NCBI GenBank assembly: GCA_963663275.1
Contig: OY760183.1
Span: forward strand, 96,001-160,000
DNA length: 64,000 bases
Direction of reading: 5' to 3'
Source of the DNA: Chloroflexota bacterium
GTDB lineage: Bacteria; Chloroflexota; UBA11872; VXOZ01
The translations under genes were made by a program, and so were the position numbers. This document shows, piece by piece, positions 1 to 64,000 of this stretch. Position 1 is the stretch's first letter. The number at the start of each line of letters is the position of its first letter. The notes under the pieces were generated by a model. It did not search any database and was not told the origin of the DNA. It was given only the letters and a program-made list of their open reading frames with translations.

Positions 1-549
1 CGGTTCCGCCGCCTTGGTGACCAGCAGGGGGCTTTCCTCTTCAGGAAGCAGCGCATAGTCGCCGCCGTCCGCGGCCAGGCGCACGGCCACGCGCACCGGC
101 TCCGGCCCGTTGGGATGGAGCGCGGCGGTGAAGCCCGGACTGCCCCCGCCGGTGTCGCCGTAGGTCACGTCGATCCAGTCACCGGCCCGCAGCGTTCCCC
201 GCGTAAGTGTCACCTCGGTATGGTACGCGCAGCGGTTGGGCGGCCCCGCCAGCGCCTCGCGGGTGCTTTTCTCGTATTCGTCGGTGGAGCCGTCGGGTAC
301 CACGCAGCGAACGTCCACGTCATCGCGGGAGGCGCGGGCCGAGACGTAGTTCGGACTGGCGGGATCGAGACTGTGCACGCCTTTGGCGGAGTTCCGCAAC
401 CAGGCGTGCCAGGTGTTCGGCAGCGCCACGGCAATTCCGTCGCCGGGGCCCAGCGCGCCTGCCGCAACCATGCAGCGCACCACCCACGTGCCGTACGCGC
501 CGGCCGTGCCCTGGGACGGTGAAACGGATGCGTGGATGCGCGGCAGCAT
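1..549 (-). CDS. DUF3604-like protein, N-terminal part (runs off left edge)
   Basis: Not in ORF track. Manual translation from ATG at 549 (RBS-like GAGAGGG) gives MLPRIHASVSPSQGTAGAYGTWVVRC...GDGIAVALP...TLRAGDWIDVTYGD, open to base 1 and similar to the N-terminus of 32590..34605 (AGAFGTWTITY..GGGIAVVP..LRAGEEIAVTLGD). Confidence 0.7.
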   Translation of the reverse strand, partial: MLPRIHASVSPSQGTAGAYGTWVVRCMVAAGALGPGDGIAVALPNTWHAWLRNSAKGVHSLDPASPNYVSARASRDDVDVRCVVPDGSTDEYEKSTREALAGPPNRCAYHTEVTLTRGTLRAGDWIDVTYGDTGGGSPGFTAALHPNGPEPVRVAVRLAADGGDYALLPEEESPLLVTKAAEP

Positions 550-568
550 GGCGTTTGCCCTCTCTACG

Positions 569-770
569 GAGACCCTTGCGTAACCCCGGTCGGCGCGCAT
601 TGAAACTCCCTCTCCCTGGGGAGAGGGCCGGGGTGAGGGGGAATCCTCGTCGGTTCGGCCCTCATTCCGCAAGATTCAGGCACGACGTGCCGCACAATCT
701 CCCCTCACCCTAACCCTCTCCCCCAGGAGAGGGAACTGTTCGCCTCTCAGCGAGGTTTTGCAAAGGTCTC
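569..770. mobile_element. MITE-like element, shell S1 (TIR GAGACCYTTGC), carrying two family-A hairpins
   Basis: Left GAGACCCTTGCGTAACC, right GGTTTTGCAAAGGTCTC; flanked by direct repeat CTACG (564-568, 771-775); inverted near-copies at ~14587-14795 and ~23950-24117. Confidence 0.8.
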
Positions 771-1024
771 CTACGGTTGCGACACCATGATTATAGCGTC
801 TTTGACGAAGGCGGCGTCTTTGACGAAGTCACCGGCTTTGCGGATGGCAGCGTCTTTTGATGAAGTCGGCGTCCGCGACCGGGTCCGTGCGCGCAACAAA
901 GCAGCCCGTCCCGAACCGCCGCCATTGACGGCGCGCGGCGATGCATAGATACTAATGACTGTAGGGGCTAATGGGAGCCCTGCACGGGACAAAGTCGTCC
1001 CTCAGACGCAAAGGAGTGGTTTCA

Positions 1025-1342
1025 ATGAAGACCTACATCATAATGGTCAAACTCCATACCGGCGGCCTGGGCGGCAAGAATCCGACCTACCAAGAGGCGA
1101 TTGCCGAAGGCGCGCCCGAAACGCGCCGGATAATCAAGCGCCAGGGCGGCAAGCTCATCGAGGCGTACCTGACCGCCGGGCCGTACGACGGCATCATGAT
1201 CACCGAATTTCCCAACGACGTAGCCTGTACGCGGGCCGTGGTGATCATGCGCGACGGCTTCGACATGTGCCACGCCGTGCGCGCTTTTCCGGAGAGCGAT
1301 TGGGCGCACCTTTCCGGGATAGAGAGAGAAAGCGAGAACTGA
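1025..1342 (+). CDS. GYD domain-containing protein
   Basis: GGKLIEAYLTAGPYDGIMITEFPND matches the GYD family pattern; ATG 1025 follows AAGGAGTGG. Confidence 0.8.
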   Translation: MKTYIIMVKLHTGGLGGKNPTYQEAIAEGAPETRRIIKRQGGKLIEAYLTAGPYDGIMITEFPNDVACTRAVVIMRDGFDMCHAVRAFPESDWAHLSGIERESEN

Positions 1343-1453
1343 CACCGGCATCGCGCCGCGGGACACGCTAACGTCCAAGCGGACGCGCCGCCGCGCATTT
1401 AAGCAACGCGTATGCTCAATACCCCGCAGCCGCGAGCAAGGAGGAGCCGACCG

Positions 1454-3142
1454 ATGAGCGCGGAAACGAACGTGGATACCAAACGCTTCAGCAAAGACAT
1501 CACCGTGGGGCCGAAGAGCGCGCCGGCGCGCTCCATGTTCCACGCCATGGGCTTCAGCAACGAGGACCTGGCAAAACCGCTTATCGGCGTGGCCAGCACC
1601 TGGAACGAGGTCACGCCCTGCAACTACCACCTGGACCGGCTGGCCAAAAAGGTGAAAGCGGGCATCCGCCAGGCCGGCGGCACGCCGATCGAGTTCGTGG
1701 CGATCACCGTCAGCGACGGCATCGCCATGGGCACCGAGGGCATGAGAACCAGCCTGGTGACCCGCGAAATCATTGCGGACTCGATCGAGGCGGTGGCCAT
1801 CGGCGAGCGGCTGGACGGCGTGGTCACCATCGCCGGTTGCGACAAGAGCCTGCCGGGCTGCGCCATGGCCATGGCGCGCCTGAACATCCCCAGCGTCTTC
1901 GTCTACGGCGGCAGCATCATGCCGGGGCGCTGGCAGGGCAAGGACGTGACCATCCAGGACGTGTTCGAGGCCGTGGGCGCCCACGCCGCCGGCAAGATTA
2001 CGGAAGACGAACTGACCGACCTGGAGTTGCACGCCTGTCCCGGCCCCGGCTCGTGCGGCGGCATGTACACGGCCAACACCATGTCCAGCGCCCTGGAAGC
2101 GATGGGCCTCTCCGTGCCCGGCAGCGCCTCGCCGCCGGCCATGGACGACCGCCGCGACCAGGTCTGCATCGATGCCGGACACCTGGTGATGGACTGCGTG
2201 CGCCATAACCGCCGCCCGTCCGACATCATTACGAAAGAAGCCATGGAGAACGCCGTGGCCGTGGCGCTGGCGGCCGGCGGTTCGACGAATGCCGCGCTGC
2301 ACCTGCCCGCCATCGCCTGGGAAGCGGGCGTGCCGTTCGACCTGGACGACATCGACCGGGTGAGCAAGCGCGTGCCCCACATCGCAGACATGCGCCCCGG
2401 CGGCCGCTACGTGATGGCCGACCTGGATAAAGTGGGCGGCGTGCCGTTGATTATGCGAGAGATGCTGCGCGCCGGTCTGCTGCACGGCGAGTGCCTTACG
2501 GTAACCGGCAACACGCTCGCGGAAGATGTAGGAGCAGCGCAGGTATCGGAAAACGGTCAGGACATCGTGCGCTCGACGGACGACCCCATTTTCGCTGGCG
2601 GCACGATGGTCATCCTGCGCGGCAACCTGGCGCCGGAAGGCGCGGTGGTGAAGGTGGCGGGCGTGGCGAACCGGGTGCACTCCGGCCCGGCGCGCGTCTT
2701 CGAGATCGAGGACGACGCGTTCAAAGCCGTGGTGAAGGGCCACATTAACGCGGGCGACGTGATCGTCATTCGCAACGAAGGGCCGAAAGGCGGGCCGGGC
2801 ATGAGGGAGATGCTGGCCGTGACCGGCGCGGTCTTTGGCCGCGGCCTGGGCGATTCGGTCGGTCTCATCACCGACGGTCGCTTCTCCGGCGCGACCCACG
2901 GCATGATGGTCGGCCACGTGGCCCCGGAAGCCGCCATGGGCGGCCCCATCGGCCTCATCCAGGAAGGCGACCGGATCACCATCGACGGCGACAACCAACA
3001 ACTCACCCTGCACGTGGACGACGCCGTGCTAGCCGAGCGCCGCCAACACTGGCAACCTCTGCAACCCCGCTACACCAAAGGCGTGCTGGCCAAATACGCC
3101 AAACTGGTCACCTCCGCCGCCCGCGGCGCGGTGTGCGAGTAA
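1454..3142 (+). CDS. ilvD: dihydroxy-acid dehydratase
   Basis: [34 protein letters not shown] and ITDGRFSG motifs; RBS GAGGAG before ATG 1454. Confidence 0.97.
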
Positions 3143-3172
3143 GTGGTTCACAGCCACCCAATCCCCCGCAAA

Positions 3173-3322
3173 GGGCTGACAGGGTTACGTACTCTACAAT
3201 CTAATTCAAGTGTCATTCCGAACGGAGCGCAGCGGAGAGAGGAATCTAGCGCTCGCTGCAAGAACGTCGGTTCCAGATTCCTCGCTCCGCTCGGAATGAC
3301 ATTTACATACCCTTGTCAGTCC
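3173..3322. mobile_element. MITE-like element, shell S2 (TIR GGGCTGACARGGGTA) with family-B hairpin cargo
   Basis: GGGCTGACAGGGTTACGTA ... TACATACCCTTGTCAGTCC enclosing TGTCATTCCGAACGGAG...CTCGGAATGACA. Confidence 0.75.
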
Positions 3323-3323
3323 G

Positions 3324-3450
3324 CGTAGGGGTACCCCTCATGGGTACCCAATTGCACCTGCCAACACACCGTGTAGGGGTACCCCTCGTGGGTACCCAAC
3401 ATCGCCCGCGAACCTGTCGAATGTCGTAGCGCGGGGGCTTGTCCACCGCA
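3324..3450. repeat. GTAG-type REP cluster
   Basis: GTAGGGGTACCCCTC(A/G)TGGGTACCC x2 and GTAGCGCGGGGGCTTGTCCACCGC. Confidence 0.8.
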
Positions 3451-3549
3451 AATGGTGGCGGCCGGGATCCGTCCCGGCAGGCGCACAATAGGCCGGTTCC
3501 CCGCTCGCGCCGGGGCTAGAAACACGTTGGAACCGCAAAAGGACACGCT

Positions 3550-3756
3550 ATGGCGGCGCCGGACCACATCGACTTGCGGGACTTACCCGAATCGGCCCAA
3601 CAGGAAGTCTACGACTTCTACCTGTTCGTGCGGCAGCGCGTCTTGACAGAACAGTCGGTTACCGCGGCAGGCGCAGGCGCTTTGCTGAGCGAAGAGGCGC
3701 TGGCTGACGACTGGAGCCGGCCCGAGGAAGATGAGGCATGGCAAGCGTTTCAGTAA
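3550..3756 (+). CDS. DUF2281-like putative antitoxin
   Basis: LPESAQQEVYDFYLF and C-terminal LLSEEALADDWSRPEEDEAW resemble antitoxins found upstream of PemK/MazF toxins; RBS AAAGGA. Confidence 0.65.
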   Translation: MAAPDHIDLRDLPESAQQEVYDFYLFVRQRVLTEQSVTAAGAGALLSEEALADDWSRPEEDEAWQAFQ

Positions 3757-3995
3757 GGGACTTGACGAATTGTCCGCTAGCAACTCTCGGGGCTTTATCG
3801 TGTGGCGGGGAGTCAGGATTGGGGTCTTGGAAGAAACGGGAAGGTAATGAAGCTAAGCAATAGTTCCCTATGACTCATCGGTAAGGCTATACTAGAGTGG
3901 AAGCAGATGGAGGAACGCCCGCGCGCTGTAGCCGCCACCGGCGCGGCAGCAGTACGAGCAGACGAGACCCCTCACGTCCATAGGGAGCAACGAAC

Positions 3996-4460
3996 ATGGC
4001 GGCAATTGACACCCACAAGGCTTTTCGCACGCTCACCGGCGCCGGCTTTCCGGATGATCAAGCCGAGGCGCTGGTAGAGACTATCGGCATAGGCAGCGAC
4101 GAGTTGGCAACCAAGGCCGACGTAGCCGATATGGCAACCAAGGAGGATATAGCGGCTGTCCGCGCGGAGATGGCGACCAAGACCGACGTAGCGGCTGTTC
4201 GCGAGGAGACGGCGACCCTCCGCGAGCAGACAGCGAACGTCCGCGAGCAGATGGCAACTCTCCGCGAGGAGGTGGCGACCAAGGCCGATATAGCCGATAT
4301 GGCGACCAAGGCCGATATAGCCGATATGGCGACCAAGGGCGACCTCAAAGACATGCACATCCACTTGGAACAGCGGATGACAAACCTGGTCATCCAAATG
4401 GTCATCCTCCAACTCATGGTGGGCGGGCTCATCGTGGCCTTGATTAAGCTGCTGCCCTAG
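3996..4460 (+). CDS. DUF1640/CCDC90-like coiled-coil membrane-anchored protein
   Basis: IDTHKAFRTLTGAGFPDDQAEAL head, repeated ATKxD coiled coil, hydrophobic C-terminal helix. Confidence 0.75.
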   Translation: MAAIDTHKAFRTLTGAGFPDDQAEALVETIGIGSDELATKADVADMATKEDIAAVRAEMATKTDVAAVREETATLREQTANVREQMATLREEVATKADIADMATKADIADMATKGDLKDMHIHLEQRMTNLVIQMVILQLMVGGLIVALIKLLP

Positions 4461-4462
4461 CC

Positions 4463-4603
4463 TTGGAACGCCGGCACGCTGCACTGGAACAGCGCCTCAA
4501 TCGCCGGACAACGCAATTGGCTATGCTCGTCGCCGCCGCGCTCGGTGTTGCGGTGGTAACTCTGAAGTGGATGCCGCAACTGTTCGTTCGCCGCCGGGTG
4601 TAG
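4463..4603 (+). pseudogene. Orphan C-terminal fragment resembling a DUF1640 tail
   Basis: TTG..TAG frame reads LERRHAALEQRLNRRTTQLAMLVAAALGVAVVTLKWMP..., paralleling HLEQRM...GGLIVALIKLLP of the upstream gene. Confidence 0.4.
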
Positions 4604-4664
4604 TCTTCTCTCGCTGAACGACGCAGGTTTGCACCCTGCGCTAACGGAACTGCGGTTTTCGCTC

Positions 4665-7600
4665 TTACCGGCGCGGGTTGTTGAAGGGATTCCAATAGAT
4701 GAGCACCCGGTTGCGGTTGAGGTCGGCCACGTAGAGGTTGTCGTTTTCGTCAAAGGTCGCCGCGTAGGGCATCGAAGCGAAGTCGCGCAGGAAGCCGCTG
4801 GGCTGCGTGCTTGGGCCGAGCGGATCATCGTAGTACGCGACAAAGCGAGGGCCAAAATAGCTATTCAAGCCCACCACCATCCTGTTGGCGCTGTCGAACG
4901 CCGGCTCCCACGTGGCCGTTGACTGAGGAGACATCCAGGTGCTACCCACGGCTATTCTATGCCCAGCACCCCAGAATGACACAAAAAACCTATCCTCGAC
5001 CGAATCCAAGTCGCCGAACACCTTCGCCGCGGCCGGGGCAAAGACTGCCGTGTGATTGTCAATCGGAATCGAGCCGGCGGCAAAGATCAAGAGCCGCCAG
5101 TTTCCCGCTACTTCCAACGAATGGTCGGAGACGTAGAGATTGCCCAGCCGGTCGATGGAAAGCGCGCCCGGGAAGCAGAGCATGTCGGGCTCCGGCGAGT
5201 CTGTCACTTCCTCCGGCCGGTCCCACGCGCTAATGTGCGCCCGCCGGTTGCACATGTTTCCCGCCGCGTTCTTCTGCCCCAGGATCACGTCCACCACCGG
5301 GTCGCCCAGCGGATCGCGCAGCCGCAAGACCCGGTGGTTGTACGAGTCGCTGATCCAGACCGCTTCTCCGTTGCCTACCGGCGCGATGCCGCGAATGTGG
5401 GGGCCAAGTGTGACCCACTCACTTGAACCGAGAAGTCTGTACTTGGTGGGGCCCAGTGTGACCCTCTCGTTCGTCCCCAGCACCGGGAAACTCACGTTGT
5501 CCGTTGAAATGGTCTTAATCGGCGCCGCGTCCGCGGTGAGCGGCAATTGGTAGACGTCGATGAACCGCGTGACGTCGGTGCCCAGGACCCAGAGCCTGCC
5601 CGCTCCATCAACCTTGATCTGGCCGCAGCACTCCTCCAAACCCGGCGACCAGTAGGTCTCACCCACCACGCCGTCGGCTGGCTGGCCGTTGCGCAGGCCG
5701 GCAACCCCGTTCCAGAACAGTATTCGCTTCGTGTCCGCCGCGATGAGCTGGTCCTGAAACACCGCGACCCCGATCCCGTTGCGCAGTTCCCTGGCGGCCT
5801 TGTAATTGATGCCTCCCGGCGGATAGAACAGCCGTTTGTCGGGCAAAGCGGTCACGCCGCTGTCCGCATCGGGAATGGGAGCGGAGAAGCGCAGAATGTC
5901 CTGGGTGTGCAAAGCTACCGGCATCAGCAGATTCCCTTGCGCGTCGATGCCGATGCCGCCGCCGCTGCGGCACAGGCCGGGAGCGCCCGGCACGCTCGAT
6001 AGATCCAGGCCGCCGCACTGCCCATCCGGCCGGTACGAATCCTTGCCCAACACTTTCAGCACGTTCGCGCCCGCCCAGTCCCAGAGTTCAATCATCTTGT
6101 TGTTGGAGTCGTTCACCCACACGCCTCGATTCTCCGGGTCAAACTCGAGCGACGTGGGACGGTTGAAATTCGCGCCGAAGACGGACGTCACCGCCATGCC
6201 CGAGGCGAGAGGAGGCGCGTAGACCAGGATGCGGTCGTTCTCTTTGTCCGCAACGTAGACCCATCCTCTGCCGTCGGTTCTGACTGCCGCCGGCAGGTTC
6301 AGTTCGGCAAGTCCGTTTCCCTCTTCTTTGCTCTGAAAGTCCGGTTGGCCGAGCACCAGGTCGGCATGTTTGGCGATTCTGCCGGTGGCGCGGTTGAGGG
6401 AAAACCGCAGGACGCGGTGATTCGCCGTATCCGCCACCCAGAGATTGCCGGCGAAGTCGATATTCACACCGCTGGCGGCCCAAGCGCCGCCATGTAAGGA
6501 TCTGTGGAAACACAACGTCTCCCGCGTGGGCGAAAACCCCTCACTGTCCCGGTTGCAGGCGATGCCCGCGAAGTTCTGCTGTCCCCAGACCTCATCGGCA
6601 ATCGTGTCAGTCTCGAACGGGCGCACATACTTTAGTACGCGGTTATTGAGGGAATCCGGTACGTAGAGATTGCCCTCCGCGTCAACCGCCATAGTTACAA
6701 ACGTGTGCGCTTCATCGACGGAAATCACGGTATCGGCAATGCCGCAGAGCGTCGCGGCGGTGGCAACGGCGCGATAGGGGAAGTTCTGCACGTTTGAATC
6801 GCCGTTACAGGCGGAGTGATCGAAGCCCGACGGCTGGCCGATGACAATGTCGGCCACGCAGGGCCCCGGCCCGGCATAGCACGTGCCGAGGTCGATGCCG
6901 AGAATGCGGCTGTTGCCCGCGTCCCAGATGTACGCCCGGCCCGGGCTGACCGAGCGATCGACGACCACGCCGCCCGGGTTGAACACCTTGAACGGAACCA
7001 CTTGCTCTTCAGAGACCTGCGAGATGTCCGGCTGGCCGATGACCACGTCCGCCCACAAGTCCCCGGGCACGCCCCTGACCGCTAGGGTCCGCGCAAACGG
7101 CGCAAAGTCATTCAGGATGCTTGGCTTGCCGACAAGGTTCGTGAACGCCTGGCGGGAAACACGCGCCAGATCGATCAGGTCGTGCAGCCTGTTCAGTTCG
7201 AAGGCAAAGCCCCGGCTATTGCCGGGCGCAAGACTCCTGATGCCGTCCTGCACCCAAGGCAAAGCCGTTATGGCCGCCGCCGCCTCCGGATCGCTCCGTT
7301 TGAGCGACAAGAGAGCGGCGACGGCGGCCACGTTTTCAGCCGCGCCGTGGCCCAGCGCGGGATGTGATAACGCCTCTTGAAGCGCGGCAGGGTTGGCTTT
7401 CAGTTCATCGGTCAGCGCCCTCATCGCCTCCACGTCCGCGCGTTCGATTGTGTTCAGGAAAGCCAGCCGGATGAGTCCCAGCACGCCCGCTTGGTCAACC
7501 GCGCCCATGGCAACGAGTTGATCAAGGAACGAGACCTCCACCTCATAGCGGGGCGGCAACCAGTTCCATTCAGACTCCAGCAGGGCGCGCAAGACCTGCG

Positions 7601-8021
7601 AAGAGTCTTGTGCCAGCGTTTGCAGAGACGCAACGGCGCGCGTCTCCAGGTCCGTCAAGCCGTCCCGCACCCAGGGCAGGGCCTCAATCGCGCGCGCCGC
7701 TTCCCACGGCAAGAGTTCGGTGTTCAGTCGTTGCTCCAGCCCGTTGGGGCCGTTGACCCAGGTGCGGTAGCCGTCGGTGAAGGCGATCCAGTTGTCGGCC
7801 TTGCGCCAGACCAGGAGGCCGCCGGTGGTGCGCTGCTCGCTGTCCCCGGCGGCGGTGTAGCGCTGGTCTTCCAGGCATTCGCCGACGACATCGTGGCCGA
7901 TGAGGTCGCGGAGGGTCTTGAAGCCGAGCACGAATTGGCAGTCCGCCGCGGCGTGGGCGGACGCGGCGGCAAAGAACGTGAGGCAGAGACTCAAGGCAAT
8001 AGCGGCAAGCGACTTCTTCAT
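4665..8021 (-). CDS. Large secreted protein: signal peptide, conserved ~85-aa N-terminal domain, helical LPWVxDG repeats, NHL-repeat beta-propeller
   Basis: MKKSLAAIALSL..AHA signal; NHL motifs (GNLYVPDSLNNRVL, GNLWVADTANHRVL, ADxVxGQPDF); N-terminal domain shared with 8839..10293. Confidence 0.85.
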   Translation of the reverse strand: MKKSLAAIALSLCLTFFAAASAHAAADCQFVLGFKTLRDLIGHDVVGECLEDQRYTAAGDSEQRTTGGLLVWRKADNWIAFTDGYRTWVNGPNGLEQRLNTELLPWEAARAIEALPWVRDGLTDLETRAVASLQTLAQDSSQVLRALLESEWNWLPPRYEVEVSFLDQLVAMGAVDQAGVLGLIRLAFLNTIERADVEAMRALTDELKANPAALQEALSHPALGHGAAENVAAVAALLSLKRSDPEAAAAITALPWVQDGIRSLAPGNSRGFAFELNRLHDLIDLARVSRQAFTNLVGKPSILNDFAPFARTLAVRGVPGDLWADVVIGQPDISQVSEEQVVPFKVFNPGGVVVDRSVSPGRAYIWDAGNSRILGIDLGTCYAGPGPCVADIVIGQPSGFDHSACNGDSNVQNFPYRAVATAATLCGIADTVISVDEAHTFVTMAVDAEGNLYVPDSLNNRVLKYVRPFETDTIADEVWGQQNFAGIACNRDSEGFSPTRETLCFHRSLHGGAWAASGVNIDFAGNLWVADTANHRVLRFSLNRATGRIAKHADLVLGQPDFQSKEEGNGLAELNLPAAVRTDGRGWVYVADKENDRILVYAPPLASGMAVTSVFGANFNRPTSLEFDPENRGVWVNDSNNKMIELWDWAGANVLKVLGKDSYRPDGQCGGLDLSSVPGAPGLCRSGGGIGIDAQGNLLMPVALHTQDILRFSAPIPDADSGVTALPDKRLFYPPGGINYKAARELRNGIGVAVFQDQLIAADTKRILFWNGVAGLRNGQPADGVVGETYWSPGLEECCGQIKVDGAGRLWVLGTDVTRFIDVYQLPLTADAAPIKTISTDNVSFPVLGTNERVTLGPTKYRLLGSSEWVTLGPHIRGIAPVGNGEAVWISDSYNHRVLRLRDPLGDPVVDVILGQKNAAGNMCNRRAHISAWDRPEEVTDSPEPDMLCFPGALSIDRLGNLYVSDHSLEVAGNWRLLIFAAGSIPIDNHTAVFAPAAAKVFGDLDSVEDRFFVSFWGAGHRIAVGSTWMSPQSTATWEPAFDSANRMVVGLNSYFGPRFVAYYDDPLGPSTQPSGFLRDFASMPYAATFDENDNLYVADLNRNRVLIYWNPFNNPRR

Positions 8022-8025
8022 TCGT

Positions 8026-8145
8026 CTACTCTACGATCTCCATTTGGCCGGTTGCGGCGGATTCGTAGGCCGCGAAGACGGTGTGCCCGGTCTTATCCGC
8101 GTTGCCGGCGCCCAAGAAGCGTTTGCCGCCAGTCTAGACCACCCA
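8026..8145 (-). pseudogene. Relic 3' end of a Gfo/Idh/MocA oxidoreductase gene
   Basis: Reads WVV*TGGKRFLGAGNADKTGHTVFAAYESAATGQMEIVE*, against WAVRTGGKPFLGADAAEKVMHTVFAAYESAASGRIVKIG* of 11179..12231. Confidence 0.8.
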
Positions 8146-8150
8146 CATCT

Positions 8151-8409
8151 CGTAGGGGTACCCCTCGTGGGTACCCTCTTCTTTTGGTTCCGGCTACGAC
8201 CAAGCCTGCCTACGGGCGCCCACAAGGGGCGCCCCTACCCGGTGGTCGCTGACCGTTCGCGAGTACCCGCGTAGGGGTACTCCTCGTGGGTACCCTCTTC
8301 TTTTGGTTCCGGCTACGGCCAAGCCCGTCTTCGGGCGCCCACAAGGGGCGCCCCTACCCGGTGGTCGCCGACCGTTCACGAGTACCCGCGTAGGGGTACC
8401 CCTCCTGGG
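8151..8409. repeat. BIME-like tandem of inverted GTAG-REP pairs (119-bp unit x2 plus partial)
   Basis: CGTAGGGGTACCCCTCGTGGGTACCC...GGGCGCCCACAAGGGGCGCCCCTACCC units start at 8151, 8270, 8389. Confidence 0.85.
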
Positions 8410-8583
8410 CAATGCTATCGCATTGAAGGTGGAGAGTCACGAGTATGAGCCTCTACACGGCTTGGCACGCTGTGTAGGGGCACGACATGTCGTGCCCCTA
8501 CACCTTGTTGACGATAGGTCAAGCGCATTAACAGCGCGGATTCGCCGTGGTTGCCTGATTCAGCAGTTAGTGCGACAGCGCCG
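8410..8583. mobile_element. MITE-like element, shell S3 (TIR CAATGCTRTCGCATT) inserted in a GTAG-REP
   Basis: Near-copy of 53746-53920; internal perfect palindrome GTGTAGGGGCACGACATGTCGTGCCCCTACAC; 11-bp flanks CCCCTCCTGGG/CCCCTCGTAGG. Confidence 0.75.
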
Positions 8584-8838
8584 CCCCTCGTAGGCGCCCC
8601 TACGGCATGGCCGGCCAAGTCTCTGCTTCCATTGCTCATCATCGCCGACGCGGGCGATGCGCGGTCATGGAAAGACCGGCAATCGTGGACGTAGGTTGTG
8701 CGCACGCCGCAGCAAGGCGCACTATCTGCCGGACACCGTGGCAAGGCGGCTATCTGGCGGACACCGTGGCAAGGAGCGCACTTCCGCCCCACACCGCAAC
8801 GAGGCGCGCTTGCTGGCTAATTCCGTAAAGGCGGCTTC

Positions 8839-10293
8839 TTAACTGGCGTACCGCCCGCAGTGTTCCTGGTAGGCGTCGCTGCTGCGCACCCAGGCGCCGG
8901 TGCGTTTTTTCAGCCAGAGGTTCAGGTTGTTGTTCTCCCACACTTCGCGTTCCGTGGGGTTGGGTTTGCCGTAGCCGCCGAATTTCTCGTACCACCACTT
9001 GGCTTGCGCCATGAACGCCAGTGTTTCTTCCTTGAAGCACTCCTCCATGGTGTAGTCCGTGTAGTCGCGCGACGGCCGGGCGTGGAAAAGCTCATGCACC
9101 AGCGCCGACACGCGCACGTAGAGGCTCTCGGCGCGCAGCCGATCGTCCAGCAGGACGCGATTGTTCCCCACCTGGAAGAGACCGTCCGAGTGGGGGAAGC
9201 CGTAATCCGCCAAGTCGTCGAAAGCGACGTAGGTGACCTCGGACCCAACGTAGGCTTGATACAGCGCCTCGCCAAACTCCGTGGTGCGCATCATGGCGAA
9301 TATGTTATCCAGCAGAGGGTCCACGTAGCGCACGGGCGTCGGTTCGGCCGGCGGCGGGGGCAACGCGCCGAACTGGGCGCACCACTCGCGGTAGGTGGGG
9401 GAGGACGTGACCCACGCCTCCAGGGTCTGGGCGTGGTAGCGCTCGCCGTGGTCGTTCAGCCACCGCTCCAAGGCGGTGTCGGCGGTTGGCAGGCCGCGCC
9501 GGCCGAACTTCTCGCTCCACCAGCGCGCCGTGGTCTGCTCGGCCCCGACCACCTCGGCCAGGCAGTCCGCGCCGGTGCGCCAGCGCTGGCTCTGAGGGCC
9601 GCGCTCCTGCGCGTTGTAGGCCACCACCGTCTGCCAGGCGATCAGCGCCGCCAGCACCTCGGCGCTTTCATTGCGCAGCGCGCGGTCGATGACGATCTCG
9701 TGGCGCGGCGGCTCGTAATACCGTGACGTCCAGCCCGCGGGCGCCACGCCAAAGCTGACGCGGGGCGCGGTTTGCCTGAACCAGGCATAGAGAACCTTGC
9801 CCACCGCCGTGGTCCGCAGCGCCTCCAGCGCGGGAAGCAGATCGGGGTCTACCGCCTGTTGCCACGGCTCCAGGGTTGGCGTGGGGATGGGAGCGGGCGG
9901 CGGCGACGGCGTGGCAGCCGGCGCGGGCGGCGGCGTGGGCGTGGCGACTACGCCGCCCGGCGCGTAGTCGAACTCCCAGGGAAAACGCTGGGTGTTCAGG
10001 CGCGTCTGCAGTCCGTTCGGGCCGTTGATCCATGTGCGGTAGCCGTCGGTGAACGCCGTCCAGTTATCGGCCTTGCGCCAGACCAGCAGTCCGCCGGTGG
10101 TCTGCTGCACGCCGTCGCCGCTGGCGTTGTGGCGCTCGTTCTCCAGGCATTCGCCGACTATTTCGTGCCCAACGAGGTCGCGCAGCGCCTTGAAGCCCAG
10201 CACGAATTGGCACTCCGGCGCGGCGTGGGCGGTCGCGGCGGTCAGGACAGCCACGCAGAGGCTGAACAAGACGCAGGCAAGCAGTCTCTTCAT
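8839..10293 (-). CDS. Secreted protein: shared N-terminal domain, Pro/Thr linker, duplicated zincin-like domain (HExxH in second copy)
   Basis: Signal peptide ..TAHA; CQFVLGFK...RLNTQRFPWE; ATPTPPPAP linker; LVHELFH ... EETLA. Confidence 0.85.
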   Translation of the reverse strand: MKRLLACVLFSLCVAVLTAATAHAAPECQFVLGFKALRDLVGHEIVGECLENERHNASGDGVQQTTGGLLVWRKADNWTAFTDGYRTWINGPNGLQTRLNTQRFPWEFDYAPGGVVATPTPPPAPAATPSPPPAPIPTPTLEPWQQAVDPDLLPALEALRTTAVGKVLYAWFRQTAPRVSFGVAPAGWTSRYYEPPRHEIVIDRALRNESAEVLAALIAWQTVVAYNAQERGPQSQRWRTGADCLAEVVGAEQTTARWWSEKFGRRGLPTADTALERWLNDHGERYHAQTLEAWVTSSPTYREWCAQFGALPPPPAEPTPVRYVDPLLDNIFAMMRTTEFGEALYQAYVGSEVTYVAFDDLADYGFPHSDGLFQVGNNRVLLDDRLRAESLYVRVSALVHELFHARPSRDYTDYTMEECFKEETLAFMAQAKWWYEKFGGYGKPNPTEREVWENNNLNLWLKKRTGAWVRSSDAYQEHCGRYAS

Positions 10294-10376
10294 CCGGCAA
10301 CTATGCTTTCACCGCAGTGCCGGATTGGACGGAGGGCGGACGGAAGAGATGGCGCGAATCACTGTGGCTGCGGCGC

Positions 10377-10763
10377 CTATTGCGATGTTGCAGCGTATTG
10401 CTCCAGCTTGCCAACGAGCAGATGCACGCGCTCGATGCCCCTCTGAACGAAGTCATCCGTCTGCCAGTCCTCGTAGAAGTTTTGATGCAGGGAATTCGCC
10501 ATGAGGAAGAGATCCCGCAATTCAGGGTCGTCCACGTCGTCGGCAATGCGGCTGACAATGCCATAGAGCCGGGCGTGCGAATTGTGCTGCCAGCCATTGC
10601 GCTCGGCAGCCGCTTTGACTGCCTGGGCGGCGGCGCCCCACGCCTTTTCACAGGCCTGCAGCCTGTCGCCCTGGTCAAACTCTTCCTGAGCCTGCCGGAT
10701 GAACCGGCGGCTGAGAGCCGAGTGTTTGGCCGCTCTTCCGTTGTTCGCATTGCCTGTAATCAT
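10377..10763 (-). CDS. PaREP1-family (HEPN-like) protein
   Basis: GDRLQACEKAWGAAAQAVKA...W.H.SH...ANSLHQNFYE; RBS AAGGAG; paralog at 58811..59191. Confidence 0.8.
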   Translation of the reverse strand: MITGNANNGRAAKHSALSRRFIRQAQEEFDQGDRLQACEKAWGAAAQAVKAAAERNGWQHNSHARLYGIVSRIADDVDDPELRDLFLMANSLHQNFYEDWQTDDFVQRGIERVHLLVGKLEQYAATSQ

Positions 10764-10842
10764 CGCCGGTTGCTCCTTGCCGCCGCGCCCATAGCAAAGC
10801 GCGAGGCGCGTGTTGGCGCGTGTGTTGCGACTTCCTTTAGCG

Positions 10843-10882
10843 ACAGGTGTAGGGGCACGACGTGTCGTGCCCCTACACCTGT
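10843..10882. repeat. Extended GTAG-REP palindrome
   Basis: ACAGGTGTAGGGGCACGAC-GT-GTCGTGCCCCTACACCTGT; related copies at 15902-15935, 45162-45203, 51013-51050. Confidence 0.85.
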
Positions 10883-11178
10883 AGGAATCGAACGCTTGCC
10901 TTTGTCTTAGAATCGTAGGTTCAAGTCATCGAACCATGGATTCAAGTAGCCGAACCGTCATGTCAGTTAATCATGATACCAGAACGAGAAGCTGGGCCAA
11001 CGTGCGCTTGTCCGCGTCAAGGCGCATACAACGCAGGACCGCCGGCAGCCGCCTGCGCAAGGTTTACGACGCTGCCGATTCGTACGACCCAAACGCTGTA
11101 AGGGTACCCCTCGTGGGTACCCTCTTCCTTCCCCAACACCCTCGTCGGGCGCCCACCAGGGGCGCCCCTACCGGATAG

Positions 11179-12231
11179 TCAGCCAATCTTGACTATCCGG
11201 CCGCTTGCCGCTGATTCGTAGGCCGCAAAGACCGTGTGCATCACCTTCTCCGCCGCGTCCGCGCCGAGAAACGGCTTGCCGCCGGTCCGGACGGCCCAGA
11301 CGAAATTCTCGATTACGGCGTCGAAGTGCGCCTGCGTGCCGTGAGCGAAGCGGTAGCGGCGCTCCACGTAGCCCGGGGTTGCGCCCACCAGCACCGCGTC
11401 GGGTTCCAACTCATCGGCCACCAGCGTGCCCCGCGTGCCCGTCACCTCCAGCCAGAGGTCGCTATTGTGCAGGTTTCCCGGCACGTGGGCGCGCCCCACG
11501 CAGACCGAGCCCAGGATGCCGTTCTCCATCTCCAGATTGAGCAGCGCCATGTCCTCGATGTCGAACTCGCGGTGGGGCCGGTTGTAGTACTTGCCTGTAA
11601 CGCAGTGCACGGACGTGGGGGCCAAGCCGGTGACGTTCAGGATGGCGGTAAGGGGATAGAGGCCGAAGTTCAGCAGTTCGCCGCCGCCGTTCGCGACCGG
11701 ATCGAAGAAGACGCGCTCCTCCTCGTCCCACTTTTCGCCGTTTCCGTAGGTAGCCAGGAAGTGGGCGTTCACGTTCACCACCTCGCCCACGTCGCCGGCC
11801 GCCACCGCGTCCCGCGCCCGCTGCAGCGAGGGATGCCCGATGCGGGCAATCCAGCCGAACGTGCGGGTGGTCCGGCGCGCCGCCGCAATCAGCGCGTCGC
11901 ACTGCTCCAGCGTGATGCCGATGGGCTTATCCACCAGCACGTGCTTATCCGCCGCCAGCGCGCGCAGGGCCAGCGGCGTGTGGCGGGCGTACTCCGGCGC
12001 GACGCACACGGCCTCCACGTCGTCGCGGGCCAGAAAGGCGTCCAGATCCGTCGTATATTCCAGGTCGAAGTGAGCCGCCAACTGCCGGTTCAGCGCGTGG
12101 TACTCGTCCGGTATATCGGCGTCGTCGGCCAGACCCACCAGCGTCACGTCCGGGTGGCCCGCGAAGAACGGGGCGTAGTCGTCCTGGTGGCGAATGCCGC
12201 TCACCAGGCCGATGCGCAGTTTCTCAGCCAT
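11179..12231 (-). CDS. Gfo/Idh/MocA family oxidoreductase
   Basis: ADKHVLVDKP motif, GGGELLNFGLY; RBS GGGAGG before MAEKL. Confidence 0.92.
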   Translation of the reverse strand: MAEKLRIGLVSGIRHQDDYAPFFAGHPDVTLVGLADDADIPDEYHALNRQLAAHFDLEYTTDLDAFLARDDVEAVCVAPEYARHTPLALRALAADKHVLVDKPIGITLEQCDALIAAARRTTRTFGWIARIGHPSLQRARDAVAAGDVGEVVNVNAHFLATYGNGEKWDEEERVFFDPVANGGGELLNFGLYPLTAILNVTGLAPTSVHCVTGKYYNRPHREFDIEDMALLNLEMENGILGSVCVGRAHVPGNLHNSDLWLEVTGTRGTLVADELEPDAVLVGATPGYVERRYRFAHGTQAHFDAVIENFVWAVRTGGKPFLGADAAEKVMHTVFAAYESAASGRIVKIG

Positions 12232-13051
12232 TTTCGGCCACCTCCCGCCAGTCAACGCGCCGCCGTTCGCGCAGCGATACTCCTACCGCCTGGGCGATGC
12301 GCGCGGCGGTAACGGCTTGTTCCGCGCACAAGAGCGGCTCGTCCCGTCCGGTGCGCACGCTCAGCCAGTGATCGAAGAGACCGGCGGCCAGCGTGTGGTC
12401 GGCGTTCTCGTCGCGCTGGTGCGCCATGCCCTTTGTGCCGTAGAGCAGCCATTCGTCGTGCGCGGGGCCGTCCGGCGTCTGCACCCAGGTTGCCGCGGCC
12501 TCGGCCGCGGGAAAGTGCGCGTTGGCGTTGATGGTGGTTGTCCCCTTATGCTCTCCGCGATTGGCGAAAATCCAGTCCGGCGTGTCGTCGATCAGGGAAG
12601 CCGCGGTCGCAAGAGCGTCGGCCAGGGGCGCAAAGCGCGGGGCCGCCCGCGCGGGTTGCGTGAGCCGGCGCACCGCCGCGTAGCGCGCGGGACCGGTGCT
12701 TTCCGCGCTCAGCGCCAGCCGCATGGCGCGCACGGCCGGCAGCGCGTGGCTGGGGCCGCCAAGCAACGGCCCGCGTCCGGCGCTCTGCAATTGTTGCGCT
12801 TCTGCTCGCGTCAGCGGCCCCGGTAGACACAGGGGAAAACCCGCGTCCAAGATCCGCCGCGCCAAGCTGAGGCGCTCCGGCAGGTTCCAGTGCAGTATCA
12901 CGCTGTCCAGCTCCCCATCCGCCAGGGCTTCCTCCAGGCCGTCCGCCGCGAGCGTGCGCGGCGCGCGCCGGTAACGGTCGCGCCACCGCGACGCAGGGCG
13001 GAGTTCCGCGGGAAAAGGCCCTACCAACGCGACCCAAGCTGTATCGTCCAC
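12224..13051 (-). CDS. Degenerate Gfo/Idh/MocA-like protein
   Basis: LEEALADGELDSV...ILDAGFPLCLPGP (EKP motif lost), WLLYGTKG, C-terminal SLRERRRV; GTG start after GGGGAG; stop overlaps next start (ATGGCTGA). Confidence 0.6.
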   Translation of the reverse strand: MDDTAWVALVGPFPAELRPASRWRDRYRRAPRTLAADGLEEALADGELDSVILHWNLPERLSLARRILDAGFPLCLPGPLTRAEAQQLQSAGRGPLLGGPSHALPAVRAMRLALSAESTGPARYAAVRRLTQPARAAPRFAPLADALATAASLIDDTPDWIFANRGEHKGTTTINANAHFPAAEAAATWVQTPDGPAHDEWLLYGTKGMAHQRDENADHTLAAGLFDHWLSVRTGRDEPLLCAEQAVTAARIAQAVGVSLRERRRVDWREVAENG

Positions 13052-13242
13052 TTCGCTTCTCTCCCCGTCGTTGCGCTCATTGTCTTCTAAGACTACCACA
13101 AGTTGGCGACGTGAGCGGCAGGGAAGACCGCCCTGGCGCGCGCATTGTCGTGGGCGCGCGTGAAGTGGCATAATGTCACATGGCGGTTGTTTCTCATCCA
13201 ACCGGCGCGCGGGCGTTTTCGTCGCATACGTTGGGGCAGTGC

Positions 13243-14352
13243 ATGCAAAGACGGGTCCATTTCTCTCCGCGTCGTCTGCCGTGGCGACGGGCGCTCGTGG
13301 GCGCGGGTGTGGTTGTGCTCCTGCTGCTCGCGTTCGCCGGCGGCGCGGCCTGGTTCCTGAGTGAGGATGAAGAAGCCCCGGCGGAGCCCGCCGCCGCGTC
13401 GAGCCCCGCGGCCGCCGAGACTCCCGCAACCGGCGACTCCGTATCCGACAAGATCATCGAGAGCGCGCGGGCGGTTGGCGAAAAGCTCATCCCCGATTGG
13501 CCCGAATCCGAGCGTTTCAGCGTGCTCGTCATCGGCGTGGACACCCGCCAGTACGACGTTGGCAGCCGCGCCGACACCCTCATCGTGGTCACGATCGACC
13601 CGGAGCGGCAGGCCGCGCTGCTGGTCTCCATCCCCCGCGACATGATGGCGCTGATCGCCGGCTACGAAGACCGGCGCATCAACGAACTCTACGCCTACGG
13701 CGGCGCGGACCTGGTGGTGAAGTCCGCCGAATACCTGCTGGGAATGCCCATCCAGTACTACCTCACCATCGACTTCGAGGGCTTCCGGCGCATGGTCGAT
13801 ACCTTGGGCGGCGTGGAGATCGACGTGAAGTACGACATCAACGACTACAAGTTTCCCAACGCCGACGACACCGGGTTCGAGCCGTTCGTCATCAAGCGCG
13901 GGGTGCACCACATGGACGGCGATACCTTGCTGCGCTACGTGCGCACGCGCTTCGACGACCCGCGCGGCGACTTTGGCCGCATCGACCGGCAGCAGCAGGC
14001 GCTGGTCGCGCTCAAGACGCAGTTGCTGACCTATCAGACCATCGGCAAGATTCACCTGCTCCTCGGCGAGTTCCAGAGCATGGTGGATACCAACTTTCCC
14101 ATCTCTCCCCAGCGGGCGCTCGCGTTGGGCATGCTCGGCCTCGAGATTGAGCCGGACCGAATCTATAGCGAAGTGATCGACTACGAGGGCAACCTGGTTT
14201 GGGACGTTGAACTGGAGTCCGGCGCAAAGGTGCTCAGGCCGAACTTGCCCGCCGTGCGCAGCATGATGGAGCAGAGCCTCCTGGCAATCGGGCAACTGCA
14301 ACCGGTCGCCGGCCAGGAAGCCACCCTGCAACAAGCGGACGTCGAACCCTAG
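13243..14352 (+). CDS. LCP (LytR-CpsA-Psr) family protein
   Basis: N-terminal TM helix; SRADTLIV, SIPRD, RINELY, YVRTR, DFGRIDRQQ motifs. Confidence 0.92.
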   Translation: MQRRVHFSPRRLPWRRALVGAGVVVLLLLAFAGGAAWFLSEDEEAPAEPAAASSPAAAETPATGDSVSDKIIESARAVGEKLIPDWPESERFSVLVIGVDTRQYDVGSRADTLIVVTIDPERQAALLVSIPRDMMALIAGYEDRRINELYAYGGADLVVKSAEYLLGMPIQYYLTIDFEGFRRMVDTLGGVEIDVKYDINDYKFPNADDTGFEPFVIKRGVHHMDGDTLLRYVRTRFDDPRGDFGRIDRQQQALVALKTQLLTYQTIGKIHLLLGEFQSMVDTNFPISPQRALALGMLGLEIEPDRIYSEVIDYEGNLVWDVELESGAKVLRPNLPAVRSMMEQSLLAIGQLQPVAGQEATLQQADVEP

Positions 14353-14374
14353 CACCGTGCCAACTGGACTCTTA

Positions 14375-14547
14375 GAACCTGTTTACTATCTGCTTATGAG
14401 GGAGTTAGCAAAGCCGATAAAGACCGTTCGTGCTGAGCCTGTCGAAGCATGAACGGCTATATGCAACCTTGCGGTGGTTCCGTTCACCCTTCGACGCGGC
14501 TCAGGGCGAACGTTCCTGGTGCAGACAGGGAGATCGTAAACAGGCTC
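14375..14547. mobile_element. MITE-like element, shell S4 (TIR GARCCTGTTTACKATCT), TTA duplication, family-D cargo
   Basis: TTA|GAACCTGTTTACTATCT ... AGATCGTAAACAGGCTC|TTA; contains CCGTTCGTGCTGAGCCTGTCGAAGCATGAACGG and CCGTTCACCCTTCGACGCGGCTCAGGGCGAACG. Confidence 0.8.
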
Positions 14548-14586
14548 TTACGGATAGCCAACTTCTGAATCTGTCCCCAATCCCAG

Positions 14587-14795
14587 AGAAATCCTTTGCG
14601 AAACCTCGCCGCAAGGCGACCAATCCCCTCTCCTTGGGTAAGGCGACCAGTCCCCTCTCCCTGAGGGAGAGGGTTAGGGTGAGGGGAGATTGTGGGGCAA
14701 GCCGTGCCTAAACCTTGCGGAATGGGACCGAGCCGACGAGGATTCCCCCTCACCCCGGCCCTCTCCCCAGGGAGAGGGAGTTTCAATGCGCGCCG
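14587..14795. mobile_element. S1 element, inverted copy with one degenerate TIR
   Basis: Reverse complement of 569-770 over most of its length; begins GAAATCCTTTGCGAAACC. Confidence 0.7.
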
Positions 14796-14887
14796 CGGAC
14801 CGCCGCCGTCGGCAGGGAGTGCGCACGCCGCGCCGCAATAGAAGAATCGCTACCGTCTCTTAAGTCAAAGCGCAATAAGGGATAGCC

Positions 14888-15826
14888 ATGTCAGATACAC
14901 CGGCATTGCCGCCCATGATCTACGACAACGTCGTCCAACTGATTGGCCGCACGCCGCTCGTGCGCCTCAACCGCCTCCCGGGGCCAGACGCGGCCACGGT
15001 GCTCGCCAAGATCGAGGCGCTGAACCCGGGCGGCAGCGTGAAAGACCGCATCGGCCTGGCCATGATCGAAGCGGCGGAGCGCGCGGGCAAGCTCAAGCCC
15101 GGCGATACGGTGGTGGAACCGACCAGCGGCAATACGGGCATCGGCCTGGCCGTCGTCTGCGCGGTGCGCGGCTACCGGCTCCTGCTCATGATGCCGGAAG
15201 ACATGAGCGTGGAGCGGCGCAAACTGCTCGCCCTGCTCGGCGCCGAACTGGTGCTGACCCCCGCCCTGGAGGGCATGTCCGGCGCGGTCTACGCGGCGCA
15301 GGAACTGGTGAACGAACACGGCTACTTCATGCCGCAGCAGTTCATGAATCCGGCCAATCCCGCCGCTCACCGCGCCACCACGGCGCGGGAAATCCTGCAC
15401 GATACGGGCGGCAAGCTGGACGCCGTGGTGGGCATGGTGGGCACCGGCGGCACAATCAGCGGCATCGGCCAGGTGATGCGCGGGGAAGCGCCCCACGTGC
15501 GCGTGATCGCGGTGGAACCGGCAAAGTCCGCCGTGCTTACCGGCGGGCGGCCGGGCATTACGCGCATCCAAGGCACCGGCGCCGGCTTCGTGCCCGGCAT
15601 CCTGGACCGCAGCGTGCTGGCCGAGGTGCGCACGGTGGAAGACGAAGAGGCGCTCACCATGGCGGAACGGCTGGCGCGGGAAGAGGGCATCCTGGCCGGC
15701 ATCTCCGGCGGCGGCGCGGTGGTTGCCGCCCTTGCGGTGGCGCAAGAACTCGGCCCGGACAAGACCGTGGTCACCATCATCCCGGACTCCGGCGAACGCT
15801 ACCTCTCCATGTGGGAAATCGAGTAA
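14888..15826 (+). CDS. cysK: cysteine synthase A
   Basis: NPGGSVKDR PLP lysine, EPTSGNTG, GTGGT, IQGTGAGFVP, PDSGERYLS. Confidence 0.95.
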   Translation: MSDTPALPPMIYDNVVQLIGRTPLVRLNRLPGPDAATVLAKIEALNPGGSVKDRIGLAMIEAAERAGKLKPGDTVVEPTSGNTGIGLAVVCAVRGYRLLLMMPEDMSVERRKLLALLGAELVLTPALEGMSGAVYAAQELVNEHGYFMPQQFMNPANPAAHRATTAREILHDTGGKLDAVVGMVGTGGTISGIGQVMRGEAPHVRVIAVEPAKSAVLTGGRPGITRIQGTGAGFVPGILDRSVLAEVRTVEDEEALTMAERLAREEGILAGISGGGAVVAALAVAQELGPDKTVVTIIPDSGERYLSMWEIE

Positions 15827-16014
15827 GCGCCCCACAACGCGCCGCGAACCCTATTTCCCCATCCGCGCGTCCACATTCTCTTCCATTGCCCGCGCAACAC
15901 GCCGGTAGGGGCACGACATGTCGTGCCCCTACCGGCGTGTTGCGGGGTGTACTGTCCCCCACCGGCGCGCCGTAGCGCGGGGGCTTGTCCCCCGCCTCTT
16001 CACCTGCCGCGCAC

Positions 16015-17049
16015 CTACGCCTGCGGGTGGATCAACATCTTGCCGAATTGCGCCCGCGCCGCCATGCGCCGGTGCGCCTCTTGCGCCTGCGCCAGCGAAT
16101 ATACCTCGTCCAGCACCGGCTCCAGGATGCCGCGCTCGGCCAGCGAGAGCACCTGCCGCAGGTCCAGGCGGTTGCCGCCCATGCTGCCCAGCAGGCTTTG
16201 CTGGCGCGTGTAGAGGAGCCCGATGTCCACCGCGCCGCCGCGTCCCGTGGTCGCGCCGCAGGTGACCAACCGGCCGTTGCGCGCCAGCGAGCGGACGCTC
16301 TGCTCCCAGGTGGCCTCGCCCACGTGCTCGAAGACCACGTCCACGCCGCGCCCGTTGGTGATGCGTTTTACCGCCGCCGCCGCGTCCGCCTCCGCGTAGT
16401 TGATCGTCTCTTCCGCGCCCAGCGCCCGCGCGCGCTCCAGTTTCTCATCGCTGCCGGCGGTGGCAATCACCCTTGCGCCCAGGAAACGCGCGATCTGCAC
16501 GGCGTAGACCCCCACGCCGCTGCCGGCCGCCTGCACCAGCACCCATTCGCCCGGCTCCACCCGCGTGCGCCGGTAGAGCATGTGCCAGGCGGTGATGGCG
16601 GCCAGGGTGAGAGCCGCCGCGGCGTCGTAGGAGAGGGCGTCCGGGATAGGCACGGCAATCGACGCCGGTACCGCGACGAACTCGGCGTAGCCGCCCTGGT
16701 TGGGGGCCGTGCCGATGATGTGGCCGTTGGCGCAGATGCTCTCCTCGCCCCGCAGGCAGAACTCGCACGCGCCGCAGAAGGCCCACGGCGAGACCGCGAC
16801 CCGCTGCCCCACGGCCACGTCCCGCGCCGCCGCGCCGGTCTGCACGACCTCGCCGGCAATCTCTGAGCCGGGGATGTGCGGCGGTTCGATGCCCGGCCGC
16901 GCGCCCGTGCGCAGCCAGATGTCAAGATGGTTGACGCCCGATGCGTGGATCTTGACCAATACCTCGTCCGCCTTGGGTTCCGGCGCCGGCACGGTATCGA
17001 GTTGCAGGGTCTCCGGACCTCCAAAGGCGTGAAAGCGAACTGCGCGCAT
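16015..17049 (-). CDS. Zinc-binding dehydrogenase (MDR superfamily, quinone-reductase/ADH-like)
   Basis: GVNHLD, CGACEFC...C structural Zn cluster, AAGSGVG. Confidence 0.92.
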   Translation of the reverse strand: MRAVRFHAFGGPETLQLDTVPAPEPKADEVLVKIHASGVNHLDIWLRTGARPGIEPPHIPGSEIAGEVVQTGAAARDVAVGQRVAVSPWAFCGACEFCLRGEESICANGHIIGTAPNQGGYAEFVAVPASIAVPIPDALSYDAAAALTLAAITAWHMLYRRTRVEPGEWVLVQAAGSGVGVYAVQIARFLGARVIATAGSDEKLERARALGAEETINYAEADAAAAVKRITNGRGVDVVFEHVGEATWEQSVRSLARNGRLVTCGATTGRGGAVDIGLLYTRQQSLLGSMGGNRLDLRQVLSLAERGILEPVLDEVYSLAQAQEAHRRMAARAQFGKMLIHPQA

Positions 17050-17320
17050 GGAATCTTCTCCTGAGCGGCGGTCTTGCGTGTGTTTTTCGTGCGATGGACG
17101 CGGTGGGGCGCCCTTTTCCGCTTCGCGCCTATGGTACCGCGTGCGCGGGCGGGGCGCATCCCGCCGGATTTAGGGGAACCGATTCCAATCACCGTAGACG
17201 CCCAGCGTCAGGGAGCGCGTTACAATGGACGATGCGGGGGACAAGCCCCCGCGCTACGGGGATGAAGGTGCAGGGGATGATCCCCCGGCGTCACGGTTTG
17301 AAAGTGCGGGGGACGTGTCC

Positions 17321-17495
17321 CCTTGGTGTTACATTGAACTGACGCGCACTGTACTACCCGTTCGTGCTGAGCCCGTCGAAGTATGAACGGGTAGTACAGT
17401 GCGCCGCAGCCAACCCGCCGTTCACCTTTCGACAGGCTCAAGGCGAACGGCGGAGCGCGCCATCATCCCTATCTGAAGAGCAATCCATTCCTCAA
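17321..17495. mobile_element. Degenerate S3-type element with family-D hairpin pair
   Basis: Colinear with 51165-51300 and 59472-59675 (GCACTGTACTACCCGTTCGTGCTGAG...CCGTTCACCTTTCGACAGGCTCAAGGCGAACGG); begins in a REP-like GGGGGACGTGTCC. Confidence 0.55.
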
Positions 17496-17522
17496 GAGCA
17501 ACCCAATTCTCAAGAGCAAGCC

Positions 17523-18698
17523 ATGGCGGATGTCGTCAAAATCAGCATCGAGGCTACGGACGGCGCGGCGCGGGCCGGCGTATTGTCCACGCCGCGCGGC
17601 GCGGTGCGCACCCCCGCCTTCATGCCCGTCGCCACCCAAGCCAGCGTGAAGGCCCTTACCGCGGACGAGGCCGGCACGCTCGGCGCGGAGATGCTGCTGG
17701 CGAATACCTACCACCTGCTGCTGCGGCCGGGGCCGGACCTGATGCGGGACCTTGGCGGCCTGCATAATTTCATGCGCTGGCCGGGGCCGCTGCTCACCGA
17801 TAGCGGCGGCTTTCAGATTTACAGCCTGGCGCATCGGGTGGACGTCACCGACCAGGCGGTCACCTTCCGCTCGCACCTCGACGGCAGCGCCCACGAACTC
17901 AGCCCGGAGCGCGCCGTGGCGGTGCAGGAGGCGCTGGGCGCGGACATCATCATGGCGCTCGACCACCTGACGGCCCAGCCCGCCGCGCGCGCGGACGACG
18001 AAGCGGCGCTGGCGCGCACCCTGCACTGGGCCGCCCGCTGCCGCCAGGCCCACCGGCGCGGCGGCCAGGCGCTCTTCGGCATCGTGCAGGGCGGCTTGCA
18101 CCTGGACCTGCGCGAACGCGCCATCCGCGCGCTGGAGGAGATTGGCTTTCCCGGCTACGGCATCGGCGGCCTGAGCGTGGGCGAATCGAAAGCCGCCATG
18201 TACGTCATGCTGGCGCAACTGCATCTGCTCCTGCCGCCCGGCAAACCGCGCTACCTGATGGGCGTGGGCGCGCCGGAAGACCTGCTGGAAGCCATCGCCA
18301 ACGGCGTGGATCTCTTCGATTGCGTGCTGCCCACGCGCCTGGCCCGCCACGGCGCGCTCTTCACGCCCACGGGCCGCGTGAACATCCGCAAAACCGGCTA
18401 CCGCGCCCAGGTAGCGCCCGTAGACCCCACCTGCGACTGCCCCGCCTGCGCCCACTACAGCGCCGCCTACCTGCACCACCTCTGCCGCGCCGGCGAGTTG
18501 CTCTACCACCGCCTGGCCACGCTGCACAACCTGCGCTTCATCTTTCGCCTGCTCGCGGACGCCCGCGCCGCCATCCGCCAGCGCCGCTTCGCCGCCTTCA
18601 AAGCGGACTTCCTCGCCCGCTACACCCCCGCCGCCGAAGACGTGCGCATAGCCCAACGCCGCAAGTGGCAGGCGCGCCGGGAGAGTCGAAACACCTAG
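17523..18698 (+). CDS. tgt: tRNA-guanine transglycosylase
   Basis: TPAFMPV, LANTYHL, TDSGGFQ, GIVQGG, GGLSVGE, RYLMGVG, DCVLPTR, CDCPAC Zn motif, HNL. Confidence 0.96.
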   Translation: MADVVKISIEATDGAARAGVLSTPRGAVRTPAFMPVATQASVKALTADEAGTLGAEMLLANTYHLLLRPGPDLMRDLGGLHNFMRWPGPLLTDSGGFQIYSLAHRVDVTDQAVTFRSHLDGSAHELSPERAVAVQEALGADIIMALDHLTAQPAARADDEAALARTLHWAARCRQAHRRGGQALFGIVQGGLHLDLRERAIRALEEIGFPGYGIGGLSVGESKAAMYVMLAQLHLLLPPGKPRYLMGVGAPEDLLEAIANGVDLFDCVLPTRLARHGALFTPTGRVNIRKTGYRAQVAPVDPTCDCPACAHYSAAYLHHLCRAGELLYHRLATLHNLRFIFRLLADARAAIRQRRFAAFKADFLARYTPAAEDVRIAQRRKWQARRESRNT

Positions 18699-18796
18699 GC
18701 GCGAGATTCGTAAGCCCGGACGACACGCCTGTCCCGCGCTTGTCGAACGGTTGAAACCCGGAACGCCAATGAAGCGCCACGCAAGCCCAGCCGTAG

Positions 18797-19108
18797 GCGA
18801 CCATCGCAAAACGCCTTCCCCATCGATGGGCTGACAGGTGTAATGCCTCCAATGATCGACTTCACTTGTCATTCCGAACGGAGCGCAGCGGAGAGAGGAA
18901 TCTAAGGCGTTCGCTGCAAAAGCGTCGTTTCTAGATTCCGCGAACCCTGTTCGACGCTCCGCTCGGAATGACATTTACATACCCCTTTCAGCTCTCGATT
19001 GGGGAAGGTTGGAATGAGGGTGAAAGGGATTGACTTCATATGTGTATAACTATAAGAGCACCCTGGATTCCGGCTTTCGCCGGTATGACGGAGTTACGCA
19101 AAGGCCTG
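18797..19108. mobile_element. Nested element: S1 shell > family-A hairpin > S2 shell (18828-18994) > family-B hairpin
   Basis: Outer TIRs GCGACCATCGCAAAAC / GTTACGCAAAGGCCTG with flanks CGTAG/CGCAG; inner GGGCTGACAGG..CCCTTTCAGCTC with TCGAT duplicated, splitting CCTTCCCCA-TCGAT-TGGGGAAGG. Confidence 0.75.
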
Positions 19109-19132
19109 CGCAGCAAGTAGAGAACCAGTCCC

Positions 19133-19777
19133 CTAGCGGAAGCGCGCGCGGAGCTTTGCCCAGCGGGTGTGGGCGTGGACGAACCAGGGGCTTTGGCGCT
19201 TGACCAAGCGGCCGGCGCGCAGGGATTCGAGGAAGGTCCGGGGTGAATCGAAGTCCGCCATTTCCACGTAGGCGCGGCCAAGTTCCGTGGACGTGTGGGA
19301 GTCGCTGCCCGCCGCCGCCGTGAGGCCGTGCGCGGCGGCCAGCAATTCACCCCGCCGGTTATCGCGCGCAAAGGCCGTGCGCGCGTTGAAGACCTCGATT
19401 ATGTCCACCTGCGGCAGGATGCGCATCAGGGCGTCTTCCCGCAGGCGCGAGTTGCGAAACCGGTCGAACGGATGCGGGATCATCACCAGGCCGTCCTGCG
19501 CGCGGATGCGGCGGATCGTCTCCTCCGGCGTCATGCCGCGCGGGATGTCCTCGTGGAGGAACAGGCCGATGATCTCGCCCTCGCGGGTCTTGATCTCGTT
19601 GCCCACGATCACCCGCAGCGGCGCCCACTCCCGCAAGTCCAACGCCCCGGCGATGGTGTTGTGGTCCGTCACGGCCACGCAGTCGATGCCCGCGCGCCGC
19701 CAGCCGGCCACCGCGTCCGCCGGGGCCAGTTCGGAATCCGATGAGTATGACGTATGGGTATGCAGATCGACGCGCAC
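19133..19777 (-). CDS. PHP-domain phosphoesterase
   Basis: DLHTHT..S.D, VAVTDH, PHPFD, EVFNAR, GSDSH. Confidence 0.9.
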   Translation of the reverse strand: MRVDLHTHTSYSSDSELAPADAVAGWRRAGIDCVAVTDHNTIAGALDLREWAPLRVIVGNEIKTREGEIIGLFLHEDIPRGMTPEETIRRIRAQDGLVMIPHPFDRFRNSRLREDALMRILPQVDIIEVFNARTAFARDNRRGELLAAAHGLTAAAGSDSHTSTELGRAYVEMADFDSPRTFLESLRAGRLVKRQSPWFVHAHTRWAKLRARFR

Positions 19778-19840
19778 CGGTGCCTCTCTCCGGATTCCGT
19801 CCGGTCGTTATCATTGCAGGCGGCGGCCAAGCGCGCCGCT

Positions 19841-20974
19841 TCAGCCGAACCGTCCCAGGCCGAACATTCCAATCTCGTGCCGCGTGCGGCCCTCCAGCGC
19901 CAGGTCGGCCATGATCTCCCCCACCACGCTGCAAAACTTGAAGCCGTGCCCGGAGAAGCCGGCCGCGATTGACACGTTCTCGTGCTCCGGATGGCGGTCC
20001 ATGATGAAGTGCCCGTCCGGCGTATTGGTGAACATGCACGGTTTCATAGCCAGCGTCGCCCCCATGCCGCCGGTCATGTACTGGTGCGCGCCGTCGCGCA
20101 GGGCCGCTTCATCTTCCGGATGGCAGGCGCGGTCCACCTCGTCCGGCGCGGTGTCCTGCCGCAGATGGTGGTACTTGCCGATCTTGAAACCGGGAATGCC
20201 GTAAATGGGAAAGCCGTAGTAGTGCCCTTCCGGCACGAGCATGTTGAAGACCGGGAAGCGGTCCGGCGTGAAGAGTTGCGGCTGCGCCGGTTGGAACCAC
20301 CCCATCACCTGGCGTTCCGGCACCGCGTGCGCGCCCAACCGCGCCAACAGGGAACCGCTCCACGCTCCCGCCGTGAAGACCACACGCGCGGCGGTGTAGG
20401 TTCCGCGCGGCGTGCGCACGGTCACGCCGCCGCGCTCCGCCTGCCAGTCGAGCACCGGCTCCCGCGCCCGCACTTCGGCGCCCGCCGCCTGCGCCTGCCA
20501 GACGTGGTGCACGATGCACCGTTCCGAGAGGACGAACCCGCCCTCCGGCTGCCACACAGCCATCATCTCCGGCGGCAGCGCGAAGCCCGGAAAGCGGCGC
20601 GTCAACTCCGCGCTGGTGAGCACGTCGTGCGCCAGGCCGTGTTCCGCGCACGACTTCATGGAACCCTCGACCACGAACGAATCCGGCGCGCCGGCGTCAA
20701 TCGAGCCGGTAACGTAGAGCAACTGCTCGCCGCCGGCCTGCTCAAGCTCGCGCCAGAGGGCGTAGGCCCGCGCCAGCAGCGGCACGTACGACGGATGCTC
20801 GAAGTACGTCAGCCGGATAACCCGGTTCACGCCGTGCGACGATCCCATTTCGTGGGGCACGTCGAACTGCTCCAGGCCCAGCACGCGCTGGCCGCGCCGC
20901 GCCAGGTGGTGCACCGTGGCGCTGCCCATACCGCCCACGCCTACGACGATCGTATCGAAATGCTCTGCCTTCAT
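19841..20974 (-). CDS. solA: N-methyl amino acid oxidase (monomeric sarcosine oxidase/SolA family)
   Basis: GVGGMG FAD motif, GSSHG..R, CMFTNTPD, GFSGHGFKF. Confidence 0.85.
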   Translation of the reverse strand: MKAEHFDTIVVGVGGMGSATVHHLARRGQRVLGLEQFDVPHEMGSSHGVNRVIRLTYFEHPSYVPLLARAYALWRELEQAGGEQLLYVTGSIDAGAPDSFVVEGSMKSCAEHGLAHDVLTSAELTRRFPGFALPPEMMAVWQPEGGFVLSERCIVHHVWQAQAAGAEVRAREPVLDWQAERGGVTVRTPRGTYTAARVVFTAGAWSGSLLARLGAHAVPERQVMGWFQPAQPQLFTPDRFPVFNMLVPEGHYYGFPIYGIPGFKIGKYHHLRQDTAPDEVDRACHPEDEAALRDGAHQYMTGGMGATLAMKPCMFTNTPDGHFIMDRHPEHENVSIAAGFSGHGFKFCSVVGEIMADLALEGRTRHEIGMFGLGRFG

Positions 20975-20993
20975 GGGCTCAAACCTCACTGCT

Positions 20994-21884
20994 TTAGAGA
21001 ATCGGCTCAGGTCGAATGGGTCCTAACGGTATCTCCATCAAGTCCTCGCCCAGGATGATCGTGCCGTCGAAGACCGCCGCCGCCTCGGCCACCATGCGCT
21101 CGCGGATGCCGGGCCGCGCGATCTGCTCGGTGAGGTGGATCAGGACCAGCGTCTCCACGCCGGCCGCGGCCGCCGTCCGCGCAGAGTCCAGGTGACCCGA
21201 GCAGGACGACGTCAGGCGCGGGTCCGTCTCCACGTCGTTCAGGAAGTGGCACATGTGCAGCAGCGCGTTCGCGCCGCGCGCCAGTTCCACCAGTTGCGGA
21301 TTGGGCGCGGTATCGCCGGTGACCGCGATGCTGCCTTCCGTACTCTCGAACCGGTACGCGACCGATTCGAGATACGGCTGGCAATGGACCATTTCCGCAG
21401 TCCGGGCCTGCCAGCCGCCGCCTTCTATGGCAGCGCCCTCACCGACCTCCCGCACCCGCGGCGCGGGCCTCTGGCGCGGCAGTGTACCGCCGCGATGCTC
21501 GTAGATCAGATGGCTGCCCGGGTGCAGGGTGCGTCCCGCCAGGTCGGCCTGGTACGCGCCCTCCTCGCCAAAGAGCAGGCGCGTCATGTGCGCCGTGCCG
21601 GCGGGACCGTAGACTCGCAGATCGGGAATCTGCCCCGCGCCTTGGTCCCAGCGCGTCAGCGTCAGGTAGGCGTAGTCCATGCAGTGGTCGTAGTGCAAGT
21701 GGGTAAGAAAGAGATGCGTGACCCGCGTCGGCGGCACGCCCGCCGCCAGGAGCCGCCGCACCGCCCCCGGCCCGCAGTCGAAGAGCAGCGCGTCGTCGTC
21801 ATGTTCCACCAGAAAGCTGCAACCGCCGCGCTCCAGGGAAGGCGTGGGGGTGCCCGTGCCCAGCAGGGTCAATCGCAACGGCAT
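20994..21884 (-). CDS. MBL-fold metallo-hydrolase (RNase Z/AtsA-like)
   Basis: LLGTGTP, FDCGPG, THLHYDH, VTGDT, LVLIH. Confidence 0.88.
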   Translation of the reverse strand: MPLRLTLLGTGTPTPSLERGGCSFLVEHDDDALLFDCGPGAVRRLLAAGVPPTRVTHLFLTHLHYDHCMDYAYLTLTRWDQGAGQIPDLRVYGPAGTAHMTRLLFGEEGAYQADLAGRTLHPGSHLIYEHRGGTLPRQRPAPRVREVGEGAAIEGGGWQARTAEMVHCQPYLESVAYRFESTEGSIAVTGDTAPNPQLVELARGANALLHMCHFLNDVETDPRLTSSCSGHLDSARTAAAAGVETLVLIHLTEQIARPGIRERMVAEAAAVFDGTIILGEDLMEIPLGPIRPEPIL

Positions 21885-22047
21885 GGTGGCGTGGCCTCTC
21901 TGCGCTCAGCGCGGCGTCCGCTGTCTGTGCTCTGCGCGCCGCGCGCGTTCTGTTAAGATGAATCATACTTGAAACCGCTTGCGCGTGCCCGCGCCGCGCG
22001 CTCGCGGCGGCGGGCGCGCCGCACAACCCGCCGCGTCGATGCGGCGG

Positions 22048-22140
22048 AAAACTACACGTGTGCAAGGCGCAGCTACAGTAGGCGCTTGCAAAAATACAAG
22101 GCATTCGGCTGAAACTACGCGATTCGATGTGAAAACTACA
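22048..22140 (+). promoter_or_regulatory. Five direct repeats (consensus ~AAACTACA) at 21-bp periodicity upstream of the groEL promoter
   Basis: TAC cores at 22053, 22074, 22095, 22116, 22137. Confidence 0.65.
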
Positions 22141-22149
22141 TCCATTGGC

Positions 22150-22178
22150 TTGACTGCGACAGTCGAGGAATCTATAAT
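22150..22178 (+). promoter_or_regulatory. sigma70-type promoter of groEL
   Basis: TTGACT-N17-TATAAT. Confidence 0.85.
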
Positions 22179-22248
22179 TGAGTTAACACCGCCGCAAAGT
22201 GCGCGGTGTGAATTGGTGTAACCCAGGAAGAAGGAGACATCTACGCCA

Positions 22249-23880
22249 ATGGCAAAGCAGGTTGTATTGGACGAGGAAGCCCGGCGCGCGCTCATGGGCG
22301 GCATCGAGAAGGTGGCCGACGCGGTTGAGTCCACCCTCGGCCCCAAGGGTCGCAACGTGGCGTTGGGCAAGAAGTACGGCGCGCCGGTGGTCACCCACGA
22401 CGGTGTCACCGTAGCCAAGGAAATCGAGCTCGAGGACGGGCTGGAAAACGTCGGCGCGCAACTCATCAAGGAAGCGGCGAGCAAGACCAACGACATCGCC
22501 GGTGACGGCACCACCACCGCTACCGTGCTGGCGCACACGCTCATCAACGAAGGCCACCGCAACGTGGTCGCCGGCGTGAACCCCATGATCATGAAGCGCG
22601 GCCTGGAGCAGGCCACCCGCGTCGTGGTCGACGAACTGCGCAGCATCGCCACGCCCGTAACCGGCAAGGCTCAGGTCGCTGAAGTCGCCTCCATCTCCGC
22701 CGCCGACGGCGAGATCGGCGACCTCATCGGCGACGTGATGGACAAGGTCGGCAAAGACGGCGTCATCACGGTGGAAGAGGGACGCGGCATCGGCTTTTCG
22801 GTCGAGTACGTAGAGGGCATGGAGTTCGATCGCGGCTACATCTCGCCCTACTTCGTCACCAACTCCGACCGCATGGAGTCTTCCATCGAAGACCCCTACA
22901 TCTTCATCACCGACAAGAAGCTGAGCGCCGGCAACGACGTGCTGCCGCTGCTGGAGAAGTTCGTGCAGGGCGGCCAGAAGAACCTGGTGGTCATCGCCGA
23001 GGACGTCGAGGGCGAGGCCCTGGCCATGATGGTCGTCAACAAGATGCGCGGCGTGCTGAACTGCGTGGCCATCAAGGCCCCCGGCTACGGCGACCGCCGC
23101 AAGGAAATGCTCCAGGACATCGCCGTCTTGACCGGCGGCCAGGTGATTTCCGAGGAACTGGGTCGCCGCCTGGACCAGGTGATGATCGAGGACCTCGGCC
23201 GCGCCCGCCGCGTCGTGTCCGATAAGGACAACACGACGTTCGTCGAGGGCCACGGTGATTCCGAAGAGGTCAAGGGCCGCATCAACCAGATCAAGGCCCA
23301 GGTGGAAGAGACTACCAGCGACTACGACCGCGAGAAGCTGGAAGAGCGCGTGGCGAAGATGTCCGGCGGCGTAGCCGTCATCAACGTGGGCGCCGCCACC
23401 GAGATCGAGCTGAAAGAGAAGAAGCACCGCGTCGAGGACGCCCTTTCGGCCACCCGCGCCGCGGTCGAGGAAGGCATCGTGCCCGGCGGCGGTATCGCGC
23501 TGCTGAACGCGCTGCCGGCGCTGGACGGCCTGAAGATCGACGGCGATGAGGGCGTGGCGGTGACGATCATGCGCCGCGCGCTGGAAGCGCCCATCCGCCG
23601 CATCTCGCAGAACGCCGGCCAGGACGGCTCGGTCATCGCGCAGGAAGTGCGCCGCCTCTCCAAGAGCCGCCGCAACAAGAACGTTGGCTTCAACGTCCTT
23701 TCCGGCGAGTACGTGGACATGATCGAGGCGGGCATCATCGACCCGCTGAAGGTCACCCGCTCGGCGGTCGAGAACGCGGCCTCGGTCGCGGCCATGGTGC
23801 TCACCACCGACGCCCTGGTGGTGGACATCCCCGAGCCGCCCGCCCCGGCCCCGGCCGAAGGCGAAGGGATGCCCTACTAA
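22249..23880 (+). CDS. groL: chaperonin GroEL
   Basis: [39 protein letters not shown]; RBS AAGGAG. Confidence 0.99.
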
Positions 23881-23914
23881 GAGGCAACCGCATTCTCGCT
23901 AACGAGAAACCGCA

Positions 23915-23949
23915 AAGAGGCTCCCCGTACGGGGAGCCTCTTCTATCTT
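23915..23949 (+). terminator. Intrinsic terminator after groEL
   Basis: AAGAGGCTCCCC-GTAC-GGGGAGCCTCTT followed by a T-rich tract. Confidence 0.8.
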
Positions 23950-24117
23950 GTCCCCTCTCCCTGTGGGAGAGGGTTAGGGTGAGGGGAGACTTTACGGCGA
24001 ATCATACCCAATTCTTGCGAGATGGGGCGGAACCGACGAGGATTCCCCCTCACCCCGGCCCTCTCCCCAGGGAGAGGGAGTCTGATCGCGCGCCGACCTA
24101 TGTTGCGCAAAGGTCTC
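23950..24117. mobile_element. S1 element copy (one TIR retained)
   Basis: Family-A hairpin pair colinear with the reverse complement of 569-770; ends GTTGCGCAAAGGTCTC. Confidence 0.7.
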
Positions 24118-24175
24118 ACGAGGGAGAGGGCTAGGGTGAGGGTGATTTACCCCAAGAGGCCACGTTGAAACCGCG

Positions 24176-26626
24176 CTAGCCCCGCAATTTCCTGTGGCCG
24201 GGGTCGTACAGCGGTTCCGCCGTTACCGTAGCCGCATACCGCTTGCCGAAGTACTCTATTTCCACCCCGGTACCGGGCGTCGCATACGCCAGCGGCAGAT
24301 ACCCGTAGGCGATGCTCTTGCCGACGCTGTAGCCGAAACCCGCGCTGGTCACGTAGCCCAGCGCGCGCTCGCCGTCCAGGATCGGCTCCTTGCCCATCAC
24401 CACGTGGCTGGCATCGTCCAGCGTGAGGCAGCAGAGCCGCCGCGCGATACCCGCTTCCCTGATGCGCGTGAGCGCCTCCCGGCCCAGGAAATCGCCCTTG
24501 TCGACTTTCACCGCCCAACCCAGGCCGGCCTCGTACGGATTGTACTCGGTATGGATGTCCGCGCCCCACATGCGGTAGCCTTTCTCCAACCGCAGGGACT
24601 CGAACGCCCCGCCGCCGCCCGCGATGATGCCATAAGGCTGCCCCGCTTCCCAGAGCGCGTCCCAGACGCCGAGGCCGTACTCGGTGGGCATATAGATTTC
24701 CCAGCCCAACTCGCCCACGTAGGAGACGCGCAACGCCCGCGCCGGCGCCGCGCCGATGGTGATTGACTTGCTGGCGAAATAGGGCAAGGCGCGGTTGGAT
24801 ACGTCCTCAGCGCACACCTGTTGCAGCACGTCCCGCGCCCGCGGCCCCCACAGGCCGATGCCGCAATATGCCGAAGTCACGTCAATGATCGTCACCGAGC
24901 CGTCAGCGGGCGCGTGGCGGCGCAGCCACGCCAAGTCCCGCGTGCCGCTCGCGCCGCCGGTGAGCACCAGAAAGCGGTCTCGCGCCAGCCGCGTCAGCGT
25001 CAGGTCGCACTGGATGCCGCCGTTTTGGTTCAGCAGCGCCGTGTACACCACCTTGCCCACCGGACGGTCGATCCGGTTGGCAGTGATTGAGTCCAGGAAG
25101 CCCAGCGCGCCCGGCCCGCTCACCTCCAACTTGGTGAAGGGAGTCAGGTCGTAGAGAGCCGCGCGCTCGCGGGTGGCGCGGTGCTCGCCGGCCTGGATGG
25201 GACTCCAGTGCCGCGCCTCCCAACCGGAGCGCACCGGCGCATCTTCTCCGGCAGCCAGTTCCGCGTTAGCCTCGAACCACTGCGGCCGCTCCCACCCGGC
25301 GCTCTCGAAGCAGACCGCGCCCAGCGCCTCGAAGCGCGGCTGGAACGGGCTGCGCCGCACGTTTCGGGGATTCTCCAGTTGCTGCAGCGGGTGGATGATG
25401 TCGTAGACCTCCCGGTACTGCTGCGCCCCGCGCGCCCGCACGTAGGCCGGGGTGTGCGCGTGCGGCGGAAAGCGGAGATAGTCGGCTTCCCGCAGGTCGA
25501 GGCCGGTCACGCCCTCGTCCATCCACTCGGCCACCACGTTGCCCGCGCCGCCGCCGTGGGTAATCCACACCGCCTCGGCGATCCACAAGCCGTCCACCCC
25601 CGGCGCTTCACCCAGAATGGATAGACCGTCCGGCGTGAAGGAGAACATGCCGTTGAAAGCGTCGGTCAGTTCGACGTCGCGCAGGGTGGGAATGAGTTCG
25701 CCCGCCGCCCGGCGCGCCACCGCGAAGTGCTCCGGCGTGAAGTCCATCATGGCCGGCGCGCGCTTGGCCGCGGCCGGGCTGAGAATGTCATCCGGTTCCA
25801 CGGGCAGCGGTTCGTGCTTGTACGACCCGATGCCGTAGTGATCGCCCTCCTGGCGGAAGTACATGGCGTAGTCCTGGTGCCGCACGATGGGATGAACGAC
25901 CTCGCGGGTCTCGCCGCGCAGCGCGGGCAGCGGCGCGGTGCGGGTGTACTGGTGCTGCACCGGCAGCAGCGGAATGGAAACACCGGCCATGCGCCCGACC
26001 CTGGGCCCCCAGATGCCGGCGCAGATGAGCACGGTTTCGGCGCTGATGCGGCCCGCGCTGGTCTCCACCGCCCGCGCGCGCCCACCTTTCACCACAATGC
26101 CGGTAACGGTGGTATGGCCGTGGAACGCCGCGCCGCGCTCCCGCGCGTAGCGGGACATGGCCTCGGCGGCGCGCACCGGCTTGGCGATGCCGTCGCTGGG
26201 CACGTAGTACGCGCCGTGAATGACGTTGGAATCGAGCAGCGGCACGAGGTCTTGGGATTCTTCAGGGGAAATCAAACGGGCTTCCAGGCCGTACGACTTG
26301 GCGAAGCCCGCCTTGCGGTGCAGGTCCTGCCACCGCTCTTCCGTGTACGCCACCTCCAGGCTGCCCACGCCATACCAGCACGGCTGCCCGTCCAGTTCCA
26401 GCCCACCGTAGAGCGCCACCGTATCCTGGGCCAGCGTGGTCATGAGCTTGGAGGCGTTTGTCTGAAATACCAGGCCGGGCGCGTGGGAACTGGAGCCGCC
26501 GGTGTCGAACAGCGGCCCCTGATCCACCACGACGATGTCCCGCCACCCGCGCCGGGTGAGGTAATAGGCGACGCTGCACCCCACGATGCCGGCGCCGATG
26601 ATGACGAGACGCGCCTGCGATTGCAC
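24176..26626 (-). CDS. Dimethylglycine oxidase/dehydrogenase-like protein (FAD domain plus GcvT-like folate domain)
   Basis: GAGIVG, GGSSSHAPGLVFQ, FSFTPDG, AEAVWITH, GWERPQWF, SYVGELGWE, LRLEKGY; GTG start after AAGGAG. Confidence 0.9.
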   Translation of the reverse strand: MQSQARLVIIGAGIVGCSVAYYLTRRGWRDIVVVDQGPLFDTGGSSSHAPGLVFQTNASKLMTTLAQDTVALYGGLELDGQPCWYGVGSLEVAYTEERWQDLHRKAGFAKSYGLEARLISPEESQDLVPLLDSNVIHGAYYVPSDGIAKPVRAAEAMSRYARERGAAFHGHTTVTGIVVKGGRARAVETSAGRISAETVLICAGIWGPRVGRMAGVSIPLLPVQHQYTRTAPLPALRGETREVVHPIVRHQDYAMYFRQEGDHYGIGSYKHEPLPVEPDDILSPAAAKRAPAMMDFTPEHFAVARRAAGELIPTLRDVELTDAFNGMFSFTPDGLSILGEAPGVDGLWIAEAVWITHGGGAGNVVAEWMDEGVTGLDLREADYLRFPPHAHTPAYVRARGAQQYREVYDIIHPLQQLENPRNVRRSPFQPRFEALGAVCFESAGWERPQWFEANAELAAGEDAPVRSGWEARHWSPIQAGEHRATRERAALYDLTPFTKLEVSGPGALGFLDSITANRIDRPVGKVVYTALLNQNGGIQCDLTLTRLARDRFLVLTGGASGTRDLAWLRRHAPADGSVTIIDVTSAYCGIGLWGPRARDVLQQVCAEDVSNRALPYFASKSITIGAAPARALRVSYVGELGWEIYMPTEYGLGVWDALWEAGQPYGIIAGGGGAFESLRLEKGYRMWGADIHTEYNPYEAGLGWAVKVDKGDFLGREALTRIREAGIARRLCCLTLDDASHVVMGKEPILDGERALGYVTSAGFGYSVGKSIAYGYLPLAYATPGTGVEIEYFGKRYAATVTAEPLYDPGHRKLRG

Positions 26627-26675
26627 GAGACTTTCTCCTTCGTTGGATTGCGGCAAGCGCCGCCGAAAACGAGGG

Positions 26676-27000
26676 TGTAGGGGCGGTTCGGGGGGAGCAG
26701 AGGCTATTCCCGGCGCGTAGGGGCGGTTCGCGAACCGCCCCCGCAGGGGCCGCTCCCCCACACCCGTTGCGCGGGGCGTAGAGGCGGTTCGCGAGCCATA
26801 GGGAATGTTCGCGAACGCAGGCCGCAGGGGCGGTTCGCGAACCATAGGGAGTGATCGCGAACCCAAGCCATAGGGGCGGTTCGCGAACCGCCCCTACTCC
26901 CACACACCCGTAGCGCGGGGGCTTGTCCCCTGCCTCCGGTTTTTCGCCCGTGTCCCGGCGCGACGGCGGCCCGGCGCAGGTTGCAAACCTGCGCTACCGG
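26676..27000. repeat. GTAG-REP cluster (GTAGGGGCGGTTCGCGAACCGCCCCTAC family plus others)
   Basis: About six GGGGCGGTTCGCGAACC variants, one GTAGCGCGGGGGCTTGTCCCC and one CGCAGGTTGCAAACCTGCGCTAC. Confidence 0.85.
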
Positions 27001-27054
27001 ATGCGGGATGCAAGCCCGCGGCTGCCGGGTACCGGGACAATCGCGCCGGGGCGC

Positions 27055-28029
27055 TTAGTTCTCCTGCCGCCGTTCCCAGTTGAACTCGGTCTCGCTCATC
27101 GGCTTGTCCGGGTCCGGCTGCCAGATTTGCTCCTCGTGGAACTTGCCGAGCACTTTCGCCATCTCCCGCACGTGGATGGCCACCGTGCCGCAGCAGGCGC
27201 CGATGAAGTTCACGCCCATCGCCTTCGCCTTCAGCGCGTAATCCGCCATCTCGTAGCGGGTCATCTGCGTCGGCTCCAGCTTATCGGGAAAGGCCGGTGT
27301 GCCCGTGAACCACGGCGTTTCATCGCTGGTGCGGTGCGCCACCGGTTGCGCGGCGATGTAGGCGTCGGTAGCGTCGCGCATCTCGTGCAGCAGCGGGTAG
27401 CTGCGCTCCGGATCGCGCATGCAGTTCACGCCCACGATCTCCGCGCCGCCGTCGGCCAGCATCCGCGCGCAGTCGGCGGCGGTGTAGCCGTCGTCGGTCA
27501 CGACCTCACCCCGGAACGACATGGTAATCATGGCGGGCAGGCCCGACTTGGCCTTGACGCGCTCCAGGCAGAGCAGCGCCTCGCCCAGGTGCCAGAACGT
27601 CTCGCCAATGAAGAAGTCCACGCCCTCCTGCGCCTCGATCTGCTCGTCGAAGATGCCGGCAATCTCGGCGTTGCCGGAGGGGTTGTCCGCGTCCCACTTC
27701 CAGGTCGCGCTCAGGTCGCCGGCCACCAGGGCCCGGTCGCCGGCCACGTCTTTGGCGATCTGGGTGGTCTTCTGGTTGATTTCGAACGTGCGGTCGGCCT
27801 GGCCGACGGTTTCCAGCTTGCTGCGGCTGCCGTAGAACGCCATCACCTGCAGCACTTCCGAGCCGGAGCGGAGAAACTCGCGGTGCAACTCGCGAATGGC
27901 GTCGGGGTATTCCAGCGCCAGTTCCGGCGTAAACGCGCCGGCAATCACGTAGCCGCGTTTCTCCAGTTCGACGATATAGCCGCCGTCACCCAGCACGACG
28001 TCTTTCTCCAACATCTGCAAGATGCCCAT
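27055..28029 (-). CDS. Homocysteine S-methyltransferase family, betaine-homocysteine methyltransferase-like
   Basis: GDGG..ELEKRGYV.AG.FTPE and LHREFLRSGS resemble BHMT; GVNC and GACCG Zn ligands. Confidence 0.85.
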   Translation of the reverse strand: MGILQMLEKDVVLGDGGYIVELEKRGYVIAGAFTPELALEYPDAIRELHREFLRSGSEVLQVMAFYGSRSKLETVGQADRTFEINQKTTQIAKDVAGDRALVAGDLSATWKWDADNPSGNAEIAGIFDEQIEAQEGVDFFIGETFWHLGEALLCLERVKAKSGLPAMITMSFRGEVVTDDGYTAADCARMLADGGAEIVGVNCMRDPERSYPLLHEMRDATDAYIAAQPVAHRTSDETPWFTGTPAFPDKLEPTQMTRYEMADYALKAKAMGVNFIGACCGTVAIHVREMAKVLGKFHEEQIWQPDPDKPMSETEFNWERRQEN

Positions 28030-28202
28030 TTTTGGAGGCTCTCCCTTCTAGGTCAATCTACACTCACGCCAAGCAACGAGTTTCGCCGCCGTGCCGCGCC
28101 GCGAACGACGCGAGGCGAGGCGCAATTATAGCCTTCTTTGCATGTAGCTCCTTTCAACCATCCCCTAGAAGAGAGAATCACCAACCACGCCGGGCGCGCA
28201 AC

Positions 28203-29477
28203 CTACGCCACCCGCGCCGGCTCCAGCAACGCGCGCGGTACCGCCTGCATGACCTTGCGCAGGCCCGCGGCCACGTCGTGCGCGTCTCGCTCGGTCCAGT
28301 CCATGCTCACGTGGTACTCGCAGACGCGCGGCAGCAACGCCTCGGCGGCGGGACAGAGGCCCGGCCCGTAGTCCGCCGCGCCGGCGTAGAATCGCGGATC
28401 CCACGGCGACGGGCCGTCGTGCCACGTGCGCTTGCGCAGGATAGCCTCGTGCATGTACACCGGCTGGCCGTTGTAAGGGTGCTTGATGGGCACACCCTCC
28501 GCCGCCAGCGCCTCTTGTGCCCACACGCGGATTTGCGGCGTGTCGAAGATGAGCGCCGGACTGACACCGGCGTCCCCGGCCGCGTCGGCCAGGGGCCGCG
28601 CGCGCACGCCGGGCAGGCCGCGCACGCTCTCCTTAATGATACCGCCTACGCGGCGCGCGTGCGCGCGCAAACGGTCGAGTTTTTTCACTTGTTCCAGCAG
28701 CACCGCCGCCGTGAGTTCGCTCATGCGGTAGTTCTCGCCAAAGAACGGCGGCATTTCCGCGCCCTCGCTGCGGCGGGGAGTGCCCTGGTCCTGGCAAGCG
28801 ACGGCGCGTTGATGCAGCGCGGGGTCGTTGGTTACCACCATGCCGCCCTCACCGGCGGAAATCACCTTGTTCATCTGAAAACTGAAGATGTTTATGTCGC
28901 CTGACCCGCCGACGAGACGGCCATGATACTCCGCCCCAAACGACTGGGCGCAATCCTCCAGAATGGGCACACCGTGACGCCGGCCTACGTCCAGCAGCGG
29001 CTGGAGGTCGGCGGCCGCGCCGCGCCAGTGCACCACCATCACCGCCCGGGTGCGCTCGGTAATCACGCGCTCCACCGCGTCCGCGTCGATGCTGACGGAC
29101 TCGTCCAGATCGGCGAAGATCGGCACGGCCTGGCAGGCGACCACGGCGTTCACGCAGCCGTAGAAGGTCGCCGCCGGCACGATCACCTCGTCGCCGGGCC
29201 CCACGCCGAGCGCGCGCAGCGCCACGATGAGCGCCGCCGTGCCCGAGGTCACCCCCACGGCGTGCTGCACGCCGACGAGCGCGGCCACGGTCCGCTCAAG
29301 TTCGTTTACGGTGTAGGCCGGATCCGGGCCGTAGTAGCGAAAGGGCGAACGCCGCGCCAAGACCGCGCTCACCGCGCGCTGCTCTTCTTCGCCAATGATG
29401 GTGGCGCCCGGATACGGCCCGGGCAGCGGCGCGGCGCGTACCGGCGCGCCGCCGTCAATCGCAAGCTGTCCGCTCAT
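28203..29477 (-). CDS. DegT/DnrJ/EryC1/StrS family PLP aminotransferase
   Basis: SGTAAL, GDEVIVP, EDCAQSFG, FSFQMNK..GEGG, GENYRMSE. Confidence 0.92.
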   Translation of the reverse strand: MSGQLAIDGGAPVRAAPLPGPYPGATIIGEEEQRAVSAVLARRSPFRYYGPDPAYTVNELERTVAALVGVQHAVGVTSGTAALIVALRALGVGPGDEVIVPAATFYGCVNAVVACQAVPIFADLDESVSIDADAVERVITERTRAVMVVHWRGAAADLQPLLDVGRRHGVPILEDCAQSFGAEYHGRLVGGSGDINIFSFQMNKVISAGEGGMVVTNDPALHQRAVACQDQGTPRRSEGAEMPPFFGENYRMSELTAAVLLEQVKKLDRLRAHARRVGGIIKESVRGLPGVRARPLADAAGDAGVSPALIFDTPQIRVWAQEALAAEGVPIKHPYNGQPVYMHEAILRKRTWHDGPSPWDPRFYAGAADYGPGLCPAAEALLPRVCEYHVSMDWTERDAHDVAAGLRKVMQAVPRALLEPARVA

Positions 29478-29540
29478 CGTTCACTCTTCCTTATGCGACC
29501 TCAGCAAGACTCATACAAACTCCCGCATCATGCAAGAAAC

Positions 29541-29800
29541 CTCCCTCTCCCTGGGGAGAGGGAACCGCATACGACCAGTACGGCTCTCTGCCCCTTCTCC
29601 CTGGGGAGAGGGAACCGCATACGACCAGTACGGCTCTCTGCCCCCTCTCCCTGGGGAGAGGGCCGGGGTGAGGGGGACGACCGTCAATCCACCGCTATTC
29701 CTTCCCCCTCACCCTAACCCTCTCCCCCAGGAGAGGGAACTTGGCGCGCTCTTCCACGGCCTTGGCATAGTACATCGTAGCGCGGGGGCTTGTCCCCCGC
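29541..29800. repeat. Family-A hairpins incl. 50-bp tandem duplication, plus a GTAG-REP
   Basis: CTCCCTGGGGAGAGGGAACCGCATACGACCAGTACGGCTCTCTGCCCC repeated; CCCCTCACCCTAACCCTCTCCCCCAGGAGAGGG. Confidence 0.85.
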
Positions 29801-29838
29801 CTCTTCGCGCGACCGGCGCGACACCACCACACGCCTGC

Positions 29839-31338
29839 CTAATTCCCTACCCAAATCGGACTCGACCACGCCGTCTGCCCGTTCTCCTGTGTCACGCGCA
29901 GGTAGTAGTAGTCCTCCGCCCGGTTCTCACTGGGAGCGTCCACGAAATCATAGGACGCGCAGGCCAGTTCATCCGGCACGAGCCGATGTATCAGAAACGA
30001 GTCCGACGGAAAGCCGGTGGTCAGGTCGGTGATGGCGTTCTGCGACGCCTCTTCCAGCGTGTAGGTTTCCGTGCGCCGCATCGGCTTTGTGAACGCCAGC
30101 GTCACCGTCGCCGACGGCGGGCCTTCCACGTCCAGCACCACCGAGTTCTGCGGGCAATCGTTGAGGCACTCGGAAAGCGAGGTATAGGTCTGAAACCTGC
30201 ACGTGGTAGCCGTTGATTCCACAATGCGGCTGCGGTTTTCCTCGTGGAACGGCCCCGGTTGGAAGCAGGGCATGGCCTGATGGATGCGCGCGCCGTCCAC
30301 GGAAACGGTCAGGTCCCACTCGGCGATGCGCGGCTTGCCAAAGGCCGACCACGGACCCCAGCCCACCTCGACGCGGCAGCGGTGCCGGCGCGACCACGCA
30401 TACCCCCCATCCGGCTCGCTATCAGCCGGAAAGTGCCGGTGGATGACGCGGTTGTTCTTGATAACCTCAACTCTGGCAATCTCGTCCCAGCCGCGCACGT
30501 TCACCGCGATGGCGCGCTCGCTGGCGGCGGGCAGCCGCGATCCCATTGGCTGGCCGTTGATACGAAAGTCCAGTTCGATCTTGTCGCCGGTGGCCGCGTA
30601 GCAGCGGCGGTTCCACAGCGCCTCCCAGATCGCCTCTCGCGTAAACTCCGGCACGAGCACCGCCACCTGGCCCTCGTTGTACGCGCCCGGATGGGCTTGG
30701 TGGTCGTCGGAAGAGCCGGTAAAGCCCACGTGGTGACCCAGGGCGAGGGCGTGCTGGATGGTATTGATGGTAACGCGCGGTCCCAGGCCGTGCCGCGTGT
30801 AGGCGAACGGACCGCGGTCCCGCTCCGCGCCGCCGTGCTCGGAAATTATCTCCACGATCGGCGAGACCGATTCATCCAGCCAGTCCCAGTTCGCGCCGCG
30901 AAAGCCGCGCATGTAGCCGGGATGGTGCGGCACCAGCAGCGCGCCGCTGCGCCGGGCGTGCTCCTGGATCTCCCGCACGTGGTTGGCGAACTGCAGCGGG
31001 CCGTCCTCTTTGTAGATGACGCAGTGGTCGCCAAACCCGGCCGAGTGCCACTCGTAGCCCAGGAACGCCTCGAATTGCCCCGGCGTCGTGGCCTCTTTGA
31101 TCAACTGCTTGGTCTTCGGCCAGACTTCCGCATGGCGGTCGAAGCCCTCCTGCCACTGTTCGTGCCGGTTATTGGGCATGGCCGGCATGTCGTGCCACTG
31201 GGCGTGGCCGGTGAAGGCGAAGAAATCCAGGTGGCTCTGCGCCATGTCGATAGCCCGTTCCAGCGTGCCTTTGGTGTAGTGGAACAGGCCCACGGTGTTG
31301 TGGTTGTGAATGTCGCCCCAGAGAACCTTGTAGTCCAT
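29839..31338 (-). CDS. DUF3604/PHP-like metallohydrolase
   Basis: WGDIHNH, LGYEW, VPHH, EIISEHG, GSSDDH..HPG, RRCYAATG, YYLRVTQ..AWSSPIW. Confidence 0.75.
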   Translation of the reverse strand: MDYKVLWGDIHNHNTVGLFHYTKGTLERAIDMAQSHLDFFAFTGHAQWHDMPAMPNNRHEQWQEGFDRHAEVWPKTKQLIKEATTPGQFEAFLGYEWHSAGFGDHCVIYKEDGPLQFANHVREIQEHARRSGALLVPHHPGYMRGFRGANWDWLDESVSPIVEIISEHGGAERDRGPFAYTRHGLGPRVTINTIQHALALGHHVGFTGSSDDHQAHPGAYNEGQVAVLVPEFTREAIWEALWNRRCYAATGDKIELDFRINGQPMGSRLPAASERAIAVNVRGWDEIARVEVIKNNRVIHRHFPADSEPDGGYAWSRRHRCRVEVGWGPWSAFGKPRIAEWDLTVSVDGARIHQAMPCFQPGPFHEENRSRIVESTATTCRFQTYTSLSECLNDCPQNSVVLDVEGPPSATVTLAFTKPMRRTETYTLEEASQNAITDLTTGFPSDSFLIHRLVPDELACASYDFVDAPSENRAEDYYYLRVTQENGQTAWSSPIWVGN

Positions 31339-31348
31339 AGTCGGGTCT

Positions 31349-31840
31349 TTAACCTCTTTCGTTCAGTTTCATCATGTAGAGCACGCTGCGGTAGAGCGGC
31401 TGGAAGCCTTGCCGCTCGTACATGCGGCGGGCGGGTTCGTAGCAGTCGTCCAGCCCGGTAGTAACCTGGGCGAATTCCATGCCCGCCGCCTCTATCAACT
31501 CCAGCACCCGCGCGTGCAGCAGCCCGCCGATACCGCGGCCGCGATACGCCGGCAGCACCGCGTTGTTGCCCACCGTGCCGATGCGGGTCTCTTCATTGAC
31601 GTGAAACGTCGCGAAGCCAACCGGCTTGCCGTCCGCCTCGGCAATAACGACGTTAGCGACGTCAATCGCGCGCACGTCGTCGGCTTTCCACTCATCCCAG
31701 GTACGACCGCCGATGACGCCGTACCGCTCCTCGCGCCAGCGGTGCACGGTCACCTCGGCAAAGCCTTGCACGATGAGTTCGATGAGTTTCTCCCGATCCG
31801 CTTCGAGCGCGGGCCGGATGGTAACGTCTGTCGCGTTCAT
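31349..31840 (-). CDS. GNAT family N-acetyltransferase
   Basis: AVLPAYRGRGIG motif A; ARRMYERQGF. Confidence 0.9.
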   Translation of the reverse strand: MNATDVTIRPALEADREKLIELIVQGFAEVTVHRWREERYGVIGGRTWDEWKADDVRAIDVANVVIAEADGKPVGFATFHVNEETRIGTVGNNAVLPAYRGRGIGGLLHARVLELIEAAGMEFAQVTTGLDDCYEPARRMYERQGFQPLYRSVLYMMKLNERG

Positions 31841-31854
31841 AGGTGTACCGCGCT

Positions 31855-32340
31855 TTACGCAATTCTCTTGAAGCACGTCACACTGCGGCTCAGCGGCTGA
31901 AACCCCTGCCGTTCGTACATGCGGCGGGCGGGCGTGTACGCCTCTTCCAGGCCGGTCGAGACCTGGGCAAACTCCATGCCCGCCTCTGCCATCAGGCCGA
32001 GCACGTGGGCCAGCAGCCGGCCGCCAATGCCCCGGCCGCGAAACGCCGGCAGCACGGCATTGTCGCTCACGGTCCCGATGCGCGTCGCTTCATCCAGTTC
32101 ATAGGTCGCGAAGCCAACCGCTTTGCCCGCCGCTTCGGCGATGACGACCGTGGATAGGTCAAGTGTGCGCATGAGGTCGGCTTCCCACTCACGCCAGGGG
32201 CGTCCGCCAATAACGCCGAGCCGCTCTTCCCGCCAGCGCAGCACGGTCACGTCCGCAAACGCGCGCACGCTGAGTTCGATGAGGGTCTCCCGATCCGCCG
32301 CGGACGCCCTGCGGATTCTGACGTGGGTCTCTCTCTTCAT
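31855..32340 (-). CDS. GNAT family N-acetyltransferase (tandem paralog)
   Basis: AVLPAFRGRGIG; closely similar to 31349..31840. The longer ORF-track start lies inside a repeat. Confidence 0.88.
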   Translation of the reverse strand: MKRETHVRIRRASAADRETLIELSVRAFADVTVLRWREERLGVIGGRPWREWEADLMRTLDLSTVVIAEAAGKAVGFATYELDEATRIGTVSDNAVLPAFRGRGIGGRLLAHVLGLMAEAGMEFAQVSTGLEEAYTPARRMYERQGFQPLSRSVTCFKRIA

Positions 32341-32405
32341 CACGCTGTTCCCTAATCTTACCACGCATGGCAAGGCCCCCTGCGGCAACCGCTTTGCCCC
32401 CGGAT

Positions 32406-32536
32406 GAGACCCGTGCGCAACCTCATCCGGCGCTACCTGAGTCCCCCTCTCCACTGGGGAGAGGGCCGGGGTGAGGGGGAGATGCGGCGCAGTTTCGGCA
32501 GAGTCTCGCCTACGCGGCAGAGCGTTGCATAGGTCT
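32406..32536. mobile_element. Short S1-type element with one family-A hairpin
   Basis: GAGACCCGTGCGCAACC ... GCGTTGCATAGGTCTC; no TSD visible. Confidence 0.6.
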
Positions 32537-32589
32537 CTCGGCTGGAATGCGCATACCCCGCTGGCGGCGGCCCCTGCGCGCGCTCTGAT

Positions 32590-34605
32590 TCACTGGTGCG
32601 GCGCCTTAACCCACACCGGACTCGACCAGGCCGCGTGGCCGTCGCTCTGCGTCACGCGCAGGTAGACGTAGGAGGTCTGTTCTCCCGCCAGTGGGAGCGT
32701 CTCGGCAATCTCAGCGACGCGATCGCCGCCGGGCTGCGTGTGGACAACCCTGCCGTCGCAGACCAGTTCCAGACTGGCAATCGGGGCCGTGCCGAGCACA
32801 CGCGCCGTCACCGCGACCGCCGCCGCGCTTGCCGTGAATTCTTCACCCATGCCGCGGCCGTCCACGCGAAAATCGAGCACGATGCGCGCGCCGGTGGTGG
32901 CGTAGCAGCGGCGTTCTTTGAGCGCCTGGATAATCGCCGCGCGCGTCAGTTCCGGCGCGATAACGGCGGTCAGGCCGCCCGTCTTATGGTCGTGGAAATC
33001 CACGCCGGCCATGGCGCACGTGTTGCGGCCCGGCTGGGCGTGGTGGCTGTCGGTGCCGCCCACGAAGCCGAGGCGGTGTCCCATTGCCAGCGCGTCCTGG
33101 GCCGACGCGCCGCCGCCGCCAATCACGGTCGCGCCGCCGGGTTCGTCGGTCTCGAACGCGCCCCGGTTTTGCGCAATCTCCAAGACGGTCTGATACTCCG
33201 CATTATGCCGTTGCCAGTCCTGCACCCGCCAGTTCTGATACCCGCCTTCAGACGTGACGTTGATGTGATGCGGCACGACCACCGCGCCGGTGCCCGCCAG
33301 TGCCGGCCAGATTTCCTCGATTTTACTGGTGGTCACGCGCTTGCCCTCGTCGGGATAGAGGATGACGCGGTGTCCGGCGGTGGGATCGCTGAGTTCTATA
33401 GCGACAAGCGGCGCGAACGCTCCGGCCTCATAGAAGCCCGCGATGACTTCCTGATACTCCGCCCAATCGTCAGCGCGTGGTACAGACCACAGGGATTCGA
33501 TGTTCTTGGGCGGCGGAAACCACGCCACACCCACACAGTCGAGGCCGGACACGTCGCGGGCGTAGCGGAACGCCTCCGCGTACGTGCCCACGCCGTGCGC
33601 CATGAACGGCCCGTGGGGGCGGTGGCTGGGATCGAGCGCGCCGGGGGCGTGGGTGTGCAGGTCGCCAAAGAAGATGCGGTCGCCGCCGGCCTCCACTACG
33701 TCGATCGGATTGCTGACGCCGGATACACCGGCTTCCCAGGCCGCCGCCGTTACCGTGACCGGCCCGGCCGCGTTCCGGGAGACGATGAATGGCCCCAGCC
33801 GCGCCGCGCCGCCGTCGCTGGCCGTGATGCCGCAGTTTTCAGGCGCGCTGATGCCGCCCGGCCGCGTAGCAAGTGCGATTTCGCCCGCAAAGTCCGTACA
33901 GACGTTACCAAACGCATCCTCGACGCGCACGAGCACGGAGAATTCCTCACCGGCAGTCACCCTGGCGGGCGCAACCACGCCCAACCGCGCCGGTGGCCCG
34001 GCGACGACGTCAACCGTTGGCAAATCCGGCAGGAGCCGGTACCCCTTGGGGTCGCCGCCGGGATAGCGCGGATTGCTGTAACTGGCGTTGCCAAGCGGGT
34101 CCACCAGCACCTGAAAGTGCATCTCGTTCATGGCGACTTCCTGCGCCCGCGCCCGCTCGTAGAAGCCGGGTATAAACGAGCCGGCGTCACCAAGCGTGAC
34201 CGCGATTTCCTCGCCGGCCCGCAGCGCGGCGCCCTCTACCGTGACGAAAACGCAGGGAAACTGCGCGTGGTGGTACTTGAGCGGATAGTCGTTGCGCACG
34301 CGCACGGAAACGCCGCCGCGGCCAGTGGTAGTCGCGGTAACGTGGCCGAGCCGCCAGCGCACGCTGTGGACGCACGGCGGCACGACGGCAATGCCGCCGC
34401 CGGGCGCGATTCCTTGGCTGCCCGCCGTATAGGTAATCGTCCACGTGCCGAACGCGCCCGCCGCGACCGGGCCGGACGGGTCCAGCGCGCAGTGGCCCAG
34501 CTCCGCCCCCAAAGCCGCGCCGCCCGCCGCCGCCGTGACCTGCACGCCGTGGGTAACACCCTGATCCCGCGAACCCGAATGTGCGGACCCGTTGCCGTCG
34601 CTCAT
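32590..34605 (-). CDS. DUF3604 domain-containing protein
   Basis: FFGDLHTH, YARDVSGLD, VPHH, GGTDSH..PG, RRCYATTG, YLRVTQ..AWSSPVW. Confidence 0.8.
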   Translation of the reverse strand: MSDGNGSAHSGSRDQGVTHGVQVTAAAGGAALGAELGHCALDPSGPVAAGAFGTWTITYTAGSQGIAPGGGIAVVPPCVHSVRWRLGHVTATTTGRGGVSVRVRNDYPLKYHHAQFPCVFVTVEGAALRAGEEIAVTLGDAGSFIPGFYERARAQEVAMNEMHFQVLVDPLGNASYSNPRYPGGDPKGYRLLPDLPTVDVVAGPPARLGVVAPARVTAGEEFSVLVRVEDAFGNVCTDFAGEIALATRPGGISAPENCGITASDGGAARLGPFIVSRNAAGPVTVTAAAWEAGVSGVSNPIDVVEAGGDRIFFGDLHTHAPGALDPSHRPHGPFMAHGVGTYAEAFRYARDVSGLDCVGVAWFPPPKNIESLWSVPRADDWAEYQEVIAGFYEAGAFAPLVAIELSDPTAGHRVILYPDEGKRVTTSKIEEIWPALAGTGAVVVPHHINVTSEGGYQNWRVQDWQRHNAEYQTVLEIAQNRGAFETDEPGGATVIGGGGASAQDALAMGHRLGFVGGTDSHHAQPGRNTCAMAGVDFHDHKTGGLTAVIAPELTRAAIIQALKERRCYATTGARIVLDFRVDGRGMGEEFTASAAAVAVTARVLGTAPIASLELVCDGRVVHTQPGGDRVAEIAETLPLAGEQTSYVYLRVTQSDGHAAWSSPVWVKAPHQ

Positions 34606-34621
34606 CGACGTCCTTCCCTCA

Positions 34622-34820
34622 ATCACCCTCGTAGCGCGGGGGTTCATCCCCCGCCTCTTGGCTGATCACCCTCGTAGCGCGGAGGCTCGTCCCCCGCCTC
34701 TTGGTTCAACATCACCGTAGCGCGGGGGCTCGTCCCCCGCCTCTTGGTTCAACATCACCGTAGCGCGGGGGCTCGTCCCCCGCCTCCTCGCCCCGACGCA
34801 GGTTACAAACCTGCGCTACC
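34622..34820. repeat. Tandem GTAG-REP array (~42-bp units x4)
   Basis: ATCACC(CTC)GTAGCGCGG(G/A)GGCTCGTCCCCCGCCTCTTGG repeated, closed by CGCAGGTTACAAACCTGCGCTAC. Confidence 0.85.
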
Positions 34821-34871
34821 GGAAATCCGCAATTGCAAACCTGTTTGCGGCCTCATGCCAACGCGGCGGCG

Positions 34872-35642
34872 TTACACGTCGAACAGGCGCGCCGCGTTCT
34901 CCTTGAACAGCATTCGCTTGACCGAATCCGCAATCCCCGTCTCGGTCTCGATGCTCAGCTTGGCGGATTCATGATAGTGCAGCGGCGAGTTGGAGCCAAA
35001 GAGCAGGTGCTCCGGCCCGATGCTCGCGCAGAGTTTCGCCACGTCGTGGATCGGCCCCTGCACGCGGCTGTTCTCCACGTAGAGGTTAGCGCGCTCGTCC
35101 ACGCTCCGCCAGATGCCGGTCACCTCGCCAAACCGCCCGGCGGTCACCAGAAAGCGCACCTCAGGAAAGGCATTGACCGTCTGCGCGATTTCGCCGGCCG
35201 CCACGTCGGGCACCCGCACCAAGCGGTGGTGATGCCGCACGTCTTCCAGGCCGACGGCGATGAGGACGATCAGGTCATGCTCCCGCGCGATTTCCAGCAA
35301 ACGCAAGCACTCCCGACCCAAAAGCTCGTACTGGTGGTAGTTGGGATGCAGCCGCAGGTTCTTCACGCCCAGTTCGTCTATGCAGATATGCAGGTCTTCG
35401 TCCCAGCCCGGATACGCCGGATTGATGGTGTAAGCCGGAATGAAGCGGGCCGGATGCGCCCGCGCGATGCCGTGCAATTCGCGGTTGCCGACCAGCAGGT
35501 CCTTGAAGAAGACGTTCTCCAGGCGCGAGACTACGGCCCGCTCGATGCCAAGCGCGTCCATCTTGCGCAGCAGGTTCTCCGGCTGGGCATACGGCAACCG
35601 GCGGAAGGGCCACTCGCCCACGTAGGCATTGCTATCGATCAT
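34872..35642 (-). CDS. Amidohydrolase family protein with atypical metal motif
   Basis: MIDSNAYVGEWPF (HxH replaced), LRLHPNYH, LLFGSN.P, NAARLF. Confidence 0.85.
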   Translation of the reverse strand: MIDSNAYVGEWPFRRLPYAQPENLLRKMDALGIERAVVSRLENVFFKDLLVGNRELHGIARAHPARFIPAYTINPAYPGWDEDLHICIDELGVKNLRLHPNYHQYELLGRECLRLLEIAREHDLIVLIAVGLEDVRHHHRLVRVPDVAAGEIAQTVNAFPEVRFLVTAGRFGEVTGIWRSVDERANLYVENSRVQGPIHDVAKLCASIGPEHLLFGSNSPLHYHESAKLSIETETGIADSVKRMLFKENAARLFDV

Positions 35643-35743
35643 GTCGTGCAGTCTCTCGCTTCACGTGCCTTACCCCCTCACCCTAACCCTCTCCCAGGAG
35701 AGAGAACCGGATGCGCCCGGCGCCACTCTCTTCTCTCTCTCCC

Positions 35744-35908
35744 TGGCTGATAGGGGTATGTACTTCAAAATAGACTTTACCTGTCATTCCGAACGGAGCG
35801 GAGCGAAGAGTCGCTAAGAGCGCGGAATCTAAGGCATGGCCCTGCGGGATCAACACTTCTAGATTCCTCGCTCCGCTCGGAATGACATTTATGTACCCTT
35901 GTCAGCCC
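35744..35908. mobile_element. S2 element inserted in a family-A-like hairpin
   Basis: TGGCTGATAGGGGTATGTA ... ATGTACCCTTGTCAGCCC around a family-B hairpin; flanks CTCTCTCCC | AAGAAAGGG. Confidence 0.7.
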
Positions 35909-35919
35909 AAGAAAGGGAA

Positions 35920-36711
35920 CTACCGCCAGGCTCCCTGCCGCGCCGTCTCGCACTCGGCCAGCACGCGGGCCATGTTGCCGTAGAGAATCTTCTCCTTATC
36001 CGCGGTGGAGAGGTCCGCGCCCAGCACCTTGGCAAGCTGGGAGGGAAAGGAGCGCCCGGGCATGTCGGTGCCAAAGATCACGCGCTCCGCGCCGGCGTGA
36101 TCCACGAGAATCTGCACGCCGCCGGCGTTGCACTCGTTGCCGGCGATGTCCAGCAGGACGTTTGGCGTGCTCCGGAAGACTTTCGCGCCGTATTCGTAGT
36201 CGCCGCCGGCGTGGGCGGCGATGATGGTGGCGTCCGGGTGGCGGCGCGCCAGGTCGGCCACCATCTCCGGGGGCGACTCGCCGTAGCCGAGGCCGTCCGC
36301 CTTCAACCACGTATGCTGCAGGGCCGGCGCCCGGTAGCGCGCGCAGATGTCCACCAGCCGGTCCACCCGCGCGTCGTCGCAGGGCAGCGCGTGCCACAGC
36401 TTGAGGCCCACAAAGCCTTGCGTTGTCAAGCGCCGTTCCAGTTCCGCCGCCGCAGCGTCCCCATGATAAGGATTCACGTAGCAGAAGCCGCGCACCCGCG
36501 CCGGGTAGCGTTGCATCAGCGCGTAGGTCTCGTCGTTGCACCGGGCGCAGAACTCCGGCGTGGGAAAGGCGTCGCGCGAGGCGGCCGCCACCGGACGAAT
36601 GGCGTACGTCACCAGCACGGCGTCGAACTGCTCCGCAATCTCGATCTGCTGCGCGAAGTCGTCCAGCGACCTGCCAACGTCGGTATGAACGTGAACGTCG
36701 ATGATGGGCAT
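35920..36711 (-). CDS. Amidohydrolase family protein (Amidohydro_2-like)
   Basis: IIDVHVH, GLKL, LQH, AHAGG, FGTD.P, GNMARVL. Confidence 0.9.
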   Translation of the reverse strand: MPIIDVHVHTDVGRSLDDFAQQIEIAEQFDAVLVTYAIRPVAAASRDAFPTPEFCARCNDETYALMQRYPARVRGFCYVNPYHGDAAAAELERRLTTQGFVGLKLWHALPCDDARVDRLVDICARYRAPALQHTWLKADGLGYGESPPEMVADLARRHPDATIIAAHAGGDYEYGAKVFRSTPNVLLDIAGNECNAGGVQILVDHAGAERVIFGTDMPGRSFPSQLAKVLGADLSTADKEKILYGNMARVLAECETARQGAWR

Positions 36712-36784
36712 TGCCTTGCCATACACTATCAAGAAAGCCTGTATACGATCTTCTTCGAGCATACGTGCAATATACAATAGAGGC

Positions 36785-36948
36785 CGTTCGTGTCGAGCCT
36801 GCCTGGCCTTGGCCTCCTGCCGTTTGCGCTGAGCCTGTCTGGCCTTAGCCTCCTGCCGTTCGTGCTGAGCCTGTCGAAGCATGAGCGGCAGGGGGCGTGT
36901 ACCGCCGTTCCCGCCACGTTCACCCTTCGACAAGCTCAGGGCGAACGT
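36785..36948. repeat. Family-D hairpin pair preceded by two truncated tandem units
   Basis: CCGTTCGTGCTGAGCCTGTCGAAGCATGAGCGG and CGTTCACCCTTCGACAAGCTCAGGGCGAACG. Confidence 0.8.
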
Positions 36949-36997
36949 GGCTCTTTCAAGAAATCACCATCTACAATTGGCGCTCACGCTGAGGCGC

Positions 36998-37960
36998 TTA
37001 CCCGGAGGCGCTCACGCGCTCCCGCCAGTAGTCCAGCGTATTTTGCAGGGTCTGTTCCAGGGGTATCGCGGCGCGCCAGCCGGTTTGCCGTTGGAACGCG
37101 CGTGGATCCGCCCGCAGCGCCGGGGCGTCGCCGGGCCGGAAGAGCGCCGGATCCGTCTCCACGCGCACCTCCACCCGCGTCAGGCGCAGCATCATCCCCA
37201 GCATCTCGTCAATCGAGCGCGCCGCGCCGGAGCCGATCGTGTACACCGCGCCGGGCGTCCCTTTCTCCAGCGCCAGCCAGTAGGCGACGGCCACGTCGCG
37301 CACGTCGGTAAAGTCGCGCCGGGCGCTCATGTTGCCCACTTTCAGCGTGGGCGGCTGCAAACCCGCCTCCATCCGCGCCAGTTCCCGCGCGAAGCGGGCG
37401 ATGACGAAGTCCGGCGCCTGGCGCGGGCCGATGTGGTTGAACGGCCGCGCGCGCACGCTGGACAACCCGTGGCTCTGGCCATACTGCACCGCCAGCATCT
37501 CCTGTCCCACCTTGCTCACCGCGTAGGGGTCGGCGGGGCGCAGCGGCACGTCCTCGCTCACCGGCAGGTCTGCCTCCTCCACCATACCGTAGACGCTGCT
37601 GGAACTCACCACCAGCAGGCGGGCCGCCGGCGCGTGGGCGCGCATGGCCAGGATGACGTGCAGTTGGCCCAGGATGTTGGCGCTGAGGGTGGCGGCCGGG
37701 TCGCGCCACGCGGTCGGCACGTGCGCCTGGGCCGCCAGATGGAAGACTCTCTCCGGCTTGATTGCCGCCAGCGCGGCGTTCACGGCGGCCTCGTCGGTCA
37801 TGTCCGCCGCGTAGAGGTGCACGCGCTCGCCCAGGTGCGCCAGGCGCCGATGCGGCCCCGGCGTGTGCGCCAACCCCCACACCTCAACCCCCCGCGCCAG
37901 GCAGGCATCCGCCAAATGGCTGCCCGCAAAGCCGGTAATGCCGGTAATCAGTACGCGCAT
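36998..37960 (-). CDS. NDP-sugar epimerase/dehydratase (GDP-mannose 4,6-dehydratase/Rmd-like extended SDR)
   Basis: TGITGFAG, HLAAQ, PYAVSK, RPFNHIGP, RDFTDVRD. Confidence 0.9.
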   Translation of the reverse strand: MRVLITGITGFAGSHLADACLARGVEVWGLAHTPGPHRRLAHLGERVHLYAADMTDEAAVNAALAAIKPERVFHLAAQAHVPTAWRDPAATLSANILGQLHVILAMRAHAPAARLLVVSSSSVYGMVEEADLPVSEDVPLRPADPYAVSKVGQEMLAVQYGQSHGLSSVRARPFNHIGPRQAPDFVIARFARELARMEAGLQPPTLKVGNMSARRDFTDVRDVAVAYWLALEKGTPGAVYTIGSGAARSIDEMLGMMLRLTRVEVRVETDPALFRPGDAPALRADPRAFQRQTGWRAAIPLEQTLQNTLDYWRERVSASG

Positions 37961-38159
37961 GGGGAGCGGCTCTTCGCAAAATACGCGGCGGTGAATTCCT
38001 GCGGCGATTATACGCGCCCGCCAGTGCACGCGGCAACCGCATAAGGCGCTAGCGTCCAGGCTGCGCGCATCTGAAGGCGCGGCCCCTGCGCGGCGTCCAT
38101 TCCGGTAGCGCAGGTTTGCAACCTGCGCTCTTCGTCAAGCCGCTCTACACGATTAGCAT

Positions 38160-39521
38160 CTAACCGCGAGTCTGATCGAAGTACAGCGCCTTGACCGCGA
38201 ACAGTGTGGTCAGTATCGAGTCGACGAGGATGCCGAGGCCAAAGAGCAACATTACGCTCAGGTAGTCCGGCTCCCACAACCCTGCCACATAGAGCAGGAA
38301 AGCGGCGGCGTAGACCGTTCCGTTTGTGATTATCGACTGATAGGCCATGTAGCGGGTCTTGCCGAGTCCGTAGAACAGGCTGTCCGTCACGGTGTTGAAC
38401 GAGAACAAGACGTACGGAACGAAGAGCACCGCAAACGCCGTTGTGGCGAATGCTACTGTAGCCTCATCCGGATTCAGCGCTGTGGCGACAGTTTCCCAGA
38501 ATGGCACGAGAGCTACCCACACGAGCATCATCACCGCGACCACGATCATCGACGTATGCCAAAGTTGGCGCACCCTTTCGATCTGGCCGCTGTTATTTGC
38601 GAACAGCGCCTTTGCCGAATCCGCGAATGCCAGCACCGGCACCAGCATGAAACTCCAAAATACCTGAATGAACAGATAGTAGCCGCCGATCTCCTCCGTG
38701 CCGATCGAGTTGACGATGCGAATAATCATCACGAAGTAGGCCACGTTCCGAACCAGACTGTCCAAACCACTGCCCGCGCCTACGCCGAAGTAGGTGCGTA
38801 TGTCCTGAAACGTCGGCTTGGCCAGCAGCGCCGACGCAGGGACCCTCATGGTAGCCAGCAACGCGTACATCGCCACCGCAAACAGCAGCACACTGGCTAC
38901 GATCGACGACCAAGCCACGCCGATTACCCCAGCATCCAAGGAAAAGCCGTACCCACCGAAGAACAGGCTATCTAAGGCGAATCTGACCAAGACGTTGAGC
39001 AAGGCCATGCCCAGAATCAAGGCTCTCTTGTTCAGGGCTTGCAGAATGACGATCGACGCAGCGTAGAGTAGGACGAACGGCGTACCGAGCACGGTAATGC
39101 CCAGGAAGTCTCTCGTCTCCGCTTGAATTGCCTCAGGCGTGGCGACAATCTCGACGAAACTGCCGCGGAAGGCAAACGCGGCCACGGCAAAGACGGCGGA
39201 GACGACGAATATAAAGACAAGGACGCTCTTCAAGCGGTCCAATTGCACCAAGGCGCTGCTCGCGATGCGGCTGCCGACGAAGAAGTAGACCGCCAGCACC
39301 GTCGCTTCCTGGAAGACCTCGATGACAAGGTTGACGAATTGCCACTGAGCCACAATCGCGAGCGCGCCGGGGTCGGGAATAGCATTGCCAACCAGGTGGA
39401 CACGATAGAGTTGATAGACACCCGGCAGCGCGAGAAAGAGAAGAATGAAAGAGAAGAGTCGCCAGTCCCAAAGCGCCAAGTGCGCCCGTAGTTGGCGAAA
39501 CATGCTGATTTGCGTTGACAT
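38160..39521 (-). CDS. MATE-like multi-pass membrane transporter
   Basis: About 12 hydrophobic segments with MATE-like layout (LDSLFF..G..GVAWSS); more AT-rich codon use than neighbours. Confidence 0.7.
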   Translation of the reverse strand: MSTQISMFRQLRAHLALWDWRLFSFILLFLALPGVYQLYRVHLVGNAIPDPGALAIVAQWQFVNLVIEVFQEATVLAVYFFVGSRIASSALVQLDRLKSVLVFIFVVSAVFAVAAFAFRGSFVEIVATPEAIQAETRDFLGITVLGTPFVLLYAASIVILQALNKRALILGMALLNVLVRFALDSLFFGGYGFSLDAGVIGVAWSSIVASVLLFAVAMYALLATMRVPASALLAKPTFQDIRTYFGVGAGSGLDSLVRNVAYFVMIIRIVNSIGTEEIGGYYLFIQVFWSFMLVPVLAFADSAKALFANNSGQIERVRQLWHTSMIVVAVMMLVWVALVPFWETVATALNPDEATVAFATTAFAVLFVPYVLFSFNTVTDSLFYGLGKTRYMAYQSIITNGTVYAAAFLLYVAGLWEPDYLSVMLLFGLGILVDSILTTLFAVKALYFDQTRG

Positions 39522-39623
39522 GTGTCTAGTATAGTGGAAGCGCGGATGTTGTCCACTGAAAGAGACAGTCGAAGCGAGTAATCGCATGGCAGAATTGCGC
39601 GGTAATCCGCCGATGCGCGCCTA

Positions 39624-41561
39624 TCACAGCCTCTGCGCCTGGTAGAGGTCTTGGAAGAGGCCCGGCTGTGCCAGCAGCGCCTGGGGGCTGCCCTCTTGGA
39701 CCAATCTGCCTTCATCGATCACCAGGATCGTATCGGCGCGCATCACGCCGACCAGCCGGTGCGCCACCACGACGGCGGTGCGCCCGCGCCGGGCCGTCTC
39801 CAGCGCGGCGCGCACCTTCTGGTCGGTCAGCGCGTCCAGGGCGGACGTGGCCTCGTCCAGCAGGAGGATGCGCGGCTGCGCGAGCATAGCCCGGCAGAGG
39901 GCCAGGCGCTGGCGTTCGCCGCCGGAAAGCGCCAGGCCGCGTTCGCCCACCAGCGTCTCGTAGCCGTCCGGCAGCGACGCTACGAAGTCGTGCAGTTGCG
40001 CCGCCTGGGCCGCCGCGACCACCCGCGCGCGTGGGATGTCGCGGGCCGGGTAGACGAGGTTCGCGGAGATCGTGTCGTTCCAGAGGAAGACGTCCTGCGG
40101 CACGAGGCCGATCATGCCGCGCAGGCTCGCCAACGGCAGCGCCGCTATGTCCTGGCCGTCAACGCGAATAACGCCGGAGTGAGGTTCGTAGAAGCGCAGC
40201 AGCAGGTCGATGATGGTGCTCTTGCCGCCGCCGCTGGGACCGACGACGCCAATGAACGCGCCGGGCTCGGCCCGAAATGAGACGCCCTCCAGGCCGAAGC
40301 CGTCGCGGCCGTAATCGAACGAGACATCCGCGAATTCTATGGCGGCGCCGCCGCTCGCTAGATTCGCGCGCTTGGCTGCCGCCGGGCCCGCATCCGCTCG
40401 TACTTCGACAGGCTCAGCACGAACGGATGCTGCCGGGCCTGCCTCCGGGACGGACGCTTCTGCCTTCGTATGCAAGTGAGGCTCCGCGCGGCCTGCGCCT
40501 CTCGCCCCGTCAGCGGTAGCCCGCCCCGCCAGGGCCGCGGCTTGCGGCCAGGCGCGCGTGGTATCCGGCGCTGCTGGCGGCGCCTCCTCTTGCGGCAGGG
40601 CGAGCAGCGCGTCGATGCGCTCGGCCGCGGCTTTGGCCTGGCCGGCGCCCACGTGGCCTTCCAGGATAGCTTCCATCGCAACGTACGCGCGTTGCGTATA
40701 CAGGATGAAGGCCACCAGACCGCCAATGCTGAGCCGTCCGTTGATGACCTCATACGCGCCGTAGCCGTACACCAGACCGAGCCCGACCTGCTCCGTCAGC
40801 TTCAGCGGCAGTTTCAACACCAGGTTGTGGAACGTAATGCTCTTGGCTTTGATGCGCCACTGGACTTTCAGCCATTCCAGCCAGCGGGCCGCTTCATAGG
40901 GCGCGGCGACGTGGGCGCGCACGGCACGCATACCGGGAATCACATCCTGCAGGTAGTTCATACCGTCTTCTCGAATGCGAATGAACTCCCGGTCCAGACG
41001 TTCCGCATACCGCCGCATCCATTCGGCAATGAGATAGCAGACCGGCACGGCAACCAAGCTCACCAACAGCAGGCGGCCGTTGAGATAGAACATGACGCCC
41101 ACCGTGCCCAACAAGAGCACGGCGTTGGTGAACATAGGCAGCAGTTCATTGCTCACGTACACCTCGCCAATCTCGCCGCACACCTTGGTGAGCGTGCGGA
41201 TGATGCGGCCGCTGGCGATGCGCTCCAGATCCTTCATGCGCACGTACAGCAGGTGATTGAAGAGCGCCTGCCGGAGCGATTGCGAGACCGCCTCGCCAAT
41301 GCTGGCGCGCAGATAGTTCTGCGCCGCGCCGAGCGCCATGGTCAAGAGCGGAAAGCCGATGATGCCGACCAGCAGCAGCACGATGAGCCAAATGTCCTTG
41401 GCGGGAATGGCCTGGTCGATGAGGCGCTTGACCAGCAGCGGCGAGACCAGGCTGACGCCGGCGCCCAAGACGACCAGCGCGATGATGCCCGCCAGCAGGC
41501 TGAGGCGCGCCCGCAGTTGCCGCTTGACGACATGGTAGGTCCGGTTGATGCCTGCGCTCAT
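39624..41561 (-). CDS. ABC exporter, fused permease/ATPase (MsbA-like half transporter)
   Basis: TM domain; GPSGGGKST, LSGGERQR, LLLDEATSALD; long linker containing a family-D hairpin. Confidence 0.93.
   Translation of the reverse strand: MSAGINRTYHVVKRQLRARLSLLAGIIALVVLGAGVSLVSPLLVKRLIDQAIPAKDIWLIVLLLVGIIGFPLLTMALGAAQNYLRASIGEAVSQSLRQALFNHLLYVRMKDLERIASGRIIRTLTKVCGEIGEVYVSNELLPMFTNAVLLLGTVGVMFYLNGRLLLVSLVAVPVCYLIAEWMRRYAERLDREFIRIREDGMNYLQDVIPGMRAVRAHVAAPYEAARWLEWLKVQWRIKAKSITFHNLVLKLPLKLTEQVGLGLVYGYGAYEVINGRLSIGGLVAFILYTQRAYVAMEAILEGHVGAGQAKAAAERIDALLALPQEEAPPAAPDTTRAWPQAAALAGRATADGARGAGRAEPHLHTKAEASVPEAGPAASVRAEPVEVRADAGPAAAKRANLASGGAAIEFADVSFDYGRDGFGLEGVSFRAEPGAFIGVVGPSGGGKSTIIDLLLRFYEPHSGVIRVDGQDIAALPLASLRGMIGLVPQDVFLWNDTISANLVYPARDIPRARVVAAAQAAQLHDFVASLPDGYETLVGERGLALSGGERQRLALCRAMLAQPRILLLDEATSALDALTDQKVRAALETARRGRTAVVVAHRLVGVMRADTILVIDEGRLVQEGSPQALLAQPGLFQDLYQAQRL
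40390..40430. repeat. Family-D hairpin inserted in frame in the ABC transporter linker
   Basis: GCATCCGCTCGTACTTCGACAGGCTCAGCACGAACGGATGC flanked by (C/T)GCCGGGCC(C/T) direct repeats 51 bp apart. Confidence 0.8.
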
Positions 41562-41915
41562 GCTTCCTCCTGTGTGTGGATGCGATGCTGCGCCCGCCTG
41601 CTTGCCCTAGGGCGCGCGCCGCCGCCGGGGGTCGTTGTTGATACGGCCGGTGGCGAGATTGGCGTAGGTTGGACGGCGCGGCCAAGGCGTGCAGACGAGT
41701 GCGCGTTTTACCGAACGGCCAGTATACCCGCTTGGCAAGCGCCGCCGGGATTTTCGCCAAAAACACGCCGTTTGCGGGGCGATAGAGTCGGTTTCCCGTC
41801 AAGGTGGTATACTGTTAACACGAAAAAACGGGCGGCCCGTTGGCACTCTCGTGCTGGTGGGTTGCCCGTTCGTGTTGCCCGGCGCGGCGGAGGCCGGGCC
41901 GGTTTGCGCATCGAA

Positions 41916-42580
41916 GACGCAGGTTACAAACCTGCGCTACCGGACGCCGGCGGTTGGACGCAGGTTGCAAACCTGCGCTACCCAGATATGGGGATGCTCC
42001 CCACCGTAGCGCGGGAGCTTGTCCCCCGCCTCTTCGCACACAGAGGGCTAACTCACGCTACCGGACGCAGGTTTCAAACCTGCGCTACCCGGAAATGGGA
42101 ACGCTTTCCCATCGTTGCCCGGGGGCTTGTCCCCCGCCGGTTCGTGTCATTCCGAGCGCAGCGAGGAATCTGGAGTTCATACTGTAACGAACCCTGGATT
42201 CCTCACTGCGCTCCGCTCCGTTCGGAATGACAGGTGTTCAAGGCGCGCGGGTGTGTCCCCACCGATGCCGCGCAAACGTAGCGCGGGGGCTTGTCCCCCG
42301 CCTCTTCGCACCCAGGGGCCTAACTCACGCTACCGGACGCAGGTTACAAACCTGCGCTACCCAGAAATGGGAACGCTTTCCCATCGTTGCCCGGGGGCTT
42401 GTCCCCCGCCGGTTCGTGTCATTCCGAGCGCAGCGAGGAATCTGGAGTTCATACTGTAACGAACCCTGGATTCCTCACTGCGCTCCGCTCCGTTCGGAAT
42501 GACAGGTGTTCAAGGCGCGCGGGTGTGTCCCCCAACGTTGCCGCGCAAACGTAGCGCGGGGGCTTGTCCCCCGCCTCTCG
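41916..42580. repeat. Mixed REP cluster with ~272-bp tandem duplication
   Basis: 42005-42276 is repeated at 42277-42549; each unit has GTAG-REPs and a family-B hairpin. Confidence 0.9.
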
Positions 42581-42641
42581 TCCCGTAGGCAAGACCGCAT
42601 CGCACCTCGTAGGTAAACCGCTCAATGGGCGCAATTCCCTG

Positions 42642-42650
42642 TGGTACAAT
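42642..42650 (+). promoter_or_regulatory. Possible extended -10 promoter for hflX
   Basis: TGGTACAAT ~110 bp upstream of the start. Confidence 0.4.
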
Positions 42651-42758
42651 AGGGGCGCGCGCGGGCGGCATGAGTCTCGTTCGGCCTTGTGAGGCGCGCG
42701 GGCGGCATGAGTCCGGCTTGACTCCACGAGGCGCGTGCGCGCGCGGAGGACTTGTCAA

Positions 42759-44048
42759 TTGCTCGATTTCAAACAACACGGCATTGACGCGCAGCGCGGG
42801 ACGGAGCGCGCCGTGCTGGTCTGCGTCGCGCTGGGCGGCGCCGCCGAGCAGTGGCCGGTGCAAGAGTCGTTGGCGGAACTTGCCAGCCTGGCGCGCACGG
42901 CCGGCGCGGTCGTGGTGGAGACGCGCTCCCAGCGGCGGCGCAAGCCGGACACGGCAACCTTCATCGGCAAAGGCAAGGTGGAGGAGTTGCAGGCGCTGCG
43001 GCGGGAGCGGGCGTACGACCTGGTCATCTTCGATAACGACCTCACGCCCAGCCAGCAGCGCAACCTGGAAGAGCAACTGGACGTCAAGGTGCTCGACCGC
43101 ACGGCGCTCATCTTGGACATCTTCGCCACCCGCGCGCAGACCACCGAGGGCAAGTTGCAGGTGGAAATGGCGCAACTCACGTATCTGCTGCCGCGCCTCT
43201 CCACGCTTTGGGTCAAGTTCTCGCGCCTGGGCGGGGGCATCGGCACACGCGGGCCGGGCGAAACGCAGATCGAGGCCGACCGGCGGCTCATCCGCCAGCG
43301 GCTCGCCCACCTGGGGGAGCGGCTGGATACGGTGCGCGCCCGCCGCGCCCGCCAACGCGCCCGGCGCACCGGCAACGACGTGCCCGTGGCCTCGCTGGTG
43401 GGTTACACCAACTCCGGCAAGAGCACGCTGCTCAACGCCCTGACCCAGGCCGGCGTGCTGGCGGAGGACAAGCTCTTCGCCACGCTGGATCCCACCACCC
43501 GCCGGGTCAAGCTGCCCAACGGCCTGGAGGCGGTGTTCAGCGACACGGTGGGTTTCATCCGCCACCTGCCGCCCACGCTCATCGCGGCCTTCCGCGCCAC
43601 GCTGGAGGAAATCCACGCCGCCGACGTGCTGCTGCACGTGGTGGACGTCAGCCATCCGCAGTGCGAACGCCAGGCGGCGGCGGTCTACGCCACCCTGGCC
43701 GACCTGGGCATCGACGACAAACCGATCGTCACCGCCCTCAACAAGATCGACCGGCTGGAGGGTCTCGCGCCGAACCCGGCGGACTATCCCAATCCCGTGT
43801 TCATCTCCGCCCGCGACGGCGACGGCCTGGAAACGCTGTTGGCTACCGTTGCCGACACGCTGAGCGCGCACCTCTCGGTTGACGTGCGCGTGCGCATTCC
43901 GTATGCGGAGGGGCGTTTGGTCAGCCTCTTCCACCAGCGGGGCAGCATCCGGCGCGAGCGGCACGGCGCGGACGGCACCGAAATCGAAGGCACGCTGCCG
44001 CGCAAGTACTGGCCGGAACTGCGGCCGTACGCGCTCGGCTCACCCTAG
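42759..44048 (+). CDS. hflX: GTPase HflX
   Basis: [50 protein letters not shown]; TTG start after GGAGG. Confidence 0.96.
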
Positions 44049-44060
44049 CCCGCGCGGAGA

Positions 44061-45056
44061 GTGACACCCATCATGCCGCCCGCCGCCCGCACGCTCCCCA
44101 TCGTCTACACGCCGCGCCACCAACCCCACGCGCCGCGCATTGAGATTTCGCGCAATTTCGTGGTGGACCATCCGGAGGTGCCGGAGCGCGTGGAAGTGAT
44201 GGCCGACGCCCTGCGGCGGGCCGGTCACGCGGAGAGTTTCGTGGAACCGCGGGAGTATTCGTTCGACGCTGCCGCCGCGGTGCACGACGCCAGTCTCATC
44301 GAATTTCTGGAGACCACCACGCGCCGCCTGGCGCAGACCGACGGCGAATCGGTGCTGGAAACGCCGTACACCATCAGTCCCGACACGCCGCTGGCGGCGA
44401 ATACACTGGCGCAGGCGTGGCTGGCGTCGTGCGTGGCGCTCACCGGCGCGGAGATGCTGCTTGGCGGGCAGTCCCGCGTCTACGCCCTGGAGCGGCCGCC
44501 GGGGCACCACGCGGGACGCTACAAGTACGGCGGCTACTGCTACATCAACCACGCCGCCGTGGCGACCCACACGCTCAAGGCCCATGGCCGCGTCGCCGTG
44601 CTGGACATCGACTTTCACCACGGCAACGGCACGCAGGAGATCTTCTACGAGACCGACGAGGCGCTCTACGTGAGCCTGCACGGCCATCCCGCCTGGGCCT
44701 ATCCGCGCTTCAGCGGCTGGCCGGAAGAGACCGGCGCGGACGCGGGCGAAAACTACACCCTGAACCTGCCCTTGCCCATGTTCACCGCCAACGAGGCGTA
44801 CCTGGCGGCGTTCGCCCAGGCCCTGGAAAAAATCGCCTGGTACGCGCCGGCCTATCTCATTCTTTCCGCCGGCTTCGATACCCGCGCCGGCGATCCGGTG
44901 GGCGCGTTCTCGCTGACGGACGAGTGCTACCAGGCCATGGGGGAAGCGTTGGCCGCGCTCGGCGTGCCGATCCTGGCGGTGCAGGAAGGCGGCTACGACC
45001 TGGAGGGCCTGGGCAAAGCGGTGCTGGCGCTGGTGGACGGCCTGGCCCAGCCCTGA
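44061..45056 (+). CDS. Histone deacetylase-family (acetylpolyamine amidohydrolase-like) protein
   Basis: HPEVPER, RPPGHHA, DIDFHHGNGTQ, SAGFD, QEGGY. Confidence 0.92.
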   Translation: MTPIMPPAARTLPIVYTPRHQPHAPRIEISRNFVVDHPEVPERVEVMADALRRAGHAESFVEPREYSFDAAAAVHDASLIEFLETTTRRLAQTDGESVLETPYTISPDTPLAANTLAQAWLASCVALTGAEMLLGGQSRVYALERPPGHHAGRYKYGGYCYINHAAVATHTLKAHGRVAVLDIDFHHGNGTQEIFYETDEALYVSLHGHPAWAYPRFSGWPEETGADAGENYTLNLPLPMFTANEAYLAAFAQALEKIAWYAPAYLILSAGFDTRAGDPVGAFSLTDECYQAMGEALAALGVPILAVQEGGYDLEGLGKAVLALVDGLAQP

Positions 45057-45074
45057 CCGGCTGCCTCCTCACCT

Positions 45075-45233
45075 CAATGCTGCCGCATTAATCCCGTGCC
45101 CAAACCGTTCGCCCTGAGCCTGGTCGAAGGGTGAGCGGCTTGGGCACGGAGTCGTCCGTCTCAACAACGTAGGGGCACGGCATGCCGTGCCCCTACGTTG
45201 TTGCTCGCTAATGTGCGGTGCGGGGCGCCATCG
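45075..45233. mobile_element. S3 element carrying family-D and GTAG hairpins, inserted in a family-A repeat
   Basis: Starts CAATGCTGCCGCATT; degenerate right end; 11-bp flanks CCTCCTCACCT/CCCCCTCACCC. Confidence 0.6.
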
Positions 45234-45263
45234 CCCCCTCACCCCGGCCCTCTCCCCCAGGGA

Positions 45264-45416
45264 GAGTTGACAGGGGTAGGCAACTGTCATTCCGAGCGGA
45301 GCGAGGAATCTAGAGTTGCTGGAATTACGGGTCCCCCCTCTAGATTCCTCTCTCCGCTGCGCTCCGCTCGGAATGACATGCTAAGCCGGCTCAAGTTTGC
45401 CTACTCCTGTCGGCCC
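45264..45416. mobile_element. S2 element inserted in a family-A hairpin
   Basis: GAGTTGACAGGGGTAGG ... CCTACTCCTGTCGGCCC; flanks AGGGA/AGGGC; ends resemble the reverse complement of 53463-53656. Confidence 0.75.
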
Positions 45417-45438
45417 AGGGCGAGGGGGGTAAGAACGC

Positions 45439-46311
45439 CTACCCGAAGCGTCCGGTGATGTAGGCCTCGGTGCGTTCGTCGGTGGGGTTGGTGAAGAGGT
45501 CCGTGGTGGGGCCGAACTCGATCAGCTTGCCCCGCGCCCTGTCGTCGGAGAGCATGAAAGCGGTGTAGTCCGAGACGCGGGCGGCCTGCTGCATGTTGTG
45601 GGTCACGATGATGATCGTGTAGTCCTTGGCCAGTTCCCGCATCAGGTCTTCGATCTTCAGGGTGGCGATCGGGTCCAGCGCCGAGCACGGCTCGTCCATC
45701 AGCAGCACTTCCGGCGAAACCGCGATGGCCCGGGCGATGCAGAGGCGCTGCTGCTGGCCGCCGGAAAGCGCCAGGCCGCTCTGCTTCAGGTCCTGCTTCA
45801 CCTCGTCCCACAGGGCCGCGCCGCGCAGGGCCGCTTCCACCAGCTCGTCCTCATCCGCCTGGTAGCCGTTGATGCGCGCGCCAAAGAGGATGTTGTCGCG
45901 GATGGAGCGCGGGAACGGGTTGGGTTTCTGGAAGACCATGCCGATGCGCCGCCGCACTTCCACCGGGTCGATCGTGTCCGCATAGATGTTGGCGCCTTCC
46001 AGCAGCACGTCGCCCGCGGTACGCACGCCGCCGATGAGTTCGTTCATGCGGTTTATGCCCCGCAGGAGCGTGCTCTTGCCGCAGCCGGAGGGGCCGATCA
46101 CGGCCGTAATCTTCTTGCGCGGGAACTTGATGGTAACGTCCGTCACCGCGCGGAAGTCGCCGTACCACAGGCTGAAGTCGTTCACTTCCACCGCGGGATC
46201 GGGAATCGCCGCGGGAGCGTCTTGGGGCAACTCAACGGGGATCGAATGCTCTATCACAGTTTCGACCGCACTCTCTTCTGTCCTGGTCTTGACGAAGGGT
46301 ACCTTTATCAT
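45439..46311 (-). CDS. pstB: phosphate ABC transporter ATP-binding protein
   Basis: [45 protein letters not shown]. Confidence 0.97.
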
Positions 46312-46333
46312 ACTGTGCTTTCCCTCCCGCGGG

Positions 46334-47233
46334 CTAGTATCTGGTGCGTAGGCGTTGGCGGAGATAGATGGCGGCTGAGTTCAGCGCAATCAGGACGACG
46401 AGCAGCACGATGATACCGGCCGCCGCCAGATCATGGAACTCCGATTGCGCGCGCGAAACCCAGTTGAAGATCTGTATCGGCAGCACGGTGAAGCGGTCGA
46501 GCGGATGCTCCGGCAGGAACGGCACGAACGTGAGCGCGCCAATCGTGATGAGCGGCGCGGTCTCGCCAATGGCGCGCGCCGCCGCCAGAATCGCGCCGGT
46601 GAGCATACCGGGCAAGGCATAGGGCAAGACGTGGTGGCGCACGGTCTCCCACTTGGAAGCGCCCAGGGCGAAAGAAGCCTCCCTCATGCTCGGCGGCACG
46701 GCGCGAATGGCCTCGCGGGACGCGACGATGATGATGGGCAGGATGAGCAGCGCCATGGTGCACGAACCGGCCAGCACGCTGCGCCCCATCTCCATCCAGC
46801 GCACGAAGACTTGCAGTCCCAGCAAGCCGTAGACGATGGAAGGCACACCCGCCAGGTTGGCGATGTTCACCTGGATGAACTGGGTGAACCAGTTGTCGCC
46901 GGCGTATTCTTCCAGATAGATCGCCGACATGACCCCAATCGGCACGGCGAGCAGCATGGTAAAGGCCATCATGTAGAGCGTGCCGAAGAGCGCGGCCTTG
47001 ATGCCGGCCCGCTCCGGGAAGCGCGAGTCGAAGCTGGTGAAGAACTGCCAGTCCAGCCAGCCGGTGCTCTGCACGATAACGTCCACCAGGAGCACCAGCA
47101 GCGTGATGACTCCCAGCAGCACGCTCAGCAGTCCCAACACCACGAAGAAGTGGGACTTGGCGCGGCGCCACGCCATGCTGGCGCTAAAGGTCGGCCCGCC
47201 GGTCGTGCCCAGTGTTTCAGTTTCTTGCGCCAT
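46334..47233 (-). CDS. pstA: phosphate ABC transporter permease PstA
   Basis: [29 protein letters not shown]; ATG overlaps the pstC TGA. Confidence 0.93.
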
Positions 47234-48175
47234 CAGTCGTACTCCTCCCGGAAGCGGCGGACGAACCAGTGAGCGAATATGTTCATGGCAAAGGTCAGGA
47301 AGAAGAGCATGGTGCCCACGGCGAAGATCGTGCGGTACTCGAGCGAAGCGAAGGGGGTGTCCCCAAGGCTCACCTGCACGATGTAGGCCGTCATGGTCTC
47401 GATCGGCACGCGCGGGATCAAGGGTGAAAGTGGGGTTCTGGCCCGCCGCGATGGAGACGATCATGGTCTCGCCCACGGCGCGGGAGAGTGCCAGCACCGC
47501 CGAGGCCACGATGCCGGAGAGCGCCGCCGGCACCACCACTTGCAGCGCCACCTCGAAGCGCGTGGCGCCCAGGCCGTACGCGCCCTCACGCAGAGCCTGG
47601 GGCACCGCGCCAATGGCGTCCTCGCTCAACGAGGCTACCATGGGAATAATCATGATGCCCATCACGATGCCGGCGCTCAAGGCGTTGAAGATGCGCATCC
47701 CCGGTATGAACTCTTGCAATATGGGCGTGACCAGCGTGAGCGCAAAGTAGCCGTACACCACCGTGGGCACACCGGCCAGCACTTCCAGCACGGGCTTGAC
47801 GACGTCGCGCACCCGGGGGCTGGCAAACTCGCTGAGGTAGATGGCGATGAGCAGCCCGGTGGGAATGGCCACCGCCAGCGCGATAAAGGCCACCAGCGCC
47901 GTGGCCGTCACCAGCGGCCAGATGCCGAATTTCTTTATGAGGAAGAGCGGGGTCCACTCGGTCTCGGTGAGAAATTCGACGATCGACACTTCGCGAAAGA
48001 AGAGCAGCGTTTCTCCGGTGAGCGAGAGGAGGATGCCGAACGTCGTGACAATCGAAAGCGTCGCCGTTGCCAGCAGCGCATAGCGTATCGCCTCCTCCTT
48101 CAGGTTGCGGCTCGCCCGTTTGCTCATGTCGTTGCGCGACGGGTAGTGTGAGAACGGGGATACGTCCTCGGCCAT
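47233..48175 (-). pseudogene. pstC: phosphate ABC transporter permease PstC with a +1 frameshift near 47414-47416
   Basis: [11 protein letters not shown] and SRAVGETM are in one frame; the conserved C-terminus ([14 protein letters not shown]...FREEYD) is in another; removing one C from GATCCCG restores it. Confidence 0.85.
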
Positions 48176-48422
48176 CGAAACTCCTCTCTTCACGGCTGCC
48201 AGCGTTGTGCCGCAACCGTGCTGCCTGTCAATTCAATCAGTAGACCGCTTATTTCACCGGCTCAGCGCGCCGGCAGAGTCGGCCCCGGCCTTCTCCCAGA
48301 AGGAGCGTTCCGGCAGCGCCTCTTCAATTATACCGGCAAGCGGCGCTGCGAAAATCTTCCGCCGCTTGCCTTGCGGGGCGCGGGGAGCGCGGCCTGGCGC
48401 TCCCCGCTGCCCGTTCCGAACG

Positions 48423-49451
48423 TTACTGTAGGTATCGGTCGAGCGATGCCCCAACCTCGGCGCCGTTGGGCCACAGCGTGCCCGTGACGCGGTCGGCGAA
48501 GCGCTTGGTCAGCGCCGCGTACACGTCGTCGCCAAGCTGCACGTAGCCGACTTCCGGGCTGGAAATCAGCGGCGTGAACTCCGGGCTCAGGTAGAACTTC
48601 ACGAAGGCGTCCACCTCGGGCCGTTCGGCCGCGTCGGTCCGCACGTAGATGAAGATCGGGCGGCTCAGCGGCTGGTAACTGCCGTCGGCGACCGTGGCGA
48701 ACGTGGACTCCACGCACACGCCGTTACCGGAGTCGATCGGCACGCCCCGCACCTTGTCGGTGTTTTCCACGTAGTAGGAGAGGCCGAAGTAGCCGATGGC
48801 GCTCCTGCTGCCGGAGACGCCGGTCACGAGCACGTTGTCGTCCTCGCTGGCCTGGAAGTCGCCGCGGCTGGATTGCGCCTCGCCCACAATCGCCTCTGTG
48901 AAGTAGTCGAACGTGCCGCTATCCACGCCGGGAGCGAAGAGGTCCAGCGGCAGGTCCGGAAAACCGTCGCGGATCTGGTTCCAGTTCGTGATTTCGCCCT
49001 GCGCCGCCGGTTCCCACATCTTCTTCAATTCGTCCACCGTCAGGCAGTCTACCCAATCGTTCTCCGGATGCACCACCACGGTCAGGCCGTCATAGGCCAC
49101 CGGCAGTTCGATGAAGTTATAGCCGGCCGCGGTAACCGCCTCAAGCTCCGAAGGCTTGATCGGCCGCGAGGCGTTCGAGATGTCGGTCTCTCCGGCGGAA
49201 AACTTCTTGAAACCGCCGCCCGTGCCGGAGACGCCCACGCTCACGCGCACGCCGGTGTGCTTCAGGCTGAACTCTTCGGCGGCGGCCATGGTGATGGGAA
49301 AGACCGTGCTGGAGCCGTCGACGATGATGTCGCCCTTCAGGCCGTCGTCAGAATCGTCGCCCCCGCCGCAGGCGGCAAGCATGGCGAAACCCGCCAGGCT
49401 CGCCGCGGCAAAGGTGAATTTCCGTCTGCTCATCCGAAGCGGTGCTGTCAT
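48423..49451 (-). CDS. pstS: phosphate ABC transporter substrate-binding lipoprotein
   Basis: [37 protein letters not shown]; LAAC lipobox; RBS AGGAGG. Confidence 0.95.
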
Positions 49452-49822
49452 CGCATTCCTCCTTGTGGTGTTCGCTGCGACAGCACTCTGTTCCTCGCGT
49501 CCGGCTGCCCGGCGCGGCGCGCTGCGGGCGGTTCCGCGCCGTGGGCCGCATAGAGGCCGGCCCCTGCAATCGTACGCCATTGCAGCCAGGCGGGGAACAG
49601 AGCAAATCCCTACAACAGTGAGGCAGATTAGCACGGGGTCCTCAGGCGCGGCAATGCGGCGGCGGCGCGCGTTAACAATGGGATAAAGAAGCGGGAAATT
49701 GGCGCTATGACTGGGATCGACGCTCCTCCGGCGGCGCGCCGCGAAACACCGCCAACCACCGCCGGACGGCGGCATATAAGGCGTTGCGCGGCCTGCCGGA
49801 CTCGCTCAGCCGCGCGGCGGAC

Positions 49823-49850
49823 GTTCATCAGATGTTCACACAATGCTTAT
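49823..49850. promoter_or_regulatory. Possible PHO-box-like 11-bp direct repeats
   Basis: GTTCATCAGAT GTTCACACAAT GCTTAT, ~370 bp upstream of pstS. Confidence 0.4.
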
Positions 49851-49936
49851 GGGGCGTACACATTGCGGCGGCGGGGCGCGGCAAGCGGGCGGCCGGGGCC
49901 GTGGGGAAGCCGGGGCGCGAGGGCGGCGTCTTGCCG

Positions 49937-50944
49937 CTAGCGCCAGTCGAAGAGCACGCCCAGGGAGTCTTCGCCGCCGTCCGCGAGCATGGCGTAGACG
50001 GCGCCCGCTTCCGCCGGAGGCGCGGCGTGGGTGATCAGGTGCTCCACGTTCAGTTCCCCGGCCGCGAGCATCGTCAGGTAGAGACAGCGGTGGCGCTGCT
50101 GTGTCCAGGGCGTTTGCGGTGTGGCCGCCGTGGGCGTGAGCGGCTGGTAGACCCCCATCAACGTGAGTTCGCGCCGCGCGAAGTCCGGGTAGAGGTTCAA
50201 CTCCACCCTGCCGAGCGGCGTGCCCAGCACGACGATGACGCCGCGCGTAGCGGCAACGCGCAGATTCGCCGGCAGCGCGTGGGGCGCGGGCACGGCGTCG
50301 TAGACGCGCTCCACGCCGTTGCCGCCGGTGGCGGCCATGACGGCGGCGCGCACGTCCTCGCGGGCGGCGTTTATCGTCAGGTCCGCGCCGCTGCGCCGCG
50401 ACCTCTCCAGGCGAAAGTCCAGCACGTCGGTGGCAATCACCGGAGCGCAGCCGGCCGCTTTCAGAAATTGCACGATGAGTTGTCCGATTACGCCCTGGCC
50501 GGCCGCCAGGGCGGCGTGGCCGATTTCGGGCGGCGCGCGGCGGACACCGGCCAACGCCACCTGCGCCAGCACGCCCAGCGCGGCCTGGTCGGACCGCACG
50601 CCGGCGGGAACGCGGTCGATGGCGTCGGAGTCCACCGCGCGCAAGTAGTGGCTGGCGTGGTTCGCCATGGTGAGGACGCGCTCCCCCGGCGCGAAGGCAT
50701 CGACGCCGGTGCCGCGCTCCAGTATCGTGCCGACGCTGGCGTAGCCCGGCCGGGCGGGAAACGGGCGCTGCGGCACGCCGGAATCGGCAAAGGTGTGCAT
50801 GTACCGCTTGCGTTCCGTGCCGGCGCTGATGCAACTGTATTCCGCCCGCACGAGCACCTGGCCGGGTCCCGGCGCGGGAATGGGAAACTCCTCCAGCACA
50901 GCCGCGTGCGCGCGGGGAAAGACCACAACCCTGCCGCGTTCCAT
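49937..50944 (-). CDS. MDR-family dehydrogenase
   Basis: ISAGTE, PGYASVG, GQGVIG; RBS AGGAGG. Confidence 0.88.
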   Translation of the reverse strand: MERGRVVVFPRAHAAVLEEFPIPAPGPGQVLVRAEYSCISAGTERKRYMHTFADSGVPQRPFPARPGYASVGTILERGTGVDAFAPGERVLTMANHASHYLRAVDSDAIDRVPAGVRSDQAALGVLAQVALAGVRRAPPEIGHAALAAGQGVIGQLIVQFLKAAGCAPVIATDVLDFRLERSRRSGADLTINAAREDVRAAVMAATGGNGVERVYDAVPAPHALPANLRVAATRGVIVVLGTPLGRVELNLYPDFARRELTLMGVYQPLTPTAATPQTPWTQQRHRCLYLTMLAAGELNVEHLITHAAPPAEAGAVYAMLADGGEDSLGVLFDWR

Positions 50945-51164
50945 GAACCCCTCCTGTCCGGCGGCAAATCTCGTTGGCCGCTCTCCTGTCAACGTAAAAT
51001 CAATCCCCGCCCCCGGTAGGGGCACGACATGTCGTGCCCCTACCGGGGGTTGGCGGATGTCGTGCCCCTACGGGCGCAATGTCCGCATCGTACCCCCACC
51101 GCCGCAAACCGCTCCACGTATCCCCATCAGCCCAATGCGCGCCCCGCACGCGGGGGCTTGTCCC

Positions 51165-51300
51165 CAATGCCTTCGCCAAGAACTAATGAGCATTGTACTA
51201 CCCGTTCGTGCTGAGCCTGTCGAAGTATGAACGGGTAGTACAATGCGCCAACACCAACCCGCCGTTCACCTTTCGACAGGCTCAAGGCGAACGGCTGCGC
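51165..51300. mobile_element. S3-type element (left end only) with family-D pair, starting inside a GTAG-type REP core
   Basis: GGGGGCTTGTCCC|CAATGCCTTCGCC...; colinear with 59472-59605. Confidence 0.6.
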
Positions 51301-51424
51301 GGAGGCCTGTCCCCATCGGTTTCCCTACACCGTAGCGCGGGGGCTTGTCCCCCGCCTCCTGGCGCAGGTTACAAACCTACGCTACCGGATCCGCCTCGCA
51401 ACACGGCCGCTTGCCGCACCGTCC

Positions 51425-52537
51425 TTACAGGAAAACCATATTATTGCGGTGCACGGCCTCATCGCCGAAGGACTCCGGCAGCAGCGTAGCGATTTCGCTG
51501 GAATTCCTGCCCATGATCTTGCGCAGTTCATCGGACGGATAGTTCACCAGGCCGCAGGCGAAGGCGTCGCCGCCCGCGGCGCGGATTTCCACCGTATCGC
51601 CCCGCTTGAACGCGCCCTCCACCGCGATGATGCCGGCCGGCAGGAGGCTGCGCCCGTTCTTCAGGAGCGCGTTTGCCGCGCCGGCGTCGACGACGATGCG
51701 GTGGCCGCGCGCGAGGTCCGACGCCATCCAGGCTTCCCGCAGCCGCTTCGTGCGGCTGACCTTGCTGGCAAAGCGGGTGCCGACTTCCTCGCCCGCGGCC
51801 ACGGCCAGGATCACGTCGGGAATAGTGCCGCGGCAGATAACCACGTCGGTACCCGCGGCGGTGGCCATGCGGGCGGCCTTGATCTTGGTCGCCATGCCGC
51901 CCACGCTGCGGGCGGAACCGGCGCCGCCCGCCATCCGCTCGACTTCGCGGGTGATGCTCTGCACCACCGGCACGTGGGTCGCGGCGGCGTCGTTGCGTGG
52001 ATCGGCGGTGTAGAGGCCCTCGATATCGGTAAGCAACACGAGCAGGTCGGCGTCCACCAGATTTGCCGCGAGAGCCGACAGGGTATCGTTGTCGCCGATT
52101 TGCTGGAGTTCGGCCACGGCCACCACGTCGTTCTCGTTGCAGATCGGCAAGACCCCGGCTTCCAGCAGTCCCAGCAGGGTATTGCGCGCGTTCAGGTAGC
52201 CGTCGCGTTCCAGCGTCGTGTGCGTGAAGAGCGCCTGGGCCACCGCAATGCCGTGGGGCGCGCAGAGTTCGGCGTAGGTGCGCATGAGGAGCGGCTGGCC
52301 GATGGCGGCCAGTATCTGACGGGCCGGAATGCCCTTGCCGCGCGGCGTCGTGGCCCCGGCGCTGGCGCCGGCCGCCACCGCGCCGGAAGTAACCAGCACC
52401 ACCTGCTTGCCTTGTTCGCGCAAGGCGGCAATCTGGCGCACGTAGTCCGCCATGCGCGCGCGATTCAGGCGTGTACCGCTATCCGTGAGAAGATTCGTGC
52501 CGACCTTGATGACGATGCGCTGCAATGCTGGCGACAT
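51425..52537 (-). CDS. proB: glutamate 5-kinase with PUA domain
   Basis: IKVGT, VTSGAVAAG, NENDVV, GDNDTLSA, GGMATKI, SLLPAGI. Confidence 0.97.
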   Translation of the reverse strand: MSPALQRIVIKVGTNLLTDSGTRLNRARMADYVRQIAALREQGKQVVLVTSGAVAAGASAGATTPRGKGIPARQILAAIGQPLLMRTYAELCAPHGIAVAQALFTHTTLERDGYLNARNTLLGLLEAGVLPICNENDVVAVAELQQIGDNDTLSALAANLVDADLLVLLTDIEGLYTADPRNDAAATHVPVVQSITREVERMAGGAGSARSVGGMATKIKAARMATAAGTDVVICRGTIPDVILAVAAGEEVGTRFASKVSRTKRLREAWMASDLARGHRIVVDAGAANALLKNGRSLLPAGIIAVEGAFKRGDTVEIRAAGGDAFACGLVNYPSDELRKIMGRNSSEIATLLPESFGDEAVHRNNMVFL

Positions 52538-52709
52538 GTTCCGCTTGCCATAGACCTGATGGGAGAGACTCATCCATATTCGAACAGAATACCAAGCCCG
52601 CCATGTTGCACGAAAGCGGTGTGATTGGGCAAGATAATTCTAGCACGGCGGTTCTTGGCGCGCGCAGTGCGGAGCCGGGGCAAACGAACAGAGGCGAGAG
52701 AATGGAATT

Positions 52710-53402
52710 ATGGAAATTCAAGTCATCGGCCTGATACTTGCGGCGTACGTCTTGGGCGCGATTCCCTTCGTCTACCTGCTGGGACGGATTTCCGGGGTCG
52801 ATTTGCGGGACGAGGGCAGCCGCAACGTCGGCGGCACCAATCTCTTTCGCACGGTGGGGCCGCTCTCGGGCGTGCTGGGCGCGGTGCTGGACATTGGCAA
52901 GGGCGTGGCGCCGGTGCTGGCGGCGCGGGCGCTCGACTTCAACGACGGCGTGGCGGGTCTGGCGGCAATCGCGGCGGTCGTGGGCCAGTGCTGGCCGGTA
53001 TTCCTCCGCTTTCACGGCGGCCGCGGCATCTCGGTGGTGGGCGGCGCCGTCATCGCCTTCTCGCCCTTGACCTTCTTCTTGGCCGTCCTGCCCGCCCTGG
53101 GCGGCTTAGGGGCCTACTTCATCATGCTGCGCCGCCGGCCGCGGGACGCCGCAGCAGACGCGGCGCCAACCGGAGGCAACAGCCGCACCGTGCCCCTCTT
53201 CATGATGATCTCGATTGTGGCCCTGCCGGTCGTCGCTGCCGTCCTGGGCGAGCCGTTTTCGATTGTGCTCGCGGCGGCGGCGCTCTCGCTGCTCGTCATC
53301 TTGCGCCGGCTTACCGCCGGCCTGCGCCAGGACCGCGGCTCACCCATTCCGCTCCACACGCGCCTGCGCAACCGCTTCCTCTACGACCGCGCGCAAGTAT
53401 AG
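52710..53402 (+). CDS. plsY: glycerol-3-phosphate acyltransferase PlsY
   Basis: YVLGAIP, DLR..GSRNVGGTN..R, D..KG, F.GGRG. Confidence 0.88.
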   Translation: MEIQVIGLILAAYVLGAIPFVYLLGRISGVDLRDEGSRNVGGTNLFRTVGPLSGVLGAVLDIGKGVAPVLAARALDFNDGVAGLAAIAAVVGQCWPVFLRFHGGRGISVVGGAVIAFSPLTFFLAVLPALGGLGAYFIMLRRRPRDAAADAAPTGGNSRTVPLFMMISIVALPVVAAVLGEPFSIVLAAAALSLLVILRRLTAGLRQDRGSPIPLHTRLRNRFLYDRAQV

Positions 53403-53462
53403 TCAACGCCGTGGGCAGCCGATAGACTCTCTCTCTGGGCAGCCGATAAACTCCCTCTCCCT

Positions 53463-53656
53463 GGGCTGACAGGAGTAGGCACTCTACATCCGCATTCTCG
53501 TGTCATTCCGAGCGGAGCGCAGCGGAGAGTCGAACCCTGTTCGCGGAATCCAGGGCAGAGAACCGCAAATCCAGCATCTCTAGATTCCTCGCTGCGCTCC
53601 GCTCCACTCGGAATGACACGTTAAGCCGATAATCAATTGTCTACCCTTGTCAACTC
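53463..53656. mobile_element. S2 element inserted in a family-A hairpin
   Basis: GGGCTGACAGGAGTAGG ... CTACCCTTGTCAACTC between CTCCCTCTCCCT and TCCTCGAGGAGAGGGG. Confidence 0.75.
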
Positions 53657-53745
53657 TCCTCGAGGAGAGGGGAAGCACGTAGCGCGGGGGCTTGTCCCCC
53701 GCCTGTGGCAGGGTGAGGCGCTACCGTAGCGCAGGGGCTTGTTGC

Positions 53746-53920
53746 CAATGCTTTCGCATTTAAGGGTGGATAGTCACGAGTATGAGCCTCTACACGGCAT
53801 GTCACGTGGTGTAGGGGCACGACATGTCGTGCCCCTACACCACGTTGACGACCGGTCAAGCGCATTAACAGCGCGGATTCGCCGTGGTTGCCTAAGTCAG
53901 AAGCTAATGCGACAGCATTG
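53746..53920. mobile_element. S3 element inserted in a GTAG-REP
   Basis: CAATGCTTTCGCATT ... AATGCGACAGCATTG; flanks GGGCTTGTTGC/GCGCTTGTCCC. Confidence 0.8.
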
Positions 53921-54034
53921 GCGCTTGTCCCCCGCCGGCGTCACTTACTGCGAATGGGCGCCGCACTGCCCGTTCGTGCTGAGCCCGTCGAAGCATGAAC
54001 GGGTAGTGCGGCGCTCATCAGGCTGCGGCTTGTC

Positions 54035-55756
54035 TCAATATCCCATTGCCGACGACGTCGGATAATACGGATCCGCCGCGCCGATCAGGGTTTCCCCCTG
54101 CCGCTGGATTGCCACCGGACTGGCAAAGTAGCGCGGCAGGAAGGCCTCCTCCGCCGCGACGACGGCGTGGCCGCGCCGGGCCAGTTCCTCCCGCACGGCG
54201 GGGTCGATGCGAACGCTCACAATCGGGCGCAGGGTGCTGCAATCGATGCGGGGCGCGTCGATCGCGGCTTGCGCGTCCATCTCGAAATCCACCACGTTCA
54301 TGGCGAGTTGGGTCACGGTGTTGATGATGCGCCGCCCGCCGGACGCGCCCAAGGCCGCCAGCGCCTTGCCGCCGCGTTCCAGCACGATTGGGCACATGTT
54401 GTTCAGCGGCTTCTTGCCGCCTTCCGTCGAGTTGCTCGTGCCCGGCTCCGGGTTGTACCACATCATGCCGTTGTTCAGCAGCACGCCGGTGCCCGGCGCG
54501 ACCACCCGCGAACCCCAAGCCGAGAGCAGCGTCTGGGTGAGCGCCACGGCGTTGCCCGCGCCGTCCATCACCGCCAGGTGCGTGGTGGACTCCGCGTTGG
54601 AGCCGGGCAGCGGGCGGGACTCCGGCGCGCCGTCGCCCGCCTGATACCGCCAGGGATCCCCCGGCCCGCGCTCCGCGCGCGCCTGCCGGGCATCGATCGT
54701 CCCCGCCAGCGACGCGGCATAGTCCTTGGCAAGCAAGCCGTCCAGCGGCACGTGCACGCGCGCGGGGTCGGCCATGTAGGCGAAGCGGTCGGCAAACGCC
54801 TGGCCGGAGGCCTCGATGAAGGTGTGCAGGTAGTCGGCCGCGTTGTGGCCCATCGCGCCTACGTCGAAGTTTTCCAGGATGTTCAGAGTCTCCATCAGGG
54901 TGGGCGCGCCGGTGCCGCCCTTCATGCCGATCACGTTCGCGCCCCGGTATGCGCCCAGGACGGAATCCGCGTGCACGGTCGCTTCATACTGCGCCAGGTC
55001 TTCGATAGAGAGGATGCCGCCGTTCTCCCGCACGTGGCGGGCGATGCGTTCGCCCAGCGCGCCGCCGTAGAGCGCCGCCGGGCCTTCCGCCGCCAGCGTG
55101 CGCAGCGTGGCGGCCAGTTCAGGCTGGCGCAGCCTGCCCGCCGCGCCCGGCTCCATGGCGAACGGCAGGCGATGGGGATAGCCGTTGCTGAGATAGGTGG
55201 CCGCCGTGGCGGGAAACCGGTTCAGCAAGGCCAAGTCTTGCGCCTGCCACATGGTCTCGAACCAGGAGAGCGCAAAGCCTTCCTCGGCCAGCCGCGCGGC
55301 GGGCGCGACGGCGCGATCCAGGCCAATCGTGCCAAGACTGTCCAGCGCCGCCGCCATGCCCGCCACCATGCCCGGTATGGCGATGGACCGGTAACCGTAG
55401 ATGTTGGCGTTGTCCTTGACCAAGCGCCAGCCGAAGAGTTCGCTGTCGTAGCCCTCCACCAGTTCCCACATGTCGGGCGTTGCCGCTTGCGGCGCTTGCA
55501 TGGGAAAAGCGACCACGACCTGCTGTTGGGTCTCCTGGAGGAAGACGGACATGTAGCCGCCGCCGCCCACGCCGCTCATGGGCGGTTCCACCACGCCGGC
55601 GGCAAAGGCGGTGGCCACCGCGGCGTCCACCGCGTTGCCGCCGGCCTGGAGGATTTCCAGGCCGGCCTGGGCGGCCAGGCGGTGCTTGGCCGCCACCATG
55701 CCCCCTGTCGCCGTGGCTGCGTGTACGCGCGCTTCCCATTGCGTTTCCGTGGCCAT
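54035..55756 (-). CDS. ggt: gamma-glutamyltransferase family protein
   Basis: GGNAVDAAVA, SGVGGGG, TTHLAVMD nucleophile Thr, GVLLNN, GASGG, AADP. Confidence 0.93.
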   Translation of the reverse strand: MATETQWEARVHAATATGGMVAAKHRLAAQAGLEILQAGGNAVDAAVATAFAAGVVEPPMSGVGGGGYMSVFLQETQQQVVVAFPMQAPQAATPDMWELVEGYDSELFGWRLVKDNANIYGYRSIAIPGMVAGMAAALDSLGTIGLDRAVAPAARLAEEGFALSWFETMWQAQDLALLNRFPATAATYLSNGYPHRLPFAMEPGAAGRLRQPELAATLRTLAAEGPAALYGGALGERIARHVRENGGILSIEDLAQYEATVHADSVLGAYRGANVIGMKGGTGAPTLMETLNILENFDVGAMGHNAADYLHTFIEASGQAFADRFAYMADPARVHVPLDGLLAKDYAASLAGTIDARQARAERGPGDPWRYQAGDGAPESRPLPGSNAESTTHLAVMDGAGNAVALTQTLLSAWGSRVVAPGTGVLLNNGMMWYNPEPGTSNSTEGGKKPLNNMCPIVLERGGKALAALGASGGRRIINTVTQLAMNVVDFEMDAQAAIDAPRIDCSTLRPIVSVRIDPAVREELARRGHAVVAAEEAFLPRYFASPVAIQRQGETLIGAADPYYPTSSAMGY

Positions 55757-55851
55757 GATCGCCTCCTCTCATCGGCGCGGATTGCGTATCGCGCGCCGCT
55801 CGCCGCGGTGCGCGCGTTCGTCGTTCTTGGGAGTATGGAAGTCAGTTTCGC

Positions 55852-56139
55852 TTAGCCGAGGCCGAAATTGACGTAGCCGAGTTCGCGCAGAATGTACAGC
55901 CCCGCGGCGGCGGCAATGGCGAGAAAGGCGAGGATTTGCACAATCCTCAGGATTGGCTTGAGCAGGGCGCTCACGACGTTCGAGATCAGCGAGAACACCA
56001 CGATGACGCCGATGCCGAGTGCGACCCATATTCCCCAATCGGGAATCTGCTCCAATTCTCTGGGGCCCACGCTCCGCAGCCAGGTTGTGGCGGCGTCCAG
56101 CGCCTCTTGCGCGGCGGCGAGCCAATCTTCCGTTTCCAT
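55852..56139 (-). CDS. Small hypothetical membrane protein
   Basis: Two hydrophobic helices; RBS GGAGAAG before METEDW. Confidence 0.6.
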   Translation of the reverse strand: METEDWLAAAQEALDAATTWLRSVGPRELEQIPDWGIWVALGIGVIVVFSLISNVVSALLKPILRIVQILAFLAIAAAAGLYILRELGYVNFGLG

Positions 56140-56424
56140 GTGCCTTTCTTCTCCTGCCTGTGCCGTACCCTTATTGTCGAAGCGTCCGCGCGCCTCTGTC
56201 AACACCGCGCCGCGCGCAACCGGGCGCTGAAGCGCCGCACCCGTGCGGGGCGCCGCTTTGCGGTATCATTAAGCAAATCCCATCAAGTGACCGCAATTCA
56301 GCATTCTGCCCGGCGCCGCCGAAACGCGCTGGCCGCAATCGTCCGACAAGTCGCGGCTGTGCGTCTCCGCCGGGCACACTAATCGAGGAAGCGACGTCGC
56401 GTACGCAGTCTAAGGAGAAACCGG

Positions 56425-57204
56425 ATGTATACCATCGACTTGCACGGCAAGCACGCTCTTGTCATGGGCGTGGCCAACAAGGAGAGCGCGGCCTGGGCCA
56501 TCGTACAGGCGCTGGCCGGCGCCGGCGCGCGCATTGCCCTGAACTACCAGACCGAACGCCTGGCAAGCCGCGTGCAAGACCTGGCGGCCACGCTGAACGA
56601 TCCCCTGGTCGCCCCCTGCGACGTGACGCATCCCGACGAGGTGGAGGCGCTCTTCGGGCGCGTGGAGCAGGAATTCGGCGCGCTGGACATCCTGGTGCAT
56701 AGCCTCGCCTTTGCCAGCCGGGACGAGTTTGCCAAGGATTTCGTGGAAACCTCCCGCGACGGCTTTCTGCAAGCGATTGAAATCAGCGCGCACTCGCTGA
56801 TTACGCTCTCGCGGGCGGCGCTGCCCCTGATGCAAGCGGCCGGCGGCGGCAGCGTGATGGCGCTGACGTATCTGGGCGGCGAGCGGGTGGTGGCGGGCTA
56901 CAAACTGATGGGCCCGGCCAAGGCCACGCTGGAGGCTAACGTGCGCTACCTGGCCGAAAACCTGGGGCCCCACAACGTCCGCGTGAACGCCATTTCCGCC
57001 GGCGCGATGCGCACCCTCTCGTTGGCCGGCATTCCCGGCGGCCGCAACTTCCTGCTGGACCTGCCGGAACGCACGCCGCTGCGGCGCAACATCACCCAGG
57101 CCGAGGTGGGCGACACCGCGCTCTACCTGGCCTCGCCCCTCTCCTCCGGCGTGACCGGCGAGACCATCCACGTGGACGCGGGCTACCACATCATCGGCCT
57201 GTAA
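56425..57204 (+). CDS. fabI: enoyl-ACP reductase
   Basis: GVAN..S.AW, VHSLAFA, YKLMGPAK, NAISAG; RBS AAGGAG. Confidence 0.93.
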   Translation: MYTIDLHGKHALVMGVANKESAAWAIVQALAGAGARIALNYQTERLASRVQDLAATLNDPLVAPCDVTHPDEVEALFGRVEQEFGALDILVHSLAFASRDEFAKDFVETSRDGFLQAIEISAHSLITLSRAALPLMQAAGGGSVMALTYLGGERVVAGYKLMGPAKATLEANVRYLAENLGPHNVRVNAISAGAMRTLSLAGIPGGRNFLLDLPERTPLRRNITQAEVGDTALYLASPLSSGVTGETIHVDAGYHIIGL

Positions 57205-57327
57205 CCGCCCAAGCGCGGGCGGAACGCGCTCGCTCAACCGGCCGCACTGCACTACGGCGCGTGATGAAGGAGCCTGGCCGCATCCGGCCGGCTACGATTC
57301 AATCGCCAGGGAGGCAGCGAGGATAGG

Positions 57328-57885
57328 TTAAGTTCCTGCGACCGAAAGGCCAATGCCAAACACTGCGGCGATAATTGCCACGACGATGGCCATTACAACC
57401 CAGCCGATAATCGTGGTCAGGACTGCCTTGCCGGTGCTCACGTCAAGCGCCTGGCGGATGGCGATGAGGCCGGCCAGGAGCACCCACACGAGCAGGGCGA
57501 ACCGCAGCAAGCCGCCAAACACCGGCACGCCGCCAAGCACGCCGGTAACGATAAGCAGCACGTTTGGCGATTGGGCAAAGCCGAGCGTGCGCAGCATTTC
57601 GCCGTATGTGGCGGTGCCGCCGAATACGTTGGCGCCGATGATGTACGTGACGAGCGCCCAGATAAGCCAACCAACGATTGCCACAAGGATACCGCCGATA
57701 AGACCGGTCACGGCGTCGATGGGGCTCAGGGTAAGGAGTTTCCACAAGGCGCCGCCAATGCCGCTGGACAAGGCTACGATGACGACGACCTGCAAGGCCT
57801 GGCTGGTGGCCGAGCGGTCGTGCTCCACCTCCTCGTAGAGACTGGAATCGAGCATGGCGGCGCGGATCATCCGATTGACGAGCAT
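57328..57885 (-). CDS. YIP1-family membrane protein
   Basis: RMIRAAMLD..YEEVEHD..AT.QA; LRTLGFAQSP. Confidence 0.8.
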   Translation of the reverse strand: MLVNRMIRAAMLDSSLYEEVEHDRSATSQALQVVVIVALSSGIGGALWKLLTLSPIDAVTGLIGGILVAIVGWLIWALVTYIIGANVFGGTATYGEMLRTLGFAQSPNVLLIVTGVLGGVPVFGGLLRFALLVWVLLAGLIAIRQALDVSTGKAVLTTIIGWVVMAIVVAIIAAVFGIGLSVAGT

Positions 57886-58184
57886 GGCGTCTTCCTTTCT
57901 GTGTGCGCCCGCGGCTTCCTTTGCGCGCTTATACCCAAAAGGGGGAAACTAATACTTGCATTTCTTACCCAAGAATACCAGATGGTGAAAGAAAGTGCAA
58001 GCTCATTCTTGAATTCATTGATAACCCTCGACGTTTGTCCGAATTGTGGGGCTTGCTGCGCGCGGCGGGGGACAAGCCCCCGCGCTACGTTCATGCGATA
58101 GCTTCTGGTTGGTAGGTTCGGTAGCCGCCGCGCGCAGCCGCCAACGCCGCGTTATCCGCCCGCGGCGCATCCGCGCCATGCGCA

Positions 58185-58757
58185 TCACGCGCTATCGAGC
58201 TGGAACGTCTCGGGGAAGAATGTGAGCGTCACGATTAAGCTCACCACGATCAACACGACAGCGGTAATGAGCGTGATGACGGTCGCTTTGCCCGTGGTGA
58301 TGCCCAGCGTTTGCCTGGTGGCGATGACGCTGACGATCAGCGTCCACAACGCCACCGCCAAGCCGAGCAGCCCAGCGATGGCCGTCCCGGCCGTCGGCAC
58401 GAAGGCCAGGGGCACGGAGAGTATGATGAGCACCGAGGGCGACTGAGCAAAGGCGAGATTGCGCAGCACCTCCATGAAACTGGCCGCGCCGCCAAAGACG
58501 CCGGTGCCAATCAGGTAGACCATCACGCACCAGAGCAGCCACGTGACCACGGCGGTGGCGGCGCTGGTCAGCACGTTGTTCGGGACGTCCGCCTCCTCCA
58601 GCGTGTTGAGCGCCTGCGCGCCGCTGGCCAGGGCGCTGGCGGCGGTGGTGATGACGATCACCTGCACCGCCTGGCCCAAAGCGCCCCGGTCTTCCTTGAT
58701 TTCGTCGAAGACCAGCGGATCGAGCATGGCGGCGCGGAACATGCGATCGAAGAGCAT
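58185..58757 (-). CDS. YIP1-family membrane protein (tandem paralog)
   Basis: RMFRAAMLD..FDEIKED; LRNLAFAQSP; RBS AAGGAG. Confidence 0.8.
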   Translation of the reverse strand: MLFDRMFRAAMLDPLVFDEIKEDRGALGQAVQVIVITTAASALASGAQALNTLEEADVPNNVLTSAATAVVTWLLWCVMVYLIGTGVFGGAASFMEVLRNLAFAQSPSVLIILSVPLAFVPTAGTAIAGLLGLAVALWTLIVSVIATRQTLGITTGKATVITLITAVVLIVVSLIVTLTFFPETFQLDSA

Positions 58758-58810
58758 GGCAACTCCTTGGTCTGTCTTCACCCAACTGAAATAACCACCG
58801 CCGCAACGGC

Positions 58811-59191
58811 TCACGCGCTGAGCGGTTCCAGCTTCTCCAGCAGCGCGCCTACCTGTTGGATGCCGTCTTGCACTGAGCCGTCCGTTTGCCAATTCTCATA
58901 GAAGTTCATGTGCAGCGAATTAGCAGACCGAAACAGACTGAAAAACGCGGGGTCTCCCGTCTCGCGGTAGATTCTATCGATAGCTTCGTAGAGGTGGCGA
59001 TGGCTGTCGTGCCGCCAGCCTCGGTGTTGGGCCACGGCTTTCACCGCGTGCGCCGCCGCGCCCCAGGCTTTTTCCGAGGCTTGCAGCCGGTCGCCGCTTG
59101 CGAACTCCGCTTGCGCCTGACGCAGGAATTGGCGGCTGATGCGCCGGTGTTCCGTTACCTTCGAGTCCCGGCCGCTGACTTGCGTAGCCAC
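58811..59191 (-). CDS. PaREP1-family (HEPN-like) protein
   Basis: GDRLQASEKAWGAAAHAVKA...ANSLHMNFYE; probable GTG start after GAGGG. Confidence 0.8.
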   Translation of the reverse strand: MATQVSGRDSKVTEHRRISRQFLRQAQAEFASGDRLQASEKAWGAAAHAVKAVAQHRGWRHDSHRHLYEAIDRIYRETGDPAFFSLFRSANSLHMNFYENWQTDGSVQDGIQQVGALLEKLEPLSA

Positions 59192-59303
59192 GCTGCGCCC
59201 TCTGTTTCCGTCTTGCCGCATTCGTCGTCGATGCGTAATCCAGTGTAGCACGTCTGCTAAGTCAGCGGCGGCGCGCCGTTGGTGTCCCCGCCACACCACT
59301 AAC

Positions 59304-59471
59304 CCGTAGCGCGGGGGCTTGTCCCCCGCCAGGTGGGGCAAACGTCAAGCATCGACGTAGCACCGGGGCTTGTCCCCCGCCAGGTGGGGCAAACGTCAAC
59401 CATCCACGTAGCGCGGGGGCTTGTCCCCCGCACCGTTGCCGCCATTCACCCGTAGCCCGGGGGCCTGTCCT
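59304..59471. repeat. Tandem GTAG-REP array (~52-bp units)
   Basis: GTAGCGCGGGGGCTTGTCCCCCGCCAGGTGGGGCAAACGTCAA repeated. Confidence 0.85.
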
Positions 59472-59675
59472 CAATGCCGTGGCCTAGAACTGGTGAGCAC
59501 GGTACTATCCGTTCGTGCTGAGCCCGTCGAAGTACGAACGGATAGTACCGTGCGCCGTAACCGACCCGCCGTTCACCTTTCGACAAGCTCAAGGCGAACG
59601 GCTGTGTGCATGCTCATCCATTCCTCAATATTCGGAGGGCGGCGTCATGCAGACCAATGCAACGCGACACCTTTG
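59472..59675. mobile_element. S3 element with family-D cargo inserted in a GTAG-REP
   Basis: CAATGCCGTGGCCTA ... AACGCGACACCTTTG; flanks GGGCCTGTCCT/GCGCTTGTCCC. Confidence 0.7.
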
Positions 59676-59907
59676 GCGCTTGTCCCCCGCATCCTCGCCG
59701 CGCCGGCATTCCTCCGGCAAACCGGCCCGCTTGCTGTATACTGAAATGAACCGCGCGCCTTGTCAATGTGCCGCGCGGCGGCGCGCGCCGCGTTGCGCGC
59801 CTTGACATCCGCATCGCCGCGCCGCAGCATAGCACCTAACGAACCGCAGCGCGCCCGTACCGACCGGGCGCGTACGAGAATCCCCCATCGAGAGGAGCCA
59901 GATCGCC

Positions 59908-60747
59908 ATGAGCATTGCCGTTTCAGCCCCCCAGCGACTGCCCGTAGACGACGTGGACTTCTTCAACGAGCACGGCTACCTGCGCCTGAAGCAGGTGTAC
60001 GACCCCCAAGAGGTCGCCGCCCTCAGCGAGGAACTCGACCACATCATCCAGCACTTCGCCACCCACGGCAAGGGCTGGACCGGCCCTTGGCGCAAGCAAC
60101 TGATGGAAAGCGACGTGGAGACCAAGAGCCTCCTGGTCACCATCCACGAACTCCAGAGCTACAGCGAGGCCTGGGCGCGGGCGTTGGTGAACGAGCGCCT
60201 GGTGCGGTCAATCGCCGACATCATCGGCCCGGACCTGGAGTTCCACCACAGCACCCTGCACGCCAAAGGCCCGGATACCGGCACGCCTTTTCCAATGCAC
60301 CAGGACTATCCCTTCTACCCCCACCAGGACGGGCGCTATATCGACGCGATCGTGCACGTGGACGGCGCCGACGAGACGAGCGGCTGCCTGAAGTTCCTGG
60401 ACGGCAGCCACACCCTGGGGCCGCTGGAACACAGCCGCGAGGGCTCGCCGCACCTCGATCAGAACGTCTACCGCCTGCAAGACGCCGTCTCCGTGCCGGC
60501 GGAGCCGGGCGACGTGGTGCTCTTCAGCATCTGGACCATCCACGGCTCGGCGCTCAACGAACAGCCCCGCTGGCGGCGCGTAGTCCGCTTCGGCTACCGC
60601 AATCCCCGCAATCTCCAGGTCAGCGGCCAGGCCATGGGCCGCCCCGGCATCATGGTCCAAAGCGTCCGCCCCAAGCTGGAAAACCAGACCATAGAGGTCT
60701 ACGGCAACTGGGGCCCGCAAGCGGTGGCGCCGAGAGATGACGACTAA
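59908..60747 (+). CDS. Phytanoyl-CoA dioxygenase (PhyH) family Fe(II)/2OG oxygenase
   Basis: HQD...GCL..L.GSH...IHGS..N...R; RBS GAGGAG. Confidence 0.92.
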   Translation: MSIAVSAPQRLPVDDVDFFNEHGYLRLKQVYDPQEVAALSEELDHIIQHFATHGKGWTGPWRKQLMESDVETKSLLVTIHELQSYSEAWARALVNERLVRSIADIIGPDLEFHHSTLHAKGPDTGTPFPMHQDYPFYPHQDGRYIDAIVHVDGADETSGCLKFLDGSHTLGPLEHSREGSPHLDQNVYRLQDAVSVPAEPGDVVLFSIWTIHGSALNEQPRWRRVVRFGYRNPRNLQVSGQAMGRPGIMVQSVRPKLENQTIEVYGNWGPQAVAPRDDD

Positions 60748-60833
60748 GGAGCGTCTTCAATTCGGAAGCCTAACTCATTCTGTGGAGTGTTGAAGTAGCC
60801 GGCAACGTGTCGTCGCATACGTAGGAGGCTGCA

Positions 60834-63065
60834 ATGGGCCAGCACGCAATCCGAGTCGCGCAGTTGATTGCGCTCAGTCTTGCACTCTTGTTCGTAGGCG
60901 CTTGCGCGGGACCAAGGCCTGGCCTGGAGTGGCAACTGCTCTGGGACTACGAGATGGGAGCGCCGATTTACACTACCCCGATAGAAGATCGTGGCACGAT
61001 CTTCTTCGGCACTGATGACAAGCATGTCTACGCCGTGGACGCAGGTACAGGAGAAGTTCGTTGGCGCTATCGAACCGGAGACATAGTGCGGACTTCGCCA
61101 ACGGTATCCGACGGGGTGGCTTATGTCGGCTCACAAGACGGCAATCTCTATGCGCTGGATGCAGACACTGGAGAATTGCGCTGGCGTTACCAGACCAAAG
61201 TATACGTTTGGTCTACGCTCGCGGTGGCTGACGGTCTGGTTCTTGGCGCTTCACATCCTTCACTGCTGGACGGGCAGTTATTTGCGTTGAACGCTGAGAC
61301 CGGTTCGCTTCTCTGGCAATTAGGGATAAGGCGCGTAGGGACTTCCGCTCCAGCGGTAGTTGACGGTGTGATCTACATTGCCTCACGTAACAATCATCTG
61401 TATGCCTTGGACTCTAGTTCGGGAGAGGCGCGTTGGAGCTACAAGGCAGAAGGCCGTATTGGCTTTCCTCCAACTGTGAAAGAGGGAAACGTCTATCTTT
61501 CTTCCGATGAAGACGTGTCTGCGCTCGATGCTAGAACGGGAGAACTGCTTTGGAGCCACGAATCCTACTCAGGCTCACTCTTCCCTCCGGTGGTGAAAGG
61601 GGACTACATATACTTGACTTCACACAGGGACGTATCCGCGTTGAATGCCCGGACCGGCGAGTTGCATTGGAGTCGCGAAGTAGACAACATCAGATACTAC
61701 TCCCGGACGTTGGTAGAAGACCTCGTTTACCTTTCTACCGAAGAAGAGGTAGTTGCAATTGACCCTGGTACTGGCGAACTGCATTGGCGCTACCCGACTG
61801 GACAGGTGGAATACCTATCTGCAGCCGACGACGTGCTTTACGCACTGAAACGTTACGACGATGTCTTTGCGCTAGATGCCGGCACTGGGGAACTGCGGTG
61901 GGGATATGAGTCGGGACAGGTCCACAATTCCTCGCCTCTAGTAGCTGATGGCTGGCTGTACTTACCCACGAACAATGGCAGCCTCCAAGCGGTCAACGCA
62001 CGCATTGGCGAACGTGGCTGGACCTTTCAAGTCGGCGCAGGAGTTAAGCGCTCTCCCCATGAGGAAGACAGCGTCGTATACTTCAGATCGAATCACGGCT
62101 ATGTCTACGCGCTGGATGCCCGGACAGGAGAGTATTACTGGCGATTCGGCGAGGATGACTATGACTACTACTACTCAGATAACCCGGTAGAGTCAGATGG
62201 CGTTGTCTACGTCGGTGCACGTGGGCCCGAATCCAGTGATCGGATTTATGCGCTGGACGCTACAGCAGGAGAGGTCGTTTGGCGAGTAGATCTAGAGGAC
62301 GAAATCCGATCCGTGCCAATGGTGGTCGATAGCAGAGTCTACATTGCCACCGCGAATGTCGTTTACGCCCTGGATTCCGCGTCCGGCGATGCCCTATGGA
62401 TCTTTCACCAAACAGAAGGCGGCGACTTCAATTCGGCATTCATTGCGGGCGGCAGCGACGTATACGTCAGCAGTAGGCAAGGCCGCGTGTTTGCGCTGAA
62501 TGCGATCACCGGCGAGGTCAATTGGGAAGGCCTCATCGACCAGTACTCATCGGTTGCATTTGGTAATGGCGCCGTCTATGCCAATGCATACCCAGGTCTC
62601 GTCACGGCCCTCGATGCGGAAACTGGCGCATTGCTCTGGAAGATCCAATTGCCAGATCACTTGCGCATTGCTGATGCCGGAAGTGGATACGCGCGCGGTC
62701 TTTCCTCTCCACTTCTGAGTTCTGTAGCATCACGCGGGTCGCTGACCCGACCAGTCGTTGGGTACGGCCTGGTCTATGTAGGATCAGACTACGACATTGT
62801 CTACGCTCTCGATGCGGCTAGCGGAGAACCGCGTTGGCAATTTCAAACAGGAGATGAAATCCGATTTCCCCCTGCGCTTTCGGATGGAGTCTTATACGTG
62901 GCTTCCGGTGACGGTTATGTCTATGGCTTGGATGCTGTCACGGGAAGTCCCATCTGGCACTATCAAGTGGGAGCATGGGTTACCGCAATTGTGCCCAAAG
63001 ATGAAGTGGTCTTTGTGAACAGAGGCGGTGAACGACTGTTCGCGCTGATAGAGCCGGACAGCTAA
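60834..63065 (+). CDS. PQQ-like beta-propeller repeat (lipo)protein
   Basis: Many (Y)ALDAxTGExxW repeats; signal peptide with VGAC lipobox; visibly lower GC than flanks. Confidence 0.9.
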   Translation: MGQHAIRVAQLIALSLALLFVGACAGPRPGLEWQLLWDYEMGAPIYTTPIEDRGTIFFGTDDKHVYAVDAGTGEVRWRYRTGDIVRTSPTVSDGVAYVGSQDGNLYALDADTGELRWRYQTKVYVWSTLAVADGLVLGASHPSLLDGQLFALNAETGSLLWQLGIRRVGTSAPAVVDGVIYIASRNNHLYALDSSSGEARWSYKAEGRIGFPPTVKEGNVYLSSDEDVSALDARTGELLWSHESYSGSLFPPVVKGDYIYLTSHRDVSALNARTGELHWSREVDNIRYYSRTLVEDLVYLSTEEEVVAIDPGTGELHWRYPTGQVEYLSAADDVLYALKRYDDVFALDAGTGELRWGYESGQVHNSSPLVADGWLYLPTNNGSLQAVNARIGERGWTFQVGAGVKRSPHEEDSVVYFRSNHGYVYALDARTGEYYWRFGEDDYDYYYSDNPVESDGVVYVGARGPESSDRIYALDATAGEVVWRVDLEDEIRSVPMVVDSRVYIATANVVYALDSASGDALWIFHQTEGGDFNSAFIAGGSDVYVSSRQGRVFALNAITGEVNWEGLIDQYSSVAFGNGAVYANAYPGLVTALDAETGALLWKIQLPDHLRIADAGSGYARGLSSPLLSSVASRGSLTRPVVGYGLVYVGSDYDIVYALDAASGEPRWQFQTGDEIRFPPALSDGVLYVASGDGYVYGLDAVTGSPIWHYQVGAWVTAIVPKDEVVFVNRGGERLFALIEPDS

Positions 63066-63250
63066 CGAGAGAGCAAGGTCGCTGCTGGTCAGGCTTGGTC
63101 ATAAAACTCCCGTTCTGTAGCGGTCAGTGTTTTCCGGTGTGCTCAGTACGAAAGGGAAACCGCCCCGCCGCCGGATTTTGGGGGAACCGGAGCGGCGGCT
63201 TGGGGTTGTTCGGGGGCCGCGGCGGCGTGCGGGAGAAGTGGCACTTGCAA

Positions 63251-63925
63251 ATGACCGAGGCGTTGAAAGACGTTGACAACGCGCGGGCCGCGCCAGCAGA
63301 GACGCCGTATCCGGTACGGTTTTCGATAGAGTACAGCGCCTCCAGCAACCGGCTTACGGTGTTGTTGCGGCCGTTGCTGGTGATTCCGGTGCTGCTAATC
63401 ATGCAGTTGATTACCGGCGACCTCTGGAACACGCTGGACCCGTCGGCGGACGTGGTGAAAGCCATGCTGCCGTTCGTGGGCATGTTGTGGCTGGCGCCGC
63501 TGCTGATGATCGTCTTCCGCCGGAAGTACCCGCTGTGGTGCTTCGATTCGTACCTGGAACTCTATCGGTTCAGCGCCAGGGTGCTCGTCTACCTGCTGCT
63601 GTTGCGCGACGAGTATCCCTCGCTGGACGAAGAGCAGGCCGTGCGCCTCCGGATCGAGTACCCGGACGCCGCGGGCGAACTGCGGCGGTTTCTGCCCCTG
63701 GTCAAGTGGCTGTTGGCGCTGCCGCACCTGGCCGTGCTGACCGTTCTCGGCATCGCGGCAATGCTTGCGACCGTCATCGCCTGGTTCGCGATCATGGCCG
63801 TGGGACGGTATCCGAAGCGGCTCTTCACCTTCGTCGAAGGGTCGCTGCGCTGGGGCTTGCGGGTCTATTGCTACGCCTTCATGCTCACCACCGACCGGTA
63901 TCCGCCGTTTCGTTTCAGCCCGTAG
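63251..63925 (+). CDS. DUF4389 domain-containing membrane protein
   Basis: Two repeats of R..L.IP...F..KYP..F.....R...RV..Y..L..D.YP. Confidence 0.85.
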   Translation: MTEALKDVDNARAAPAETPYPVRFSIEYSASSNRLTVLLRPLLVIPVLLIMQLITGDLWNTLDPSADVVKAMLPFVGMLWLAPLLMIVFRRKYPLWCFDSYLELYRFSARVLVYLLLLRDEYPSLDEEQAVRLRIEYPDAAGELRRFLPLVKWLLALPHLAVLTVLGIAAMLATVIAWFAIMAVGRYPKRLFTFVEGSLRWGLRVYCYAFMLTTDRYPPFRFSP

Positions 63926-64000
63926 GGGACTTTGCAAAACCCCTTGCACATCGAGGGCTGACAAGCGTATGAAAGTGTCATTCCGAGCGGAGCGAGGAAT
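63926..64000. mobile_element. Start of another nested S1>S2>family-B element (truncated by window edge)
   Basis: CGTAG|GGGACTTTGCAAAACC ... ATCGA|GGGCTGACAAGCGTATG ... TGTCATTCCGAGCGG. Confidence 0.65.

Follow-up and report, generated by a model that had tools for sequence, protein, structure and literature searches.

Transposable elements nested within one another, plant MITEs among them, are known. In prokaryotes, elements nested 'as Russian dolls' figure in the description of an annotation pipeline (PMC3852290), and the word 'nested' is absent from the accessible text of a 2024 review of prokaryotic MITEs (PMC10969869). Several IS are described as targeting REP hairpins, namely IS1397 and ISKpn1 of the IS3 family; IS621, ISPpu9, ISPpu10, and ISPa11 of the IS110 family; and ISRm22 of the IS4 family, and the families named in the available portion of that survey are IS3, IS110, IS4, IS256, and IS5 (Tobes and Pareja 2006, PMC1525189). 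Among REPs, CGTC- and GTAG-tagged superfamilies are recognised, and in Thermomicrobium roseum REPs lie within small palindromes (Di Nocera et al. 2013, PMC3733652).

Against this background, we analysed a spacer of ∼430 bp that holds positions 18797-19108 of the window (the whole 64,000-nucleotide stretch of DNA under study) and that lies between two convergent open reading frames, at 17364-18698 on the plus strand and at 19133-19777 on the minus strand. A sequence-only reading had described the spacer as shells and palindromes nested four deep, each with its own target duplication, and had put it forward as a candidate for a new system, its organisation not being known from earlier descriptions. 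Direct reading found every motif that had been listed. In our assessment, the locus very probably arose by successive DDE-type transposition into hairpin loops, one MITE having come to lie inside another because each inserts into a hairpin loop and the outer one carries the hairpin that the inner one prefers. Terminal ends, duplications, target consensus, empty and filled landing pads, an empty-site allele, and an IS5-family partner were all observed directly. The nested insertions are genuine and well supported, and for two of the levels the mechanism is clear. They reveal no new mobility mechanism: the targeting of palindromic repeats by IS has been published, as have nested elements in prokaryotes (PMC1525189, PMC3852290), so the proposal of a new system falls away and the locus becomes a multi-family variant of known hairpin-targeted transposition.

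As among the REP-targeting IS, several families here enter palindromic repeats, and an IS4-family member duplicates the repeat; unlike in the available text of that survey, non-autonomous MITEs are among the guests, a MITE itself carries two of the landing pads (hairpins A and C), and IS5-, IS30-, and IS481-family elements are involved (PMC1525189). As in other nested systems, elements lie inside elements, but here the nesting is directed by sequence-specific hairpin-loop targeting, and a single bacterial genome has at least three guest-host pairs. Our literature search, whose coverage excluded most subscription journals, returned no account of a bacterial MITE whose hairpin is the specific landing pad of a different MITE.

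The window forms part of a genome consisting of a single contig of 3,531,182 bp with 64.3% G+C, in which repeats present in at least five copies occupy 6.2% of the sequence in 1153 islands, according to a genome self-comparison. Repeat matching combined blastn-short with substitution-only matching. We located five transposase genes in the genome, none of them (0/5) within the window, in agreement with the earlier statement that the window holds no transposase.

The outer shell (S1) spans 18796-19109 on the plus strand, or 314 bp including the nested element, with terminal repeats at 18796-18812 and 19093-19109 that share 13/17 and 14/17 positions with the family consensus. By direct reading, its target duplication comprises GTA at 18793-18795 and GCA at 19110-19112, which are 2/3 identical. 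The flanks CGTAG/CGCAG that had been reported are present as letters, but the duplication is 3 bp long, and the added C and G belong to the terminal repeats; likewise, the identity of 13/16 that had been given for each outer repeat against the ends at 569-770 comes to 11/16 and 12/16 when the coordinates given there are used. Genome-wide, the 17-nt end GGAGACCTTTGCRTAAC gave 301 matches with up to three substitutions, compared with 6 for a reversed-pattern control, and formed 101 inward-facing pairs. Fifty-four of these pairs are ∼142 bp long and lack an inner element, 19 contain one, 18 have a different interior that carries hairpin-E arms (including window 568-771), nine have an IS inside, and one falls outside these classes. 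Full-length relatives of the 18796-19109 composite number 21 in the genome and align with it end to end.

We then examined the flanks of 77 pairs, a set that differs slightly from the 101. The 3-bp flanks were identical in 42/77, compared with 2.4% in a mismatched-partner control, whereas 2-bp and 4-bp identity was seen in only 6/77 and 4/77, which sets the duplication length at 3 bp. The target was CCC-NNN-GGG in 64/77, and in 30/77 both hairpin-E arms flanked the element; among the nine IS-bearing pairs, an exact 3-bp duplication was found in one. A second MITE with the same terminal repeats (15/17 and 16/17 identical to the consensus) but another interior, which holds two hairpin-E units, lies at 568-771 on the plus strand, is one of the 18 elements bearing hairpin-E arms, and is bounded by a 3-bp duplication, TAC, at 565-567 and 772-774. 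The end motif occurs in all 17 genomes of the genus (17/17), with 3-177 matches in each. The outer shell is thus a MITE, having terminal repeats, a duplication of fixed length, an autonomous partner, and empty sites.

That partner lies beyond the window, where the earlier remark on the lack of a transposase no longer holds. A single-copy element of 1241 bp (genome 1441993-1443233) has GGAGACCTTTGCRTAAC-type repeats at its ends and an intact 333-aa frame, whose product belongs to the IS5 family by its score of 297.6 bits against the IS5-family model NF033581 (cut-off 140); a PF01609 match (E = 1.8e-32) falls at the same place. Relatives that are 75-79% identical occur in six congeners, and 11/13 of their loci are bounded by the same repeats, mostly within hairpin-E loops. 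At the orthologous place, the nearest congener (G007) has an intact, unoccupied hairpin, CCCTCTCCC-GCGC-GGGAGAGGG, and genome G000 has the IS5-family element there, with flanks TTCA/TTCA. Judged from these sequence features, the IS5-family element is most likely the autonomous partner of the outer MITE, which it would mobilise in trans. Since the two share only ∼20 bp, the case for trans-mobilisation rests on their common ends, target, and duplication length. A full-length IS with matching terminal repeats, which the sequence-only reading had suggested looking for, was therefore found for the outer ends, but none was found in this genome for the inner ones. As with trans-mobilised MITEs described elsewhere, the elements are short, noncoding, and multi-copy, with terminal repeats and a duplication, and an autonomous element shares their ends; they differ from those in the available text of that review in that their interior has no relation to the partner IS and is made up of two hairpins that serve other elements (PMC10969869).

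The first of these hairpins, hairpin A, has its left arm CCTTCCCC at 18814-18821 and its right arm GGGGAAGG at 19001-19008, the arms being read at the locus as CCTTCCCCA-TCGAT ... TCGAT-TGGGGAAGG. A search of both strands matched intact CCTTCCCC-loop-GGGGAAGG hairpins 110 times, the loop being ATTGA, ATCGA, ATTGG, or CACTG; hairpin A occurs essentially only within the outer MITE, of which 54 copies have hairpin A empty of an inner MITE. Hairpin A thus belongs to the outer MITE itself and serves the inner one as its landing pad; it is not the cargo that it had been taken for. The companion proposal, that the inner element uses a palindrome borne by the outer one as its pad, agrees with the existence of pads both empty and filled. 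The broader proposal, that the elements create targets for each other, is borne out for the two hairpins of the outer MITE, A and C, but only in part for the main pad, hairpin E, CCCTCTCCC-NNN-GGGAGAGGG, which is abundant and has 292 intact copies, of which only 27 lie inside recognisable mobile shells. Elsewhere in the window, a spacer of 432 bp (14353-14784) holds two repeat elements, one of them made up of two paired hairpin-E units; in G007, the orthologous spacer measures 9 bp.

The inner MITE (S2) spans 18831-18991 (161 bp), with terminal repeats CTGACAGG.../...CTTTCAG and inverted repeats read at the locus as GGGCTGACAGG.../...CCTTTCAGCTC. Its target duplication consists of CCATCGATGGG at 18820-18830 and CTCTCGATTGG at 18992-19002, which are 8/11 identical. 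The 5-nt loop that had been thought exactly duplicated around this shell is indeed present on both sides as TCGAT, but it is part of a duplication of 11 bp, and the locus copy is an imperfect one, with worn terminal repeats and incomplete identity in both duplications (2/3 and 8/11). The genome contains 110 paired copies of 130-260 bp with ends CTGACAGGGGTA. Their flanks were identical over 5, 7, 9, 11, and 13 bp in 39, 32, 28, 25, and 0 of the 110 copies, in a single register, and within one mismatch over 11 bp in 43/110. Enrichment of target duplications, proposed as a check, was accordingly seen at both levels (42/77 for the 3-bp outer and 25/110 exact for the 11-bp inner duplication).

The target of the inner MITE is CCC-N5-GGG within a longer palindromic context, the duplication spanning CCC-loop-GGG, and the whole genome has only 1226 CCC-N5-GGG sites. 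By a loose match of flanking arms, the copies reside in hairpin A (50), in hairpin E (45), beside REP F (10), or elsewhere (5), and 36 of the 50 hairpin-A assignments have recognisable outer-MITE flanks. Some of the copies beside REP F or elsewhere have perfect 11-bp duplications, and such duplications also occur off hairpins, for example at genome 2710945 and 3125558. The inner end motif gave 140 matches in this genome, 30 in G007, and 0-4 in each of the other 15 congeners.

No IS-length element with the inner ends was found in this genome, where long-range pairs of ends had scattered distances and 1-2 mismatches; no partner was found in G007 (ends with up to 1-2 mismatches); across the 98 genomes of the class, the inner ends had a few matches in another family of the class, and the three of six such places that were read yielded no transposase with these ends; and in G078, G007, and G077 none of the DDE_Tnp_1 matches stood beside an inner-end match. 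The transposase of the inner MITE thus appears to be absent from this genome, and because no IS-length element with its ends was found, an IS4-family enzyme is suggested by the length of the duplication. The preferred target of IS231A, GGG-N5-CCC, mirrors the CCC-N5-GGG seen here. In IS4-family subgroups, duplications measure 7-13 bp, with 10-12 bp for IS231 and 10-13 bp for IS4 proper in the available text (De Palmenaer et al. 2008, PMC2266710); the inner duplication of 11 bp falls within both of the latter ranges, and the IS4-family element of this genome duplicates ∼13 bp of REP F, although, unlike in that family, no IS4-family gene with the inner-MITE ends was found.

Within the inner MITE, hairpin B occupies 18867-18973, with long inverted arms TGTCATTCCGAACGGAGCG.../...CGCTCCGCTCGGAATGACA (read as GTCATTCC..GGAATGAC), and its right arm contains the 13-nt mini-palindrome CGAAC-CCT-GTTCG at 18941-18953; both were read where the sequence-only reading had placed them, inside the inner shell. 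All 110 paired inner-MITE copies (110/110) are at least 130 bp long, none being short enough to lack hairpin B, which has no duplication and is an integral part of the inner MITE, not a separate insertion. The pattern CGAAC-NNN-GTTCG occurs 30 times in the genome, 29/30 at one site of the B arm and in either arm, and is present in 3/21 aligned composites; in 14 arms, this B-arm site holds CGCT-AAG-AGCG, also a small palindrome. The mini-palindrome, likewise without a duplication, is a site-bound indel and not an independent mobile element. The supposed nesting four levels deep, each level with its own duplication, is therefore reduced to two transposition events, and the hierarchy of non-autonomous elements stands for the two outer levels, each with its own duplication, while the deeper levels are parts of the inner MITE. 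As a separate observation, a tandem duplication at genome 44384-44906 contains two copies of a shortened inner element without hairpin B, in an A-like hairpin, and the shortening looks like a deletion between TGACA repeats.

A second composite begins at the far end of the window, at 63925-64000 on the plus strand, with a terminal repeat, the left arm of hairpin A, the inner MITE (short side first), and hairpin B. The order of the first composite does restart here, as had been claimed from 63926 onward; however, this copy, which extends ∼87 nt past the window end, stops after hairpin B without the remainder, and its inner element is reversed relative to that in 18796-19109.

The second pad of the outer MITE, hairpin C, lies on the minus strand at 19065-19091 as CCGTC-ATACCGGC-GAAA-GCCGGAAT-CC, is CGTC-tagged and REP-like, and is empty at this locus. 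Its family form is CGTC-ATTCCGGC-GAAA-GCCGGAAT-CCA, from which the window copy departs by one stem mismatch, and intact copies number 186 in all. Checked against the text description, hairpin C fits the CGTC-1 REPs in its (i) tag, (ii) 8-bp stem starting with AT, (iii) 4-nt loop, and (iv) CCA tail. The likeness to that survey extends to REP F, which is GTAG-tagged and adjoins a RAYT, and to palindromes within palindromes in another Chloroflexota genome; a dedicated CGTC transposase and a nesting hierarchy are not reported in its available text, whereas here hairpin C rides in a MITE and is an IS30-family site (PMC3733652). Indeed, a 1033-bp IS30-family element lies within the hairpin C of an outer MITE in 9/9 genomic copies. 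Relatives of its transposase (L002-L081) were seen in many Chloroflexota, Dehalococcoidia, Nitrospirales, and Binatia MAGs; in 12/13 loci read, they lie within a CGTC-type hairpin, which points to a hairpin-specific IS30 lineage spanning phyla.

Other families use other hairpins. An IS481-family element (genome 75983-77248 and six more copies) adjoins hairpin-E arms at 16/17 ends; to judge from the flanks of one copy, its duplication may be 5 bp long (GGGAG). REP F hosts all four copies (4/4) of an IS4-family element whose ends are CAATGTTGTCGCATTAA, one of them at L001:64-1375 (genome 381613-382924); ∼13 bp of repeated target, GGGGCTTGTCCCC, flank the element. REP F, whose 19-nt motif gave 535 matches with up to two mismatches, also flanks the single RAYT (L001:1501-1809, genome 383050-383358; NF047646, 95.9 bits against a cut-off of 80), in the GTAG-tagged form CGTAGCGCGGGGGCTTGTCCCCCGC (CGTAGCGCGGGGGC...). 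In a genome from another family of the class (G078), one spacer (L142:1-260) has an outer-MITE end, an inner-MITE end, CGTC hairpins, and an E-like hairpin adjacent to one another, which indicates that these modules are older than the genus.

An empty-site allele of the locus was found in public sequencing runs. Contigs ∼96% identical to the flanking genes, from three runs in two studies (X1 and X2 of study P1, and X6 of study P3), join 18792 to 19120, 19132, or 19133. With only 9-21 other letters in between, these contigs lack the whole composite; they omit both elements jointly and so do not bear on a separate arrival of the two at this locus. Run X5 yielded contigs identical to the window, yet these end inside the composite, and we gave no weight to composite stretches without a bridging contig or to the very high summed depths over repeats. 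The proposed comparison for empty sites thus had a positive outcome at the locus itself, as well as at the site of the partner IS, where G007 has its intact E hairpin. A composite beside the ortholog of the downstream gene in G007 was considered as the same insertion and rejected, its junction being ∼20 nt off, its inner element flipped and of another variant, and closer strains being free of the composite. Separately, synteny is interrupted at window 18680-19132, the flanking genes being separated by ∼10 kb in several congeners and by ∼100 kb in G007; in the ∼96% identical strains of the public runs, they are adjacent.

The rival explanations differ first in how the composite came to be multiplied. 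If the inner MITE had entered an outer one a single time, and the resulting 310-bp unit had then spread only whole, this would fit both the 21 full-length relatives that align end to end and the public-run contigs that lack the two elements together. Such a fixed unit is, nonetheless, very unlikely. Fifty-four outer MITEs have no inner element, and ∼60 inner elements lie outside hairpin A with site-specific 11-bp duplications; among the 36 copies in recognisable outer flanks, the inner element points one way in 18 and the reverse way in 17 (one being uncalled); inner elements in A sites have their closest relative in an E site in 20/48 cases; and the duplication variants (CCCATTGAGGG in 4, CCCATCGAGGG in 3, and CCCATTGGGGG in 1) mirror the loop variants of the empty hairpins. 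The empty pads, the two orientations, and the empty-site allele together show that the composite is not one fixed unit, and the spread of nested units only as fixed composites, which the sequence-only reading had named as evidence against itself, was not what we found. The 18:17 split could, however, reflect inversion between the inverted ends of the inner element and not independent insertions. A history of few insertions into hairpin A, followed by in-place flipping through recombination between these ends, would draw on inverted repeats of 16-20 nt that lie ∼110 nt apart and on three tabulated loci in which hairpin B is reversed relative to its shell; the 3-nt loop of the mini-palindrome is also found in both orientations relative to the B arm (20 versus 7), as if small hairpin loops flip. 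We regard this history as improbable, though less so than a fixed unit, because both inner subfamilies occur in hairpin A (22 and 22), neither the subfamilies nor the nearest neighbours separate into A and E sites, and the duplications comprise several different sequences, each with a matching copy on the other side.

Two further explanations assign the shell to another source, and to both we give hardly any credence. The outer shell might be an internal-deletion derivative of a 1179-bp IS30-type element moved by an IS30-family transposase, since nine elements of 1179-1370 bp carry the first 104 bp and the last 42 bp of the MITE around an IS30-family gene. Yet only 4/80 relatives of this transposase in other genomes are bounded by the outer-MITE repeats; in 12/13 loci read, the conserved unit has its ends at ..GGATTCC/CTAGAC.. 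and ..CCACC/TTCC.GC....GC.GGAATGAC (the slash marking the boundary), that is, within a C-type hairpin; and the nine 1033-bp cores are near-identical, whereas the adjoining MITE sequence varies from copy to copy. The boundaries of the relatives and the copy-specific flanks led us to rule out the deletion derivative and to regard the IS30-family element as a guest in hairpin C. The remaining explanation, a REP/REPIN or BIME-like mosaic spread by a RAYT, or a structured RNA or terminator, could appeal to the presence of the RAYT, to the position of the locus between convergent genes, and to the strong fold of the 18797-19108 stretch, which as single-stranded DNA forms concentric helices (z = -5.4 against 100 shuffles). 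However, the sole RAYT is flanked by REP F and not by hairpins A, B, or C, so the suggested association of a RAYT with the palindromes of this locus did not hold, nor did a REPIN/RAYT origin for B and C; the only Rfam match on the stretch scored 25 bits against a gathering score of 76; and terminal repeats with direct duplications of 3 and 11 bp are the mark of DDE transposition.

Under successive transposition into hairpin loops, we infer the following order of events at this locus, together with the enzyme that moved each element. A 142-bp MITE with GGAGACCTTTGCRTAAC repeats would have inserted between the two convergent genes, most likely mobilised in trans by the IS5-family transposase whose own element has the same repeats; this enzyme would make a cut staggered by 3 bp and prefer CCC-NNN-GGG, above all the loop of hairpin E. 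The outer MITE would have brought its own hairpins A and C. A second MITE of ∼146-161 bp, with ends CTGACAGGGGTAGGCA and always with hairpin B, would then have entered the hairpin-A loop, duplicating 11 bp, with hairpin B and the 13-nt palindrome coming along as its parts. Elsewhere in the genome, outer MITEs have received the IS30-family element in their hairpin C.

In summary, at least five mobile families enter particular hairpin loops in this system, namely the IS5-family element with its MITEs, the orphan MITE with the 11-bp duplication, and the IS30-, IS481-, and IS4-family elements, and two of the target hairpins ride within a MITE. For annotation, this accounts for the concentric palindromes in spacers of uncultured Chloroflexota and for short-read assembly breaks there. 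The elements also form a compact natural system for studying the recognition of palindromic targets by DDE transposases and for asking whether selfish elements can add to the safe sites available to one another. We tentatively raise the possibility, which we consider rather less probable than its opposite, of a landing-pad economy in the genus, in which non-autonomous elements carry hairpin loops for which other transposases are specific: hairpin A for the inner MITE, hairpin C for the IS30-family element, and the shells with hairpin E for the IS5-family element and its MITEs. If this were true, a family that multiplied would thereby supply another with additional harmless sites, and the prior spread of its hosts would be what allowed the inner MITE its lineage-restricted burst.
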